A stretch of DNA of 64,000 nt from an uncultured Phycisphaerales bacterium (GTDB lineage Bacteria > Planctomycetota > Phycisphaerae > Tepidisphaerales > Tepidisphaeraceae). The stretch is taken from contig CAVWLP010000002.1 of the NCBI GenBank assembly GCA_963755915.1, positions 4,800,001 to 4,864,000 on the forward strand, written 5' to 3'. This document shows, in pieces, positions 1-64,000 of the stretch. Position 1 is the stretch's first letter, and each line of letters begins with the position of its first letter. The position numbers and the translations under genes are program-made. The notes beneath the pieces are model-generated. The model had not been told where the DNA came from. It made no database searches and saw only the letters and a program-made list of their open reading frames with translations.

Positions 1-1
1 A

Positions 2-1695
2 AAAAGAAACAAGCTCGGCGCCGCCGGGATCTTCGAATGGTCGCTCGCCGCCGCGCTCACCGTTGCCTGGCTCGCCTTCCACATCCGCTTTTTCCTTCAC
101 GCCGGCGCACTGTGGCGCGATGAGGTCAACAGCGTCGATCTGGCGACCAGCCCCACCATCTCCGACATCGCCGCCAACCTTCAGCATGATTCCTTCCCCA
201 TCCTCTGGTTCGTCTTCATCAGATTCTGGATTCGCTGCGGAATTGGAACGTCGGACCCGGGCCTGCGCGTCTCCGGCCTCCTCACCGGCCTGGGCATGCT
301 CGCCGCAATCTGGCTTAACGCCCGGCGCTTCCGATATCGCACGCCCATTGCAACCCTCACCCTCCTCGGCTTCGCCAGCGCGATGGTCATCTATGGCGAC
401 TCCATCCGCGCCTACGGCCCGGGTGTTCTGCTCGAATTGCTCACGCTCGGCCTCATCTGGGACGTCGCCACTCGCCCCAGCCCCTTGCGCATTTTCGCCG
501 CCCTCGTCATCTCACTCATGGCCGTCCAAACCCTCTTCTACAACAGCGTCATCCTCTTCGCCCTCTGCAGCGGCGGCATCCTCGTCTGCCTCGGACATCG
601 CCATTTCAGGCGGGCCGCGATCATCCTCGCCATCGGCATCGTCTGCACCATCTCCATGCTCCCCTACCGCGTGCTGACGGTCCGCTCCGCCAGCTTCCGC
701 GCCATGCTTATCCACTCCCCCACCATGAGCTGGCTCGTTTCCAAGTTCGTCGAATCCGTCGGCTACGACAAAGACAATCCCGCCGCCGGCAGCCCCCACA
801 ACGCCTGGATGTGGGGCATCGCGATCGTCCTTTCCCTTTTGGTCGCCCTGACCGCCTCCCGTCGCTTTCGCGGCTCCACGCCGCGGGGCCAGCCTCTTCC
901 CCGCGACATCGATTTCCGAAAAGACGTCCTGATCTATCATCTCACCGTCCTCTTCCTCGGCATCGGCGGCTATTGGATCTTTCTCCACGCCCTCGCCTAC
1001 ACCATGCAGCCCTGGTATTACCTCGCCCTTCTCGCCCTCATCGCCTCCTGCATCGACGGCCTTTTCAGCTCGCTCCCATCCACCGCGGTCCGTGTATCCT
1101 TTTGCCTCGCGGCAATCTGCTTTTGCGCTTCCAACTTCAGACCCGTCTGGCACGACGCGGGCCTGCGAAAAACCAGCATCGACTTCATCGCCGCCGATCT
1201 CCCTGAGTTTCAGCGCCCGGAAACCTCATCATCATCAGCCCGTGGTTCTATGCGATCACCTTTCAGCGCTACTATCACGGCCCCACCGAATATCTCACCA
1301 TCCCACCCATGGATTTCATCAAGTACCAGAGATACGAGCAGATCATCCCCGCCATGGAAAACACTCACGCCATGGATCCGGTCCTGAAGCGCATCGCCGC
1401 TACGCTCAGCAGCGGACACGACGTGATTCTCCTCGGCGATTTCGAATACCCCGATTCAGCTGCCACCCCTCCAAAACTGCTCCCCCCAGCGCCGAACGCC
1501 CAAAGTGGCTGGGAAGACAGCCCATACTATTTCTCCTGGAGGGACCAGATCACATTTTTTCTGCAATCCCACACCGTCGGCTGGAAGCGCATCGATGCCC
1601 CGGTCAAGGGAATCAGCGGTTACGAACATCCAAACGTCTTCGCCCTGTGGGGATTCGTCAAACAGCCTCTCAACCCCAAACCGGCCGCGAAATAA
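2..1695 (+). CDS. Polytopic membrane protein, GT-C/GT39-like glycosyltransferase (5' partial, frameshift near 1200-1220)
   Basis: Frame is open from the window edge (KRNKLGAAG...HAGALWRDEVNS, with an LWxDE motif after the first TM) and has many TM segments. The C-terminus continues in ORF 1309..1695. Confidence 0.6.
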
Positions 1696-1698
1696 TTT

Positions 1699-3976
1699 CT
1701 ACTGCCTCGGATCCCCATACAAAATCCCCCGCCCGTGCGTCCCCACATAAACCCGCCCATAAATCCGTGGATCGCCGGTGATCTGCAAAATCAGTCCCCA
1801 TTGATGCTGATCATCATTGATCCTCACCCAGCTCTTCCCGCGATCATCACTGCGAAAAATTCCCGGCTGCCCGTTCAAATCCCCCACCACATAAATCGCC
1901 GGATAGTCTGCCCCCGGCGCAGATTTCCCAAACCCAAACGCATGAATATTCACCGGCCCTCCCACCCCCGTAAACCCCGACGGGCCGACCGGATGACACA
2001 GCCCATCATGCGACGCCAGCCACAAATCCCCTTCCCGATCCGGCGCGGGATAAAGCTGGTCCTGCCCCCCGCGCATCGCCCCGATCCTCTCCGGGCGCGG
2101 GCGGCGCAGATAAAAACATCGCCGTCGAAAATTTCTCTCCCCCATCCACGCTCCAAAAATATTCCCCGCCCGCCACGTCCACCCCATAAAACTTCATCGG
2201 ATTCACGGGATCCGCCACCGGCCGAACCCCCTCCTCAAGTCCCGCGCACCGCTTCCACGAATCCCCCCGATCCGTCGTCAAAAATGATCCGGCCCCCGGC
2301 AACGTCCAGATCCACCTCGTCCCATCCGCGTTCACCGCCACAGACCCATCCCGGCTGTTAAACCCCGGCCCCTTTTTCGCCTGCGTCCACGTCTTTCCCT
2401 GATCCAGCGAATACGCCAGCCCCGGCCCCCCTCGATTCTGACCTCCCGCCAGGTCTCCGCTCCGCACCAGCAGCATCGGGTTCCCCGTTGCCATCGCCAG
2501 GCCCGTCGTGTTCCCAAACCGCGGATTCGTATTCACATCCGCCGGAGGGTTGTCCACGTCCCAATGCTCAAAACTGCCATAATCCCCAATCGCCGAGATC
2601 AGGTGCGGACCAACCTCCGGGCTGATCAGATGCAGCGCCACCGTCTCCTCGATCCCTTTACTAAATACGCTCCAGTGCGTCGGCTTCCCCTCATCGGCAT
2701 TGGTCAGATCAAACGTCTCCCACCCGCCATATCCCGTCGTGAACATTGCATGATTCGGATCGCACGGATCGATCTGAATATCCAGCAGCCAATGGATCGG
2801 CGTATGATGCACATACGGCGCCCCCGAATAATCGTACACGCCCCCACCCGCATAAATCCCCCGCCACGATTTCCCCCCATCCGTGCTGCGATAGAGCTCC
2901 TCGCCCCCCGGATGCCCAAACGTGCTGGCGATAATCGCATCCGGATTGGCCGTATCCACCGCGACCGCCCCATACCCAAACGCCTTCCCATTGATCGGGT
3001 CCGGTTTCTCCGGCGTAATATCCGTCCAGACGCCGCTGCCCGTGTCAAACTTCCATATCGCCCCATTGGTCATCCGCGACGGTCCCGGCGCTGTCCCATA
3101 CGAAAAATAAATCACGCCGTTCGAAGCCATCACCCCATGCGAAGGCCGCAACGAAGTCGGCTCCCCCGCAACCACATCCCACGTCTGCCCATGATCCGTA
3201 CTGCGAAAAACACTCGCCTGCCTGACCAGCGACGCCCCCACATAAATCGTCCCACTTCCCTTCCCCGCCGACCCGCTGCGCGGATCGAAAATCTCAAATA
3301 CAATCCCTGAAGACCGCGGCGAAAAACCAAACCGCCGCCCCATCGGCCGCGTCGAAGGTCTCTCCACTACCTGCGGAAAACTATCCACCTTCTCCCACGT
3401 CACTCCGCGATCCAGGCTGCGCCACAGCCCATTCAGTCGAGAGCCAAAATAAATCACGTTCCCATCATTCGGATCGACTTGAAGTCTCTCCCCATTGCCC
3501 CTCCCATCCTCATTGCCCCCCATCTTGAACGGCAAATCCGTCCGCTGAAAAGTCCGCCCCCGATCATCCGACCGCAAAATCGCCGCGTTGGGCGACGTCG
3601 CATTCGTATACATCCCACACGCCAGATAAACCCGATCCGGATCCGATGGATCAATCGCAATGCTCTCCACCCCCATCAGATTCGTATCCTTATAGGAAAC
3701 CCAATCCAGTATCGGCTGCCAGATTTTCTTGGCATCATCCCACCGATACGCCCCCCCGATATCTGTCCGGCAATACCTCACGCCCTTCGCCGACGGATGA
3801 AACACAATCCCATCCACAAACCCCCCGCCGACGATCTGCACACTTTTCCAAACATACGGCCCCGTTGCCTCCGGCGCCTGCACCGACTGCGCCGTCCGAT
3901 TCCCACTCCCCACGCACCCGCACAAAATCGGAACCACCAGAAGCCACAGCCCACGCGACGATTTAAATGTTTTCAT
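1699..3976 (-). CDS. GH74 xyloglucanase-like / BNR-repeat beta-propeller lipoprotein (frameshift near 2100)
   Basis: GGGFVDGIVFHP, RTDIGGAYRWD, GNEDGRGNGERL, repeated SxDxGxTW boxes and C-terminal GDPRIYGRVYVGTHGRGILYG. Lipobox-like LCGC near the N-terminus. Confidence 0.85.
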
Positions 3977-4045
3977 GGATTCCCAAACCATACCGAGAAA
4001 CCCCCTCATCAGCAAGCGTTTTCTGCATGCGAATTCTCTGCATTT

Positions 4046-4088
4046 ACCCCCGCCCCCGGTACTCCGGTGGAGGCGGGGGGAGGGGGTT
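4046..4088. repeat. REP-like palindrome, CCCGGTACTCCGG family (intergenic copy)
   Basis: Shares core and flanks with copies at 27333, 27546 and 58639. Confidence 0.75.
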
Positions 4089-4130
4089 CGTCAGATGCCC
4101 TATCGATCAATCATCATTGCTTGAGCGCGA

Positions 4131-5150
4131 CTAAACCGGCAACGGATTCCTCTCCCCAAACCCCGCCTGATGCCAGTACGGATACGTCAACGGCAGCGCG
4201 CTCGCCTCATCCAATCTCTTCACCTGCTCCTTCGTCAAATGCCACCCCACCGCGCCCAAATTATCCCGCAACTGCTTCTCGTCCCGCGCCCCGATAATCA
4301 GATTCGCCACCGACGGCCTCTGCAGCAGCCAGTTCAGCGCAATCTGCGGAATCGTCTTCCCCGTCTCTTTCGCCACCTCGTCCATCGCATCCACAACCTT
4401 GTGCACATACCCCTCCTCAACCTGCGGCCCCATATCCACCACCAACTGGCTCTTCAGTCGGCTCACCGCCGGCTTCGGATGCCCGCGCCGAATCTTCCCC
4501 GTTAATCTCCCCCACCCCAGCGGACTCCACACCACGCATCCCACCCCCTGATCGACCGCCAGCGGCATCAGCTCCCACTCATATTCCCGCCCGATCAAAC
4601 TGTAATACGCCTGATGGGCCACATACCGCGCCAGTCCATATCGCTCCGACACCGCGATCGACTTCATCAAATGCCACCCCGAAAAATTCGAGCACCCGAT
4701 GTACCGAATCTTCCCCGCCCTCACCAGATCATCCAGCGTCCCCAGCGTCTCCTCCACCGGCGTCAGCGCATCAAACCCATGCAACTGATACAGATCGATA
4801 TAATCCGTCCCCAGTCTCCGCAAGCTCCCTTCCACCGCCTCGATCAGATGAAAGCGCGAAGACCCCACATCATTGGGCCCCTGCCCAGACCGAAACGTCC
4901 CCTTGGTCGAAATCAGCACGCGATTTCGCCGTCCCTTGATCGCCTTCCCCAGGATCTCCTCGGCCACGCCGCTGGAATAAATATCCGCCGAATCAAACAT
5001 CGACAGCCCCGCCTCGAGGAGGTGAGTCGCCCCCTCCGCATCGGTGTTTCCCCACTCCTTAAAGAAATCCCCCTTCCCCCCAAACGTCCCCGTCCCCAGA
5101 CTAAGCACCGGCACCTTCAACCCCGACCGACCGAGCTGGCGAAATTCCAT
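4131..5150 (-). CDS. Aldo/keto reductase
   Basis: LGRSGLKV, FDSADIYS, LISTK, SLRRLGTDYIDLYQLH, WSPLGWG motifs; SD AAGGAG. Confidence 0.95.
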   Translation of the reverse strand: MEFRQLGRSGLKVPVLSLGTGTFGGKGDFFKEWGNTDAEGATHLLEAGLSMFDSADIYSSGVAEEILGKAIKGRRNRVLISTKGTFRSGQGPNDVGSSRFHLIEAVEGSLRRLGTDYIDLYQLHGFDALTPVEETLGTLDDLVRAGKIRYIGCSNFSGWHLMKSIAVSERYGLARYVAHQAYYSLIGREYEWELMPLAVDQGVGCVVWSPLGWGRLTGKIRRGHPKPAVSRLKSQLVVDMGPQVEEGYVHKVVDAMDEVAKETGKTIPQIALNWLLQRPSVANLIIGARDEKQLRDNLGAVGWHLTKEQVKRLDEASALPLTYPYWHQAGFGERNPLPV

Positions 5151-5228
5151 GATGGCTCCTTAAAGCCCCCATTCTGCTCGCCGCCCAAAAAATATTCCAC
5201 CGCCAAGAGGCGCGAAGAAAAAACAATC

Positions 5229-5294
5229 GTTTCGAATTTGCTCATTCGAATTTCGAATTTGATTCGTCATTCGAATTTCGAATTTCGAGTTTCC
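5229..5294. repeat. Heptamer-based (TTCGAAT/TTTCGAA) dispersed repeat
   Basis: Tandem degenerate 7-mers, similar to 7504-7641, 12652-12710 and 48600-48652. Confidence 0.75.
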
Positions 5295-6711
5295 GTCCCA
5301 GCTCACGGGCCACGGCGGCAATCGCGCCTTCCCAATCCCCCGCGCACTTCTGTCGAAATAACTTCACCGTCGGATACCACGGACTATTCGCGCGCTCGAG
5401 CATCCACCTCCAGTCCGGCGGAAACGCGATCAGCAGCCACGTCTCCTTCCCCATTGCCCCCGCCAAATGCCCCGCCGCCGTATCCACGCTGATCACCAGA
5501 TCCAAATTCGCAATCAGCCCGGCCGTCTCCGCAAAATCCGTGAGCCGCCCCGACCAATCCGCCACCTCCAACCCCACCGGCGGCGGTGAAGTCCCAAGAC
5601 TGTGAAACCTGCATCCTTTCACCCCCAGAATCGCCCCCCATTTCTCCAGCGGAATCGAACGGTTCCGATCATTGCGATTCGCCATGTTCCCCGCCCAGAC
5701 AATCCCAACTTGCCTGACGCCCTCCGCGCGCCCGATCCTCTCCTTCCACTTCCGAACGATCTCCTCATCCGCCGAAAGATATGGAATATCCGCTGGTATC
5801 GTCCCCAAATCCGTCCCAAACGCATTCGGCAAACTCGGCAGCGCACACTGAAAATCAAACCCCGGCAAACCCTGCCCCGCCACAACAAGCTTCTCAACCC
5901 CCGGCACCCTCCCAAACAGCCGCGCCAACGCCGGCGCACACTCCAAAATCACCGTCCCCCCCTTCGCCGCCACCATCGGCACATACCTCACAAAAAAAAT
6001 CGCATCCCCAAACCCCTGCTCCGGAAAAATCAAAACCCTCTTCCCCGCCACATCCTGCCCCATCCACTGCGGCTCCCGAAACAGGCGCGGCGTCACCGCA
6101 TCCGCACACCACCTCCGCCACTCATATTCCTTCCACCCCTCCCCCAAATTCCCCGTCACCAGTTCCATCAACCCCAGATTCATGTGCGCCGCCGAATATC
6201 CCGGCCGCTGCGCAATCGCCTTCCGATAACACTCCCCCGCCCTCTCAAACTCCCCCAGACACGCCGCCACCGCACCCAAACATAGCTGCGCCTCCGGCAT
6301 GTCCGGCTTCAGCTCCACCCCCTTCACCGCCTCCACTTCGGCCTCCCTGAGCCTCCAACTGTCCCGCAGCACGTTGCTCAGATTCACGTGCATTTCCGCC
6401 AGCCCGGGTTGAAGCCGCACCGCCTCCGAAAAAGCCTCAATCGCCTCCCCCAGCCTCCCCGCGCTCACCAGCACGTTCCCCAGGTTCGTCAGCGCTTCAT
6501 AAAAATCCGCTTTCAGCGCCACCGCCTGCCGAAACTCCCCGATCGATTCCTCCGCCTGCCCAGCGATATTCAGCGCAATCCCCAGCGCATAATGCACCCG
6601 CGCTGCCCGCGGCTCCTGCATCAAAAACCGCCGGCAAACGCGTATCGCCTCCCCCGGCTTCCCCGCATTGATATGCCGCGCCGCCGCTCGTAACACTTCT
6701 TCTGACCGCAT
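5242..6711 (-). CDS. TPR-repeat protein with C-terminal GT9-like glycosyltransferase domain
   Basis: N-terminal TPRs, then EQGFGDAIFF, VGIVWAGN, DLVISVDTAAGHLAGAMG, DWRW...SPWYP. Confidence 0.9.
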   Translation of the reverse strand: MRSEEVLRAAARHINAGKPGEAIRVCRRFLMQEPRAARVHYALGIALNIAGQAEESIGEFRQAVALKADFYEALTNLGNVLVSAGRLGEAIEAFSEAVRLQPGLAEMHVNLSNVLRDSWRLREAEVEAVKGVELKPDMPEAQLCLGAVAACLGEFERAGECYRKAIAQRPGYSAAHMNLGLMELVTGNLGEGWKEYEWRRWCADAVTPRLFREPQWMGQDVAGKRVLIFPEQGFGDAIFFVRYVPMVAAKGGTVILECAPALARLFGRVPGVEKLVVAGQGLPGFDFQCALPSLPNAFGTDLGTIPADIPYLSADEEIVRKWKERIGRAEGVRQVGIVWAGNMANRNDRNRSIPLEKWGAILGVKGCRFHSLGTSPPPVGLEVADWSGRLTDFAETAGLIANLDLVISVDTAAGHLAGAMGKETWLLIAFPPDWRWMLERANSPWYPTVKLFRQKCAGDWEGAIAAVARELGRKLEIRNSNDESNSKFE

Positions 6712-6797
6712 AGTCCAACATCCGTTTTCCCATCGCGCCCGATTTCTGTCCAGTCACTTGACCTGCGCACAGCGCTGGAATAATCCGCGTCCAAACG

Positions 6798-7496
6798 ATG
6801 GATCTCGCCCGCACCGACCCCATCCCCCATCCCGCCGTCCATCGGCTCAGCCTCTATCTTCGCCAGCTCGAATCCTTCAAGCGAAAAGACCGCCGCACCA
6901 TCTCCAGCAAACAGCTCGGCGAAAGCCTCAACCTCACCGACGCCCAGGTGCGCAAAGACCTCGCCTACTTCGGCCAGTTCGGCCACCCCGGCGTCGGTTA
7001 CCGCGTCGACGACCTCATCGCCCAGGTCCGCAAAATCCTCGGCACCGACAAAACCTGGAACGTCCTGCTCGTCGGCGCCGGAAACCTCGGCCGCGCGCTC
7101 CTCGCTTACAATGGTTTCGACGCCAAAGGCTTCCGCCTCGTCGCCGTCTTCGACGCCGACGCCACCAAAGTCGGAAAACGCCAGGGTCCCTTCCCCGGTC
7201 AACCCGGCTCCGACCCCGCCACCAGCAAACGCTTCTTCACCATCCAGCCCCTCACCGAATTAAAATCAACCATCGAAAAACTCGCGATCCGCCTGGCCAT
7301 CCTCGCCGTCCCCGCCGACAATGCCCAGGAAGTCGCCGACCAATGCGTCGAAGCCGGAATCCGCGGCCTGCTCAACTTTGCCCCCGTCTCCCTCAAAACC
7401 GCCCCCGAAATCGCCATCAAAGCCGTCGATCTGGCCGTGCAACTCGAACAGCTCTCCTTCCAGGTGAATTTCACGCCGCTCGAACAACCCAAGTAA
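6798..7496 (+). CDS. rex: Redox-sensing transcriptional repressor Rex
   Basis: RLSLYLR, ISSKQL, QVRKDLAYFGQFG..GVGY, VGAGNLGRAL, LNFAP. Confidence 0.95.
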   Translation: MDLARTDPIPHPAVHRLSLYLRQLESFKRKDRRTISSKQLGESLNLTDAQVRKDLAYFGQFGHPGVGYRVDDLIAQVRKILGTDKTWNVLLVGAGNLGRALLAYNGFDAKGFRLVAVFDADATKVGKRQGPFPGQPGSDPATSKRFFTIQPLTELKSTIEKLAIRLAILAVPADNAQEVADQCVEAGIRGLLNFAPVSLKTAPEIAIKAVDLAVQLEQLSFQVNFTPLEQPK

Positions 7497-7503
7497 TTGG
7501 GGT

Positions 7504-7641
7504 GAAACCCGAAACCAGAAACCCGAATGGCGAATCAATGACCGAATGACCGAATTCCGAATGATTGCCGCGCCGGCATCCCCATTCGTCATTCAATCAT
7601 TCGGATTTGATTCGGAATTCTGGTTTCGGGTTTCGGATTTC
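7504..7641. repeat. Inverted pair of heptamer-repeat arms between convergent genes (likely bidirectional hairpin/terminator)
   Basis: GAAACCCGAAACCAGAA...GAATGA is complementary to TCATTC...TTCTGGTTTCGGGTTTC. Confidence 0.75.
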
Positions 7642-7646
7642 CGCCT

Positions 7647-8831
7647 TCACGCCCTGAAATTCCCCACCAACTCCACAAACATCCTCATCCCCACCCCAAT
7701 CGCCGCATCCGTAAAATCAAACCGATCATTATGCAGCGACGGATACCCCCCCGCCCCCACCGGCTCCACGCCCACATAAAAAAAACACCCCGGCACCTTC
7801 TCCAGATAATACGCAAAATCCTCCCCTCCCATCGTGGGCCTTCCCGCCATCAAAAACCGCTGCGCCCCCAGCGCTTCCCGCGCCACTTTCGCCACATAGT
7901 CCGTCATCTTCGGATCATTCACCGTCGCCGGATACCCCTCCGTCCACTCAATCTCCGCGGAACATCGTGAAGCACTCGCCACCGCGCCGATCCTCCGATA
8001 AATCGCGCTCTTCATCGCCGCCCGCGCCCCCGAAGAAACCGTCCGTGCCGTCCCCTCAAACACCGCTTCATCCGGAATAATATTCGTCGCCGTCCCGGCA
8101 CGAACCATCCCCACCGTCACCACTCCCGGCTCCGTCGGATCCACTTCCCTGCTCACAATCTGCTGCAAATCCAAAATCGCCTCCGCGGCCGCCACGATCG
8201 GATCCGCCCCCATGTGCGGAAACGCCCCATGACACCCTTTTCCTCGAATGGTCGCCTTAAAAACATCCGTCGCCGCCATGATCGCCCCCGCCTTCGTCGC
8301 CACCGTCCCCACCGGCAGCCAGGGCCACCCATGTAACCCAAAAATCGCGTTGACCCTCGGTCCGATCCTCCCATCCAACCCCCCCGCCTTCACGATCCTC
8401 TCCGCCCCCCCGCCATTCTCCTCCGCCGGCTGAAAAATCAGCTTCACACAAACCCCCAGCCTCTCTCGCATTTCATTCAAAACCCCCGCCGCCCCCAGCA
8501 GCGTCGCGATATGCCCATCATGCCCGCACGCATGCATCCGCCCCGCATGTTCGCTCGCATACGTCAGCCCCGTCTTCTCCAAAATCGGCAACCCATCAAT
8601 ATCCGCCCGCAGCGCCACGCACGGCTTTTTCACATCCCCAATCACCCCGATCGTCGCCGTCGCCGCCCCCTCGACCCCATCGATATGTTGAATTCCCATC
8701 CGATCAAGCTCCCCCCGAATCACCCCCGCCGTCTTAACCTCCTCATACGCAAGCTCCGGAATCCGATGCAGCCGATGGCGCAGCTCCCTCGCCTCCCCAA
8801 GACAGGCTTCAATGGCAGACTCACAATTCAT
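7647..8831 (-). CDS. M20 family amidohydrolase
   Basis: LHRIPELAYEE, ALRADIDGLP, MHACGHDGH, FQPAEE, GGEDFAYY. Confidence 0.95.
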   Translation of the reverse strand: MNCESAIEACLGEARELRHRLHRIPELAYEEVKTAGVIRGELDRMGIQHIDGVEGAATATIGVIGDVKKPCVALRADIDGLPILEKTGLTYASEHAGRMHACGHDGHIATLLGAAGVLNEMRERLGVCVKLIFQPAEENGGGAERIVKAGGLDGRIGPRVNAIFGLHGWPWLPVGTVATKAGAIMAATDVFKATIRGKGCHGAFPHMGADPIVAAAEAILDLQQIVSREVDPTEPGVVTVGMVRAGTATNIIPDEAVFEGTARTVSSGARAAMKSAIYRRIGAVASASRCSAEIEWTEGYPATVNDPKMTDYVAKVAREALGAQRFLMAGRPTMGGEDFAYYLEKVPGCFFYVGVEPVGAGGYPSLHNDRFDFTDAAIGVGMRMFVELVGNFRA

Positions 8832-8837
8832 CGCAAT

Positions 8838-9194
8838 TCATGTCCGTTCTGCCAGAAAGTATAATTGCCCATCCTGGTCGATTCTGATGAATCTGAACCG
8901 CTCAACATAACCAAGAGCCTCAATCATTCTCGCCGCGACCGCCATGATCGACGGCAAGCGGCTATCCCCAGTATCGATCTCAATCACCGTCAAAGGCAGC
9001 AGCTCCAGATTCTGCTCAAACTTGATCTTCTTATCGACCGTAACCATCACGGCAAATCGCGCCTCGGCCGCCGCAGCCAGAAGCCGTCCGTTTTCAAGCC
9101 GCTCCCAGCCTTGATCTTTTGCGTGCGAAACTGCGTGCCCCTCAAAGATGGTCTTAGCCCGATACGGCATGCAGTTGTCCAGCAGGACGTTCAC
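8838..9194 (-). CDS. DUF5615 PIN-like toxin
   Basis: GTG start overlaps the upstream stop (GTGA). (M)NVLLDNCMP...GWERLENGRLL...VTVDKKIKFEQNL. Confidence 0.8.
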   Translation of the reverse strand: MNVLLDNCMPYRAKTIFEGHAVSHAKDQGWERLENGRLLAAAAEARFAVMVTVDKKIKFEQNLELLPLTVIEIDTGDSRLPSIMAVAARMIEALGYVERFRFIRIDQDGQLYFLAERT

Positions 9195-9478
9195 AGTTGC
9201 CGCAGTCCTTCGAGCAATCCGCGCGCTGCCAGGTCGATCACTGCCACCGCCTGTTGACGTGTCACCGGCGGAAAGTCTTGAAGAAAAATCTCCAGCGAAT
9301 CCCCCGCTCGCAAATGATCGAACAGATGCTGAATCGGAACCCGCGAGCCCACAAAACACGGCTCCCCATGCATCCGCGCCGGATTAACCGAAACATAGGG
9401 CGCGAGCGGACTATCCCCCGGAATCAATTCCCGTTCCTGCCGCGGCCCTGGATTTTGCAAAGTCTTTATAGCCGCCAT
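9191..9478 (-). CDS. DUF433 antitoxin
   Basis: SVNPARMHGEPCFVGSRVPIQHLFDHL..G.S.E.FL.DFP signature; coupled to the DUF5615 gene. Confidence 0.9.
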   Translation of the reverse strand: MAAIKTLQNPGPRQERELIPGDSPLAPYVSVNPARMHGEPCFVGSRVPIQHLFDHLRAGDSLEIFLQDFPPVTRQQAVAVIDLAARGLLEGLRQL

Positions 9479-9542
9479 AAGGAAATCAATTGTATCGCAC
9501 CAGCCCCATTCGGTCCAAAACTCTTTCGCCCAGCCCGACAAT

Positions 9543-9640
9543 AAATGCATTTTTGCCACAGATATAAATCAGATTCACACCGATAAAAAAACCAATTCAT
9601 CTGTGTTCATCTGCTTTAAATCTGTGGCAAAAATGCATTT
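9543..9640. repeat. ~98-bp palindromic element with perfect 21-bp arms
   Basis: AAATGCATTTTTGCCACAGAT (9543-9563) pairs with ATCTGTGGCAAAAATGCATTT (9620-9640); inner ~9-bp CAGAT periodicity. Confidence 0.85.
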
Positions 9641-9691
9641 CTCCGTGCTCTCCGCGCCCTCTGCGGCGAATCTCCCACCCCAATAACATAC

Positions 9692-9719
9692 GAAGCAGGC
9701 CGCACGCTCGGCCTGCTTC
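9692..9719. terminator. Hairpin downstream of the small coiled-coil gene
   Basis: GAAGCAGGCCG/CGGCCTGCTTC stem; a second hairpin GCCACGGCC/GGCCGTGGC is adjacent. No clear U-tract. Confidence 0.45.
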
Positions 9720-9782
9720 TTGATCCGATTGCCACGGCCCTTCTGGCGAGAGGCCGTGGCGGATATTCGTTGATTTCAAGCC

Positions 9783-10058
9783 CTAATCTGCCGACCCGCC
9801 GCCAGTCGTCTCCTCCAGCATCTTCCGCAGATAAGAATTCTCGCGGCGCGTCGCTTCCAGGTCGAACACCAGATACTTAATGCTGAGCCGAAGATAATCC
9901 AAACTCTCCTGCAGGCTGCTCACCGTCTGCCGCAGCCGCTCGTGTCGCGCCCGCGTTTCATCCGCAAGCTTTTCCAATTTTTGCCTTTCGCTGGGGGGCA
10001 GCGTGCTGATCTCTCCCATCAGCTCCGCAAGTTTGTTATGAAACTCATGCTCGTTCAT
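9783..10058 (-). CDS. Small coiled-coil hypothetical protein (91 aa)
   Basis: MNEHEFHNKLAELM...LDYLRLSIKYLVFDLEATRREN; heptad pattern; purine-rich RBS. Confidence 0.8.
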   Translation of the reverse strand: MNEHEFHNKLAELMGEISTLPPSERQKLEKLADETRARHERLRQTVSSLQESLDYLRLSIKYLVFDLEATRRENSYLRKMLEETTGGGSAD

Positions 10059-10360
10059 GGCTTTCTTCTTTCTCTCCGAGAACGCGATCCTTTGGACCGC
10101 TATGCTCATTGCCTGAGCAAACGTTAGACCACATCCATGTACGACTGGCGATCCGTCGCCCATCCTTTCCATTCCCACAACCGCCCCGCTCCAACCGCGT
10201 CGCGGAGAGCGCCCATTCCTTCCACAGCGCCAGTCCCACGCCTAGCGGCCGCGACAACTGTTACGGCCTGTCGCCCCCGCTCAACATCCGTCCGCCCCCG
10301 CGATGCAAAAACACCGCATCAACAAATCTCCCGTTGCCTCCGCCGCACGCTTCCGCAAAG

Positions 10361-11281
10361 TTATCCGACCCACACTGCCGCATAACCAACCGCATTGTCC
10401 GGAGATTGCGGCGCTACACTTGCCAGCGTCTGATAACTATTCGTGTGGCGAAGAAGGACCGCCCTTCGGGCTCCCTGGTCCAAACAGGCCGCCATCATAG
10501 CGGCGATCGCGCCCGCGCCGCATGCGTTGTTGTTTAATCTCACCTCAGGCACCACTTTTTCCGGCCGCATATCCGTTACAACCCGCAAAATCCGGCCGTC
10601 GTTTTCCATCGCCCACGCCATCGCCTGCTGACCGACCCCCGCCGGCGCGAATCGATAGTTCGGACCGTAGTGCGTCAGATCGCTGCTCGCCAAATAGACC
10701 GCCGTTATCCCCGCCCTCTTCACCGCCCGCGCCACGCTCCGCCCCACCTCCAGCGCCGATTCAACCGCCGGCACCTCCACCGGCAAAATCTTCGCCCCGG
10801 GCCAGGCCCCCTGAATCAGCGGCAGCTCCACCTCGACCGCGTGCTCCCTCACATGAAACCGATCATCCACGAAAAATCTCCCCGATTCCCCCGTTAATTC
10901 CCGCCTCATCTCCTCCGTCACCCCGCTCTCCCCTCCCGGCACGGCCCATCGCGCATGCGAATCAAACACAGCGCGATCCACCGGAATCGGAGTATGAATC
11001 GCCCCAAACACCACCACCACATCCACGTTCGGTCGCCCCTTCGCCAGCGCCAAAATCCCCTCCGCCGCCACCGCCCCGCTGCATATCCAGCCCGCATGCG
11101 GCACAACGGCGCCGATGCCAACGTCCGCCCCAATCCCCGCCGAACTCTTCTCCAGCCCCGCCCGCCCCAACCGAAACAGCTCTTCCGTCGCCCGCCGGCA
11201 AACCGAAGAATCCGCCGGATAAAACATTCCCGCCACCCCGGGATGTCTCACGCCTCCCGCTTCATGACTTGGCCCCGACAT
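10361..11281 (-). CDS. amrB: AmmeMemoRadiSam system protein B (MEMO1 family)
   Basis: R.P.VAG.FYP, VVPHAGW, EHAVEVELP, ASSDLTHYG, NACG, VGYAA. Confidence 0.9.
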   Translation of the reverse strand: MSGPSHEAGGVRHPGVAGMFYPADSSVCRRATEELFRLGRAGLEKSSAGIGADVGIGAVVPHAGWICSGAVAAEGILALAKGRPNVDVVVVFGAIHTPIPVDRAVFDSHARWAVPGGESGVTEEMRRELTGESGRFFVDDRFHVREHAVEVELPLIQGAWPGAKILPVEVPAVESALEVGRSVARAVKRAGITAVYLASSDLTHYGPNYRFAPAGVGQQAMAWAMENDGRILRVVTDMRPEKVVPEVRLNNNACGAGAIAAMMAACLDQGARRAVLLRHTNSYQTLASVAPQSPDNAVGYAAVWVG

Positions 11282-11354
11282 CCACGGTATTATAATTCCA
11301 GCCCTAGCGCGGTTGATAACGCACTAACTTTTGGCGACACCCTCCAGGGCTGAA

Positions 11355-11957
11355 ATGACTCAAATGACCCAGCCGTCGGACCCCAACAACCCCTCCCCCA
11401 CGTCCGACAACTCAACAAACTCCCCCTCTTCCCAACCGCAGCCAACAACTCGCCGCGCAGCCACGCCACTCGAAGCCCCCCTCATCCCCGTCCCCGACAA
11501 AAATTTTCGTCCCCCTCCTCCCAGCGCCGGCCTGACTCCCAAACCCTCCTCCGCTCCCGCGCCGCGCATGCGCCCTTCCGCCCCGCGCACCAGCCCCGAA
11601 GATTTGCGCGCTCAATCCCCCGCCGAACCTCCCGCCACTGCCGCCGACGAAATCGCCGGCATGTACGCCGGCGGCCAGGCCGCCTTTGTCTCCCCCGCGC
11701 CTCACCCCGCCTCCCATCACACGCCGCTCCACGACGATCCCCTTTTCCTCCGCAAAACCCTGATCCCCATTCTCCTTACTCTCACAGTCATCCTCGCCGG
11801 CTTCGGCGCGCTCCTGATTCTGACCGGCCCCGACAACGCCCTCCCCGATCTCTTCCCCACCTGGATGCCCTTGGCTCTCTTCGTTCTTGCGATAATGTTT
11901 CTTATCCTCGCCGCCATCAACATCTGGTCGATCAAAAAACAATCGCCGCGTCCTTGA
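11355..11957 (+). CDS. Pro-rich hypothetical protein with two C-terminal TM helices
   Basis: Low-complexity N-terminus, then LRKTLIPILLT and a second hydrophobic helix. Confidence 0.65.
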   Translation: MTQMTQPSDPNNPSPTSDNSTNSPSSQPQPTTRRAATPLEAPLIPVPDKNFRPPPPSAGLTPKPSSAPAPRMRPSAPRTSPEDLRAQSPAEPPATAADEIAGMYAGGQAAFVSPAPHPASHHTPLHDDPLFLRKTLIPILLTLTVILAGFGALLILTGPDNALPDLFPTWMPLALFVLAIMFLILAAINIWSIKKQSPRP

Positions 11958-12107
11958 TTTGCTAGCAACTCGCAACTCGCACCAACACGCCGGCATCCTT
12001 CCCAACGGCCTCCAGCCTTTGCGGAGTACCGCTCCTCGCCTCCGGCCTTCGAACGGCCTCCGGCCTAAGTTTCGCGGTGTACCGCCCGACGGCCTCCGGC
12101 CGTCGAA

Positions 12108-12136
12108 TTGACTCCCCCCACCCCCACTTCTATTAT
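12108..12136 (+). promoter_or_regulatory. Sigma70-type promoter of trxA
   Basis: TTGACT-16 nt-TATTAT, followed by SD GAGGAG. Confidence 0.6.
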
Positions 12137-12163
12137 CCCCCAAGGATTAATTGAGGAGCATAC

Positions 12164-12493
12164 ATGGCAGGGAATAACGTCGTTCAGATCACGGACGCCA
12201 ACTTCGAACAGGAAGTCGTCAAATCCACCACCCCGGTTCTCGTCGATTTCTGGGCCGAATGGTGCGGCCCCTGCCGTCGTCTTGCCCCCACGATTGAAAA
12301 GCTGGCCGCCGACTACGCCGGCAAAGTCAAGGTCGGCAAGCTCGACACCGACTCCAACCACGGCACCGCCAGCAAGTTCGGCATCAGCTCGATTCCCACC
12401 GTCATCCTCTTTAAAGGCGGCCAGATCGCCCAGAAACTCGTAGGCCTCCGCCCCGAAAAAGATTTCCGCGACGCCCTTGATGCATCGCTGTAG
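12164..12493 (+). CDS. trxA: Thioredoxin
   Basis: VLVDFWAEWCGPC active site; 109 aa. Confidence 0.97.
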   Translation: MAGNNVVQITDANFEQEVVKSTTPVLVDFWAEWCGPCRRLAPTIEKLAADYAGKVKVGKLDTDSNHGTASKFGISSIPTVILFKGGQIAQKLVGLRPEKDFRDALDASL

Positions 12494-12548
12494 TTCGCCG
12501 CGATCGGAACGTCGGGCTTGCGCGAATTTTTGATTCTGCCCCCTTCAG

Positions 12549-12646
12549 TACAAAAGGTTACAGTCCGGAACAAGATGGGCGGATTAGGGAGGATGGGGTA
12601 CGGGTTTTCGTGATATCATTGATATCAAAGATATCAATGATATCAG
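12549..12646. repeat. Dispersed repeat TACAAAA..TTACAG.CCG.AACAAG.TGGGC plus GATATC 9-mer tail (copy 1)
   Basis: Matches 49701-49788 and 60949-60980. Confidence 0.75.
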
Positions 12647-12651
12647 GGACC

Positions 12652-12710
12652 AAACTCGAAGCTCGAAATCCGATTGACGAATCAAACTCGAAATTCGAAT
12701 TTTCGAATGT
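12652..12710. repeat. Heptamer-based dispersed repeat
   Basis: Close to the reverse complement of 5229-5294 (core GACGAATCAAAYTCGAAATTCGAAT). Confidence 0.75.
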
Positions 12711-13183
12711 CTTCAGCGAGGTTCTATGTGATGCGACGGTTGGACCGCTTTGGACTGTTGCTCTTCGGCCCAAAGCTATCCCTCCCCATCCATCATCTTC
12801 AGAACCGACTTAAGTGACGGCTCTCTTTTCCAGATTGCTTCCCGAAGGACTGGAACCACTACAGGCGCATCATAGATTCCGTGGCGAAAAGCCTTTTGAT
12901 CAACGGAATTGTATCTCCATTCGACAAAGGCATCCTTGCATCTATCCAAAACGTCAAGAGCTTTTTGGATGTGCATTCCGACCTTGTTGTTTCCCGACGC
13001 TACGAATTCGCTCTCTATACCCGCTTGTATGGAGGGGTCCAGACCAGAAAACAATATGCTTAGCTCTGTCATGGGGCGCGCAAAACCGGCCAATTGAGGC
13101 GGCGCCAAAACCGGCCATTTTGAGGCACAGGAGATTGGGTTATCGACCTTGGCTTTCGGCGGTTGCCGCAAGCCAATGGTGGG

Positions 13184-14867
13184 ATGGCCAATCAACTCAA
13201 GATGGCGGAAGTACAAGCAATTTTGGCACTTGCGCAGCGGCTGGTCCAATCGGAACATCGCCCGCCAACTCGGCGTTCACCGGGAGACCGTTGGACGCCA
13301 CATCCGGTTGTCGGGCGGCGATCCTGCGGCGCCCGGATCGGATTCAAAACCGGCCAGCGCGCCCCTCGGCTCGACGGTGCTCGCCGCAGGCGGCTCGACG
13401 GTGCTCGCCGCAGGCGGCTCGACGGTGCTCGCCGCAGGCGGCTCGACGGTGCTCGCCGCAGGCGGCTCGACGGTGCTCGCCGCAGGCGGCTCGGAGAGCG
13501 CGCCCACCGGGTTATCCGGCGCGCCATCGGGTCGGTCAGTACGGCATCGCCCTGGCGTGAGGTCATTGTTCAGAAGTTGGAAGCCGGGCTGACGGCCCAG
13601 CGGATTTATCAAGACATCTCCAGCGATCACGGCTATGCCGGCAGCTATTACAGCGTGCGCCGGATGGAATGCGAGCCGGGAGCCGAGGCGCAGGTGGACT
13701 TCGGCCGGGGTGCGCCCTGGTCGGTCCTGACGGCAAACGCAAAGCAACCTGGGTCTTCCGCATTGTGCTGAGCCACAGCCGCAAGGGGTACGCCGAGGCG
13801 GTGGAGCGGCAGACGACCGATGATTTTCTGCGTTGTCTGGAAAATGCCTTTACGCACTTCGGCGGGATGCCGTCAGCGCTGGTGATCGACAATCTTCGCG
13901 CGGCGGTGACGCGGGCGGACTGGTTCGAGGCGGAGTTGTGTCCCAAGGTCCGGTCGTTCGCCGAACATTATGGAATCGCCATTCTGCCCACCAAGCCGTA
14001 CACGCCGCGGCACAAGGGGAAGATCGAGCGGGGCATCGGCTATGTGAAGAGCAATGCTCTCAAAGGCCGGCAATTCGCCTCGCTCTCGGATCAGAACGCG
14101 CATCTGCTGACGTGGGAGAAGAGCGTGGCCGACACGCGCATCCACGGCACGACGCGGCGGCAGGTGAAGGAAGTCTTCGAGCAGGTAGAGAAGCCGGCAC
14201 TGTTGGCTCTGCCGCCGGTGCGATTCGATCTTTTCACCGAGGCGTTGCGCAGTGTTCACCGCGACGGGCACGTGGAGATCAAGGGGGCGTACTATTCGGT
14301 CCCGCCGGAGTTTTTGGGCCAGCGGGTCTGGGCGCGGTGGGACGGGCGCACGGTCCGGCTGTTCGATCAGAAGATGCGTGCGATCGCTCTGCACGCGCAG
14401 CGTCCGCCGGGCAGGTTCTCGACGCAAGACGCCCATATCCTGCCGGAGAAGATCAGCGGCATCGAGCGTGGAACGACCTGGCTTCTCCAGCGGATCGAAT
14501 GCATCGGGCCGCACGCCACGCAGTGGCGCAGTCAATGCTTCAGCATCGCGGCATCGAAGGCGTGCGCGTGTTGATGGGGCTGCTGTCGCTGGCCAATCAG
14601 CAGCCGCGACCGGCCGTGGAACGAGCCTGCGAGATTGCTCTGGGGCATGGCGCGTATCACCTGCGCTCCCTGCGGCAGCTCATCGAACACCAAAACGGCG
14701 CACCGGTTCAACAACACTTCGAGTTTGTTCAGGAACATCCAATCATCCGCGGACTGGCCGATTACGGACAGTTCGTACGCGACGCAATCACCCAAGCGGA
14801 GGCTTTGCCTGCCGCACAACCTTTACAGGCCTGCCCTGAGCAGAGCCGAAGGGAGTCCACCCCATGA
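13184..14867 (+). CDS. istA: IS21 transposase IstA (several frameshifts)
   Basis: HTH (IARQLGVHRETV), EAQVDFG, FGGMP..LVIDNLRAAV, PRHKGKIER. Confidence 0.9.
13368..13487 (+). repeat. Five perfect 24-bp tandem repeats in the istA linker
   Basis: GGCTCGACGGTGCTCGCCGCAGGC x5, encoding GSTVLAAG. Confidence 0.95.
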
Positions 14868-15754
14868 GACCTTCGTTGATGCAGACGCTCAAGCAACTTC
14901 GGCTTTCAGGTCTGGCGAGCAGCCTTGAAGTTCGCCTGAGCGAGGCGGCCGGCAATCGGCTCGACCACAGTGAGTTTTTGGAACTGATCCTTCAGGATGA
15001 ACTGAACGTCCGATCCAGCCGGCAGATCGGCCGGCACGTCAAGGCGGCGATGTTCCGCGACACCAAAAACCTCGACGAGTTCGACTTCTCCTTCAACACC
15101 TCCATCAAACGCAAACAGATTCACGATCTGGCCGCCGGCCAGTTCATTCGTGACAAACGTGACGTGCTCTTGCTGGGTCCGCCCGGCGTGGGCAAATCGT
15201 TTTTGGCCCAGGCCATCGGACACCAGGCGATCAAGAGCGGCTTGGTGGTCCTGTACCGATCCATCTTCGACCTGGCCCGCGACTTTTTAGGCGACGAGGA
15301 TCTGGGAGCCCAGGACAAGACGCTGGCCCGGTATCTCAAGCCTGATCTGCTTATCATCGACGACATGGGAATGAAGCAGCTTCCGCGGCGCAGCGGCGAA
15401 TGCCTGCTGGAGATCGTCATGCGCCGGCACGAGAACCGCTCGACGATGATGACCAGCAACCGTCCACTGGAGGACTGGGCCAAGCTGATCGGCGACGTGC
15501 CGGCGGCCACGGCCATTCTGGATCGGTTCCTGCAGCACGCCACGATCATCAACATCACCGGCAAGAGCTACCGCCTTCGGCATGGGGGCCATTCGACTTC
15601 GCTCACGGCAGGCCAATCCGGGACACCGGAAAAGACAAATCCAAAAGGACGGCGGAGTACCGCCGGCGATGAAGGGTGCTCCCCCCCGGAAGACACCGTG
15701 ACAGAGCCGCCGTTGTCTTCTGATGTGGGGGTATCCGCCGGCCAGACGGCGTGA
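14864..15754 (+). CDS. istB: IS21 helper ATPase IstB
   Basis: Walker A GPPGVGKS, Walker B LLIIDDMG, TSNRP, AILDR, ITGKSYR. Confidence 0.95.
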   Translation: MRPSLMQTLKQLRLSGLASSLEVRLSEAAGNRLDHSEFLELILQDELNVRSSRQIGRHVKAAMFRDTKNLDEFDFSFNTSIKRKQIHDLAAGQFIRDKRDVLLLGPPGVGKSFLAQAIGHQAIKSGLVVLYRSIFDLARDFLGDEDLGAQDKTLARYLKPDLLIIDDMGMKQLPRRSGECLLEIVMRRHENRSTMMTSNRPLEDWAKLIGDVPAATAILDRFLQHATIINITGKSYRLRHGGHSTSLTAGQSGTPEKTNPKGRRSTAGDEGCSPPEDTVTEPPLSSDVGVSAGQTA

Positions 15755-16360
15755 ACGGGGACCAATAACTCAAGGAACAGTTGCGTCGGATAGAACGGAT
15801 GCGGTATAGAATACGTCAGCACATTGGCCGGTTTTGAAGCGCCCCGCCCTGGCTGGTTTTGGCGCACCCCGTGACAGCTCGTGGCCGGTGGACTTTTTGT
15901 TGTCGATTCGCAATAAGCATTTCAGGAAAAATTCGACGGCAAGTGCGTGATTTACGACTAACGGTATTCTCACGTCAAAATCGCTCGGAAGGATAAGCCA
16001 ATCCTTCGGGGTGCTTTCAACGTAAATTTTGTGAAGTACGGTGGCAACAACGTCGAATCTTCTGGCCTGAGAGTAAAGTTCGGTCACGGTAACCCGTTTT
16101 TTAAATCGGGGTTCTGTTGGAGCAGCAGAAACGCGCGTCTGTGGTTTTTTCGCACTCATGCCCTCCTATTACACCAATCAAAATATGAGCTGGAAAGTAT
16201 ATTGGTGCCTAATATTAAGGGTCGTTTCCCCTTCCTCCCCTCGTTCCAAGGGAAAAGCACTACATCGGAGCGCGAGCTTCTTTGGCTACGACAGTTGAAA
16301 TCGCATCGGCTTGGTACGCAAACTAGCTCCGTTAAACTGTAGACGAAATTATGAGGGGAC

Positions 16361-16390
16361 GACGTAGCTATTTTTAAAAACAGCTACGTC
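16361..16390. terminator. Hairpin at the 3' end of peptide 2 gene (possible terminator or processing site)
   Basis: GACGTAGCT / AGCTACGTC arms around an AT-rich palindromic loop. Confidence 0.45.
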
Positions 16391-16568
16391 CCCTTTGTCT
16401 CCCGACCTCTCTACGAGCCCTTGCCTTTTTGTCCGACTGGGGTGCCGAAGGTGGGGACTGCCCGGACGGCGCTACGTTGGGCTTAGTGGTGGTTGGCGGC
16501 GGCTTGACCGCAGAAAAATTGCCGCCTTTCGCCCCTTGGCCCGCCTGCTGTTTGGAGTTCTGCGACAT
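16374..16568 (-). CDS. Small Pro/Gln/Lys-rich peptide 2 (64 aa)
   Basis: SD AAGGA; starts 2 nt after the stop of peptide 1; shares the KGG..VKP..TT.KPN motif with peptide 1. Confidence 0.65.
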   Translation of the reverse strand: MSQNSKQQAGQGAKGGNFSAVKPPPTTTKPNVAPSGQSPPSAPQSDKKARARREVGRQRGRSCF

Positions 16569-16570
16569 GG

Positions 16571-16744
16571 CTAGTTCCTTTGCTGGCCGCCTCCGCTATT
16601 CTGTTGAGGCGGCGCGCTGTTGTTGGTTGGCGGTTTTTGTGAAGGCACTCCTATATTAGGCTTTTGGGTCGTCGCCTCCGGCTTCACTCCGCCCTTCTTT
16701 TCCATTCCCTCCCCTATGATTCGCTGTGTCGTTTTGTTCAACAT
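16571..16744 (-). CDS. Small Pro/Gln/Lys-rich peptide 1 (57 aa)
   Basis: Strong SD AAGGAG; MLNKTTQRIIGEGMEKKGGVKPEATTQKPNIGVPSQKPP...; overlaps the 3' end of the upstream gene. Confidence 0.65.
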   Translation of the reverse strand: MLNKTTQRIIGEGMEKKGGVKPEATTQKPNIGVPSQKPPTNNSAPPQQNSGGGQQRN

Positions 16745-17444
16745 TTTTCGACTCCTTTGGTAGATCTGGTATCTCAATACTCAACTCGTCGGTCTGCCGT
16801 GAAACGTAAAGCACCTTGGCATTGTACAGCGGCTTACTGGTGTCGGAATTAGAATACACCGAGACATTGGTCAGCACCAATTCTCGCGGCCTCTGGCTTT
16901 CAGAGTACATCGCGGGGTGGCCGAAATAAATTAGATCCAGCTTGTGGTCTCGGACAAATATCCATTCGTCCGTGATTGCATCGTTAAATATGTCTTCCCA
17001 TAGATCCTCGTCCCCGTGCCGACAGGATACACCTATGCGTCGCGCGAAGCGATTCAGCCATTTCTTGTTGTGAACAAGCGAAGCGAAGAGCGCGAGCAAA
17101 ATCCCAATGATACAGGACGGTGCCACTGCAATAGGCATCAATTTGAGCCATTCTGGAGAAGCCTTTTCGTCAAACAGGGCTGTCGTCAGCGATCCCAGAA
17201 GCTGGCCCGCTAGGCCAACGGAGCCGCCGGCACTTGTGCTGTTACAGTGTGCCTCGATTTTTGCCCAGGAGACCGTTACGAAAATCCAAAGGGTGTAGCT
17301 GATGACTGAAAAAAACAGGACCTCGAAAAACGTCTCCCATGCCTCCTTAGGTCGTCGACCTCGCAGCTTACGATAGATTTGCGCCGCAATTAGGCCCGGA
17401 AGTGCAATGAAAGCTATTCGAATCGCTGCGATGCTGATGTCCAT
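16656..17444 (-). CDS. DUF6338-like membrane protein
   Basis: N-terminal LPG motif, three TM segments, then a soluble domain DLW..IF...WIFVRD...IYFG...YS...RELVL.NV. Lower GC. Family assigned by recognition, not by search. Confidence 0.7.
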   Translation of the reverse strand: MDISIAAIRIAFIALPGLIAAQIYRKLRGRRPKEAWETFFEVLFFSVISYTLWIFVTVSWAKIEAHCNSTSAGGSVGLAGQLLGSLTTALFDEKASPEWLKLMPIAVAPSCIIGILLALFASLVHNKKWLNRFARRIGVSCRHGDEDLWEDIFNDAITDEWIFVRDHKLDLIYFGHPAMYSESQRPRELVLTNVSVYSNSDTSKPLYNAKVLYVSRQTDELSIEIPDLPKESKNVEQNDTANHRGGNGKEGRSEAGGDDPKA

Positions 17445-17491
17445 GAGTGCCCTTCAATCGTCTCGAATTACTCGCGCGCTTTCAACTTTCT

Positions 17492-19090
17492 TCAATCTTG
17501 TTTCTGGGTCTCCTCCTCACAATGCATCAAATGGCACTCATACGCATCCACCAGTGCCTGCCAGCTCGCGTCGATGATGTTCCCGCTGACTCCGATTGTG
17601 CCGAATGTTTCGCTCGTGCCATCTCCCCGCTGCCGGCGGCAGTCGATGATCACCCGCACCTGCGCGGCCGTCTCATCACGCGAGTTGATGACCCTCACCT
17701 TGTAATCCGTCAGATGCACCCGCGCGATCTGCGGATAGTGCCCACCCAGGCTCGTCCGCAGGGCGTTGTCCAGCGCGTTCACGGGGCCGTCGCCTTCGGC
17801 GACGTGATGCTCCGCCTTTCCGTTCACGTGGATCTTTACCGTCGCTTCTGATGTGGGCTCCTTGCCGTCGTGCTTCAGGATCGTCACCCGGTAATGGTCA
17901 AGGTCGAAGAATTTGCGGTACTGGCCGATCTCCTTGCGAACGAGCAGTTCAAAGCTTCCCTCGGCCGCCTCGAAGTGGTAGCCGGCGTTTTCCATGTCCT
18001 GGACTTTTTGCAGGAGCCGCCGCTGAACTGCCTTGTCGCTCTCCAAGTCGAACTTGCTGCCGATCTTGGCCGAGATATTGCTCGCCCCCGAAAGCTCGCT
18101 GATGAGTATTTTGCGGGTATTGCCCACCGTTTCCGGCGAGACGTGCTCATACGTGGCCGTGTTCTTCTGCACCGCATGCACGTGCATTCCGCCCTTGTGG
18201 GCAAACGCGCTCGCCCCCACATACGGCTGCCCCGCGCTGGGATTCAGATTGGCGACCTCATATACAAACCGGCTCACCTCCGTCAGCCGCTGAAGCGAAC
18301 CGGGACGCAGGCAGTCGAATTTATATTTAAGCTGGAGGTTCGCGATCAGCGAAATGAGGTCCATATTTCCGCAGCGTTCGCCGACGCCGTTGATCGTCCC
18401 CTGCGCGTGCTCCGCCCCGGCGGCAATCGCCGCCTGGGCGTTGGCCACCGCCAGAGCGGCGTCGTTGTGGGTGTGGATGCCGATCCGCGCCGAGGTCTGT
18501 TTCTTTACATCCGCGACGACCTGCTGGACGAATTCCGGCAGAGTGCCGCCGTTGGTGTCGCATAGGGCCAGCACCGACGCGCCCGCCTCCTGGGCCGCGC
18601 GCAGGGTGCGCAGGGCGTATTCGCGGTTCTGGGCAAACCCATCGAAGAAATGTTCCGCGTCATAGACCACCTGCCGGCCGGCTGAGCGGAGCAGACGGAT
18701 CGTATCCGCGATCATCGCCAGGTTTTCCTCCAGCGAAACCTGCAAGACATTCTCAACCTGCGACTGGATCGTCTTGCCCACGATGGTGATGACCGGCGTC
18801 TGCGCCTCCAGCAGCGCCTTCATTCCCGGATCGTCCTCGGCCTTCATCCCGCGCCGGCGGGTCATGCCAAAGGCCGAGACCTTCGCGGTCTTCAGTCCCA
18901 GGCTCCCGACTTCGCGGAAGAAGGCGGCGTCCTTGGGATTGGAAAGCGGGAATCCTCCCTCGATATAGTCGACGCCAAGGAAATCGAGCTTCTGCGCGAT
19001 CTGCAGCTTGTCCTGAAGCGAGAGGTTAAATCCTTCCCCCTGGGTTCCATCGCGAAGCGTGGTGTCGTAGATTTCGATTCGTCGCGGCAT
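17492..19090 (-). CDS. cimA: Citramalate synthase
   Basis: IYDTTLRDGTQGEG, YIEGGFPLSNPKD, YDAEHFFDG, GERCGN, AFAHKGGMH, DGPVNALD..LR, NIIDASWQALVD. Confidence 0.92.
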   Translation of the reverse strand: MPRRIEIYDTTLRDGTQGEGFNLSLQDKLQIAQKLDFLGVDYIEGGFPLSNPKDAAFFREVGSLGLKTAKVSAFGMTRRRGMKAEDDPGMKALLEAQTPVITIVGKTIQSQVENVLQVSLEENLAMIADTIRLLRSAGRQVVYDAEHFFDGFAQNREYALRTLRAAQEAGASVLALCDTNGGTLPEFVQQVVADVKKQTSARIGIHTHNDAALAVANAQAAIAAGAEHAQGTINGVGERCGNMDLISLIANLQLKYKFDCLRPGSLQRLTEVSRFVYEVANLNPSAGQPYVGASAFAHKGGMHVHAVQKNTATYEHVSPETVGNTRKILISELSGASNISAKIGSKFDLESDKAVQRRLLQKVQDMENAGYHFEAAEGSFELLVRKEIGQYRKFFDLDHYRVTILKHDGKEPTSEATVKIHVNGKAEHHVAEGDGPVNALDNALRTSLGGHYPQIARVHLTDYKVRVINSRDETAAQVRVIIDCRRQRGDGTSETFGTIGVSGNIIDASWQALVDAYECHLMHCEEETQKQD

Positions 19091-19114
19091 AAGGTTTCTC
19101 AAGATAACTTCATC

Positions 19115-19146
19115 AAATAAAAAAGCCCCGCCATCGGGCAGGGCTT
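19115..19146 (-). terminator. Attenuator terminator upstream of cimA
   Basis: AAGCCCTGCC-CGAT-GGCGGGGCTT followed by TTTTATTT, 24 nt before the cimA ATG. Confidence 0.85.
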
Positions 19147-19174
19147 CAATTTCCGTTTGGATGAAAGATCAGCC

Positions 19175-19234
19175 CTACCCGAGTTTTCGCGGGGTAATAA
19201 TGATCGGGCCGGTCATGTTGCGGGCAAACGACAT
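19175..19234 (-). CDS. cimA leader peptide MSFARNMTGPIIITPRKLG (or from the second Met at 19216)
   Basis: ATC-ATT-ATT Ile triplet; the stop region CGGGTAGGGCT is complementary to the terminator 5' arm. Confidence 0.8.
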   Translation of the reverse strand: MSFARNMTGPIIITPRKLG

Positions 19235-19241
19235 TGCTGTG

Positions 19242-19269
19242 ATTGTATCGGAGAATTGGCGGGGGTCAA
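19242..19269 (-). promoter_or_regulatory. Sigma70-type promoter of the cimA leader
   Basis: TTGACC-16 nt-TACAAT, 7 nt before the leader ATG. Confidence 0.65.
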
Positions 19270-19290
19270 TGAGCTAACTTTGACGCGTTG

Positions 19291-19875
19291 GGGCAATCGC
19301 ATGTGAGTCGAATGAATGCGAAAGACGCCAGCCTAAGTTTCCAAGGGAAGATTGCCGCCGCATACAAAGCTGACGGGCCGACACTTTTTCGGATGTGGTG
19401 GCCGAAAGGCGCTCGCTAAAAGGCGAAATGCAAATGCAATGCAGGGGAGGCGGGAGACAACCATAAGGCCCCAAGCTTTTCTCCCGTCTCCCCCGCACCC
19501 CCTCCACCCACTTTGGCTTCCCCTAACCGTCCGACGCAAAAAAATACCCAGGCGTTTTGCGATGAATTGGCGCACCTTGTCCACGTGGAAGTTGGGGCAC
19601 ACGATTGCTGAAATACCGCCGCGCACGCATTTTGTTTGGGGGAGGGTTGAGGGGAAGGGGAGCGGGGAGGGTGCGGGAGGGGCGAGGGGGAAACTTTTGG
19701 CGCCCCCGCGCAACTCATCTCGTTTGGTTCCCCCTCGCCCCGCCCGCATTGCATTTGCATTTCGCCTTTAAGCGAGCGCCCCATGGCCAAGGAACCAGAA
19801 ATGTGTCGAACCGCCAGGCCTGGGGACTGCGATCCGCGTTTCAGGGGAAGAAAAAAGCGGGACACACGATTGCCC
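19291..19875. repeat. Giant imperfect inverted repeat (~585 bp)
   Basis: 35-bp core with one mismatch (19408-19442 vs 19746-19780), further collinear complementary blocks, and central palindrome TCCACGTGGA (19580-19589). Confidence 0.8.
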
Positions 19876-19880
19876 TGAAT

Positions 19881-21946
19881 TCACCGCCGATTCAAACACC
19901 AGTTGCGCCAGGCCTGTCGATAAGCATTCTCCACATCGACCGCGAATCGCTTCGCGTCCATCAGCGGCGAGGATTTCATCCGCTCGCGCAGCGTCCGCCG
20001 CAATTCGACCAGCCGGGATCGGTCGGCCGCCAGGTCGGCGGCTATCTGAACGTATTGCCCAGGATCGTGCGCGATCAATTCCGGCAAACTCAGATTTGAG
20101 AGAATGCTCCGCCCGCCGCGACCGACGGACGTTTTGCCGGAGAGCGTAACCAGCGGCACCCCCATGAAAAGCGTGTCGCAAGACGTAATGCCGCCGTTGT
20201 AGGGGAATGGATCCAGCGCGATGTCGATGCGCGAGTAGGTCTTCAAATAAGGTTCCCACTGCTGACGTCCGATGAATTCCACCCGGCCGGGTCCGACGCC
20301 GTTGTCTTCCAGCCGCTTTCTGAAATCCTCCAGATATTCGCCCGCCCGGGCATGGATGATCATGCGCGAGCCGGGAACGCGCTGAAGGATCTGGTTCCAA
20401 AGCTGGATGGTTGCTCCGCTCACTTTTGAAAACTGGTTCAGACAGCCGAAGGTGACGAAGCCGTTGGTTTCGCAGGGCGGCGACGAGACGTCGATCATCG
20501 CGCCGCCCGGCTCGTAGCACCAGTAAGTGCGGGGCAGGCGGATGGTTTGCTCCGAGTAGTCGGCCAGATCGGAGCCGGGCGGATCGAGGTGAGGATCGGA
20601 AAAGCGGTAATGCATCGCCTGCACGCCCGAGGTGCTGCAGTAGGCCAGGTAAGTGATCTGCACCGGCGCGGGCTCCATCGCGAAAGTGACCAGACGGCTG
20701 TCGGCAGTGTGCAGGGAAAGATCGACGAGCACATCGATCTCGTCGCGCCGGATCTGCTCGGCAAGGGCCTCGTATTTCAGCGATGTCACATCGCGCCAGC
20801 AATCGACGTGGGCGCGTAACTTTTCGGTGGTGCTGTCGCTGCCGTAGACCGCGGTGTGATAGCAGAAAATCTCGAAATTCCTGCGGTCGTGGCAGCGCAG
20901 CAGGGGCAGAAGATTCCATCCCACGACGTGGGCCCGAAGGTCGGATGAGACATAGCCGATTTTCAGCCGCCGGTCCGGATCGGGAGAATTGCCGTGCGGG
21001 CGGATCATCGAGCGGACCGGTTGCCCATGAACCTCATCCCATCGGCGGCACTCCCGCAGAATGTCGGCGGCAGTGGAGCCCTCGTAAAAGCACATCGCGA
21101 AAATCACGTTGCTGTGGGCGAGGGGATCGGCGGGTGTCAGCTCCATCGCCCGGCGGCCCACAGCAATCGACTCCTCGAGATGCGCCATCCGCAGCAGCGT
21201 CACGCTGAGATTTGCGTGGGCATGGGCGAAATCCGGGCCCAATCTGATCGCCTCGCGATAGGCTGCCAGCGCACCGTCCATATTCCCCTTGGCGCAGAGA
21301 ATGTTCCCGGCATTGCTGTAGGGAATCGGGGAGCCGGGCATCAGTTCCGCATCGCGCTTGCAGGCGGCAAGGGCTTCATCCAAGCGCCCGAGGCGTGCCA
21401 GGGTTATGGAGAGTTCGCTGTTGATCTCGGCATCGTTGGGCTGGATTTTCAGCGCTCCCCGGGCGGCATCGACGGCTTCGGAAAGCCGGCCGAGCTTGGG
21501 GAGAATCCGGGCGAGGTTATGGAGGCTTTCAAAGAGATCCGGCTTGATTTTGAGCGATTGCTGATAGGCCTCGACGGCGCCTTCAAGCCGGCCTGTTGCT
21601 GCAAGCGCCAGGCCGAGGTTGAACCAGGCCTCTGCATAGTCGGGATTCAGGGCCACGGCCCGCCGATAGCATTCCGCCGCCTCGCCGTGACGATTCTGCC
21701 GCCGACGATGACACCCAGGTTGACAAAATAATCCGCGCTATTGGGGTTAAGCGAGATGGCCTTGCGGACGAGTTCCTCGGCCTCTTGCGGACGGTTGGTC
21801 TGATGGGCCACGGACCCGAGAAGAAACAACGTGCCGGCGGAGTTGGGTTCCTTGACCAGAATCCGCCGATAGATTTTCTCCGCCTCGGCGAAGTTGCCGG
21901 ACCGATGCAGCTCTATCGCGCGTGCCTGGTCGTCGCTGGTGGCCAT
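19881..21946 (-). CDS. TPR-containing O-GlcNAc transferase / SPINDLY-like (GT41), frameshift near 21660-21700
   Basis: TPRs, then RRLKIGYVSSDLRAHVV, DEIDVLVDL, PAPVQITYLAY, TFGCLN, DIALDPFPYNGGITSCD. Confidence 0.9.
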
Positions 21947-21971
21947 TGCCCGCGATTATAAGCTAGACGGG

Positions 21972-22262
21972 TCAGGCCTGAATGGACTGCGTCTCGTCGG
22001 TGGGCCACCACCAGCCGAGGTTTGGATCGTGCCCGACAGAGATTTTAATCCCCAGCCAGGCCGCGCAAACCGCGGCGGCGTGATGCGCCTGCTGCGGAGA
22101 ATCAAACACCTGCTCAATATTCCGGTGATTCTTGGGATTCCCCCACGCTCTGAGGAAATTGCCAACGGTGTGAAGATTCAGCATCCGCTGAAGCGGCAGC
22201 GCGATTTCGGACCGCATGATGTCCATTAGAGGTAAATCGAGGATTGGATTACGGGCGGACAT
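21972..22262 (-). CDS. Hypothetical protein (96 aa)
   Basis: Strong SD AAGGAGG and plausible composition. Confidence 0.65.
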   Translation of the reverse strand: MSARNPILDLPLMDIMRSEIALPLQRMLNLHTVGNFLRAWGNPKNHRNIEQVFDSPQQAHHAAAVCAAWLGIKISVGHDPNLGWWWPTDETQSIQA

Positions 22263-22400
22263 AGGGCCTCCTTACCCGGTTTTTTTAATTTTCCCTGCAT
22301 CCCTTGCGGGGAAAATGGCGGCTTTTAAGCCAACGGCCCAAAATTAACCTGCTCATCGACAAAGTCAACCCGCCGGGGCGAAAGAACCGGACAAAAAATT

Positions 22401-24002
22401 TTAAAGTTTTCGATTTCGCTGGCGGAAGTTTGCTGCGGTAAACAAAAAGATCGCCGCGATCAGCACCACCGCGAATCCCAGGCCGGGGTAGAGGCCGTGG
22501 GAAATCGTGGCCAGCGTCGGGTCGGAATCCGAATTGAATCGGCACATGATCTCGATCAGCATCGCGCAGGAGGAAAGACAGATCACCACACCCAGCAGCG
22601 TCATCCCCAGCCCAAGCGGGATCAGCAATGGAAACAAAGCCGCCCCCCAGAGCAGATAGCGATTATTCAAATACGGCAGAATTGAAAAGAAAAGCACCCA
22701 CGGAGCGTAGAGCGCCAACAGAAATCGCGGGCTGCGGCGCCGCCACTGGACCGCGGCCGCGACGGCGCAAAGCAGCAGACACACAGCGTAGGTCTCGCTC
22801 AGGAACCATCGCAGGTCGATTTCAACCCAGTGGCCGGGGGCGATGGGAAGATCAACCGGGCTCTCCGCTTCCCAGCCCCATTGCTCGTGCAAGATCGCGG
22901 GGAGATTGCCGGTGCCAACCGTGGCGATTTCAGGGTGTTTGATCGGTCCATACTCGAAAGGCAATATGAACCAGGACATATCGCCACTGAGGAGTTTCGG
23001 GGTGAGCCAGACCGGGATTATGAAGATTGCGCAAGCGAGAAGCTGAAAGATTGGGCTGCGCCATCGGCGGCGGTAGATGAGCAGCCCGATGGCGACCACA
23101 GCACCTGAGGAGACGAAGATGAAGTCGCCTTTGCCGGTGAGTGTCCAGGGGATGGCGATGACCGTCATCGCCATCGCCAGGCCGAAAACAACGCGGGCGG
23201 CACTGAGCCATCGCGCCGAAAAAAGCGGCCAGAGCAGAAAGATCGGACCGACGAACAGAATCTGCCCCTTCAGCATCGCCCCAATTCCCAGCATCAGCCC
23301 AGCGGTAAACCACCAGTCGCGCATCGAGAAGTAGAGTGCGAAGACAAAGAACGGCAGAATCCAGCAATCCCATTGCGGCCAGCAGTCATTAAGAATGAGA
23401 GAGGGATTAAACCAGACCAGCAGCGCCGCGATGGCCAACGGCACATAGCGGCCCAAAATGTCGCGAAACCGCGTTGATTCCGCGGCCCCGCCTCTGGCGA
23501 TTTTTCGCATCAGACGCAGGACCATCACCACGCCGACCGCAGCCGCAGCCTCGCACGCGGCGTTTACCATCAGGATGGGACGATGGAACGCATAGCTCTT
23601 GTCCGGGTCCCACTGATCCGACGCGTCGAAGTGCTCGTTTACCCAGTGCGCCCAGATTGTGGCGATCGTGAGGCGAAGGGGTGTGTAATCCAGGCCATAT
23701 TCCATCGGGGGCTGATCGCCGTAGTCGGCGCGAATCTGGCGATAGCGTTTGAAGAGTCCCACGTTGTCCGAATCGCTTCCCCAGGTGTAGGCATGGGTGG
23801 CATCCCCGATGAAATGCATGTTGATCGTCTCTTCCCACGCCCAGCGGCGAAGCTGAATCCCCGCCTTAAAGACGCAGGCGGAAACGACCAGAAGCGCCAC
23901 CCAGCCGGCAATGCCCAAAAGCAGGCGCTGCCACTGCATGCCCGGCGCGGCAGTCGGCAGGTCCTCTTTTACTTCGGTGGACATCGAAGTTTCTGAAGCC
24001 AT
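22401..24002 (-). CDS. Polytopic membrane protein, GT-C fold (mannosyltransferase-like)
   Basis: LDYTP, WFNP.LIL...W.QWD, MLKGQ and RYLL motifs; more than 10 TM segments. Confidence 0.65.
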   Translation of the reverse strand: MASETSMSTEVKEDLPTAAPGMQWQRLLLGIAGWVALLVVSACVFKAGIQLRRWAWEETINMHFIGDATHAYTWGSDSDNVGLFKRYRQIRADYGDQPPMEYGLDYTPLRLTIATIWAHWVNEHFDASDQWDPDKSYAFHRPILMVNAACEAAAAVGVVMVLRLMRKIARGGAAESTRFRDILGRYVPLAIAALLVWFNPSLILNDCWPQWDCWILPFFVFALYFSMRDWWFTAGLMLGIGAMLKGQILFVGPIFLLWPLFSARWLSAARVVFGLAMAMTVIAIPWTLTGKGDFIFVSSGAVVAIGLLIYRRRWRSPIFQLLACAIFIIPVWLTPKLLSGDMSWFILPFEYGPIKHPEIATVGTGNLPAILHEQWGWEAESPVDLPIAPGHWVEIDLRWFLSETYAVCLLLCAVAAAVQWRRRSPRFLLALYAPWVLFFSILPYLNNRYLLWGAALFPLLIPLGLGMTLLGVVICLSSCAMLIEIMCRFNSDSDPTLATISHGLYPGLGFAVVLIAAIFLFTAANFRQRNRKL

Positions 24003-24050
24003 TCGATCCCCCCATGAGTGTGCCTCGCAATTGGGCCGCAGGCAAGCCGC

Positions 24051-24079
24051 TTGACACTCCACCGCCGGGGTTCTACTTT
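24051..24079 (+). promoter_or_regulatory. Sigma70-type promoter of purA
   Basis: TTGACA-17 nt-TACTTT. Confidence 0.55.
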
Positions 24080-24126
24080 CGGACTGGTATTGGGGGGGTC
24101 CATTTGTTTGGAAGGGCATTGGCGAC

Positions 24127-25422
24127 GTGATTCCACTGCAAGAGCAAAATGTGTGCGTCATCGGTCTGCAATGGGGCGATGAAGGCAAGGGCAAGATCGT
24201 CGATTTTCTGGCCGAGCGGGCCGACGTCGTCGTCCGCTATTGCGGCGGCGCCAACGCCGGCCATACCGTTCGCATCGGCGCCGAGAAATATTCCACCCAT
24301 CTGCTGCCGGTCGGCGTCCTTCGGCCGGGGAAGATGAACATCATCGGCAACGGCGTCGTCATCGACCCGGCGGCGCTATTCCGTGAAATCGACGAGCTGG
24401 CCGCACGCGGAATCGCGGTAACCCCGGCAAACCTGCGCATCAGCTATAAGGCCCACCTCGTGATGCCCTATCACATGCTGGAGGATGCCGCCCGCGAGCA
24501 AAGCTCGGAAGGCTCCGCCATCGGCACCACCCGGCGGGGAATCGGGCCCTCCTACGCCGACAAAATGCAGCGCTCAACCGCCCTTCGCATCGCCGATCTT
24601 CAGGACGAGCAGAGGCTTAAAAGTCGCATTTCCCAGGTCGTGATCGAGCGCACCAAGGTCTTGCGCGCTCTATACGATCTACCGCCCATCGAATGGAAGC
24701 CGATTTTCGAACAATACCGCGATTTTGGCCGGCGGATCGCACCCTTCGTCGACGATTCGACGTTTCTACTCCTGCAATATGCCGGCGAAGGCAAGCGAAT
24801 CGTATTTGAAGGGGCCCATGCGACGCTCCTGGACGTGGATCACGGAACGTATCCTTACGTCACCAGCAGCAATTGCTCCGGGCTGGGCGTCTATACCGGC
24901 GCGGGAGTTCCGCCGCAGATGGTCCAGAATTTTCAGGGGGTGATTAAGGCCTACAGCACCCGCGTCGGAGGCGGTCCCTTCCCCACCGAGCAGGACAACA
25001 ACATCGGCAGCTATATCCGCGAGCGCGGCAACGAATATGGCACCACCACCCGCCGCCCGCGCCGCTGCGGATGGTTTGACGCCGTCGCGGCGCGGTATTC
25101 AGTCGATTTGTGCGGGGTCTCCGCTGCCGCGATCACCCTCCTGGACGTCCTCTCCGGCCTGGATCATGTTCAAATTTGCACCAGCTACAAATACCGCGGC
25201 GCGCGATTGCCGAATTTTCGCGCAGATATGGGCGTCCTCGCCGAAGTCGAGCCGGTATACGAAACGCTGCCAGGTTGGCGGGGCAACATCTCCGGATGCC
25301 GCAACTTTGCCGAGCTCCCCATCGAAGCACAGCAATACGTCAAGCGGATCGAGCAGCTCGTCGACGCGCCCATCAACATGGTCAGCGTCGGGCCCGAGCG
25401 CTCCGCAATCCTCATGCGCTAA
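24127..25422 (+). CDS. purA: Adenylosuccinate synthetase
   Basis: QWGDEGKGKIVD, GGANAGHT, GTTRRGIGPSY.DK, GTYPYVTSS, EYGTTTRRPRRCGWFD. Confidence 0.98.
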   Translation: MIPLQEQNVCVIGLQWGDEGKGKIVDFLAERADVVVRYCGGANAGHTVRIGAEKYSTHLLPVGVLRPGKMNIIGNGVVIDPAALFREIDELAARGIAVTPANLRISYKAHLVMPYHMLEDAAREQSSEGSAIGTTRRGIGPSYADKMQRSTALRIADLQDEQRLKSRISQVVIERTKVLRALYDLPPIEWKPIFEQYRDFGRRIAPFVDDSTFLLLQYAGEGKRIVFEGAHATLLDVDHGTYPYVTSSNCSGLGVYTGAGVPPQMVQNFQGVIKAYSTRVGGGPFPTEQDNNIGSYIRERGNEYGTTTRRPRRCGWFDAVAARYSVDLCGVSAAAITLLDVLSGLDHVQICTSYKYRGARLPNFRADMGVLAEVEPVYETLPGWRGNISGCRNFAELPIEAQQYVKRIEQLVDAPINMVSVGPERSAILMR

Positions 25423-25590
25423 CGCAAGAGGATGGGCGCATCTAATTTAAAAAATTTTAATAGCCAAATCTCAATTTTTAGTTTCGCAAAAAGTTTGCTT
25501 CCGTGGATACTATGGCTGCTGTAGAAACGGGACCGGAGCCGATGGAAGTTGGAGTCGGGAATCGGTTTCCTGCACGTGGGTGACGTGCGC

Positions 25591-26250
25591 ATGGATGCGA
25601 CAATGCCTTTGCAACCGGACCTTCGCAAGCGACTTGAAAAGGTTCTAAGCACCCTTGACGACCAGGGAACGCTTGGGCCCAGACTGCGCGGAGATGCCGC
25701 GCGCCTGTGGCGGCGTATTTCCAAGTGGCTCTCCATGAACCTCATCAGCTCCGGCGCCGAGATCGACGCCCTTGAACTCGCCTGCTACGCGCTTCAGCTT
25801 CCCCCCCGCCAGGGCCGCGGGGTCATGCCCGGCCGCCTCGGCCGCACCAATCTCCGCGAACGCTGCGAGCAAGCCGCCGAACTGCTCGTGAGCCTGATGG
25901 GCTCTGACATCGAAGAGGGCCTGCTCGACCGCACCACCCGCCTGCTGCACGAGGTCACCCAGCGGCTGCCGGTCCTAGACGAAGCCAAAATCCTCGCCGA
26001 CGCCCTCAACCTCGAAGATTTCGGCATCATCGGCCTGGTGCTTCAAACCATCCAGCTCGGCTTGCAGGGCGAAGGCGTTAACGACCTCTCCGATGCCCTG
26101 GAAAAGCGCGAAGAATACGGCTATTGGGAAGCCCGCCTGAAAGACGGCTTCCATTTCGAGCAAATCCGCGTGATCGCAAACAAGCGTTTGGCAAGCACCC
26201 GCCGGGTGGCGAAGATACTTGGCGATGAGCTTAAGGAAGATCAGCCGTAA
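25591..26250 (+). CDS. Degenerate HD-domain-like helical protein
   Basis: EAKILADALNLEDFGIIG resembles the HD-fold C-terminal motif; no HD dyad is visible. Confidence 0.55.
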   Translation: MDATMPLQPDLRKRLEKVLSTLDDQGTLGPRLRGDAARLWRRISKWLSMNLISSGAEIDALELACYALQLPPRQGRGVMPGRLGRTNLRERCEQAAELLVSLMGSDIEEGLLDRTTRLLHEVTQRLPVLDEAKILADALNLEDFGIIGLVLQTIQLGLQGEGVNDLSDALEKREEYGYWEARLKDGFHFEQIRVIANKRLASTRRVAKILGDELKEDQP

Positions 26251-27529
26251 GATGATCGCCGCGGCGTGGGTGGCGCCGATGACCGGTCCGCTGATCCGCG
26301 ATGGCGCGATTGTTTTCAGCGCCGGTCGCGTGGAGGCGGTAGGAACGGCCGGTGGACTTCGAGAAAAATATCCCGATGCGGAAATTGTCGAGCTGGGCGA
26401 TGCCATCGTTCTGCCCGGGCTGGTGAATGCCCATACGCATCTGGAGCTAAGCCATATTCGTTGCGGGGATTCATCCGGGGGCCACCTGGCCGACTGGATT
26501 GTCAAAAGCGTAATGCCGCAAGCGACGAAGGATCCCGTCGAGATTGCGGTGCAGGAAGGCGTTAGGCAATGCCTGAGATTTGGGGTGACCAGTGTCGGGG
26601 ACATCACCAAGCAATGCGTCCCAACAAGAGCCGCCCTTCGCGACGGCCCGCTCCGCGTCGTCAGCTTTGGAGAAATCCAGGCAATGGCAAAACGCCGCGG
26701 ACTCCTGGAAGAGCGTTTCGCCAAGGCGGCCGACACATCGAGTGAATCCCAGTGGCTCCGCGTCGGAATCTCCCCCCACGCCCCCTACACGGTGGAAGCC
26801 CAGGGCTACCGCCGCTGTCTCGCCTTCGCGAAATCCCAGAATCGTCCCCTGGCGACGCATCTTGCCGAGACCGCCGAAGAAAACGAGTTTCTCACAGCGC
26901 ACACCGGACCATTCCGAAAACTCTGGGAAACCGGCGTAAATGCCTGGAGCGACGACGTCCCGCAATTTTCCGGCGGCCCAATCCGCTTCGCGCGCGAAGC
27001 TGGCCTGCTTGACTATCCCTCCCTTCTCGCTCACGTGAATTATTGCGATGACGGGGAAATGGATATTCTCACCGCCGGCAAAGCCAGCGTCGTCTTTTGC
27101 CCCCGCACCCACGAATTCTTCGGCCATCCCCCCCACCGCTGGCGCGAGATGCTGAAACGCGGCATCAACGTCGCCGTGGGAACCGACAGTTGTGCCAGTT
27201 CGCCGGACTTAAATATTGTCGACGATCTTCGCCTGCTGCATCGGCTATATCCGGAGGAACCCGCGATGTTATTGTGGGAAATGGCCACGGTCCGCGCGGC
27301 GCGGGCGATCAGGATGAATGATACCCCCTCTTCCCCCTCTCCCGGTACTCCGGGAGAGGGTTGGGGTGAGGGCCGTGGAGACATTTCCGTAGGGATAATT
27401 CGCCCGGCCGCGGCAGCAGATTTCGCCGTATTCAAATGCTCGAGTGATGATCCCCTGATGGAGATTCTGGAAACCGATGTCCTTCCCGCTTCGATCTGGA
27501 TTGAAGGGAAAAGGACACAGCCGGCGTAG
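26225..27529 (+). CDS. Amidohydrolase family protein (TRZ/ATZ deaminase-like)
   Basis: LPGLVNAHTHLE, SPHAPYTV, THLAET..E, VAVGTDS. Confidence 0.9.
   Translation: MSLRKISRKMIAAAWVAPMTGPLIRDGAIVFSAGRVEAVGTAGGLREKYPDAEIVELGDAIVLPGLVNAHTHLELSHIRCGDSSGGHLADWIVKSVMPQATKDPVEIAVQEGVRQCLRFGVTSVGDITKQCVPTRAALRDGPLRVVSFGEIQAMAKRRGLLEERFAKAADTSSESQWLRVGISPHAPYTVEAQGYRRCLAFAKSQNRPLATHLAETAEENEFLTAHTGPFRKLWETGVNAWSDDVPQFSGGPIRFAREAGLLDYPSLLAHVNYCDDGEMDILTAGKASVVFCPRTHEFFGHPPHRWREMLKRGINVAVGTDSCASSPDLNIVDDLRLLHRLYPEEPAMLLWEMATVRAARAIRMNDTPSSPSPGTPGEGWGEGRGDISVGIIRPAAAADFAVFKCSSDDPLMEILETDVLPASIWIEGKRTQPA
27333..27373. repeat. REP-like palindrome inside the amidohydrolase CDS
   Basis: CCCTCTCCCGGTACTCCGGGAGAGGGTTGGGGTGAGGG. 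Confidence 0.85.
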
Positions 27530-27545
27530 CGTTATCTCTTTCGCT

Positions 27546-27586
27546 GCCCTCACCCCAACCCTCTCCCGGAGTACCGGGCGAGGGGG
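27546..27586. repeat. REP-like palindrome, inverted copy (intergenic)
   Basis: Reverse complement of the 27333 copy with about one mismatch. Confidence 0.85.
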
Positions 27587-27602
27587 CAAGAGGCGAATGC
27601 GC

Positions 27603-28211
27603 TTACGTTCCGCCCGTTCCCGACTGCTTCGCCCGCGTAATCGCTCCCCGCAGCCGTTCCAGCACTTCCTTCGGCTTGGCGACTGTTTGCCACACCGCCG
27701 TAGGTATCGCCTCATCGTGGGGAATAATTTCGATTGATCCAACCCCCACAAGTTTTTCCCGCGAAACGGAGACCATTCGCGCCCGCACCACTTTCCGCAG
27801 CGGGCAATCAAAGATGTCGACGCTAAAGACCCCGCGGATGCGCAGCACGCGCTGATCGGTCAGAATGTAAATCCGCCCCATCCATTGAAGCACCGCCCAC
27901 ATCAATCGTCCGCCGATGACAAACATCGCCGACTCGAAATAAAAGTTATCCCGGGCATGCCGATCGACCAATGCCAGCGCGATCGCGGCAACCGCGATGC
28001 CCGCCGCAAAGGCGATCGACTCAAAGACAATGAACCACAGCGACGGCTTGATGATCATGATGATCAGCTCCCCGTCGCGGAGAATATGCGAGCCCAGAAG
28101 CGCCCCCAGCGACGTCGTGCGTGCCGGCGCAACCACCGCCCCCGGAGCGGCGGCGGCCGCCGCTTCGGCGGGATGGGCAGCAGGCGCAGAGTGGGGACCA
28201 ATCAGGTTCAT
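27603..28211 (-). CDS. Membrane protein with bacterial PH domain (bPH_2-like)
   Basis: Two TM helices, then YILTDQRVLRIRGVF and GVGSI.I. Confidence 0.75.
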   Translation of the reverse strand: MNLIGPHSAPAAHPAEAAAAAAPGAVVAPARTTSLGALLGSHILRDGELIIMIIKPSLWFIVFESIAFAAGIAVAAIALALVDRHARDNFYFESAMFVIGGRLMWAVLQWMGRIYILTDQRVLRIRGVFSVDIFDCPLRKVVRARMVSVSREKLVGVGSIEIIPHDEAIPTAVWQTVAKPKEVLERLRGAITRAKQSGTGGT

Positions 28212-28774
28212 GGCATATGCATCGGATTTTTTAGCGTCACGATGTCAGGCAGATTCCGGTAATAATCATTGTAATCCAGCCCATACCCGACGACGAATTT
28301 GTCCGGGATTTCAAATCCAACGTAATCCACATGTACCGCGTGCGCCGTCGGCCGGTCTTTGCGCAGCAGCACGCAGCTCTTCACGCTGGCCGCCCCCATT
28401 TCCCGCAGCGCGGGGACAACCAGGTGCAGCGTCCCCCCGCTGTCCAGAATGTCGTCCACGACCAGGACGTGCCGACCTTCAATGTTGCCCACCTGGTTCG
28501 CCAGCAACTGTGATCCGCGCGACTGGACGCTTCGCCCCGGATAGCTGGCAACCGTCATTAACCCGATCTTCATCGCCATCGGGATCTTCCGGATCAGATC
28601 GCTCGCGAAGATGATCGCCCCCGTCATGATCGGCACGATGGTAATCTCCGCATCCGCGAGCCCCGCCGCGACATGGTCTTCGGTAATCCGCAAGGCCAGT
28701 TCCCCCACCCGCATCGCAATTTTCTCTTGCGGGATCAGAACCTGATCGGTTGCCGAATTCACGGAATTGGGCAT
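28208..28774 (-). CDS. hpt: Hypoxanthine phosphoribosyltransferase
   Basis: PRPP motif VLVVDDILDSGGTL; DYVGFEIPDKFVVGYGLDY...YRNLP. Confidence 0.95.
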   Translation of the reverse strand: MPNSVNSATDQVLIPQEKIAMRVGELALRITEDHVAAGLADAEITIVPIMTGAIIFASDLIRKIPMAMKIGLMTVASYPGRSVQSRGSQLLANQVGNIEGRHVLVVDDILDSGGTLHLVVPALREMGAASVKSCVLLRKDRPTAHAVHVDYVGFEIPDKFVVGYGLDYNDYYRNLPDIVTLKNPMHMP

Positions 28775-28775
28775 A

Positions 28776-30769
28776 TCACTGCTCCCAGACCGCGACATCC
28801 GCCGGGCCCAGCGTCGCCGAGCCGACAAGAAATTTCGCTGACGCCGGCGCCGGCGTCGGCACGGCTTTGTCCTGGTAATTCAAGGCAATTCGATACGGCC
28901 CGCGCTGAAGAACCTGCACCCGAACCGGAACGAATTGCGCCTGCAACTTGTCCGGCCCAATCTGCCTCGCCAGCGATTCCACAAACGTATCCACCAGCGG
29001 CTGCTCGCTGAAGACGCCGAAATAATTCACCGTCCCCTTCCCGCATTTGGCCCGCGTGATCGCCGCCGCCCCCGTATAAAACTGGTCGGCATACGTCGCC
29101 AGCACCTCGGTGCCGGGATTCGCCGTCAGTTGATCTCCCCACACTCCCCACGCATAGCTGTTCCCCCCGAATTTGATCTGCCCGAACCGGTCATCGCGCA
29201 GCGAATCATATCCGTCAATGCTCGCGCCGATGAGCGGAAGGATCGGCGCTCCCCAAGGTCCCTCCCAAAGCTGCCCGGTGCGATCCATCAATCCCGTCCG
29301 GCAGGTCAGCACCAGATTTCCCCCGCCGCGCGCATAAGAATCGAACTGCCCCATGAGCTTATCATCGACCATCTGCACCCCTGGGGCGACAATCAGCGGC
29401 AAATCCGCCGGCCACTGGGACCCCGGCCGCAGGATACGAATCCTCACCCCCAGCCGGCTCAGCGCCGCATACCACGAAGTCAGCCAACGCGACTGATTCC
29501 ATCTCCGCGCCTGCGGCAGCGTCATGAAATACCAGAGCTGATCGAAATCCAGCACCAGCCCGACCGTATGCCGCGGGTCCTGCGCCTCGGCCGCGAATTT
29601 CGGAACCCGCGAAATATCCAGATTCCGCATCTCGCGAATCACCTGCCCAAACTGCTGCCCGCCCGGCGAAGGCGTCACCCCATCCGTCCCAACCAATCCG
29701 TGATGAAACAATTCGATCCCAAACCGCGGCTGGCGAAACCGATAGGTTGTCACAAATTCCGCCCCATGCGCAAACGCCGTCCAGATCCACAGCCGAATCG
29801 CACCCGGATAAACCCGAACCGGCACCCCGCTCCAGTTCACCTGCCCCGGCTGAAGCTCCATCAGCCCCCACCGGTTATGAAACCCCGCCATAAAATCGTG
29901 CAGCAGGCTGATCTGCGCCGGATCCGCGATTCGATATGTTTCGTCGTTCCCCTCCTTTTCCCACCCGGTCACCGGATAAGAATCCCACGCCATCAGCGAA
30001 AGATCCTTGGCAAAATCCCCCGGATCGCAATCCGGCTGAAGGTGCATGAAATTGGTTGTGATGAATCGCTTCCCGATCTTCGGACGCAGAATATCGCTCT
30101 GAATCCGGTTATACGCCGCGAAAGCCCAGCTCCAGAATCGCGACCCATCCAGCCCCTGGTGCGGATTGCCATACCGCGGATCGCGCGCGGCGGCAGAAGA
30201 ATCTGATTGAAATCCGTGTAATACGTATTCCAAAACTGATTCCCCCACGCCCGGTTTAAATTCTGAATATCCCCATATTTTTCCCGCAGCCATTTCCGAA
30301 ACGCCGCGTGCGTGATCTCCGACTGGTCGAACGGGTTGCTATATTCGTTATCGATCTGCCAGCCGATCACCGAGGGATGATCGCCAAACCGATCCGCCAT
30401 CGCCTGCACGATTCGCCGCGTGGCCGCCTGAAATTCCGGTGAAAGCGGATTGTAATGCCGCCGGCCACCAAAGCGCCCGCGAACGTTCCCTTCATACATC
30501 GGCAACGTCTCCGGCGACCCGTCGCTCAGCCAGATCGGTGGCGCCGCTGTCGGCGTGCACAGGATCACATCCAGCTTCCGCTTCGCCGCCAGATCCAGGC
30601 AATGGCTCAGCCAGTCAAACTTGAATTCGCCCGGCTTCGGCTCCATCTCGTACCACGCGAACTCAGCCATGTGCACGATCTGAAGCCCCATCTTCGCGAT
30701 GTTGTCAAAATCACGTTCCCATTGCTGCCGCGGCCACTGTTCGGGGTAATAATATGTCCCTATTTTCAT
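28776..30769 (-). CDS. GH42 beta-galactosidase (frameshift near 30190)
   Basis: GTYYYPEQWP, AEFAW..MEP, LCTPTAAPP.W, WQIDNE, MELQPGQVNW. Confidence 0.9.
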
Positions 30770-30941
30770 GAATCTCCGTTCCCTTCTTTCCGCGAATGGT
30801 AGTCCAGTTGGATTAAAGCGAAAAGGCCGAAGGAACCTCGCCTCTTACATTAACCCAGGCGGGCCCATCAAAACGATTCCCCCACGAACCTAAACCCGCG
30901 CCCCCCTTGCGACGACGTTTATTTCTGTCGGAGCAAGGCCT

Positions 30942-31283
30942 ATGGACGACGCATTTGGAATTGCGCTCTCAGGAATGCAGGCGGCGCAAACGCAACTAAA
31001 TGTTGCGGCCAATAATATCGCCAATGCCAACACCCCGGGCTTCAAGGCCCAGCAGGCCGATCTAACGAGCCTGCCCAACGGGGATGGCGTCGATGTCGCC
31101 CAGATTTCAACGACAGGGAATTCCGCCGACCCCACCGTCGCCATCATTAGCCTGCGGCAATCGGCACTCCTATACGGCGCCAACGCAATGGTGATCCGCG
31201 TGCAAAACCAGATGTACGGCTCGCTGCTGAACGTCCTGGACAATCAGGACCCGAGCCAGGATCAGCCGTGGGATAATTCGTGA
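30942..31283 (+). CDS. Small flagellar basal-body rod (FlgC-like) domain protein
   Basis: IALSGMQAAQ..LNVAANNIANANTPGFK plus a rod-type C-terminus. Confidence 0.8.
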   Translation: MDDAFGIALSGMQAAQTQLNVAANNIANANTPGFKAQQADLTSLPNGDGVDVAQISTTGNSADPTVAIISLRQSALLYGANAMVIRVQNQMYGSLLNVLDNQDPSQDQPWDNS

Positions 31284-31302
31284 GGTGATCGACAGAATTC
31301 CG

Positions 31303-31707
31303 TCAAAATGGGAATTGTCTATCAAACGTGTGGACGTCGCGTCTGAGGCGTATACATACCGCACGAATCAGGCAGTCACCCAATTGGCGCGACGATTGAT
31401 CGCGACGAACGCGCACCGCAATGCGTTTCGCTTCTTCCCAGTCTTCCGGCACTATCCTTCCCTCGTCGAGGATCGTGAATTCATCCAGGTAATCTCGCGC
31501 TATGGCAACTCCCGCCGCACCTTGCGGGCCACATAAATATTCCACATAAATGGGCGAGAGGATTTCGTCGGTGCGTGTGAGTTCAATCAAGCGGCGGGCG
31601 CATTGTATCGCCTGGCGTTTGCCAATTTGTGTGACGTCAGCCGCTTTGAAATAAGCCTTCCAATGGTTGATCAGAACATTGGTGTCGAGGACGCGGCGGC
31701 GGCTCAT
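31303..31707 (-). CDS. PIN-domain (VapC-like) toxin
   Basis: VLDTNVLI, EYLCG, LGDCLI, HTFD. Confidence 0.85.
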   Translation of the reverse strand: MSRRRVLDTNVLINHWKAYFKAADVTQIGKRQAIQCARRLIELTRTDEILSPIYVEYLCGPQGAAGVAIARDYLDEFTILDEGRIVPEDWEEAKRIAVRVRRDQSSRQLGDCLIRAVCIRLRRDVHTFDRQFPF

Positions 31708-32145
31708 GACACTTCTTGGGGTGCGGCAAGTCCACTCACGTAGTCATCCCATTTCTCCGCGATGTTCCCAAGTATCGAAGCCAAATTGCGCGCCTCCATT
31801 CGGCGGACCGCGGAACACGACACGCGAACTTTAACTCCTCGTACCGCTTTCTCGATGTAAACCGGCCATTGGTTATGGTCCTTGCCCGCGCAACTTTTCC
31901 GCCAGCGATTCGATCAGGGCTGCGATCTCTTTTTTATGATCCCCCAGCCACTGCCTGGCCTCTTCGCAATCCGCGGGAAGTTGGCGACCCTGGCAATCGA
32001 CGTCGACATACCAAAGCAGCGCCGGATCTTCGTTCTTCAAATCTCCCGTCTCGAAGCTGGACAATACAGTATTGTCGTTGACCTCAACGCCCGTTCGAAC
32101 GCCTCCGTCAACCCGTTTCTGACGATAAAAACTAATCTTTGGCAT
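31704..32145 (-). CDS. Hypothetical protein coupled to the PIN gene (~146 aa, frameshift near 31885); candidate antitoxin
   Basis: MPKISFYRQKRVDGGVRTG... continues in another frame as DHNQWPVYIEK...CSAVRR...PQEVS*, whose TGA overlaps the PIN ATG (ATGA). Confidence 0.65.
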
Positions 32146-32198
32146 GACAATATTACCGACTTCATTATAAGGCGCAATCTGGCCACCACCAAGAGGAT

Positions 32199-32784
32199 TT
32201 ACAAATGGTCGTCGCCAATCCATGCGTAAACGCACGTGTTCCTCGGCTTCCCACCCACGGTCATGCTGTCGCACCTCATAATTCCCTCCAATTGAAAGCC
32301 GGCTAATTCTGCGACGCGGCGGCTGCGCGCGTTCAGTTCGTCCACGCGAATCTGAATTCGCTTGAACTTAACCCGGTCGCGAAGCATCTGGACGAGCGCG
32401 CCGACAGCCTCGGTCACAAATCCCTGCCCGGTTTTGTCGCTGCGGAGCCAATAGCCGATTTCGCAGCTGGGAATTTCCCAATCATGTGGATGTGCCCCGA
32501 TCGTGCCGAGATGGTCGGGCGAGTCTTTAGCAAAGATCAGGTATGGAAGTTGTTTTCGCGTGAGAAATTCGGAAGCGGCGCGACGGCACCATTCTTCGCC
32601 GGATTGCTCGTTGTATTCGTCAGTCGCCCACGGCATCCAGCGCTTGAGCTCGGGAAGTGAGTGCTGAACGGAGGGCCAGACGATCGCACCATCGCCTGCG
32701 CGGCGTGCGCATTGTTAAGCGCGCACTCGAGACCTCGCTCGGAATATCCAACAAAATCGGATTGATTTTCTCGTTTCCCATCAT
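32199..32784 (-). CDS. GNAT acetyltransferase, RimJ/RimL family (frameshift near 32650-32700)
   Basis: N-terminus NPILLDIP...RL..R.P; EIGYWL...[26 protein letters not shown] overlap with aroF. Confidence 0.85.
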
Positions 32785-33802
32785 GCCGTCCGATCGACGG
32801 CCGTCGCGATCCTTCGGATCGCCGCCATCATTTCAGTGAATTGCTTGGGCGTGATCGACTGCGCCCCATCCGTCAGCGCATGCTCCGGATCATTGTGAAC
32901 CTCCACGATCAATCCATCCGCCCCGGCCGCGATCGCCGCCCGGCACATCGAATCCACCAGGTAACTCTTCCCCGTCCCCTGGCTCGGATCGATAATCACC
33001 GGCAAATGGCTCACGCGATGCAATTCCGGAACCGCCGCCAGCGCCAGCGTATTTCGCACATAATCCTCATACGTCCGAATCCCGCGCTCGCACAGCATTA
33101 CCCGTGAATTCCCCCGCGACATGATGTATTCCGCCGCGAGCAAAAATTCCTCCAGCGTCGCGCTCATCCCGCGCTTCAGCAACACCGGCTTACTCTGTTC
33201 CCCCACCGCGTTCAGCAGATTGAAATTCTGCATATTCCTCGCCCCCACTTGAAGCACGTCTGCGTACTGGCCGACCAGCCCAACCTGGTCGATCGACATC
33301 ACCTCCGTCACCACCGCCAGCCCCGTCTCCTCGCGCGCAGCGCCAGAAGCTCCAATCCCTTTTCCCCCATCCCCTGAAAGGAATACGGATTCGTCCGCGG
33401 CTTAAACGCCCCGCCCCGCAGCCCCACCGCCCCCGCTTCCTTCACCGCATGCGCAATCTCCAGCACCTGCGACTTACTCTCCACGCTGCACGGCCCCGCA
33501 ATCACCCCGACCGCAGGTCCGCCAATCTTTGCATCGATCTGTCCACCCAGGGGAACGACGGTTCGCTCCTTCTTCACCTCCCTGGAAGCCATCTTGTACG
33601 GCGCCAATATCGGCACCACCCGGTCCACTCCGGGCGCCGATTCCAGCACCGACCGATCCTTGAACCGGTCGTCCCCGATCACCGCGACAACCGTTCGTTC
33701 CTCTCCGACGATGACGTGATCTTTGAGTCCCATTTCGCGCACCAGTTGAATGACATGCTCGACCTGCTTCTGAGCCGAGCCCGGTTTCATCACCACGATC
33801 AT
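32781..33802 (-). CDS. aroF: 3-deoxy-7-phosphoheptulonate (DAHP) synthase, type I-beta with N-terminal regulatory domain (frameshift near 33335)
   Basis: [64 protein letters not shown]. Confidence 0.95.
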
Positions 33803-33852
33803 GCGACCTCCGCGAAAAAAGTCCCGAAAAGTTCTGGCCAAAAAAGCCCAAC

Positions 33853-33881
33853 AAAAAAACCTCAGGACTTTTGTCCTGAGG
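33853..33881 (-). terminator. Attenuator terminator upstream of aroF
   Basis: CCTCAGGAC-AAAA-GTCCTGAGG followed by T7. Confidence 0.9.
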
Positions 33882-33914
33882 CCGCCGATTTCAAACCAAT
33901 TTTATCGATGAAGC

Positions 33915-33989
33915 TCAGGACGCAATATGGGTGCGGGGATAAAAATATCCGCCAAACCAACCCCAATATCGCAGGTCCGAAGACTTCAT
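33915..33989 (-). CDS. aroF leader peptide MKSSDLRYWGWFGGYFYPRTHIAS
   Basis: Seven aromatic codons (3 Tyr, 2 Trp, 2 Phe) in a 10-codon window; the stop region GTCCTGAG can pair with the terminator 5' arm. Confidence 0.9.
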   Translation of the reverse strand: MKSSDLRYWGWFGGYFYPRTHIAS

Positions 33990-34000
33990 ACTCTTGCCCC

Positions 34001-34030
34001 AATATAGCATTTAATTAGCTCAAATGTCAA
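34001..34030 (-). promoter_or_regulatory. Sigma70-type promoter of the aroF leader
   Basis: TTGACA-18 nt-TATATT. Confidence 0.7.
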
Positions 34031-34108
34031 TTTTTCCCCGCGAATATCGCGGCAAGGCAGGGCCTTAGTGTACAGCCAATTGCCGGCGTGGTAATAATGA
34101 TACAGTTC

Positions 34109-34182
34109 CGGGGCGTAGCTCAGCTTGGCAGAGCGTCTGGTTTGGGACCAGAAGGCCGTAGGTTCAAATCCTATCGCCCCGA
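34109..34182 (+). tRNA. tRNA-Pro (TGG)
   Basis: Cloverleaf CGGGGCG...CGCCCCGA; anticodon arm TCTGG-TTTGGGA-CCAGA; GGTTCAAATC T-arm; CCA not encoded. Confidence 0.97.
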
Positions 34183-34285
34183 CTTGACGAGAGGAATATC
34201 GTCCGCCGGCTTGCGTATTCGCCTCATTGCGCCATTGAGTCTTATGCAAACTTTCACGGTTCGAAGAACATCGGGAGCAGGCGTT

Positions 34286-34729
34286 ATGAAACCGAAACAG
34301 AGCCAACTGCCGACCGAAGAAGATTTCCTCGATCCCAGGTCACAGGACTTGGACGAACGGCACTCCATCACGATGTTTCTTGGGAAGACGCAAGAAGAGG
34401 CGGAGACTATGTTTCGTCAAAACTTCCTCTTCTACCAAGAAGACTTAACGTGCATGCGGGCTCCCGCATTTCGTTTCTATGTTATCCCAGCGATTAAATA
34501 CCTCCTGAGCAAAGAGGCAAACGGGGACTCGGACGCGGCAAGTACCTTCTGCTATGTGCTTGAGTCGCGGCTGGAGCGCGATGTTGACGCTCTTGTTCCC
34601 ATCGCTTCAATTGTAGTTGACGCCATCCGGCAGATCCTTGCTGATTTTGATCGTTTCGAGTGTTCTCCCGAGATATACGGTGACGTTCCCGCCCGTTATC
34701 GGGCTGTAGCCGTTCGGCTGACGGCATAA
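34286..34729 (+). CDS. Hypothetical protein (147 aa), orphan immunity-like
   Basis: SD GGGAG; F.GK...EA..MF......QEDL..M...AFRFY; lower GC; directly downstream of the tRNA. Confidence 0.65.
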   Translation: MKPKQSQLPTEEDFLDPRSQDLDERHSITMFLGKTQEEAETMFRQNFLFYQEDLTCMRAPAFRFYVIPAIKYLLSKEANGDSDAASTFCYVLESRLERDVDALVPIASIVVDAIRQILADFDRFECSPEIYGDVPARYRAVAVRLTA

Positions 34730-34900
34730 ACGCACAAAAAGTTCAACCGGTGTCTTGTCACTCCGACGCACTGCTGCGAATAGAGCAGTGGAGAAATAGA
34801 ACAGGAGACCAGTAGACAAGAAAACCTCCAGAATTGAGTTGTCCCACCGCGGCCGTCACCCCTTTCTCTTCCATCGGTTAGTTCACAAACTGAGGCCCCA

Positions 34901-36611
34901 GTGAAAGACGGCACAACCGATCTCACCGCCCAGCCCAACCTCGATGTCTCATCCGGGCAAACCACCTGGCCCCTCCGCTTTTGGCTGATCACCGCACTCA
35001 CCGGCGTCTTCGCCGGCCTTATCGGCGGCGCCCTCATGAAGTTGCTTGCCGCCCTCGAGCATCTCGCCTGGACCTACGACTCCGGAACATATCTCGAAGC
35101 GGTCACCCGTGCCTCCCCCTCCCGGCACATCCTCATGCTTCTCACCGCCGGTCTCCTCGTCGGCGTCGGCGGCGCCATCATCTCCAAAACTTTCGGCCCC
35201 GCCGGCGATGCCGAAGCCGCCGTCTGGTTTCGCTCCGGTTATCTCCCCCTGCTGTCCACCCTCGTCAAATCCGTCAATTCCATCGCCACCGTCGCCCTCG
35301 GCAGTTCCCTCGGACGAGAATCCCCCATCAAGCAGGCCGGCGGTGCCGTCGCCAGTTGGATGGCCCAGCACACCCACCTCTCCCGATCCGAGCACCGCGT
35401 TCTCGTCGCCTGCGGCATCGGCGCCGGCATGGCCGCCGCCTACAACGTCCCCGTCGGTGCCGCACTCTTCACCGTCGAAGTCCTCCTCGGAAGCATCACC
35501 CTTCGCCTCGCCCTTCCCGACTTGCTCTGCTCCGGCGTCGCCACCGCCGCTTCCTGGCTCTTCCTGCCCACCGGCCCAATCTACCGCGTCCCCGAATATC
35601 CCCTCTCCGTTCAACTCACCCTCTGGTCCCTCCTTGCCGGCCCCCTGCTCGGCCTCGCCACCATCCCCCTGGTCCGTCTCATCGGCTGGGCCGACGCCCA
35701 AAAACCGCGCCGGCGCCGCCATCTATATCGCCCCCGTCCTCCTCCTCACCCTCCTCGGCGCTCTCTCCATCGTCTATCCCCAATTACTCGGCAACGGCAA
35801 AGACGACGTCCAGCTCGCCTTCGAAGACAAGTTCGCAATCGATCTCCTCCTAATCCTCCCCGCGTTGAAACTCCTCGCAACCGCCGGCTGTCTCAGCGCC
35901 GGCGCCTCCGGCGGACTCTTCACCCCCACCATGACCATCGGTGCTCTCCTCGGCGGCCTTCTTGGCCACGCCTGGAACTCCGTCTGCCCCGGCGCATCCA
36001 TGGGCAGTTGCTCCGTGATCGGCTCCTGCGCCTTCCTTGCCGCCTCCAGTCAAGGCCCCATTTCCGCGCTCGTTCTGGTCTTGGAATTAACCCGCCACGT
36101 CGATGGAACGATGGTCCCCATGCTCATCGCCGTAGCCGGCGCAATGCTCGTAGCCCGCCGAATCGAAGCCCGGTCCATTTACTCCATCCGCTTGCATCTA
36201 CGAAAGCCAAAACCAACCTTACCCACCTCCGCACAACTCCCCGCCTTCGCCGGCACGATTTCCCCCGATTTCGCCACGATATCCTCCGCCGAGGCCTACG
36301 CGACGGTCGTTCAGCATCTCTGGCTCCGCCGCCTCAATCCCCCCGTCTACGTCTTAGACGACCACGGAAAGCTGCTCGGAAAGATCGCCCTGGAATCCCT
36401 CGACATCGGCTCCCTCGGCGCCATCCCCATCGAAGCCGCCAAAGCCGCCGACCTCGTCATCCCCGTCTCCACGCTCTCCTCCCAAATGAGCGAGACGGAA
36501 ATCGCCCACCGCCTCGCCACCGCCGCCGAGCCCGAGCTGCCCGTGGTCGATTCCGAAACGGGCCGAATGATCGGCGTCGTGCCAAACAAAAGCCCCGTCA
36601 ACGAACCGTAG
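34901..36611 (+). CDS. ClC chloride channel / H+/Cl- transporter with CBS-like C-terminus (frameshift near 35710)
   Basis: SLGRESP, AAAYNVPVGAALF..EVLL, LLGNG, GGLFTP. Confidence 0.9.
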
Positions 36612-36619
36612 TGCCCCAG

Positions 36620-39600
36620 TCAATCCGCTGAACTAGGCCGCGTTGTTTTTTCTTCCTCACCCCGCTTCAAAATCTGCTCCCTGCATTGTTGCAGCACATC
36701 CACATACTGCTGCCGCCATGGATCGCCCGGCGGAAGAACCTCCAGGCAGTGCTGCAGGGCCTCACTCGCTTCCGTCAAACGCGTTTCACCCATCAGCGAT
36801 TCGCCCAGCCCTCCATACGCATACCCAAACGACGGATTCAGCGCAATCGCCTGCCGGAAATGATCGGTGGCGTTGTACAGCCGGCCCATTGTCATCAGGC
36901 CAAGCGCCAAGTTGTAATGTACGTCCGGCTGGTTCGGATTGATCTTCAGCGACGCTCGAAATTCTTCCACCGCCTCCTCGTTTTGCTTGGCCGCCAGAAG
37001 CCCAAGGCCCAGATTATAATGCGCATACGGATCGGCTGGATTCAGCTCGGTTGCCCTTTGCAGGTGGTCAATCGCTTCGCCTAAAGCCCCGCTCCCTTTT
37101 AGAAGCAGGCCCAGGTTATATTGCGCAGAGAAATTGTTCGGATCCAGTCGAACCGCTTCCTCAAGCTGCCCAATAGCCAAATCGCTCTTCCCCTGCTTCA
37201 TCAGCACAAGAGCCAGGTTGTAGTGTGCATCCGGCTGGTTCGGATTGATTTTCAGCGATGATTCAAATTCGGAAACGGCCTGCGGCGCTTTCCCAATGGC
37301 AACAAAAGCGAGCCCCAGGTTGTAACGGACATACGGATCGCCCGGCTCCAGCTCGCTCGCCTTTTGCAGGTGCTGAATGGCCAATTCAAATCTTCCCTCC
37401 CCTTTGAGCAGCAAACCAATGAGATAATGAGCCTGCGCCTTCTCGGGCGAAAGCTTCAGGGTCTCCTGGAACTGTTCCAGCGCCGCATCATTCTTCCCCT
37501 GGTTCATCAGCGCGACGCCGAGAATATAGTGGTCATCCGCCTCGTTCGGGTCGATCTTCAGAGCTTCCTGGAACGCAGCGACCGCCGGATCCATCTTGCC
37601 GGCCTGCATGAACGCCAGGCCGAGGTTGTAAAAGGCAGCCGCATTGGATGGATCGAGTTTCCTCGCGCGCTCCAGTTGCTCGATCGACTCGTTCAGGTTC
37701 CCCGTGCTTTTCAGCGCCAGGCCCAGGCAGTAATGCGCCTGCGAGTTGTCCGGATCGACCTTCAGCACATCCCGGAACTGCTCGATCGCCTTCTCGTTTT
37801 TCCCCTGCGTCATCAGCACCAGGCCAAGGTTGTATCGCGAATCCGAATAATTCGGATCAATCGTGAGCGCCGATTCGAAATGTTCGATCGCCCCGTCCAA
37901 CTCCCCTTTGTCCACCAGCGCCAGCGCCAGGTTGTAATTGATGGTTCGCATCGTCCGGCTCCAGGCGGGTCGACTCGGCGAGCTGCCCCACCGCCTCATC
38001 CACTCGTCCCATTTTCCGCAGCACCAGCCCGAGGCAGTAGTGGGCGTGACCCGAATCCGGATCAAGTGCGATTTCCTGCCGAAACTGCCGCTCCGCTTCG
38101 GTGAGTTGATTGTCCGCCGCCAGGGCCATTCCCAGGTTACCGATCGCAACCGTCGATCGCGGCCGAAGGGCGATCGCCGCCTGGTAGTACCGCACCGATT
38201 CCGCGCAATTGCCGCTCTTCCGCAGCGCATCCGCAAGCATGAAGTTTGCCCAGAAATCCCCGGGATAGGTCCATTGCACCCGGCGCAGAAATGCCATCGC
38301 CTCGCCGCTTGCGCCGGTGTCCTCGAGACGCTCCCCCAGGGCGGCAAGTAAGCGAACCGGCTCATGGATTGCCGTGTCGGTCTCCGCCAACTCAACCAGC
38401 TCCCCCCGGCTCACCGACGGATTCCGCACGCGATTTCGCCAGCCCGTCGGATCCGGGTCGGCCATGGATGCCACCTCGAAAATCCACTGCCGCCGATCCC
38501 CCTCCGTCGCGCAAAGCGCCCAATCGTCCAGCGCCGCGATCAGCGACGACCGATCGTTCGACGTCAGGATTCGCCCCGCGACCACCGCCGGGTCATCCCC
38601 GGCGCTGCCGATTCCGTGTTGCTGAAATGCCGCCAGATACGCCGCGTCCGCGTGCGCGTTGTCGAACAGCCGCGCAAACTGGCTCTCAACCCAGGCCGTT
38701 CGATTCAGCCCGATTGACTCCAGAAGTTGTCCGAATCTCAGGTCTCGTTCATCCCCATCCAACCGCTCATCCAGGGAGGCAACGGCATGGTTCTGCATCC
38801 GCGCATGAGCTCGATCCAATGCCGACGCCGCCAAAATCCAGTCCGATTCAGACTCCGAATCCTCCGCTTCCTGCAAATCTTCCGACACCGCTCGAACCGT
38901 TCCAGCCCGATCCGCCGCAAGCCGCAGCCCAATCCCAATCCCCGCGGCGCTCATCAGGATTGTTGCCGCAACCATCGCCGCCAGCGCCGGCCGACGCCGC
39001 GCCCACTTTCCGGCTCGCTCCACAATTCCCGCCCGTCGGGCGCTGATCGGTTCCGAACGCTCAAACCGCCCGATATCCTCCGCCATCGCCGCCGCCGAGC
39101 CGTATCGACGCTTCGGATCCTTTCTCAGGCACTGCACGCAAATCGTCTCCAGATCGCGCGGCACCCGCGCGTTCAGCCGCGACGGGCCCACCGGTTCCTC
39201 GTTCAGCAGTTGCCGAATCGTTTCCGTCGGCGATTCTCCTCGGAACGGCGGCCGTCCCGTCAGCATTTCGTAAAGGATCGCCCCCAACGCGTAAATGTCC
39301 GCCTCCGGTCCGATGTCGCTCGCCTTGCCCACCGCCTGCTCCGGCGCCATATAACTTGGCGTCCCAATGTGAACCTCGCTGTTCGACATGGTCCCCTCCC
39401 CGCCGAAACATCGCGCAAGCCCGAAATCGCTGATCTTCGGGATCCCCTCTGCCGTCAGTAGAATATTGCTCGGCTTCAGATCGCGATGCACGATCCCCGC
39501 CTCGTGTGCCGCCTGCATCGCTTCCGCCAATGTGCCGATCATCGCCGCGGCCTTCGCCGCTGGCACGGGCGCGCCGTCCAGCTTGTGCGCCAGCGTGCCT

Positions 39601-40088
39601 CCCTCCACAAACTCCATTGTGAAATAAGGCCGTCCCTCCCATTCACCCAGGTCGTGGATCTGCACGACATGAGGATGGCTCAGCCGCGCCACCGCCAGCG
39701 CTTCCCGCTGAAATCGTTTCCGTTCCGCCGCCCCCGCGAATTCGCCGGACAAGAGCATTTTTATCGCCACTGTCCGATCCAGCAGCAGATGTCGCGCCCG
39801 GTAAACCACCCCCACTCCCCCGCGCCCTTCAATCGACTTCACCTCATACCCCGGAATCTGCGGCAATCGCCTCACCTCACTCTCGACGCTCATCCTCTGA
39901 ACCTCGCTCAGTCCAAGAGCCGTCGATGGAAACAGGTCATCCAGTTGCGCCGAAATCATCCGGATTCGCCCCAAACGCAACCGAACTTCCTCAAGTTTCT
40001 CCGGGCATCCGGCGCAGACTTCTTCCGGCGCTCGTCCCGAGATCAGAATCTCCTCGACCAGTTGCGTGATCGCCGACTCGTCTTCCAT
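36620..40088 (-). CDS. Hanks-type Ser/Thr protein kinase with long TPR C-terminus (frameshift near 37940)
   Basis: GRGGVGVVY, VAIK, HRDLKPSNILL, DFGLA, GTPSYMAPEQ; more than 10 TPRs. Confidence 0.92.
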
Positions 40089-40149
40089 CGATTTGATCCC
40101 TCCCGCGCCCAGGCATAATCGATCCCGTCGCTCCCCAGCGCAGGAGCGA

Positions 40150-40791
40150 TCACATCGGCGCGGGCGGCATATTCCGCGGGGTGGGTACTATGTCCATGCC
40201 CGTCAGTTTCTCCGACAGCCGCATCACCGCCCGCGTCACCCGCCGATGCACCGTTTTTACCGACACATCCAGCAATTTCGCCGCCTCCGGCTGCGACAGC
40301 CCCTGGATCCGTACCAAGTCGAACACTTCCCGCTCTTCCTGCGGAAGCCGCTCGATCTCTTCCAGAATTCGCATCGCTTTCGGGCTCAACTGCGATGACG
40401 AACCATCCGAAGGCGCTTCCACCATCGATTCGTGATCGAGTTGCGCGCTAACTTGCTTATCTAAGCGTCGGGCAAGGTCATTCAATTCCCAACGCATATG
40501 TTGGTTCGCCAGCGCAAAGAACTCCCGCACCGTCCTCGGCTGCACTGACCTCAGCGCCTTGATCATTCGCTCCACCACCGCCCCCAGCAGTTCGTCAGGC
40601 TCAAGATTCACCGGGGGATGCAGAAGGCGGGGATACCTCCGAAAAAGCAGCGACGAGCTCAATACGTGCAGCCGGCCCACTGCCTCCGTCAACAACTGCC
40701 GAACAATCGGCTCCGCCGGAGCGTCGCCTGATGCCACGGCCAATTGATTCAGATACCTCTGCACTACGACCGTGGTGCCATCGTCCGGCAT
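40150..40791 (-). CDS. ECF-type sigma-70 factor
   Basis: Region 2 (FFALANQHMRWELNDLARR) and region 4 (LPQEEREVFDL...GLSQPEAAKLLDVSVKTVHRR); directly upstream of the kinase. Confidence 0.9.
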   Translation of the reverse strand: MPDDGTTVVVQRYLNQLAVASGDAPAEPIVRQLLTEAVGRLHVLSSSLLFRRYPRLLHPPVNLEPDELLGAVVERMIKALRSVQPRTVREFFALANQHMRWELNDLARRLDKQVSAQLDHESMVEAPSDGSSSQLSPKAMRILEEIERLPQEEREVFDLVRIQGLSQPEAAKLLDVSVKTVHRRVTRAVMRLSEKLTGMDIVPTPRNMPPAPM

Positions 40792-41506
40792 GAGATTTGC
40801 ATAATACTGCCGCCCCCAGAGCAATGCCAACCTGACGAAAATCCCTCCATAATTCCAGCTTATCCTGAAGTGAATGCGTGCCTCGACCTCTCCTCACCGT
40901 GCTCGCACCCGCTGAATAACTCCCTCACCCCTTCAAAATCCCCTCCTCAATACCCCTCCGCGGCGCGTTGGCGACGAACTGAACCAACGGAGACCAGGTT
41001 ACCACGTTCGACCGCTGAGGGTCTTCTTTCCGCGATTCGGGATTTTTTCCAGCGAAATCCACGCTGGGAATGACCCCCTGTCCTTTAGATTTTGCCTATC
41101 CCCACAGGTATCCCCGCTTGGGGATACCCCCTGTTTTCATTTGAGCCTTGCGCTACAAAGGTTTCCGGCTGATTTATTGTCTCTCGCACCCCCCGACAGC
41201 CGTCCTTTTTCTCTGTCGGAACCGCCTCACTCACGTTCATCGGTTCCTCTCGCTCACGCTCGGAGAAAAAGTCCGGCTCCTCGTCCCCCTCACGGGGGAC
41301 TCGGTTGGTGCTTCACAGCACCGCAACGGGTTTCTCGACACGATCTCTGGGAGGGGAGAGGAACCAACCGACAGAGGGCTTCGCCCTCACCGAACGGGTT
41401 AAGGAGGACGAGGGGGACACCAAATAGGGGATGCTCGTCCATGGGCATCTCTGGCGCAGGACTCGCAACTGCCGTATCATGACCGCAGACTCATCGAAAG
41501 GAACAC

Positions 41507-41746
41507 ATGCCGAAACCTTTACGTATCGAAGGCGCCAGGGACGGGGTGGGGATCGAATTACCGAACGATCTCGATGCGATCGACATCGTGACGGAATTAG
41601 GCCGCATTCATATCGATCTGGGCCACCAAGTCCCGAACATGGTTCTCGTCAGATCCTCGTCTCACGAAGGTGGCCCAGGGAACACCCGCCTCATTCTTTC
41701 GCCGGTGGACGGGGGCCGAATCGCCATCGGCGTCATCAAGGCCTAA
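41507..41746 (+). CDS. Orphan hypothetical protein (79 aa)
   Basis: SD AAAGGA; followed immediately by an intrinsic terminator. Confidence 0.65.
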   Translation: MPKPLRIEGARDGVGIELPNDLDAIDIVTELGRIHIDLGHQVPNMVLVRSSSHEGGPGNTRLILSPVDGGRIAIGVIKA

Positions 41747-41751
41747 TTCTC

Positions 41752-41784
41752 GCCCGCCAAGCTCGCATCTCGGCGGGCTTTTTT
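41752..41784 (+). terminator. Intrinsic terminator
   Basis: GCCCGCC...GGCGGGC followed by T6. Confidence 0.75.
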
Positions 41785-42120
41785 AATTCTCAACCGTCCA
41801 CAGCCAAAACGAAACCAGACCCCGAACAGCTTAATTAAGGGGTCTGGCCTCACCTATAGCTTGCCACGGTAGCCGTGGCGGCGCAATCCCTTCAATCCAA
41901 TCCTTTGGTGCCGGCTCCGCCGGCTCTTTCTCTTTGCCCCCACGCCCCAGCAGCCAGGGGAAGGACGCTTTCGCTGCCGCACACTCCGCAGCCTACCGGC
42001 TCCCTCCCTCCGTCAAGCCGCAAGGGCTTGACCTCGGTAGGGAAAGCGACCTAAGTAAGACACAAACCGCTGTCCGCCGTCTTTTGCTCTCGGACACTAT
42101 GGGCGGATATAGAAGAACGA

Positions 42121-42465
42121 CAGCTTCTCAAGGAGCAACTGACCCAAGCCGAACAAAACCGAGGAAACTGGTTCGAACCGGCCATTCGGTTCGTAAAAGC
42201 CGCAAAACAAGCCGTTTTTCTGACATATAACGGCACTGAGGAACAGAAAAGGGATTTTCTGAAAAAAGTCGGTTCGAACCTGACTATTTCGAATCGTCAC
42301 CTCTCCGTCGAGCCACGGAAACCGTGGCAACTTGTTGTAGATCAAGGTCCTTTTGCCCAACACAACGCCGCGCCCGCCATCGCGAGCGCGGCGTTGTTTG
42401 TGGAAAAATCCCTTCATCTCAACTCAGCGGAGAGGCCGGGATTCGAACCCGGGATACGAGTTTGA
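42121..42465 (+). pseudogene. C-terminal remnant of a putative large serine recombinase running into tRNA-Ser
   Basis: Open frame with no start: LLKEQL...NWFEPAIRFVKAAK...EQKRDFLKKVGSNLTI...PRKPWQL...AERPGFEP; upstream stop at 42052. Confidence 0.55.
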
Positions 42466-42518
42466 CCCCGTATAACGGTTTAGCAAACCGTCGCCTTCAG
42501 CCACTCGGCCACCTCTCC
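42428..42518 (-). tRNA. tRNA-Ser (GCT)
   Basis: GGAGAGG...CCTCTCCG; anticodon arm ACGGT-TTGCTAA-ACCGT; long variable arm; GGTTCGAATCC. Confidence 0.97.
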
Positions 42519-42610
42519 GGATTATCTACGCGGATTATCGCCGAATTTCCCTCCGGATTGCAACCCGCGGCCTCCCATTGCCGATAAAATAGATTGGGAG
42601 CGCATGCAGG

Positions 42611-44456
42611 ATGACGACCGAATTAAAGCCCCATATTAGCCCCGGCGATTTGCTGCGCCGTCCGCTCCTCAAAATCCCCGAAGCGTTTCTGCCCAAATCC
42701 ATCGTCTGCTTTCGCGAAGGGTACGGCCGCGCGTTTTTCTTCAATGACATCGCCGCCGGGATTACCGTCGCGATCGTGGCTCTGCCGCTTTCGCTGGCGC
42801 TGGCCATCGGAAGCGGGGTTCGGCCGGAACAGGGACTTTTCACCGCGATTATCGCCGGGTTCCTCATTTCGCTGCTTGGCGGAAGCCGGGTTCAGATCGG
42901 CGGGCCGGCCGGCGCCTTCATGGCCATCGTGGCCGCGATCGTCGCCCGCGACGGCTATGAAGGACTCTGCATCGCCACGCTCATGGCCGGGGTCATTCTG
43001 ATCCTCATGGGACTTGCCAAGCTCGGCACACTGGTCAAATTCATCCCCTATCCCGTCACCACGGGCTTCACCACCGGAATCGCGGTCATCATCTTCACCT
43101 CCCAAGTTCGCGACCTCTCGGCCTGACCATCAACTATATCAATGCCAAAGGCGTTCTCGTCCACAATCCCCCATCAGCTTTCCTCTCCGGCTGGCAGGTG
43201 CTGCTGCAATCGATGCATACGATCAACATGGCTTGCCACGGCCATTGGCATCGGATCGCTTGTGGTGCTCGCCGGCTTGCGCCGATTCGTCCCGCGCATT
43301 CCTGGCGCCATTGTCGTTGTCGTTCTTGTCGCGGCAACGCTGGCAGCGTCACTGCATCTCGACGTCGACCCATCGCCCCACGGCGGCATCGAAACTCTCG
43401 GCACGCGCTTTGGCGGAATCCCCAGCATGCTTTCCCCGGCCTCATCTGCCCATCAAAATCTCAAGCTGGAATGACGTCCCGCGCGTCTGGAACACGATGG
43501 TTGAGCTGATTCCTGAAGCAACGACCCTGGCGGTTCTGTGCGCGGTTGAATCGCTGCTGTGCGCAGTGGTGGCCGATGGAATGATTGGCGGCCGTCATAA
43601 AAGCAACTGCGAACTGGTCGCCCAGGGAATCGCCAACATCGGCTCGATCATCTTCGGCGGCATCCCCGCAACCGGCGTGATCGCACGCACAGCCGCCAAC
43701 GTCAAAAGCGGCGGCCGCACGCCTCTCGCCGGGATGGTACATTCCGCCACCCTGCTGGTTCTCATGCTTCTGCTCGCGCCCGTACGCCAGCCAGATTCCT
43801 CTCGCCGCTCTGGCGGCGATTCTGATGATGGTCGCCTGGAACATGGCGGAATTCGGCCACTTCCGATCCATCTTCCGAGCCCCCGCGCCGATATGCTGGT
43901 GCTGCTGACAACCTTCGGCCTCACCGTGCTGACCGATCTCACCAAAGGAGTAGGCATCGGGAATGATTCTTCGCCTCCATGCTGTTCATGAAGCGGATGA
44001 GCGGAGGTCTCCAACGTCGGCGTCAGTCCGCGATGAGCTCGACGAGACCGGACTCCGGCTTCCCGGAACTGAAAGACCCCAACGCCATCGTTCTTCGCGA
44101 TGTGCCGCCCGGCGTGGAAGTTTACGAGATCAACGGCCCATTCTTTTTCGGCGTCGCCGATCGGCTCAAGGACACGCTTCGCGGCCTTGAGCGCCCGCCC
44201 AGGATTTTCATCCTGCGAATGCGGCACGTTCCCGCCATCGACGCCACCGGAATGCACGCGCTGGATGAATTCCATGATAAATGCCGCCGAAGGGGCAACG
44301 CGTCTTCTGCTTTCCGGCGTACACGCGCAGCCGATGTTTGCCATGACGCAGTACGGCCTGGTCGACCGCATCGGCGAGGAAAATATGTTCGGTAATATCG
44401 ACGAGGCCCTGGAAGGCGCCCGACGGATCGTTTCCGGCCCCCAAGCGCACAAATAG
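42611..44456 (+). CDS. SulP family anion transporter with STAS domain (multiple frameshifts)
   Basis: [69 protein letters not shown]. Confidence 0.92.
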
Positions 44457-44813
44457 CAAACAACTTCTTCCCCGCGCTCCCGGATCCTTTGTCGAATCTA
44501 TCCCCCCTGTCAGATTCTTTGCTTTCTCATCAATCGACAAAAAAAAATCCGCGATTTTCAAAAACAGGTACAAAACGTACACCCTTTGGACCTGTATATA
44601 GAGGCGTGATGTTTCCCCACACGAACGGTTCTTATGACGCAACCGTCTTCCATGTTCCCGGCCGACCAAATCCGCCGTGACCACCCGCGCCCCCCAGGAA
44701 AAATCCGTGGATTCGGGGCAAACGAGACATTCCGGGACATCGGGCTCATTCACGACCCTCCACCCAAAAAAAGCCCCCAAAAATTGGGGAAATTTGGGGA
44801 ATCCAATTCTCCC

Positions 44814-44843
44814 GTGTAGCCCGCGAGCTTGCTCGCCGTGAGC
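44814..44843. repeat. GTAG-type REP-like element (copy 1)
   Basis: GTGTAGCCCGCGAGCTTGCTCGCCGTGAGC, identical to 57208-57237. Confidence 0.85.
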
Positions 44844-44942
44844 ACCTCGAATGGCCCGCCGAGTCCAAATTTGGGGAAAAATGGGGAATCACCCCTCCCG
44901 GACCTTTTCCACCCTTATCCCCATCGCCATTCCGTGTCCCGT

Positions 44943-44971
44943 TTGACCCCTCCATCACCCTTTCTTACCAT
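44943..44971 (+). promoter_or_regulatory. Sigma70-type promoter of ispG (apparently leaderless)
   Basis: TTGACC-17 nt-TACCAT, 7 nt before ATG; no SD. Confidence 0.65.
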
Positions 44972-44978
44972 CTCCCCC

Positions 44979-46230
44979 ATGCCCCCAAGACGTAAAACCC
45001 GCAAAGTTGTTATTGGTGACGAAGCCCACGGTTTCGTAGGCATCGGCGGCGACGCCCCCGTTGCCGTCCAAACCATGACCTCCGGCTACACTTGGGACAT
45101 CGACAAATGCGTCGCCGAGATCCACAAGCTCTCCGCCGGCGGCGCGGATATCGTCCGCGTCGCCGTCCCCGAGAAAAAGGACACCGCTGCGCTTAAGGAA
45201 ATCCTGCCACGCGTGGATGTCCCCATCGTCGCTGACGTCCACTTCCATTTTCAGCGCGCCCTGGAAGCCGTCGAAGCCGGCGTCCATAAGATCCGCCTCA
45301 ACCCCGGCAACATCAGCGACCGCAGCCAGGTCAAAGACGTCATCCAGGCCTGCAAGGCCCGCAAAATCCCCATCCGCGTCGGCGTCAACGAAGGCTCCAT
45401 CGTCGAGCGAAGAGACAAGCAAAAACGCATGAAGGAACTGGGCGGCGTCTTCTCCAACAACAAGAACGGCCACCTGCTCGCCATCATGATCGCCAAGCTC
45501 GAGGAATATCTGGAAATCTTCCAGGAAGAGGATTTCCACGACATCGTCATCAGCGCCAAAAGCATCGACCCCGAACTGGTCATCGATGCCTACAAAGAAA
45601 TCAGCCAGCGATTCGATTACCCCCTCCATCTTGGCGTCACCCACGCCGGGCCGAAGGAAACCGGCACAATCCGCTCCGTCGTTCCGCTCGGCCATCTCCT
45701 CTGCAGCGGCATCGGCGACACCATCCGCATCAGCTACGCCAACGACCCCATCTACGAAGTCGAAGACGGCCTCGAACTTCTCTACGTCCTTGGCCTGCGC
45801 ACTGCGCATCGGCGCCGAGCTCATCGCCTGCCCCACCTGCGGCCGAATCCAGGTCGATCTCTTCAAGCTCGTCCAGGACGTCCGCAAACAACTGGCCAAG
45901 GAAATCATCGCTGCCCATCAAGGTCGCAGTGATGGGCTGCGTCGTCAACGGCCCCGGCGAATGCGAAGGGGCGGACATCGCCATCTTCGCCGGCGACCGC
46001 AAGGGCATCATCTACGTGCAGGGCGAACGCGTCGCCAACGTCCCGGAAGATCAGATCCTCGAGCGGCTTGCTCATCGAATGCCGAAAATTCGAGGAAAAA
46101 GTAAAGCGCGGCGAAGACCAAGCTCGGCGAAAAGAAAGTCGACATTCTTCCGCCCGATCCGATCGGCGAATTGGGTAGCGGATGGGAAAAGGTGGAGAAG
46201 GACCGCCATGCGCTGCCGGTGGTGAAGTAA
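44979..46230 (+). CDS. ispG: (E)-4-hydroxy-3-methylbut-2-enyl-diphosphate synthase (frameshifts in the 3' third)
   Basis: IGGDAPVAVQTMT, DIVRVAVP, VADVHF, KIRLNPGNI, YPLHLGVT, GIGDTIRIS, IACPTCGR, MGCVVNGPGE. Confidence 0.95.
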
Positions 46231-46263
46231 GCCGGCCAGCGGCAACTAAAAGCGAGGACCGCC

Positions 46264-46536
46264 ATGAAGCTTCTGTCTCATCTCCTCATCCTGGCAGTAG
46301 GCGTCGGCCTGGGCATCTGGATCGGAGTGAGATTCCCCGCACAAAGCCAGCCGATCGCGAACTCCGAAGAGCAGCAGGCGGCCAAAATCCAGCAGGCCGT
46401 GGCGCAGGAAAAAATCGCCCTCCTGCAGAAATTCCTGGGCAACAGCAATTCCAATCAGGACACGACCGAATACAAGCAAATGCTGAGCGCCGAGCAGCAG
46501 AAGCTTCAGGCGGCACAGGCGAAGCTGGGACAGTAA
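46264..46536 (+). CDS. Small membrane-anchored hypothetical protein
   Basis: SD GAGG; N-terminal TM segment; Gln-rich helix. Confidence 0.7.
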   Translation: MKLLSHLLILAVGVGLGIWIGVRFPAQSQPIANSEEQQAAKIQQAVAQEKIALLQKFLGNSNSNQDTTEYKQMLSAEQQKLQAAQAKLGQ

Positions 46537-46599
46537 CGGCTCGCGAACAGCGGCTTCTTCCAAGTCATGTTTAACGCTAGAATGGACGAGGATCGAAAT

Positions 46600-46824
46600 A
46601 TGAAAACTCGTCAACGGGCGAAAAAATCGAAATTGACAAAGAGGCCCCTCGGTACTCGATCGAAATCAAAGCGCCCACATTCCCGAAACGGCGAGCGCGA
46701 TCATACCAACGATGGAAGCACCCTGGGGCAGCGCCTCATGAAATTCGCCGGCGCCCTCAAGGGTTTGCCGTCCGATTTAGCCAGGAATCACGATCACTAT
46801 CTCTACGGAACGCCTCGTAAATGA
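46600..46824 (+). CDS. Antitoxin (VapB-like)
   Basis: C-terminal GLPSDLARNHDHYLYG motif; overlaps the PIN gene by 4 nt. Confidence 0.75.
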   Translation: MKTRQRAKKSKLTKRPLGTRSKSKRPHSRNGERDHTNDGSTLGQRLMKFAGALKGLPSDLARNHDHYLYGTPRK

Positions 46825-47222
46825 GACGCGCTTTCGCCGACACGTCCTACTATCTGTCGCTGCTTAATTCATCTGATGATTCGCACCGGCAGGCAGTCGC
46901 GTTTACGGAATCATTCACGGGCCGAATCATCACAACGGATTGGATAATAATTGAATTGGCCAATACGTTATCTGGTCTTTCAAACCGCAAGACCCTAATC
47001 CAATTCGTAAACAAAATGCGTGCCGATCCCGGAATCAGAATCGTACCAGCAAGCATTCCGTTGTTTGAAAGGGGCTGGAGCCTGTATTAGCGACGCGCGG
47101 ACAAAGCCTGGTCACTCACGGATTGCATATCTTTCATCGTCATGCAAGAGGAAAAGCTTGCCGACGCTTTAACTCGGGACCACCATTTCGAGCAAGCTGG
47201 ATTCCGAATCCTCTTCAAATGA
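46821..47222 (+). pseudogene. VapC PIN toxin with an in-frame TAG at 47088-47090
   Basis: FADTSYY...TTDWIIIE; after the stop the same frame continues RRADKAWSLTDCISF.VM...ALT.DHHFEQAGF. Confidence 0.8.
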
Positions 47223-47238
47223 CCCGCGAGTTGTCTCG

Positions 47239-48036
47239 CTACCCCACCACGCTCTGCATCTGCCGGGTCTCCGCATTTCGCGAATCGATCCGCGATGCAG
47301 GATCGTTCACGAAAATCTTCGGCCTTCCAATCCCCCACTTCCATAGCCGATACTGCAAGCTTGTTTGCAAAACGCCAAACCCATACGTCACCGATCTGCG
47401 GAAATTGATCGAGCTCGCATCTTTGAAATATTTCGTGGGGCAGGAAATCTCGCCGATGCGGAAATTGAAGGCCACGAGCTGGGCAATCATCTGATTGTCG
47501 AAAACGAAATCATCCGAATTGGACAGCAGCGGCAGCTCATACAATACCCGCCGGGAGAACGCCCGATATCCGGTGTGGAACTCCGTTAATTTTGTCCCCA
47601 GGAACAAATTCTCGATGGCGCTCAGCGACCGGTTCGCCACATATTTCCATAGCGGCATCCCCCCTCTTCGCGCCGTCCCGATCCGCGAACCGAGGACGGC
47701 GTCGTAGATTCCCGATGCAACCATCGCTGCCATTGCCGTCACCAGGCGCGGGTCATACTGGTAATCCGGATGCACCATCACCACGATATCCGCGCCGGCG
47801 TGGAGGGCTTCGTGATAGCACGTTTTCTGATTGCCCCCATAGCCCAGGTTTTTGCGGTGCATAACCGTCTTGATGCCCAGGCCCCTGCCGATTTCAACCG
47901 TTTCATCCCCTCCGGCGTCATCGACTAGCAAAACGTCATCGACAACGTCCATCGGCAAGTCTTTGTAGGTCATCTCGAGCGTCTTGGCGGCTCGGTACGC
48001 GGGCAATACGACGATTACCTTTTTATTGTGCAGCAA
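47239..48036 (-). CDS. Glycosyltransferase family 2
   Basis: [47 protein letters not shown]. Confidence 0.92.
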
Positions 48037-48202
48037 TGGAAAATCCCGGCGGCGATTAGTCCAACAATTGTATTTCGAGCCCATGGTCACATGCAATGTC
48101 CGGAATTCAATAATCTTTGAACAAATCCTCATATTTTCCGCACGACGACGCCGGGTACGGGTGCTACCATTCCCCCACACTCAACCCAAAAAGGAGACTC
48201 GC

Positions 48203-48583
48203 ATGAGCAGCACGATGGAAGTCGCAAAAACGCTTGTCGAACATTGCAAGAAGGGCAAATTCATGGATGCGATCAACGCTACCTACAGCCCCAAGATCGT
48301 CAGCGTTGAACCCATGGCCGGCCCCGATATGCCCGCGAAGATGGAAGGCATTGCCGCCATCAAGGGCAAAACCGAATGGTGGGAAAAGAATCACGAAGTT
48401 CACAGCGCCAAAGTGGAAGGCCCCTGGCCCCACGGCGACCGCTTCATCGTCCGCTTCATCCTCGACGTCACGCCCAAAGCGGGTCCCATGGCGGGCAAGC
48501 GAATGACCCTCGACGAGACCGGCTTATATACGGTCAAGGACGGGAAGATCGTCCACGAGGAATTCTTCTATCACATGGGGTGA
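48203..48583 (+). CDS. SnoaL-like / NTF2-family protein
   Basis: SD AAGGAG; YS..IVSVE, GPWPHGDRFIVRF, YTVKDGKIVHEEFFY. Confidence 0.85.
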   Translation: MSSTMEVAKTLVEHCKKGKFMDAINATYSPKIVSVEPMAGPDMPAKMEGIAAIKGKTEWWEKNHEVHSAKVEGPWPHGDRFIVRFILDVTPKAGPMAGKRMTLDETGLYTVKDGKIVHEEFFYHMG

Positions 48584-48599
48584 GCCGCGCCGCTGCGCG

Positions 48600-48652
48600 G
48601 AAATTCGAAACCCGAAATTCGAAATTCGAATCAAATTCGAAATTCGAATTTC
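48600..48652. repeat. Heptamer-based dispersed repeat
   Basis: GAAATTC tandem units with a GAATCAAATTCGAAATTCGAAT core. Confidence 0.8.
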
Positions 48653-48704
48653 CGCCCAGGCGCTCCATTCGCCAGAACGCAAAAATTCCACTATCCTTAC
48701 GGCC

Positions 48705-49676
48705 GTGCCCATTCGAATTGGAATCACCGGCGTGAGCGGCTACGGTGGCGGGGAAGTACTCCGCCTCTGCGCTGCCCATCCCGCGTTCGAGGTCGCTTAC
48801 GTGGCCGGCGAAACGTCCGCGGGCCAGAAGCTCGTCGAGCGTTTCCCCGGAATCTCGCCAAAGCTCGCCGACCTTGTCATCCAAAAGTGGGATCCGGCAA
48901 CACTGCCCAATCTCGATCTGCTCATCGCCTCCCTCCCCAGCGGCCAATCCAAGGCGGCCCTCGCGGCGGTTCCGCGTGAGGTGAAGATCGTCGATATCGG
49001 CGGTGACCATCGCTATGCCGCCGGCTGGGTCTACGGCCTCGCCGACGTTTGGCCGGAGAAAAGCCGCTCTGCCACGCGCGTCGCCAACCCCGGCTGCTAT
49101 CCCTCTGCGGCGCTGCTGGCCATCGCGCCGATCGTCGCCGCGGGTCTCGGTGCCGTCGAATCCATCGTGATCGACGCCAAGAGCGGCGTCAGCGGCGCCG
49201 GCCGCGGCGGCAGCGATGCAAAATTCTCCTTCGCCGAACTGAATGAAGACGTCTGCGCCTACGGCCTGCTCAAGCACCCGCACCTGGCCGAGATGACCGC
49301 GACAATCAATCAGCTCAGCGGCAAGACCAGTGCAAAAATCGTCTTCACGCCCCACCTGATCCCCATGACACGCGGCATCCTCGCCACCTGTTATCTCACG
49401 GGCAACGCGACGACGGCCCAATGCCTGGAAGCCGCCCGAAAATTCTATGCGGGACGTCCGTTCATTCGTGTCGTCGATCAGCCGCCGCACACGAAGTGGG
49501 CGACGGGATCCAATCTCGCCCTGATTTCGTACGCCGCCGATGCGGGCACGATCATCGCCATGGGCGCGATCGACAACCTGGGCAAGGGCGCTGCCGGCCA
49601 GGCCATTCAAAACGCAAATCTCATGTGTGGACTCACCGAATCCGCAGGCCTCGAGGGTTCGCCCCTCTGGCCGTGA
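48705..49676 (+). CDS. argC: N-acetyl-gamma-glutamyl-phosphate reductase
   Basis: GVSGYGG, VANPGCYP, DAKSGVSGAGR, FTPHLIPMTRGI, IDNLGKGAAGQAIQNANL. Confidence 0.96.
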   Translation: MPIRIGITGVSGYGGGEVLRLCAAHPAFEVAYVAGETSAGQKLVERFPGISPKLADLVIQKWDPATLPNLDLLIASLPSGQSKAALAAVPREVKIVDIGGDHRYAAGWVYGLADVWPEKSRSATRVANPGCYPSAALLAIAPIVAAGLGAVESIVIDAKSGVSGAGRGGSDAKFSFAELNEDVCAYGLLKHPHLAEMTATINQLSGKTSAKIVFTPHLIPMTRGILATCYLTGNATTAQCLEAARKFYAGRPFIRVVDQPPHTKWATGSNLALISYAADAGTIIAMGAIDNLGKGAAGQAIQNANLMCGLTESAGLEGSPLWP

Positions 49677-49700
49677 ATTTCCGTGCCGGAAGGCATCAAA

Positions 49701-49788
49701 TACAAAAGGTTACAGCCCGCAACAAGCTGGGCGTACTGGGGAGGTGGGGAGGGCGGTTTTTGTAATATCGATGATATCATTGATATCA
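49701..49788. repeat. Dispersed TACAAAA..TTACAG repeat plus GATATC tail (copy 2)
   Basis: Matches 12549-12646. Confidence 0.75.
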
Positions 49789-49963
49789 GTTAAGGTTTCG
49801 AGGATCCGGGAGCGGAAACGAGCGATGCGCCTACTTCGCTTGCGTGGCTTTCCGGGCTTGTTGCCACCAAACACTTGCAGGACTTATCGGACAACAATCA
49901 TAATCGCTCTAACCCGGGATCAAGCCAATTGTTTCATTGGTGGATGAATCGTTCGGCAGAACT

Positions 49964-51262
49964 ATGTCTTTGTTCTCTACAATATTTCGACGCCTCGTCG
50001 ATGATCCAAGTGTTCGCAGAATCGACTCGTACCTGCTTCACGAGGAAATAAAGCTTCCGGCTCCGCTCACCACGTCGTTGGGCGGCCGCGTTCGATGTGT
50101 CTATTGTGTTGTAGATATCGGTTACAAGATCGTAGACGCGCAGATTCGTGTGCACAGCATTAACTTATCCAAACAGGGTGCCGAGCTTGGGCATCTTTCG
50201 GTTAATTTGAGCGCGAGCCGAACAGGATTCGCGTGGTGCGCCGATGGCGCCGAGCGCAAATATCTCAACCACATTCTGCCGCGCATTGCTGGGGAAATAA
50301 TTTCGAGGGAGGAGCATTTGCGGCGCGTTATGTTCGCGAAAGCGGGGCATTTCACGCCAGCAACCGAAAAACAGAAAGCGTTTGCAACGAAATTGGGCGT
50401 ACAGTTTTACGATGACATAAGCAAGCGTCGATTGGGAGAAAAGATCGAAGCCTACCTTGAATGGAAGAAATCTTTTCGCTCATCCCCCCGGAGTCACATT
50501 TCGCAAGGTCGCGACGAATTTGGCCCGCCGAGTGATGGTTGTTATCCTACGGATGTGGGCGAACGGGTGGAAATTCCTTATGCCTCGCTTCCGTCGGGGG
50601 AGCCGCGTCCGAAAGCCAGCGGGCTAGGCACCGCCTCGCTCATACTGGGACTGATTTCGATGCTCGGGGCTTGGGTTCCGTGCTGCGGGGTCGGCGCTTG
50701 GCCCGTTGCTATCGTTGGCCTAATCCTCGGTTTCGTAGGACTGCTCGTCGTCATTTCTAACCATAGCTCAAGAGCACCGGTCGGGTTCCCAATTGCCGGA
50801 ATCATCGTATGTCTGATTTCGATTTGTCTGCCGTTCGTCCTTCCGCTGCTGATTGTCGGCACCGGGTCGTTGCTCGGGCCACACACGGCGGTGAGTCAAC
50901 CGGCCACCGTCGTAACCCCGGCGATTCAGCCATTCGCCGCACCGCTAATGCAATCCACTCCGCCGTCACTCCCCGCATCTGCTGCTGTCGCGGACGCGAA
51001 AACACGGCTTGAGACAGCAAAAGAAGCCTGCATAATGAAGCTGAAGAGAACAGACGCCTACATCGCGGCGGCCGCTGATGCACTGGTGAAACAAGATCGC
51101 CTGAAGATCGCGAAACAGCTAGGCGACTCGGAGGATATTGCCGAGTCCAGTCTGGCATTCATCAAGGCGAAGGAACTTGTGCAAAAAATGGAGGCGGACG
51201 CGTGTTCGCACGATCCTCAAGTCATCGCAGCACAAAAAGAGCTGGATAGTTTGAGTCGCTGA
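49964..51262 (+). CDS. Hypothetical membrane protein (lower GC; DUF4190-like TM block)
   Basis: SGLGTASLILGLIS..PCCG..AIVGLILG TM segment with soluble N- and C-terminal regions. Confidence 0.6.
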   Translation: MSLFSTIFRRLVDDPSVRRIDSYLLHEEIKLPAPLTTSLGGRVRCVYCVVDIGYKIVDAQIRVHSINLSKQGAELGHLSVNLSASRTGFAWCADGAERKYLNHILPRIAGEIISREEHLRRVMFAKAGHFTPATEKQKAFATKLGVQFYDDISKRRLGEKIEAYLEWKKSFRSSPRSHISQGRDEFGPPSDGCYPTDVGERVEIPYASLPSGEPRPKASGLGTASLILGLISMLGAWVPCCGVGAWPVAIVGLILGFVGLLVVISNHSSRAPVGFPIAGIIVCLISICLPFVLPLLIVGTGSLLGPHTAVSQPATVVTPAIQPFAAPLMQSTPPSLPASAAVADAKTRLETAKEACIMKLKRTDAYIAAAADALVKQDRLKIAKQLGDSEDIAESSLAFIKAKELVQKMEADACSHDPQVIAAQKELDSLSR

Positions 51263-51307
51263 TAGGACAAGTTTGGTAACGCATACTCATCCGAGCGGAG
51301 CAAACCC

Positions 51308-52120
51308 ATGCCGGAACCCAAATGGTTTTACGGTCGCGGTGGACAACAAACCGGCCCCTTGTCCGTCGCTGAAATGCGCGAGCTCGTCACTTGCGGCCAG
51401 ATCAGCGCCACCGACATGGTCTGGCGCGAAGGCATGCCGACGTGGATCCCGGCGAACCAGGCCGCCGACCTCATGCCGCAATCCGCCAGCGCGGCCCCCG
51501 CAACGGTGGGCTACTACACCTCCAGCCTGGGAATGCCGCGGTGCGCCGTCGAAAACCTTAAAGGCCACGCCCAGCCCGTCGGCGACACTTCCGACTGGCC
51601 CCTCGACGAACCGCACATGCAGCAGTTCGAGCAGGCAGTGAAGCTCCGCAAAAAAATCTCCGCTGCCGCCGGGCTCTATCGGGCACTTCTTCTCCTCAGC
51701 GGAATATCCCTCGGTATCTTCATTCCCCTGATGATTTTCAGCGTCGGGGTGTCGCACGGACCGCAATCGATGGCGACGGTCCCCCTGGCCATCTTCAGCG
51801 CGGCCATCGGTGGATTCACCGTCCTCTACTATTTCGCCAATCGCGCCACCCGCCGCTCCCAAGCCTGGGCGCCGCTCACCATGTTCATCATTTACGTGCT
51901 TACGATCTTAGTTCAAATACTGGGCGCCGTTGCGACGGCGTCCAAAGCCGGCGCACCCGGCAGCCCCTCGGACGCCGCGCCTCAACTCGTCGGCGGTGTG
52001 GTCGGCATCGCCTTCGAAATCGCCTTCGCGGTCGTCTCCTGGCGCGCCTTCACCGCCATCCGGCAATACCTCACTCAACCGGCGTGGTGCCAGGAGTTGA
52101 TCGTAAAGGCGGGACTTTGA
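51308..52120 (+). CDS. GYF_2/DUF4339-domain membrane protein
   Basis: WFY..GGQQTGP......L...G.I....MVWREGM..W.PA, then four TM segments. Confidence 0.85.
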   Translation: MPEPKWFYGRGGQQTGPLSVAEMRELVTCGQISATDMVWREGMPTWIPANQAADLMPQSASAAPATVGYYTSSLGMPRCAVENLKGHAQPVGDTSDWPLDEPHMQQFEQAVKLRKKISAAAGLYRALLLLSGISLGIFIPLMIFSVGVSHGPQSMATVPLAIFSAAIGGFTVLYYFANRATRRSQAWAPLTMFIIYVLTILVQILGAVATASKAGAPGSPSDAAPQLVGGVVGIAFEIAFAVVSWRAFTAIRQYLTQPAWCQELIVKAGL

Positions 52121-52180
52121 TTTTCGCTCTTTGAGATCCCCATCGCACTTACTGCTCTACAGATCTACTATTCCACTGAT

Positions 52181-53140
52181 CTAATTTCCCCCGCGCGGAA
52201 ACACCCGCCACCGATCCGGCGGCCAGATGATCGCCACGATCCTCCCGCACAACTGATCCCTCGGCGTAGCCCCCGCCTGATGATCCGGAAACGCGGGCCA
52301 GAAGCGCGCATCATCCGAAACCGAACTATTGTCCCCCAGCAGAAAATACTCATCCGGCCCCAGGGTGATCGGTTTGCCCCAGCACCCATTCGCAGCCGCG
52401 AGCGGCTCCGCGTCGATCATCGGCGTGTTCCACGTGTCGACCGGAACATAGGGCCCCACTTCCGCCGGCAATGTCGCCGACTTCCCGTTGATGAGCAACG
52501 CCGGCCCGGTGATCTCTATCGTATCTCCCGGCAGGCCCACAATCCGCTTGCACAAATTCGGATACTTCGCCGCAAGGTCCGGCGGTGGATTCGCGCCAAC
52601 AATGTCCCACCGCCCGTATGGCTCCTGCTTGAAATTCAAAAAGAAATCCCCCGGCGAAATATTCGGCCCCATGCTGTCCGTCGGGCTAAAGCAGATCTCG
52701 ATGAAGTTGTTCTGCAGGTAGGTAACGGTCGCGTAACATTCCCCCAGCCCCATCACTGCCAGAACCGTGCCGACGAGAAACCGGTTGGAAACATCCCCCA
52801 GCATCTCGGCGCTGGAGCGCTCTGCGCACCTTCCCGCGTGGGCCAACTGGCAAAACTGCACCAGCACCCCCAGCGGCAGCGCTACCACGAGCGTGGGAAG
52901 CAGTTGTGGGTCAAAAAGGGTTGCTGCAACAATCCCGGCCAGAATCGTCCAGGTGATAAACCAGAAAAGTCCCCACCGCGGCCTCCCTGCCAGGAGATGC
53001 CCCAACCCCGGCCAAACCATCGCCCCGCTGACCGCCAGAAACGCGCGGCCGCGGCTCTGGCCATCGTCGACAGCGCGCTGGCTGTCGCCATTGAGAATCC
53101 GAAGCTCTTCCAGGGTGTAATTCGCGGTCGATTCGGGCAT
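52181..53140 (-). CDS. lepB: Signal peptidase I
   Basis: DSMGP (Ser), CKRIVGLPGD (Lys), YFLLGDNS..SDDARFW. Confidence 0.9.
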   Translation of the reverse strand: MPESTANYTLEELRILNGDSQRAVDDGQSRGRAFLAVSGAMVWPGLGHLLAGRPRWGLFWFITWTILAGIVAATLFDPQLLPTLVVALPLGVLVQFCQLAHAGRCAERSSAEMLGDVSNRFLVGTVLAVMGLGECYATVTYLQNNFIEICFSPTDSMGPNISPGDFFLNFKQEPYGRWDIVGANPPPDLAAKYPNLCKRIVGLPGDTIEITGPALLINGKSATLPAEVGPYVPVDTWNTPMIDAEPLAAANGCWGKPITLGPDEYFLLGDNSSVSDDARFWPAFPDHQAGATPRDQLCGRIVAIIWPPDRWRVFPRGGN

Positions 53141-53176
53141 GCGCGGTTATCGGCAACGGAGCTGCCGCCGATAGCG

Positions 53177-53872
53177 CTATCGACCGCCCATCACATCGAC
53201 TGAAGTTGCTGCTTCGGCTCCCCTGCCTCTCGCCCCTTTGCCTCTCGCCTGGAGGGCATGCAGCACCGCAGGAATCAGCGATATGAAGACGATCGCCAGA
53301 ACGACAAGCTGGAAATGCGTCCGGACGAATTCGATCTGGTTGAAGTAGTACCCCGCGACCGTCACGCTCACCACCCAAAAAATCCCCCCACTGACGCTGA
53401 AGCCGATAAACCGCGCAAACGGCATCTGCCCGATCCCGGCCACAAACGGTGCAAACGTGCGGATGATGGGCACAAACCGCGCCAGGATGATCGTCTTGCG
53501 TCCATGCTTCTCATAAAACCGGTGTGCTTCCTCCAGATGGCGTTTGTTCAGCAGCCAGGACGACTCGGTACTGAAAACCTCGGCCCGATATCCCGCCCAA
53601 TTGTATAGTTGAGAACATCCCCGCAGTTCGCCGCCAGGCAGAGCAGCACAATAATCAGCGGCAGACTGATCGGAGACCCGCGGCGGCCGCCAGCGCCCCC
53701 ACCGCGAACAGCAGCGAATCCCCCGGCAAAAATGGCCAGACCACCAGCCCGTCTCACAGAACACAATCACGACGAGCAAAACATACACCCCGACCTGGTG
53801 CGCGGTGGCAAACGAGTTCAGGTGCTTGTCGAGATGCAGAAATAGATCGATGGCTTGATGGATAAGTGACAT
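53177..53872 (-). CDS. DedA family membrane protein (compensating internal frameshifts)
   Basis: FLHLDKHL, IVFCETG, FYEKHGRKTIILARFVPIIRTFAPFVAG. Confidence 0.9.
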   Translation of the reverse strand: MSLIHQAIDLFLHLDKHLNSFATAHQVGVYVLLVVIVFCETGWWSGHFCRGIRCCSRWGRWRPPRVSDQSAADYCAALPGGELRGCSQLYNWAGYRAEVFSTESSWLLNKRHLEEAHRFYEKHGRKTIILARFVPIIRTFAPFVAGIGQMPFARFIGFSVSGGIFWVVSVTVAGYYFNQIEFVRTHFQLVVLAIVFISLIPAVLHALQARGKGARGRGAEAATSVDVMGGR

Positions 53873-53906
53873 TCATACCCTTGCGGAAAACTCTCTGGCA
53901 ATTTTT

Positions 53907-53946
53907 CCCTCCCCCGGTTTCACGGGGGGAGGTTTGGGGTGGGGCC
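53907..53946. repeat. Variant REP-like palindrome
   Basis: CCTCCCCCGGTTTCACGGGGGGAGGTTTGGGGTGGGG; same architecture as the 27333 family with a different loop. Confidence 0.55.
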
Positions 53947-54325
53947 GTGTACGAACAACCTTCGAAGAACACCAATCCCAGCGACTTGTTTATCGGCGAA
54001 TTGCAGATTTCCCGCAAGATTTGCGTCAAAATTACCCTCGACGATTCGATCGGAGGTGAATCACCAATGAGCTTATCCCCAAACCGCAAAGCCACCGCAT
54101 GGCCATCCGGTGGGTTCATCCGACCCTTCCTCTTCATCGAACGTATAACTTAAGCCGATATACCGGCAACTGGCCACCCCAACGCCTTTCACCAGGCGGG
54201 CCTGCGTTGATATGGGTTCGGCTTGATTATAGGGACTACCCCGCGCTGCTTTTTAATCGCTGCGTCTCGCGGCGATTACGGTGAGGGGTCGGCACTCAAC
54301 CCTGCCGGCCATCTAGGAGATGGAC

Positions 54326-56851
54326 ATGTTTGAACGTTTCACGGATCGGGCCCGCAAGGTCATGGCGCTGGCCAATCAGGAGGCCCAGCGCTTCAACCAC
54401 GAATACATCGGCACCGAGCACATCCTGCTCGGTCTCGTCAAAGAAGGCAGCGGCGTCGGCGCGAACGTCCTTAAGAATCTCGACGTCGACCTCCGCAAGG
54501 TTCGCCTCGAAGTCGAAAAGCTCGTCAAGAGCGGCCCGGACATGGTCACCATGGGCAAATTGCCCCAGACCCCCAGGGCCAAAAAGGTTATCGAATATGC
54601 CATCGAAGAAGCCAGGAACCTGAATCATAATTACGTAGGCACGGAACATCTGTTGCTCGGCCTGCTTCGTGAGCACGACGGCGTAGCGGCCCAGGTCTTA
54701 ATGAATCTGGGTCTGAAGTTGGAAGAAGTTCGGGAAGAGGTTCTCAATCTTTTGGGAGCTGGTGTGGAAAGCGAAGAACCCCAAGCACAGGAAAAACAAG
54801 GACAGAACCGCAAGAGCAAAACTCCGGCGCTGGACAGCTTCGGCCGCGATCTGACCGAACTTGCCCGCGAAGGGCAGCTCGACCCGGTCATCGGCCGAAG
54901 AAAGAAATCGAACGGGTCATCCAGATTCTCTGCCGCCGGCAGAAGAACAACCCCGTTCTGCTCGGCGAAGCGGGCGTCGGCAAGACCGCCATCGTCGAAG
55001 GCCTCGCCCAGATGGTCATCTCCAGCGCCGTCCCCGAACTGCTGCACGACCGCCGGATCGTCGTGCTCGATCTGGCCATGATGGTCGCCGGCACGAAATA
55101 CCGCGGGCAGTTCGAAGAGCGCATCAAGGCGGTCATGAACGAAGTCCGCCGGGCCAAGAACGTCATCCTCTTCATCGACGAGATTGCACACGCTCGTCGG
55201 TGCCGGCGGCGCTGAAGGCGCCATCGACGCCAGCAACGTGCTCAAGCCCGCACTTTCCCGCGGCGAGATTCAGTGCATCGGCGCAACCACCTTCGATGAA
55301 TACCGCAAATACATCGAAAAAGACGCCGCCCTGGCCCGGCGATTCCAGCCGATCACGGTCGATCCGCCCAGCACCGACCGACACCGTCGAAATTCTCAAG
55401 GGCCTGCGCGACCGTTACGAAGCCCACCACCGCGTCCAGATTCTCGATTCGGCCCTGGCGGCCGCCGTCGAGCTTTCCGACCGTTACATCACCGGCCGCT
55501 GCCTGCCCGACAAGGCCATCGACGTCCTCGACGAAGCCGGCGCTCGCATTCGTCTGCGCAGCATGACCAAGCCGCCGAATCTCGCCGAGATCGAAGAGCA
55601 GATCGAGCGGCTGAGCATTCAGAAGGACGAAGCCGTCCGCAACGCGGAATACGAAGAAGCCGCCAAGCTTCGCGACACCGCCGAAGGCCTCCGCGCCAAG
55701 AAAGAAGAAATGCAGCGGCAGTGGCGCGAAGCGCCAAGGAAGTGGACGGCGTCGTCGATGAAGAAGTCATCGCCGAGGTCGTCAGCAAGATGACCGGCGT
55801 TCCGCTCACCCGCCTGGAAAAAGAAGAAGCCCAGCGGCTGCTCGAGCTGGAAAACGAACTCCACAAGCGCGTGGTCTCCCAGGACGAAGCGATCAAGGCG
55901 ATCAGCAAAACGATTCGCCGCGCCCGCTCCGGCCTGAAAGACCCGCATCGCCCCATGGGCTCGTTCCTGTTCCTCGGCCCCTCCGGCGTCGGCAAGACGC
56001 TGCTCTCCAAGGCCCTCGCCGAATTCATGTTCGGCGACGAAGATGCGCTCGTGCAGATCGACATGAGCGAGTACATGGAGAAGCACAACGTCAGCCGACT
56101 CATCGGCGCGCCTCCGGGCTACGTCGGCTACGAAGAAGGCGGCCAGCTCACCGAGCGAATCCGCCGCCGGCCTTACAGCGTCGTCCTCCTCGACGAAGTC
56201 GAAAAGGCCCACCCCGACGTGTTCAACATGCTCCTGCAGATCATGGAAGAAGGCCGGCTCACCGACAGCTTTGGCCGGCACGTCGATTTCCGCAACGTGG
56301 TCCTGATCATGACCAGCAACATCGGCGCGGAACTGATCAAAGACGGCGGCCCGCAGTTCGGCCTCCAGCCCAGCCGCAAGGGCGAAAAGGAAGAGCGCAC
56401 GTATCAGACGATCAAGACGACCTTGACCAAGGAAATCGAGCGCTACTTCCGCCCCGAATTCATCGGCCGCCTCGACGATGTCATCGTCTTCCGCCCGCTG
56501 AGCCGGGTCAATCTGGAAACCATCGTGGAGTTCGAGCTGAACAAGGTTACCAAGCGCCTCACCGAGCACGGCGTTAAGATCGAGATGACGCACGAAGCGA
56601 AGGATTTCCTGATCGACAAGGGAACCAGCAGCGACTTCGGCGCTCGACCCCTCCGCCGTGCGATCGAGCAGCACGTGGAAGACCCCCTCAGCGAGGAGAT
56701 CCTCCGCGGCAGCTTTAAAGGCAAGGACCTGGTTCGCATCAGCGTCAAGGCCGAAGAAGTCGGCGAGAAGCACCTCTACTTCGAGGCGTTCAACACGAAC
56801 GAGGAAAAAGGCGAGAAGCCCCTGGCCGAAGCCTCTTCCGATGCGACTTGA
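54326..56851 (+). CDS. clpC: ATP-dependent Clp protease ATPase ClpC (several frameshifts)
   Basis: [13 protein letters not shown], two Clp_N repeats, [33 protein letters not shown] domain, [17 protein letters not shown]. Confidence 0.96.
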
Positions 56852-56915
56852 CCTCCGTCAAAGTTGCGCGGTCTAACCGGCCGTGCGGTGTCAGGAAATC
56901 TCAGAAACCCCAGCC

Positions 56916-56947
56916 AAACCGGCGGGCCGAGCTTCGGCCCGCCGTTT
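56916..56947 (+). terminator. Terminator after clpC
   Basis: GGCGGGCCGA-GCT-TCGGCCCGCC followed by GTTT. Confidence 0.7.
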
Positions 56948-57037
56948 GCATTTTGCATCTCCGTATAAAGTCAGTCGTGCATCCAGGACGCTGCTGTAGC
57001 GCCTCACCGCTGACCCCGCTGTTTTCGAGGTGCAATC

Positions 57038-57202
57038 ATGGGATTAGTACTCTTAATTATCGTTCTGGTCCTCCTCCTCGGCGCGGTCCCGGCGTGGCCC
57101 TACAGCCGCGAGTGGGGTTACGGCCCCTCCGGTGGTATCAGTGCCCTTCTCCTGGTCCTCGTCATCCTCATGCTCTTCCACGTAGTCAACTGGGGATGGT
57201 AA
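57038..57202 (+). CDS. DUF3309 family small membrane protein (54 aa, not in the ORF track)
   Basis: MGLVLLIIVLVLLLGAVPAWPYSREWGYGPSGG...; SD GAGG. Confidence 0.9.
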   Translation: MGLVLLIIVLVLLLGAVPAWPYSREWGYGPSGGISALLLVLVILMLFHVVNWGW

Positions 57203-57207
57203 TGCGC

Positions 57208-57237
57208 GTGTAGCCCGCGAGCTTGCTCGCCGTGAGC
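57208..57237. repeat. GTAG-type REP-like element (copy 2)
   Basis: Identical to 44814-44843; followed by an internal duplication GCTCGCCGTGAGCC. Confidence 0.85.
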
Positions 57238-57335
57238 CTATGAACGGCTCGCCGTGAGCCCGTCGAACGGCCCGCCAAGTCCCGCCGCCGCAAGGCGGCT
57301 TTTTTCTGCGCCGATGCTAAACTGCCCCCGCAGAA

Positions 57336-58757
57336 ATGACCCACCCCCTCGGCGAACTCAAGCACGACGCCCCCGTCGCCCCCCCAGCATCGCGCCAACC
57401 CCTCCTCACCCCCGCGCGCGTTTTCCTCATCTTGGCCTGGATCTTCGGCTCCCTCTTCGCCATCGTCACACCCCCCTTCCAGGTCCCTGATGAATTCCAG
57501 CAGTTCTACCGCGCCTACCAGGTCTCGCAGGGCCGCCTGACGGCCTTCCGTCACGGAAATGAAATCGGCGGCTTCCTTCCCACAAGCCTCAAACTCTTCT
57601 CCGACAAAGTCTGGGGCCCAGACAAATTCTCCCCCGACGCCAAGGCCGACCCTCACCGCATTTGGTCCACCCGAACCATCCCTCTGAATCCCGGCGACAC
57701 CCGCTTCTACTCCTTCGGCAATGTCTCCTGGCACTCTCCCATGAACTATTTCGCTCAGGGCGCCGCCATCGCACTCGCTCGCCATTTAGGTCTCGGCGCG
57801 ATGGCAATCTTCTACGCCGGCCGCTTGGGAAATCTCTTCGTCTGGAGCTTGCTGGTCTACGCCGCCATTCGCTTGATCCCGATCTTGAATTGGACGGCAG
57901 TCCTGCTCGCCCTGACCCCGATGTCACTCGCACAGGCTGCATCGCTTTCCGCCGATGCCACCGTGAACGGCGTTTGCTTTCTCTTCGCCGCCGCCGTCAT
58001 GCGCCTGGCGTCAACCGACTCCCGGATCACTCCTTTCCCGCTCATCTCCCTCATCCTCCTCGGCGCCGCGGTCTCCCTCGCCAAAACCGCCTATCTCCCC
58101 CTGACGATTTTGTTCCTCCTGATCCCGCCTCAGCGCTTTTCGAGCAAGCCCCGATACTGGGCAACTTTTGCCATCTTCCTCCTCATCTGCCTGGGCGCGA
58201 CGATCACCTGGTCCCTCTGCACGTTCGGCGCAAACACCTACAGCATGCCCGGCGTCAATCCCCACGACCAGGCCCTCTTTATGCTTCATCACCCTCTCCA
58301 GATGGCCCACATGGAAATCGGCATGCTTGTGGCCGTCCCCTTCATCGCCTCCATCATCGGCCAGCTCGGCTGGCACGCCATCCGCCTTTGGCTCCCATGC
58401 GCCATCGCCTACTGGGCTGTTCTCTTCTGGTCCACGCGCCTCCCTCCGCGCGACTTCCGCATGAAAGCCCGGCAGCGAACGGTTCTCGCACTGGCCGTCG
58501 TCGGCTGCTGGATCGCCGTCTTTTCCCTCATCTATCTCACGTTTACAGCCGTGGGCGGCATGAGCATCAACGGCCTGCAGGGCCGGTACATGATCCCCGT
58601 CACACTCCCTTTCCTGCTCCTCTTTTATCCTGGTTTTTCCCCCGCCCCCGGTACTCCGGGGGAGGCCAGGGGAGGGGGCCGAATTGTAATACCCATCTTT
58701 ATTGCCGCATTCTCCCTCTACACCCTCGCGGTGCTTGTACACGCTTTCTACATCTGA
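57336..58757 (+). CDS. DUF2142 membrane protein (GT-C-like)
   Basis: TPPFQVPDE..F.RAYQ.S.G, YAGRL.NL, AASLSAD, K..Y, GLQGRY.IP. Confidence 0.85.
   Translation: MTHPLGELKHDAPVAPPASRQPLLTPARVFLILAWIFGSLFAIVTPPFQVPDEFQQFYRAYQVSQGRLTAFRHGNEIGGFLPTSLKLFSDKVWGPDKFSPDAKADPHRIWSTRTIPLNPGDTRFYSFGNVSWHSPMNYFAQGAAIALARHLGLGAMAIFYAGRLGNLFVWSLLVYAAIRLIPILNWTAVLLALTPMSLAQAASLSADATVNGVCFLFAAAVMRLASTDSRITPFPLISLILLGAAVSLAKTAYLPLTILFLLIPPQRFSSKPRYWATFAIFLLICLGATITWSLCTFGANTYSMPGVNPHDQALFMLHHPLQMAHMEIGMLVAVPFIASIIGQLGWHAIRLWLPCAIAYWAVLFWSTRLPPRDFRMKARQRTVLALAVVGCWIAVFSLIYLTFTAVGGMSINGLQGRYMIPVTLPFLLLFYPGFSPAPGTPGEARGGGRIVIPIFIAAFSLYTLAVLVHAFYI
58639..58680. repeat. REP-like palindrome inside the DUF2142 CDS
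   Basis: CCCCGCCCCCGGTACTCCGGGGGAGGCCAGGGGAGGGGG. Confidence 0.8.
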
Positions 58758-58773
58758 TATTTCAGCATAAAAG

Positions 58774-60228
58774 ATGCACGACACCCTCGCATCCGTCGCC
58801 GATCCCGCCGCGCTTCACCACCGCCAAAGCCGGATCGACCATTGGGATGCGCTCGCGAAATCCTGCGATCCCCGCAAGGGCCTAGGCGGCTGCTACCGCC
58901 GCCGGCTCACCCAGGTCTATAGCTACCTTGTCGCCCCGGGGCTGAAGATCGCCGAGCTTGGCTGCTCTCAGGGCGATCTTCTCGCCGCCCTGAAACCGTC
59001 GGTTGGCTGCGGCGTGGATTTCTCTCCGGAAATGCTCTCCCGCGCCCGCTCGCGCTATCCCGATCTTCACTTCATCCAGGCGGACGTTCACGACTGCGTC
59101 CTCGACCAGTCTTTCGACGTCATCATCCTCTCCGATCTCATCAACGATCTCTGGAACGTCCAGACCGCCTTGCAGCAGGTTCGCCGGATGTGCCACCCGC
59201 GCACGCGCGTCATCCTTAATTTCTACAGCCGGCTGTGGGAACTGCCGCTCAGCGTCGCTCAGAAAATGCGGCTGGCTAATCCGACGCTTCAGCAGAATTG
59301 GCTCGACGTGCGCGACGTAAACAATCTGCTCTATCTTGCCGGCTTTGAGATGATGCGCTCGTGGAACGAAGTTCTCTGGCCGGTGCCTACGCCGCTGGTT
59401 GAGCCGCTGCTCAATCGATACGTTGTGAAACTACCGCTGCTGCATCAGCTTGGGCTGACGAATTTTGCGGTGGCGCGACCGCTGCCGGAAGAGCGGGAGC
59501 GATCCGCTGCGCCGCGGATTTCTGTTATCGTGCCGGCGCGCAACGAAGCGGGGAACATGGAGCAGATGATCGAGCGAATTCCGGAAATGGGGGGCGGGAC
59601 GGAAATTATTTTCGTCGAGGGGCACTCGACCGATAACACCTGGTCGGCGATCGAACAGGCGATCGCGCGGCATCCGGATCGGCCTTGCAAGCTGCTGAAG
59701 CAAACCGGCAAGGGAAAAGGGGACGCCGTGCGGTGCGGGTTTGCGGCTGCTACGGGAGATATTCTTACGATTCTGGATGCGGACCTTACCGTGCCTCCGG
59801 AGGATCTGCCGGCGTTTTTTGATGTGCTTTCCACGGGCAAGGCCGATTTCGCCAATGGCGTGCGGCTGGTTTATCCGCTGGAGGAAAAGGCCATGCGAAT
59901 GGCCAACCTGATCGGCAACAAATTTTTCGGGCGGGCATTCTCCTGGCTGATTGGACAGCGGGTGAAGGACACGCTGTGCGGCACCAAGACACTTTGGAAA
60001 AAGGATTACGAACTGATCGCCGCGAACCGGGCATATTTCGGGGATTTTGATCCGTTTGGCGACTTTGATCTGCTTTTCGGGGCGGCGCAAATGAGCCTTA
60101 AGATCGTCGATGTCCCGGTGCGATACCGGCAACGAACGTATGGCACCACCAACATTCAGCGGTGGAAACACGGGCTGCTGCTGCTGCGCATGGTGATGTT
60201 TGCGGCCAGACGAATGAAGTTTATTTGA
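58774..60228 (+). CDS. SAM-methyltransferase / GT2 fusion protein
   Basis: ELGCSQGDLL; SVIVPARNEAGN, FVEGHSTD, GKGDAVR.GF, ILDADLTVPPEDL, DTLCGTK, DPFGDFDLLFGAA. Confidence 0.92.
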   Translation: MHDTLASVADPAALHHRQSRIDHWDALAKSCDPRKGLGGCYRRRLTQVYSYLVAPGLKIAELGCSQGDLLAALKPSVGCGVDFSPEMLSRARSRYPDLHFIQADVHDCVLDQSFDVIILSDLINDLWNVQTALQQVRRMCHPRTRVILNFYSRLWELPLSVAQKMRLANPTLQQNWLDVRDVNNLLYLAGFEMMRSWNEVLWPVPTPLVEPLLNRYVVKLPLLHQLGLTNFAVARPLPEERERSAAPRISVIVPARNEAGNMEQMIERIPEMGGGTEIIFVEGHSTDNTWSAIEQAIARHPDRPCKLLKQTGKGKGDAVRCGFAAATGDILTILDADLTVPPEDLPAFFDVLSTGKADFANGVRLVYPLEEKAMRMANLIGNKFFGRAFSWLIGQRVKDTLCGTKTLWKKDYELIAANRAYFGDFDPFGDFDLLFGAAQMSLKIVDVPVRYRQRTYGTTNIQRWKHGLLLLRMVMFAARRMKFI

Positions 60229-60235
60229 GATTACG

Positions 60236-60904
60236 ATGACCACTCAAACTCAATCCGCAAAGCCGAAACTGAAGCTGCTCCGCCGGGACGAATATGTCGG
60301 CGTGAACGAACTGGATCCGATCCGGTTTTATCACTGGCCGATCTTCGGGGCGATGTATCGCAAGCGGGTGGAGCTGTGCCTCGGCGAATGCCGGGGCGGG
60401 GAGCGGATTTTGGAGATTGGGTTTGGGACGGGGCTGACGTTCATGAACCTGCACGAGATGTACAAGGAGATTCACGGGCTGGACCTGACGGCCGACACCA
60501 AAGCGGTGCATGACGCGTTCGCCGCGCGGGGGGTGGAAACGGATCTTCGAAAAGGGAACGTGCTGGAGATGCCGTACGAAGATGGCTATTTCGACACGGT
60601 GCTGCTGATCAGCATTCTCGAGCACCTCAAGCCCGAGGAGCAGCCGAAAGCGTTCGCCGAAATCTCCCGGGTGCTGAAACCGGGCGGGCAAGTGGTCTAC
60701 GGCGTGCCGATTGAACGGCCGCTGATGGTGTTCATGTTCAAAATGCTTGGGTGCGATATCCGCAAGGAGCATTTCTCAACGGAAATCGACGTCGCCGGCG
60801 CGGCGGAGAAGATTCTGCATAAAGAAAAGATCCAGCAAATGCACAGCCGGCCGGGGGTGTTTGGGCCGGTGTATGAGGTGGGGCATTTTTCGAAGAGCGG
60901 GTAA
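60236..60904 (+). CDS. Class I SAM-dependent methyltransferase
   Basis: ILEIGFGTG, MPYEDGYFDTV, ILEHL, RVLKPGG. Confidence 0.92.
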   Translation: MTTQTQSAKPKLKLLRRDEYVGVNELDPIRFYHWPIFGAMYRKRVELCLGECRGGERILEIGFGTGLTFMNLHEMYKEIHGLDLTADTKAVHDAFAARGVETDLRKGNVLEMPYEDGYFDTVLLISILEHLKPEEQPKAFAEISRVLKPGGQVVYGVPIERPLMVFMFKMLGCDIRKEHFSTEIDVAGAAEKILHKEKIQQMHSRPGVFGPVYEVGHFSKSG

Positions 60905-60948
60905 AGGTTTTTCCCGGGCGCGAAGATTTCTGCTTCTTGCCACTGCAT

Positions 60949-60980
60949 TACAAAACTTTACAGTCCGCAACAAGCTGGGC
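60949..60980. repeat. Dispersed TACAAAA..TTACAG repeat (copy 3, no GATATC tail)
   Basis: TACAAAACTTTACAGTCCGCAACAAGCTGGGC; the ~30 nt upstream also resemble copy 1. Confidence 0.7.
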
Positions 60981-60996
60981 AATTTGGGCAAGATCG

Positions 60997-61695
60997 CTAA
61001 TCCATTCCGACTTTCCCCGGCGACCAGTAGGGCCTGATTTTTAAGCGGGATGGGTCGATCCCAATATTGCGCGCGGATGTTCGCAGCCGCCGAATCGATT
61101 GCGCCTTTCCCGTAAGAATTAAATCAATTGGAGTTATTCGCTCGACGGCTTGGCTCAGTGCGGCTTCGCATTTTGGGAAGTGTGCGTCGTCCGCCTCTCG
61201 CTGGATGGTGATCGCGTCGTTGATGTGCAGGGCGTCGAGGACCTGACGGCTTTCGGAGACGGAAGAAAACTCGAAGAGGAAGCGAATGCTCGCCGCGGAC
61301 TTTGGCACTGCGTGCAGGGCGGCGAGGGCGATGGATGTTTCATCGCCGAAGAATATCGCGGGGAGGCGAAGATGGGCGAGGTCCAGGGACTGCTTTGGGC
61401 CGATGAACTGGCAGCGATCGCCGGGATTGATGGAGCGGGCCCAGTTGGTGCCGGGGGCGGTGCGGTGGAGATAGACGAGGATTGATACGGCGCCTTTTGC
61501 GTTGTCCCACGCGAAGGGTGTGTAGGTTCGGGCGGAGAATCGATCGACCCGGATCATGATTTTTTGGCCCGGGGCGAATTGGGCTGATCGCAGGGATTCG
61601 GCTTCCAGTTCGATGAGGCGGAAATTTGGGGTGATCTCGGTGAGGCCACGAATGCGGCCTGCATTTCCGATGATATTGAAGAATAGGCCTTTCAA
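60997..61695 (-). CDS. Siderophore-interacting protein-like FAD-binding oxidoreductase (start uncertain)
   Basis: RTYTP, PG..WA, FFGDETS, PYWSPGK.G.D. Confidence 0.85.
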   Translation of the reverse strand: MKGLFFNIIGNAGRIRGLTEITPNFRLIELEAESLRSAQFAPGQKIMIRVDRFSARTYTPFAWDNAKGAVSILVYLHRTAPGTNWARSINPGDRCQFIGPKQSLDLAHLRLPAIFFGDETSIALAALHAVPKSAASIRFLFEFSSVSESRQVLDALHINDAITIQREADDAHFPKCEAALSQAVERITPIDLILTGKAQSIRRLRTSARNIGIDPSRLKIRPYWSPGKVGMD

Positions 61696-61707
61696 CCGAC
61701 AATGCCT

Positions 61708-62034
61708 TTACGTCTCATTCTGGTATGCCTGAAGGATGGCCGTGATCATCGGGCCGAAGCGCTTCTGAAGTTCGGGGCAGCGGGAATGGTTTTGCAGTTC
61801 CACGCCCTTGCGCTCGCTGCGGATCAGGCCGGCTTCGCGGAGAATCTTGAAGTGCTGGGAAAGCGTCGACTTGGGGACGGGTGTTTTGTTGATGTTCAGG
61901 AATGTTGAGCAATTCTTTGCGCAATCGGCTTTCAGCAGTTGGGCGAAAATGCGCACGCGCACCGGGTCGGACAGGGCGTAGAGGATCCCCTGGACGGTAA
62001 TTTCCTTCAAAGGCGGGTGATAGAGCGGCCGCAT
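61708..62034 (-). CDS. ArsR/SmtB family transcriptional regulator
   Basis: ALSDPVR.RI, PKSTLSQHFKILREAGLI...R.G. Confidence 0.92.
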   Translation of the reverse strand: MRPLYHPPLKEITVQGILYALSDPVRVRIFAQLLKADCAKNCSTFLNINKTPVPKSTLSQHFKILREAGLIRSERKGVELQNHSRCPELQKRFGPMITAILQAYQNET

Positions 62035-62066
62035 AAAAAAATTGTAGCATCGCTTGACCCCTACAG

Positions 62067-62097
62067 TCCATTAGTTCTAGAGTACGGAACCATTGGA
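62067..62097. promoter_or_regulatory. Candidate ArsR operator overlapping divergent promoters
   Basis: Imperfect inverted repeat TCCATTAGTTC-9 nt-GAACCATTGGA between arsR and the SDR gene. Confidence 0.55.
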
Positions 62098-62117
62098 TTA
62101 TAGAAAGGAGCCACAAC

Positions 62118-62852
62118 ATGGCGAAGCTAAACGGCAAAGTCGCGGTAATTACGGGGGCAACCTCGGGGATGGCGCTGGCCACGGCAAAACTGTTCGTGCA
62201 GGAGGGGGCGTATGTGTTTATCACCGGCCGGCGGCCGGAGCAGCTTGACGCGGCGGTGAAGGAGATTGGGAGAAACGTAACTGGAATCCAGGGAGATGCG
62301 GGGAAACTGGCGGACCTGGATCGCCTGTTCGCGGCGGTGAAGGAGAAAAAGGGGCAGATCGACGTGCTTTTCGCCAGTGCGGGGATTGGGGATCTGAACA
62401 GCCCGCTCGGCACGGTTACCGAAAAGGGTTTTGATGATGTGTTCGGCGTGAACGTGCGGGGGACTCTGTTCACGGTGCAGAAGGCGCTGCCGCTTTTACG
62501 GGACGGAGGTTCGATTATTTTGAACGGGTCCATCGCCGGGGTGAAGGGGTTCCCGAATATGAGCGTTTACAACGCCAGCAAAGCCGCGGTGCGATCGTTT
62601 GCGCGAACGTGGGCTGCGGAACTGGCGGGGAGGCAAATTCGCGTGAATGTCATCAGCCCTGGGCCGATTGATACCGCCATATTCGTTGGGAAACCTGCGG
62701 AGGTGAAGGAGCAGTTCAAGTCGTTTGTTCCGCTGGGGCGGCTGGGCAAGTCGGAGGAGATCGCGACTGTGGCGCTGTTCCTGGCGTCGGATGATTCCAG
62801 TTTCATTACCGGGATTGATTTATCGGTTGATGGAGGAGCAACGCAGGTCTGA
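62118..62852 (+). CDS. Short-chain dehydrogenase/reductase
   Basis: TGATSGMA, YNASKAA, IRVNVISPGPIDT, SSFITG..L.VDGG. Confidence 0.95.
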   Translation: MAKLNGKVAVITGATSGMALATAKLFVQEGAYVFITGRRPEQLDAAVKEIGRNVTGIQGDAGKLADLDRLFAAVKEKKGQIDVLFASAGIGDLNSPLGTVTEKGFDDVFGVNVRGTLFTVQKALPLLRDGGSIILNGSIAGVKGFPNMSVYNASKAAVRSFARTWAAELAGRQIRVNVISPGPIDTAIFVGKPAEVKEQFKSFVPLGRLGKSEEIATVALFLASDDSSFITGIDLSVDGGATQV

Positions 62853-62910
62853 GTAGGGGACCACGATTCCGGGGCGGCGCAAAAGCGCACCCCTGCGGGG
62901 TTGCGGCTAA

Positions 62911-63072
62911 GAAGCTGTTTCATAACCTCGCGCGGCCGCTGCTTGCGTCTGGCGAAGGCTGGCGGCGTTGCTCCTCCTCCCCATATTTCCGGTCAATATT
63001 GTTCGTCGTCGCGCCTTGCCAGCATTCGCCAGCCGCGGCGCATCGGCTCGCGGGAGGTTATGAAACAGCTTC
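62911..63072. mobile_element. 162-bp MITE
   Basis: Perfect 19-bp terminal inverted repeats GAAGCTGTTTCATAACCTC; TAA on both flanks; no coding capacity. Confidence 0.85.
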
Positions 63073-63152
63073 TAAACGGGAGGAGGGGTGTCTGGTGTTA
63101 CCTTCGGCCATGAACATCCATTATCGATATGGAAACCATGGCGGAGGAACTC

Positions 63153-64000
63153 ATGCGCAGACGGGCAATGTGGGTCATCGGGCTGGTGATTGCAATCGTC
63201 GCGACAGCGGCGAGCGGCGAAGAGGCGAACCTCGTAAAAAATCCGGACTTTAAAGTCCGCTCGGCCGACGGAATCGCGCCGGCGGATTATGTACTCAGCG
63301 GCGACGTGGAATATCGCTACCTCGGGGACCCGCGTCGCGACTCCGCGCCGTGGGGGGTGGCGCTAAAATCGGGCGGGAGCGCCGGATCGGTTTCGCAGAC
63401 GGTTTTGGGGATCGACGCCAGCGCGGGGCGGTGGTATCGGTTCACGTTCCGGGGGTTGCCGCAGGACAATTTTGCGGTGGGCGATAACGATTTTTCGATG
63501 CGGGTGGAATTTTTTGGGGATTGGGGGAAGACGGCCATGGACGGGAAGAGCCGGGAGATCTACAGCGTTGTGGAGGAGGCGCGGCGGGATTTGAATGTGA
63601 ATGGGGACAATCACCGCAGCGGAGCGGCGGTGTGGCGGACGTATCAGCTCGACTTCTGGCTGCCGTTCGTGCAGGTGGATACCTTGCGGCTGAGCGTGGT
63701 TTTCGGGCACGGCGCGGGCCGGCGGGCGATTGTTTCGGATTTCTATGTGACGGATTTCAGCCTGACGCGATTGGCGGATGCGCCGCCGGGCGAGGCGAAA
63801 GCGACCGGGAATTCGCAGACGCTGACGCAGATATATCCGAAGGGGACGCTGCTGCCGCTGGGCGGAAGGTGGTATTACGAGGCCAAGAGCGGGGAGACGC
63901 AGGCGCCGGCGGTTTTTGATCACAGCAACGCCGATCGATTGCTGTATCACGATGCGAAATGGCAGGCGCCGTTTGACGGAAATATGACTTCGTGGCTGCG
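63153..64000 (+). CDS. Secreted hypothetical protein with carbohydrate-binding-like domain (3' partial, not in the ORF track)
   Basis: SD GGAGG; signal peptide MRRRAMWVIGLVIAIVATAASG; NLVKNPDF, GSVSQTV, RWYRFTF; frame open to the window end. Confidence 0.7.
   Translation, partial: MRRRAMWVIGLVIAIVATAASGEEANLVKNPDFKVRSADGIAPADYVLSGDVEYRYLGDPRRDSAPWGVALKSGGSAGSVSQTVLGIDASAGRWYRFTFRGLPQDNFAVGDNDFSMRVEFFGDWGKTAMDGKSREIYSVVEEARRDLNVNGDNHRSGAAVWRTYQLDFWLPFVQVDTLRLSVVFGHGAGRRAIVSDFYVTDFSLTRLADAPPGEAKATGNSQTLTQIYPKGTLLPLGGRWYYEAKSGETQAPAVFDHSNADRLLYHDAKWQAPFDGNMTSWL

Follow-up and report, generated by a model that had tools for sequence, protein, structure and literature searches.

One of the two DAHP synthase genes of a soil planctomycete (family Tepidisphaeraceae; Phycisphaerae, Planctomycetota) is very probably governed by a ribosome-mediated (leader-peptide) transcription attenuator, judging from the sequence and from modeled folds. 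The element lies in a window of 64,000 nucleotides, by which is meant the whole stretch of DNA that was analysed. Upstream of the DAHP synthase gene in this window is a design of the trpL/pheL type, with a candidate 1:2 pairing and with 2:3 and 3:4 pairings. The order on the minus strand is: a sigma-70-like promoter, a 24-codon ORF, an antiterminator segment, a terminator and the DAHP synthase gene. The evidence consists of the sequence elements themselves, their conservation, a coding signature, base-pair covariation and the behavior of the folds under ribosome masks. A preliminary description of the locus had named the promoter, leader, antiterminator, terminator and spacing to the gene, and all of these were found in place on the minus strand. 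The features are listed here in the direction of transcription, numbered from the first letter of the window.

34030-34025, minus strand: -35 hexamer TTGACA of a promoter-like site (11/12 matches over both hexamers)
34006-34001, minus strand: -10 hexamer TATATT, preceded by TG (extended -10), with an 18-nt spacer from the -35
33989-33915, minus strand: leader ORF by translation, 24 codons plus TGA (ATG 33989-33987, TGA 33917-33915), peptide MKSSDLRYWGWFGGYFYPRTHIAS
33960..33989, minus strand: region 1, leader codons 1-10, the upstream partner in the proposed long 1:2 (protector) helix of the minimum-free-energy fold
33939..33968, minus strand: regulatory codon block by translation, codons 8-17, Y W G W F G G Y F Y
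33935..33953, minus strand: inner hairpin P1 of the fold, GG-C-GGAUA UUUU UAUCC-CC, within the Gly-Gly-Tyr-Phe-Tyr-Pro codons
33914..33923, minus strand: region 2, the 5' strand of the antiterminator, GCGTCCTGAG, with core GCGUCCUGAG and including the stop UGA (33917-33915); pairs with 33880-33873 (CUCAGGAC)
33858..33883, minus strand: intrinsic terminator hairpin, GGCCTCAGGAC (33883-33873), AAAA, GTCCTGAGG (33868-33860); 11 pairs, six of them G-C
33858..33883, minus strand: arms of this same terminator hairpin, region 3 being GGCCUCAGGAC (33883-33873) and region 4 GUCCUGAGGUU, with loop AAAA
33859-33853, minus strand: T7 run in the sequence, predicted 3' end of the attenuated transcript
33807..33811, minus strand: Shine-Dalgarno sequence GGAGG of the DAHP synthase gene
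32781..33802, minus strand: DAHP synthase gene, type I-beta, with an N-terminal ferredoxin-like domain, by Pfam and NCBIfam

Codons 8-17 of the window leader comprise three Tyr, two Trp and two Phe codons, that is, seven aromatic codons; translation confirmed this count, which had been given from the start. Searches of Pfam and NCBIfam assign the peptide to no family. Folding of the 156-nt leader yields -56.7 kcal/mol, where shuffled sequences give -44.6 +/- 3.8 (z = -3.2; none of 200 shuffles as good). The entire 6.6-Mb genome was scanned in six frames (at least six aromatic residues in ten, then a hairpin and T run); 7 of 127 frames passed a loose filter, and the DAHP synthase leader is the only one of the seven candidates with a perfect stem directly before the T run. 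The other six were rejected as aromatic leaders; their hairpins are irregular. In the organism's own genome, a covariance model trained on the relatives has a single true match. A second match to the model (G000:C2:3062603-3062730, 33.5 bits) was discarded as a terminator following a gene with a PEP-CTERM-like tail, not a leader.

Described families and neighboring frames offer no other label for the segment. When positions 32000-36000 of the window were compared with Rfam by cmscan at E<=1, no family fell on the leader, and the only matches were a tRNA-Pro and two chance-level matches elsewhere; the amino-acid leader families (Trp, Phe and others), T-box and riboswitches gave no covariance-model match to it. 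Four ORFs overlap the leader, at 33449-34018 (+), 33474-33854 (-), 33986-34306 (-) and 34088-34729 (+); none has a Pfam match.

Relatives carry the same arrangement. The sample, drawn from 110 loci of orthologous DAHP synthase genes, comprised 88 distinct upstream regions. In 62 of the 88 the arrangement is canonical, with an aromatic upstream ORF (uORF) ending in CTGA and a terminator, and in all 62 the DAHP synthase gene follows it directly, read from the same strand; Fontivita pretiosa and a Humisphaera strain have it. Eleven of the remaining 26 regions have a divergent aromatic uORF and a terminator, as do 5 of 16 further loci in other Phycisphaerae genomes. Of 20 genomes sampled from the same family, 18 were matched by the covariance model, one copy each. 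The conserved aromatic-rich uORF and stem covariation that the preliminary description had proposed to look for in relatives are thus present, with both coding and base-pair signatures in these 62 of 88 distinct orthologous loci.

The coding signature is visible in several ways. In most of the 62 relatives the ORF is 22-25 codons long, and an ATG or GTG stands at codon -24 in 47. Counted from the stop, the peptide consensus is F(-17) G F W F x G Y F Y P(-7), and at consensus codons the choice is split among synonyms: TTT/TTC 19/16 and 24/12, TAT/TAC 27/22, with all four Gly codons in use. The N- and C-terminal residues are free to vary and the aromatic block is kept. In the last two leader codons, which lie within region 2, the third position is nearly fixed (GCG in 48/62, TCC/TTC in 56/62).

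The start of the leader has an unusual geometry. The promoter match was counted in 46 of the 62 relatives, including a -35 with at least five of the six positions of TTGACA. Only 11 nt separate the end of the -10 hexamer from the leader ATG, which leaves a predicted 5' UTR of about 4-5 nt; no Shine-Dalgarno sequence precedes the leader ORF, and, on the sequence, its translation would have to begin from a leaderless or nearly leaderless mRNA start. In relatives, the promoter-proximal start is GTG in 12 of 46. A 31-aa ORF from the in-frame ATG at 34010 was considered and set aside: this ATG falls within the -10 region and relatives lack it, which makes the longer ORF unlikely.

Evidence at the RNA level is of different weight for the different helices. 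A hairpin with a T-rich tail is found in 62/62 canonical relatives (mean -20.2 kcal/mol); 95.9% of terminator cells are paired, four pairs are changed on both sides, and RNAalifold on the whole alignment predicts the terminator alone. In P1, 6-7 of the seven pairs are changed on both sides in alignments A1 and A2, for example from A-U to G-C at Gly/Tyr wobble positions. The antiterminator core GTCCTGAG is complementary to CTCAGGAC of the terminator 5' arm; over the 62 sequences 89.5% of antiterminator cells are paired, three extension pairs show compensatory changes, and the mean duplex energy is -17.9 kcal/mol. Terminator and P1 together are 88.6% paired, with 11 pairs changed on both sides (slid controls, 36-50% paired), and antiterminator and P1 together 84.5% paired; 0/500 shuffles reach the former values, and 0/500 match the latter in percentage paired, both-side-changed cells or covariation score, although such controls overstate significance because the relatives are phylogenetically close. 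All 62 relatives have the same CTGA, which was itself a selection criterion, and since the antiterminator core never varies it speaks neither for nor against pairing. At one locus, L031, a three-way compensatory change can be followed by eye: GTCTTGAG, CGAGAC, GTCTCG.

The protector pairing, GGAC..GCGATAT.GGG with CCCATATTGCGTCC, had been proposed as available, and it does form part of the minimum-free-energy fold. When the RNA is cut before region 3, 59 of the 62 relatives have 6 or more of the 11 nt of region 2 paired with an upstream segment, mostly at leader codons 2-7. Comparison of the 1:2 helix with dinucleotide shuffles gives modest support (mean z -1.1; 18/62 at p<=0.05). Clean covariation is missing from this helix because its register varies among relatives; RNAalifold on the leader alone (alignment columns 19-106) predicts nothing, P1 included, so that the 1:2 helix rests on single-sequence folds.

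Folding the alternative structures, as the preliminary description had suggested, gave the switch expected of an attenuator when ribosome masks were applied. As free RNA, 60 of the 62 leaders form the terminator and two the antiterminator. With a ribosome mask at the stop codon the terminator forms in 62/62 and the antiterminator in none; with the mask at the Trp codon (-14) and region 4 not yet made, the antiterminator forms in 54/62. With stalling at the Trp codon but the whole RNA present and at equilibrium, 40/62 leaders still prefer the terminator; the switch must therefore be kinetic, like the classical cases.

A course of events can be inferred from these elements as regards the transcription start, leader translation, termination at the T run and the amino acids that matter. 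Transcription would start a few bases before the leader ATG, and a ribosome would translate the 24-codon leader while RNA polymerase proceeds. If charged tRNA-Phe, tRNA-Trp and tRNA-Tyr are ample, the ribosome would reach the UGA; as the stop codon is inside region 2 (GCGUCCUGAG), a ribosome there would cover region 2; regions 3 and 4 would then form the terminator, and transcription would end at the T7 run, 50 nt short of the gene. If one of the charged tRNAs is scarce, the ribosome would stall within Y-W-G-W-F-G-G-Y-F-Y, holding region 1 and P1 open and leaving region 2 free; free region 2 would pair with newly made region 3, no terminator would form, and the gene would be transcribed. Should translation fail altogether, region 1 would pair with region 2 and the terminator would form, making ‘off’ the default state.

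The identity of the gene downstream is clear from its domains: Pfam DAHP_snth_FXD (PF18152) matches at 2.1e-23 and DAHP_synth_1 (PF00793) at 2e-15 and 1.4e-49 on two halves, and NCBIfam NF006421 (3-deoxy-7-phosphoheptulonate synthase) scores 170 and 282 bits on the two halves, the cut-off of 335 being for the whole protein. The halves arise from a 1-nt deletion near 33338, which splits the gene in the assembly; that a single G is missing was judged against a relative with an intact 338-aa ORF, to which the N-terminal 153 residues are 97% identical. The ATG of the gene, at 33802, is 50 nt past the T run. A GGAGG core upstream of the start is kept in nearly all of the relatives' upstream regions that were inspected, as GCGGAGG within the genus. 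Many relatives also have a ‘YWRF’ mini-ORF, the stop codon of which overlaps the enzyme start codon.

The preliminary description had supposed a single leader at the pathway entry, where E. coli has three isozymes. The leader does stand before a DAHP synthase gene; the supposition is weakened by a second DAHP synthase paralogue (~45% identity), present in the organism's own genome and in most relatives. Upstream of this paralogue no aromatic leader of this kind was seen, whether in the organism itself or in 10 relatives, and the RNA model has no second copy. The gene behind the leader is thus not the sole entry to the pathway.

One way to read the codon block is as a sensor of all three end products. 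Of the 62 leaders, 61 carry codons for each of Phe, Trp and Tyr, which fits triple sensing, yet codon content is not the same as response. A fuller version of this reading joins leaderless or near-leaderless translation to true integration of the three aromatic charged-tRNA pools at the shikimate entry; the element may then also be a branch of an old, widespread and undescribed class of DAHP-synthase aromatic leaders, with the second, ‘YWRF’ mini-ORF in many relatives. This is offered tentatively, as a possibility on the doubtful side. If it is true, the mini-ORF would add a second layer of control, with translation joining transcription.

A second perspective keeps the same attenuator and supposes that it is effectively a Phe (or Phe/Tyr) sensor, in which Trp and perhaps Tyr codons are minor and there is no three-way integration; this too is possible but somewhat unlikely. 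It draws on the predominance of Phe codons (per leader, over the last 20 codons, a mean of 4.0 Phe versus 2.2 Tyr and 1.2 Trp, with a single Trp codon in most) and on the example of Corynebacterium glutamicum aroR (Phe-Tyr-Phe), where transcription, according to a passage in PMC11802643, goes up under Phe limitation and Tyr availability has no effect. The persistence of the other two residues speaks against it: Trp, though a rare residue, stands at codon -14 in 45/62 leaders and somewhere in 61/62, with two Trp codons in the window leader, and Tyr is kept at -10 in 49/62 and at -8 in 38/62 with TAT/TAC variation. The TGGTTT is mostly unpaired in the folds that were inspected, so RNA structure supplies no obvious reason for the conservation of Trp.

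Far less probable is the proposal that a small hydrophobic peptide with a function is the product of the ORF, or that the transcript is a small RNA with a terminator of its own, the enzyme gene being only an unregulated neighbor. Its attraction is that the unit is equipped with a promoter and a terminator of its own, so that a stable ~140-nt RNA would be expected anyway, and attenuator-derived RNAs and leader peptides acting in trans have reported precedents in rnTrpL and peTrpL of Sinorhizobium. Against it, in 62/62 canonical loci the leader is the immediate upstream neighbor of the DAHP synthase gene and is read from the same strand; its stop codon falls within the segment complementary to the terminator 5' arm, needless for a free-standing gene; the peptide ends vary freely while the aromatic block is kept; and no promoter of the enzyme gene's own was reported in the stretch between it and the terminator. 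In metatranscriptome run X1 (a tenth of the sampled words), the only RNA run that turned up, contigs cover 33578-33824 only, at 95-99% likeness and so from a close relative; transcript ends are not readable from contigs, the want of cover over the leader is no finding, and the run speaks neither for nor against attenuation.

It is equally improbable that a protein or small ligand acting on P1 or the 1:2 helix sets terminator versus antiterminator independently of translation, with the ORF incidental: P1 and the terminator do covary and the ORF does lack a Shine-Dalgarno sequence, but the Phe, Gly and Tyr codons change synonymously, the start distance is fixed in 47/62, the ORF is mostly 22-25 codons, the conserved residues are exactly the pathway end products, and Rfam gave no match at E<=1.

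The preferred account, leader-peptide attenuation, would be new for its lineage, though not in kind. The preliminary description knew of no such report in this lineage, and a literature search found none of leader-peptide attenuation for Planctomycetota. A passage of a 2010 survey (PMC2965389) places leader-peptide attenuation mainly in Proteobacteria, Actinobacteria and some Firmicutes; in Seliverstov et al. 2005 (PMC1262725) the terms aroF, aroG, aroH and DAHP are absent. If the element works as proposed, classical attenuation extends to another phylum, and acts at the committed first aromatic step by way of a mixed Phe/Trp/Tyr codon block; it would also be a compact natural sensor of ~140 nt, with possible use as an aromatic amino-acid biosensor. 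Annotators of Tepidisphaeraceae genomes also gain a rule by which to mark a small gene, so far unannotated, and an RNA family. No concept is overturned; the mechanism is textbook.

The textbook cases are the four-region attenuators of E. coli, trpL-trpEDCBA and pheL-pheA (the Yanofsky model). The element shares with them a leader ORF, the 2:3 antiterminator and 3:4 terminator with U run, the location of regulatory codons in region 1, and a stop codon so placed that a terminating ribosome would block region 2; a 1:2 protector is a candidate further likeness. It differs in its position at the common first step instead of a terminal branch; in having three aromatic residues in one block; in a stop codon inside region 2, with no Shine-Dalgarno sequence and a predicted 5' UTR of 0-5 nt; and in the want of any Rfam match at E<=1 (window 32000-36000). 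The thr and ilv operon leaders of enterobacteria are multivalent attenuators, with codons for several amino acids. Like them, the leader described here carries the codons of several amino acids and could integrate several charged-tRNA pools; the amino acids and the pathway are different, and a multivalent response here is a possibility raised by the codon content. An attenuator of a DAHP synthase operon, the aroR-aroF leader-peptide attenuator of Corynebacterium glutamicum, was reportedly described by Neshat et al. in 2014. It is the closest precedent, as a passage in PMC11802643 (which also summarises, in part, the E. coli systems) presents it, and leader-peptide control of DAHP synthase is thus already known. 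There, as here, a short ORF with aromatic codons precedes the DAHP synthase gene, in that case as part of an operon, and stalling raises transcription; compared by the review's description, the present leader belongs to Planctomycetota and not Actinomycetota, is longer, has about seven aromatic codons, and includes Trp in 61 of 62 relatives.

The leader 5′ of the DAHP synthase gene, a minus-strand ORF of 24 codons followed by a terminator, is a real element and, judged by its sequence, very probably a leader-peptide transcription attenuator of the classical type. The parts are arranged as follows.

Features of the leader and its surroundings (window positions)
34109-34183, plus strand: tRNA-Pro (anticodon TGG), upstream of the leader promoter and divergent from it
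34030-34025 (TTGACA), 18-nt spacer, TG-n-TATATT with hexamer at 34006-34001, minus strand: sigma-70-like promoter, 11 of 12 positions matching
33989 (ATG, 11 bases after the -10) to 33917-33915 (TGA), minus strand: leader ORF, 24 codons, MKSSDLRYWGWFGGYFYPRTHIAS
31 nt, minus strand: spacer from leader stop to terminator
33883-33858, minus strand: terminator, perfect hairpin GGCCUCAGGAC-AAAA-GUCCUGAGG(UU), continuing into T7
33859-33853, minus strand: T7 stretch
33811-33807, minus strand: GGAGG, 41 nt past T7, 5′ of the DAHP synthase ATG
33802, minus strand: start ATG of DAHP synthase
32199-32636: GNAT acetyltransferase, downstream of DAHP synthase
31303-31707, minus strand: PIN-domain ORF, downstream of the GNAT acetyltransferase

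The preliminary description had the promoter, ORF, codons, antiterminator, terminator and protector all correct on the minus strand, 34030-33800. Leader codons 8-17 hold three Tyr, two Trp and two Phe. The stop codon sits within a ten-base segment, GCGUCCUGAG (33923-33914), the core of which is an exact copy of the terminator 3′ arm; it can therefore replace that arm in pairing with the 5′ arm. When the window leader is folded as a single sequence, early leader codons pair with this segment (the ‘protector’ of the earlier account), and a small hairpin forms from the Gly-Tyr-Phe-Tyr-Pro codons; this fold has an energy of -56.7 kcal/mol (z = -3.2), unmatched by any of 200 shuffles. Rfam gives no match within the leader at E≤1, and the peptide matches no family in Pfam or NCBIfam.

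Two smaller elements lie nearby. The spacer between leader stop and terminator can form a small hairpin, CGAU...AUCG (33886-33907, minus strand), and its TCGA...ATCG is conserved among genus-level relatives. By eye, a C[ACG]GGA[CT] site is present in 10 of 10 genus-level sequences (33819-33826 in the window; the same place in loci L003-L011), ~11-19 nt 5′ of the enzyme's GGAGG. Its core is that of the terminator 5′ arm, and in read-through RNA it could pair with region 4 (the terminator 3′ arm) or region 2 (the antiterminator 5′ strand).

The conserved aromatic uORF that the preliminary description proposed to look for before aroF orthologues is present in most of them. Of 61 related genomes, the window's own included, 55 hold an orthologue of the enzyme when searched with its N-terminal 153 residues; most also carry a second match of ~45% identity. 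The closest loci belong to Tepidisphaeraceae, Tepidisphaerales and Phycisphaerae (Planctomycetota), among them the cultured Fontivita pretiosa and a Humisphaera genome. A sample of 110 loci, 80 of them from a public genome collection, yielded 88 distinct upstream regions; in 62 of these a uORF with at least five aromatic residues in 12 ends in CTGA and is followed by a terminator. The other 26 comprise 11 with a divergent aromatic uORF, then a hairpin and T run, and 15 with no aromatic uORF plus terminator (three of these with <310 nt available). Some of the 11 have a different terminator sequence and lie 250-340 nt from the enzyme gene; where the sequence was read (L027 and similar loci), a small ORF lies between divergent leader and enzyme gene. 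Other Phycisphaerae genomes supplied 16 more orthologue loci, five of which have an aromatic uORF and terminator: two more from Tepidisphaeraceae and one each from three other families. A covariance model built on the 62 (R1) matches 18 of 20 sampled Tepidisphaeraceae genomes, one copy each; in 130 genomes of the class's other families it finds only four weak matches (E 1e-4 to 9e-4). Together, these counts imply that the sequence family is essentially one of Tepidisphaeraceae, while the idea of an aromatic uORF is spread more widely in the class.

The ORF bears the marks of translation. Aligned on the stop, the 62 leaders give the consensus F (position -17, 35 leaders), G (32), F (36), W (-14, 45), F (-13, 50), x, G (46), Y (49), F (46), Y (38), P (-7, 41). 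In 47 of them position -24 is M or V; residues vary freely at the N terminus and at -6 to -3. Conserved residues are encoded synonymously: TTT/TTC 19/16 and 24/12, TAT/TAC 27/22, and all four Gly codons at -16. Third positions are nearly invariant in the last two codons, which are part of region 2. Such a pattern is to be expected of a translated leader that overlaps an RNA element. Phe, Trp and Tyr occur together in 61 of the 62 (means 4.0, 1.2 and 2.2, respectively), and sensing of all three aromatic amino acids is plausible.

A terminator hairpin followed by a T-rich tail is likewise present in each of the 62 (mean -20.2 kcal/mol), as is a stop-codon segment able to duplex with the terminator 5′ arm (mean -17.9 kcal/mol). 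Both-side changes are found in the terminator, in the antiterminator's extension pairs and in P1, the inner hairpin within the codon block (33935-33953, minus strand). In the alignment of terminator plus P1 (A2), 88.6% of cells are paired and 11 of 18 pairs show both-side changes; slid controls are 36-50% paired. In the alignment of antiterminator plus P1 (A1), 84.5% are paired. In 500 shuffles the observed values for A2 were never attained, nor were those for A1 in percentage of paired cells, cells changed on both sides or covariation score, although such statistics overstate independence, the relatives being kin. The antiterminator's three extension pairs show both-side changes, each in 2-7 sequences (A1). 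Its eight-pair core has no both-side change, partly because the stop codon is inside: two pairs are invariant, and in the rest the only differences are G-U wobbles or cells left unpaired. Leaders with CCCGGGAC in the terminator tolerate an A-C mismatch in the antiterminator. In P1, Gly and Tyr wobble positions change together (A-U 24, G-C 9, G-U 9-10, C-G 4-5), and the stem is retained where the residues are AYFYA, WYFYQP or GYFTT. The weakest part of the structure is the 1:2 (protector) helix: when the leaders are folded in truncated form, 59 of 62 have region 2 paired upstream, mostly with codons 2-7. The register varies among sequences, RNAalifold does not recover the helix, and the improvement over dinucleotide shuffles is modest (mean z -1.1; 18 of 62 at p≤0.05).

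A promoter-like site (-35 at least 5/6 positions, total at least 8/12) ends 4-12 nt 5′ of an in-frame start codon (ATG 34, GTG 12) in 46 of the 62, with modes at 7 and 10 nt; the window has 11 nt. Such a gap has no room for a Shine-Dalgarno sequence, so that, judged from spacing alone, the leader is probably translated from leaderless or nearly leaderless RNA. The divergent tRNA-Pro(TGG) has a weak promoter-like site of its own at 34069-34098.

Between terminator and enzyme gene, 20 of 86 relatives carry a second short uORF, which has a (Y/F/H)-W-R motif (e.g. loci L014, L016, L021, L025, L029, L050, L061, L066 and L074); the window and its genus do not have it. It mostly starts 35-60 nt before the gene, and its stop overlaps the enzyme's ATG (ATGA), which suggests that translational coupling or control is added as a further layer. 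Aromatic ORFs of a similar ‘YWR’ kind lie 5′ of the DAHP synthase gene in other Phycisphaerae families.

The gene after the leader matches Pfam DAHP_snth_FXD and DAHP_synth_1, and both its halves match the NCBIfam 3-deoxy-7-phosphoheptulonate synthase model. Measured against a relative with 97% identity over the N-terminal 153 residues and an intact 338-aa ORF, it is broken near 33338 (minus strand) by one missing G, into ORFs 33308-33841 and 32781-33314. This one-nucleotide loss more likely stems from an assembly error, since the paralogous DAHP synthase gene and a GH42 beta-galactosidase gene are also split, and the genome assembly, in three contigs, is only 81% complete. The GH42 break, itself probably another assembly frameshift, divides 28776-30769 (minus strand) into overlapping ORFs 29993-30769 and 28776-30293. 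No aromatic-pathway genes follow DAHP synthase at the locus; the PIN-domain ORF is possibly the toxin of a toxin-antitoxin pair.

The paralogue lies outside the window (contig 2 of the same genome, ~2505000-2507300, minus strand), with the same N-terminal domain at ~45% identity. In this genome and 10 relatives no aromatic leader of this kind was seen 5′ of it; three of those relatives have ORFs there in which 4-5 of 12 residues are aromatic, none with the motif. The proposal of a single leader at the pathway entry is thereby weakened: with a second DAHP synthase, 5′ of which no such leader was seen, and one copy of the RNA model per genome, the attenuator governs one of two isozymes and not the whole entry to the pathway.

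The element is a new sequence family, in a phylum for which no published example was found. In this family the codon block mixes Phe, Trp and Tyr and contains a covarying hairpin; the stop codon sits inside the antiterminator, and the start is probably leaderless. The full-text literature, with most subscription journals outside coverage, yielded no description of leader-peptide attenuation in Planctomycetes or Phycisphaerae. In the portions of text available, Naville and Gautheret (2010; PMC2965389) give leader-peptide systems as then known only in Proteobacteria and Actinobacteria, and add Firmicutes; the leader-gene study PMC4833913 (2016) has Planctomycetes only within uORF-distance statistics. 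For DAHP synthase with a leader peptide, only Corynebacterium glutamicum and E. coli engineering papers were found. In C. glutamicum, according to a review (PMC11802643), an aroR leader peptide (Phe-Tyr-Phe) precedes an operon with aroF; Phe limitation leads to stalling and more transcription, and Tyr availability is without effect.

Folding each of the 62 with a 30-nt ribosome mask gives the alternative structures that the preliminary description called for. Free RNA forms the terminator in 60 and the antiterminator in 2; with a ribosome on the stop codon, the terminator forms in 62 and the antiterminator in none. A ribosome on codon -14, before region 4 is transcribed (when the terminator is not applicable), gives the antiterminator in 54; at equilibrium with the whole RNA, the same ribosome gives terminator in 40 and antiterminator in 22. 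On these folds the decision between the two would be kinetic, and in this the element would behave like classical attenuators.
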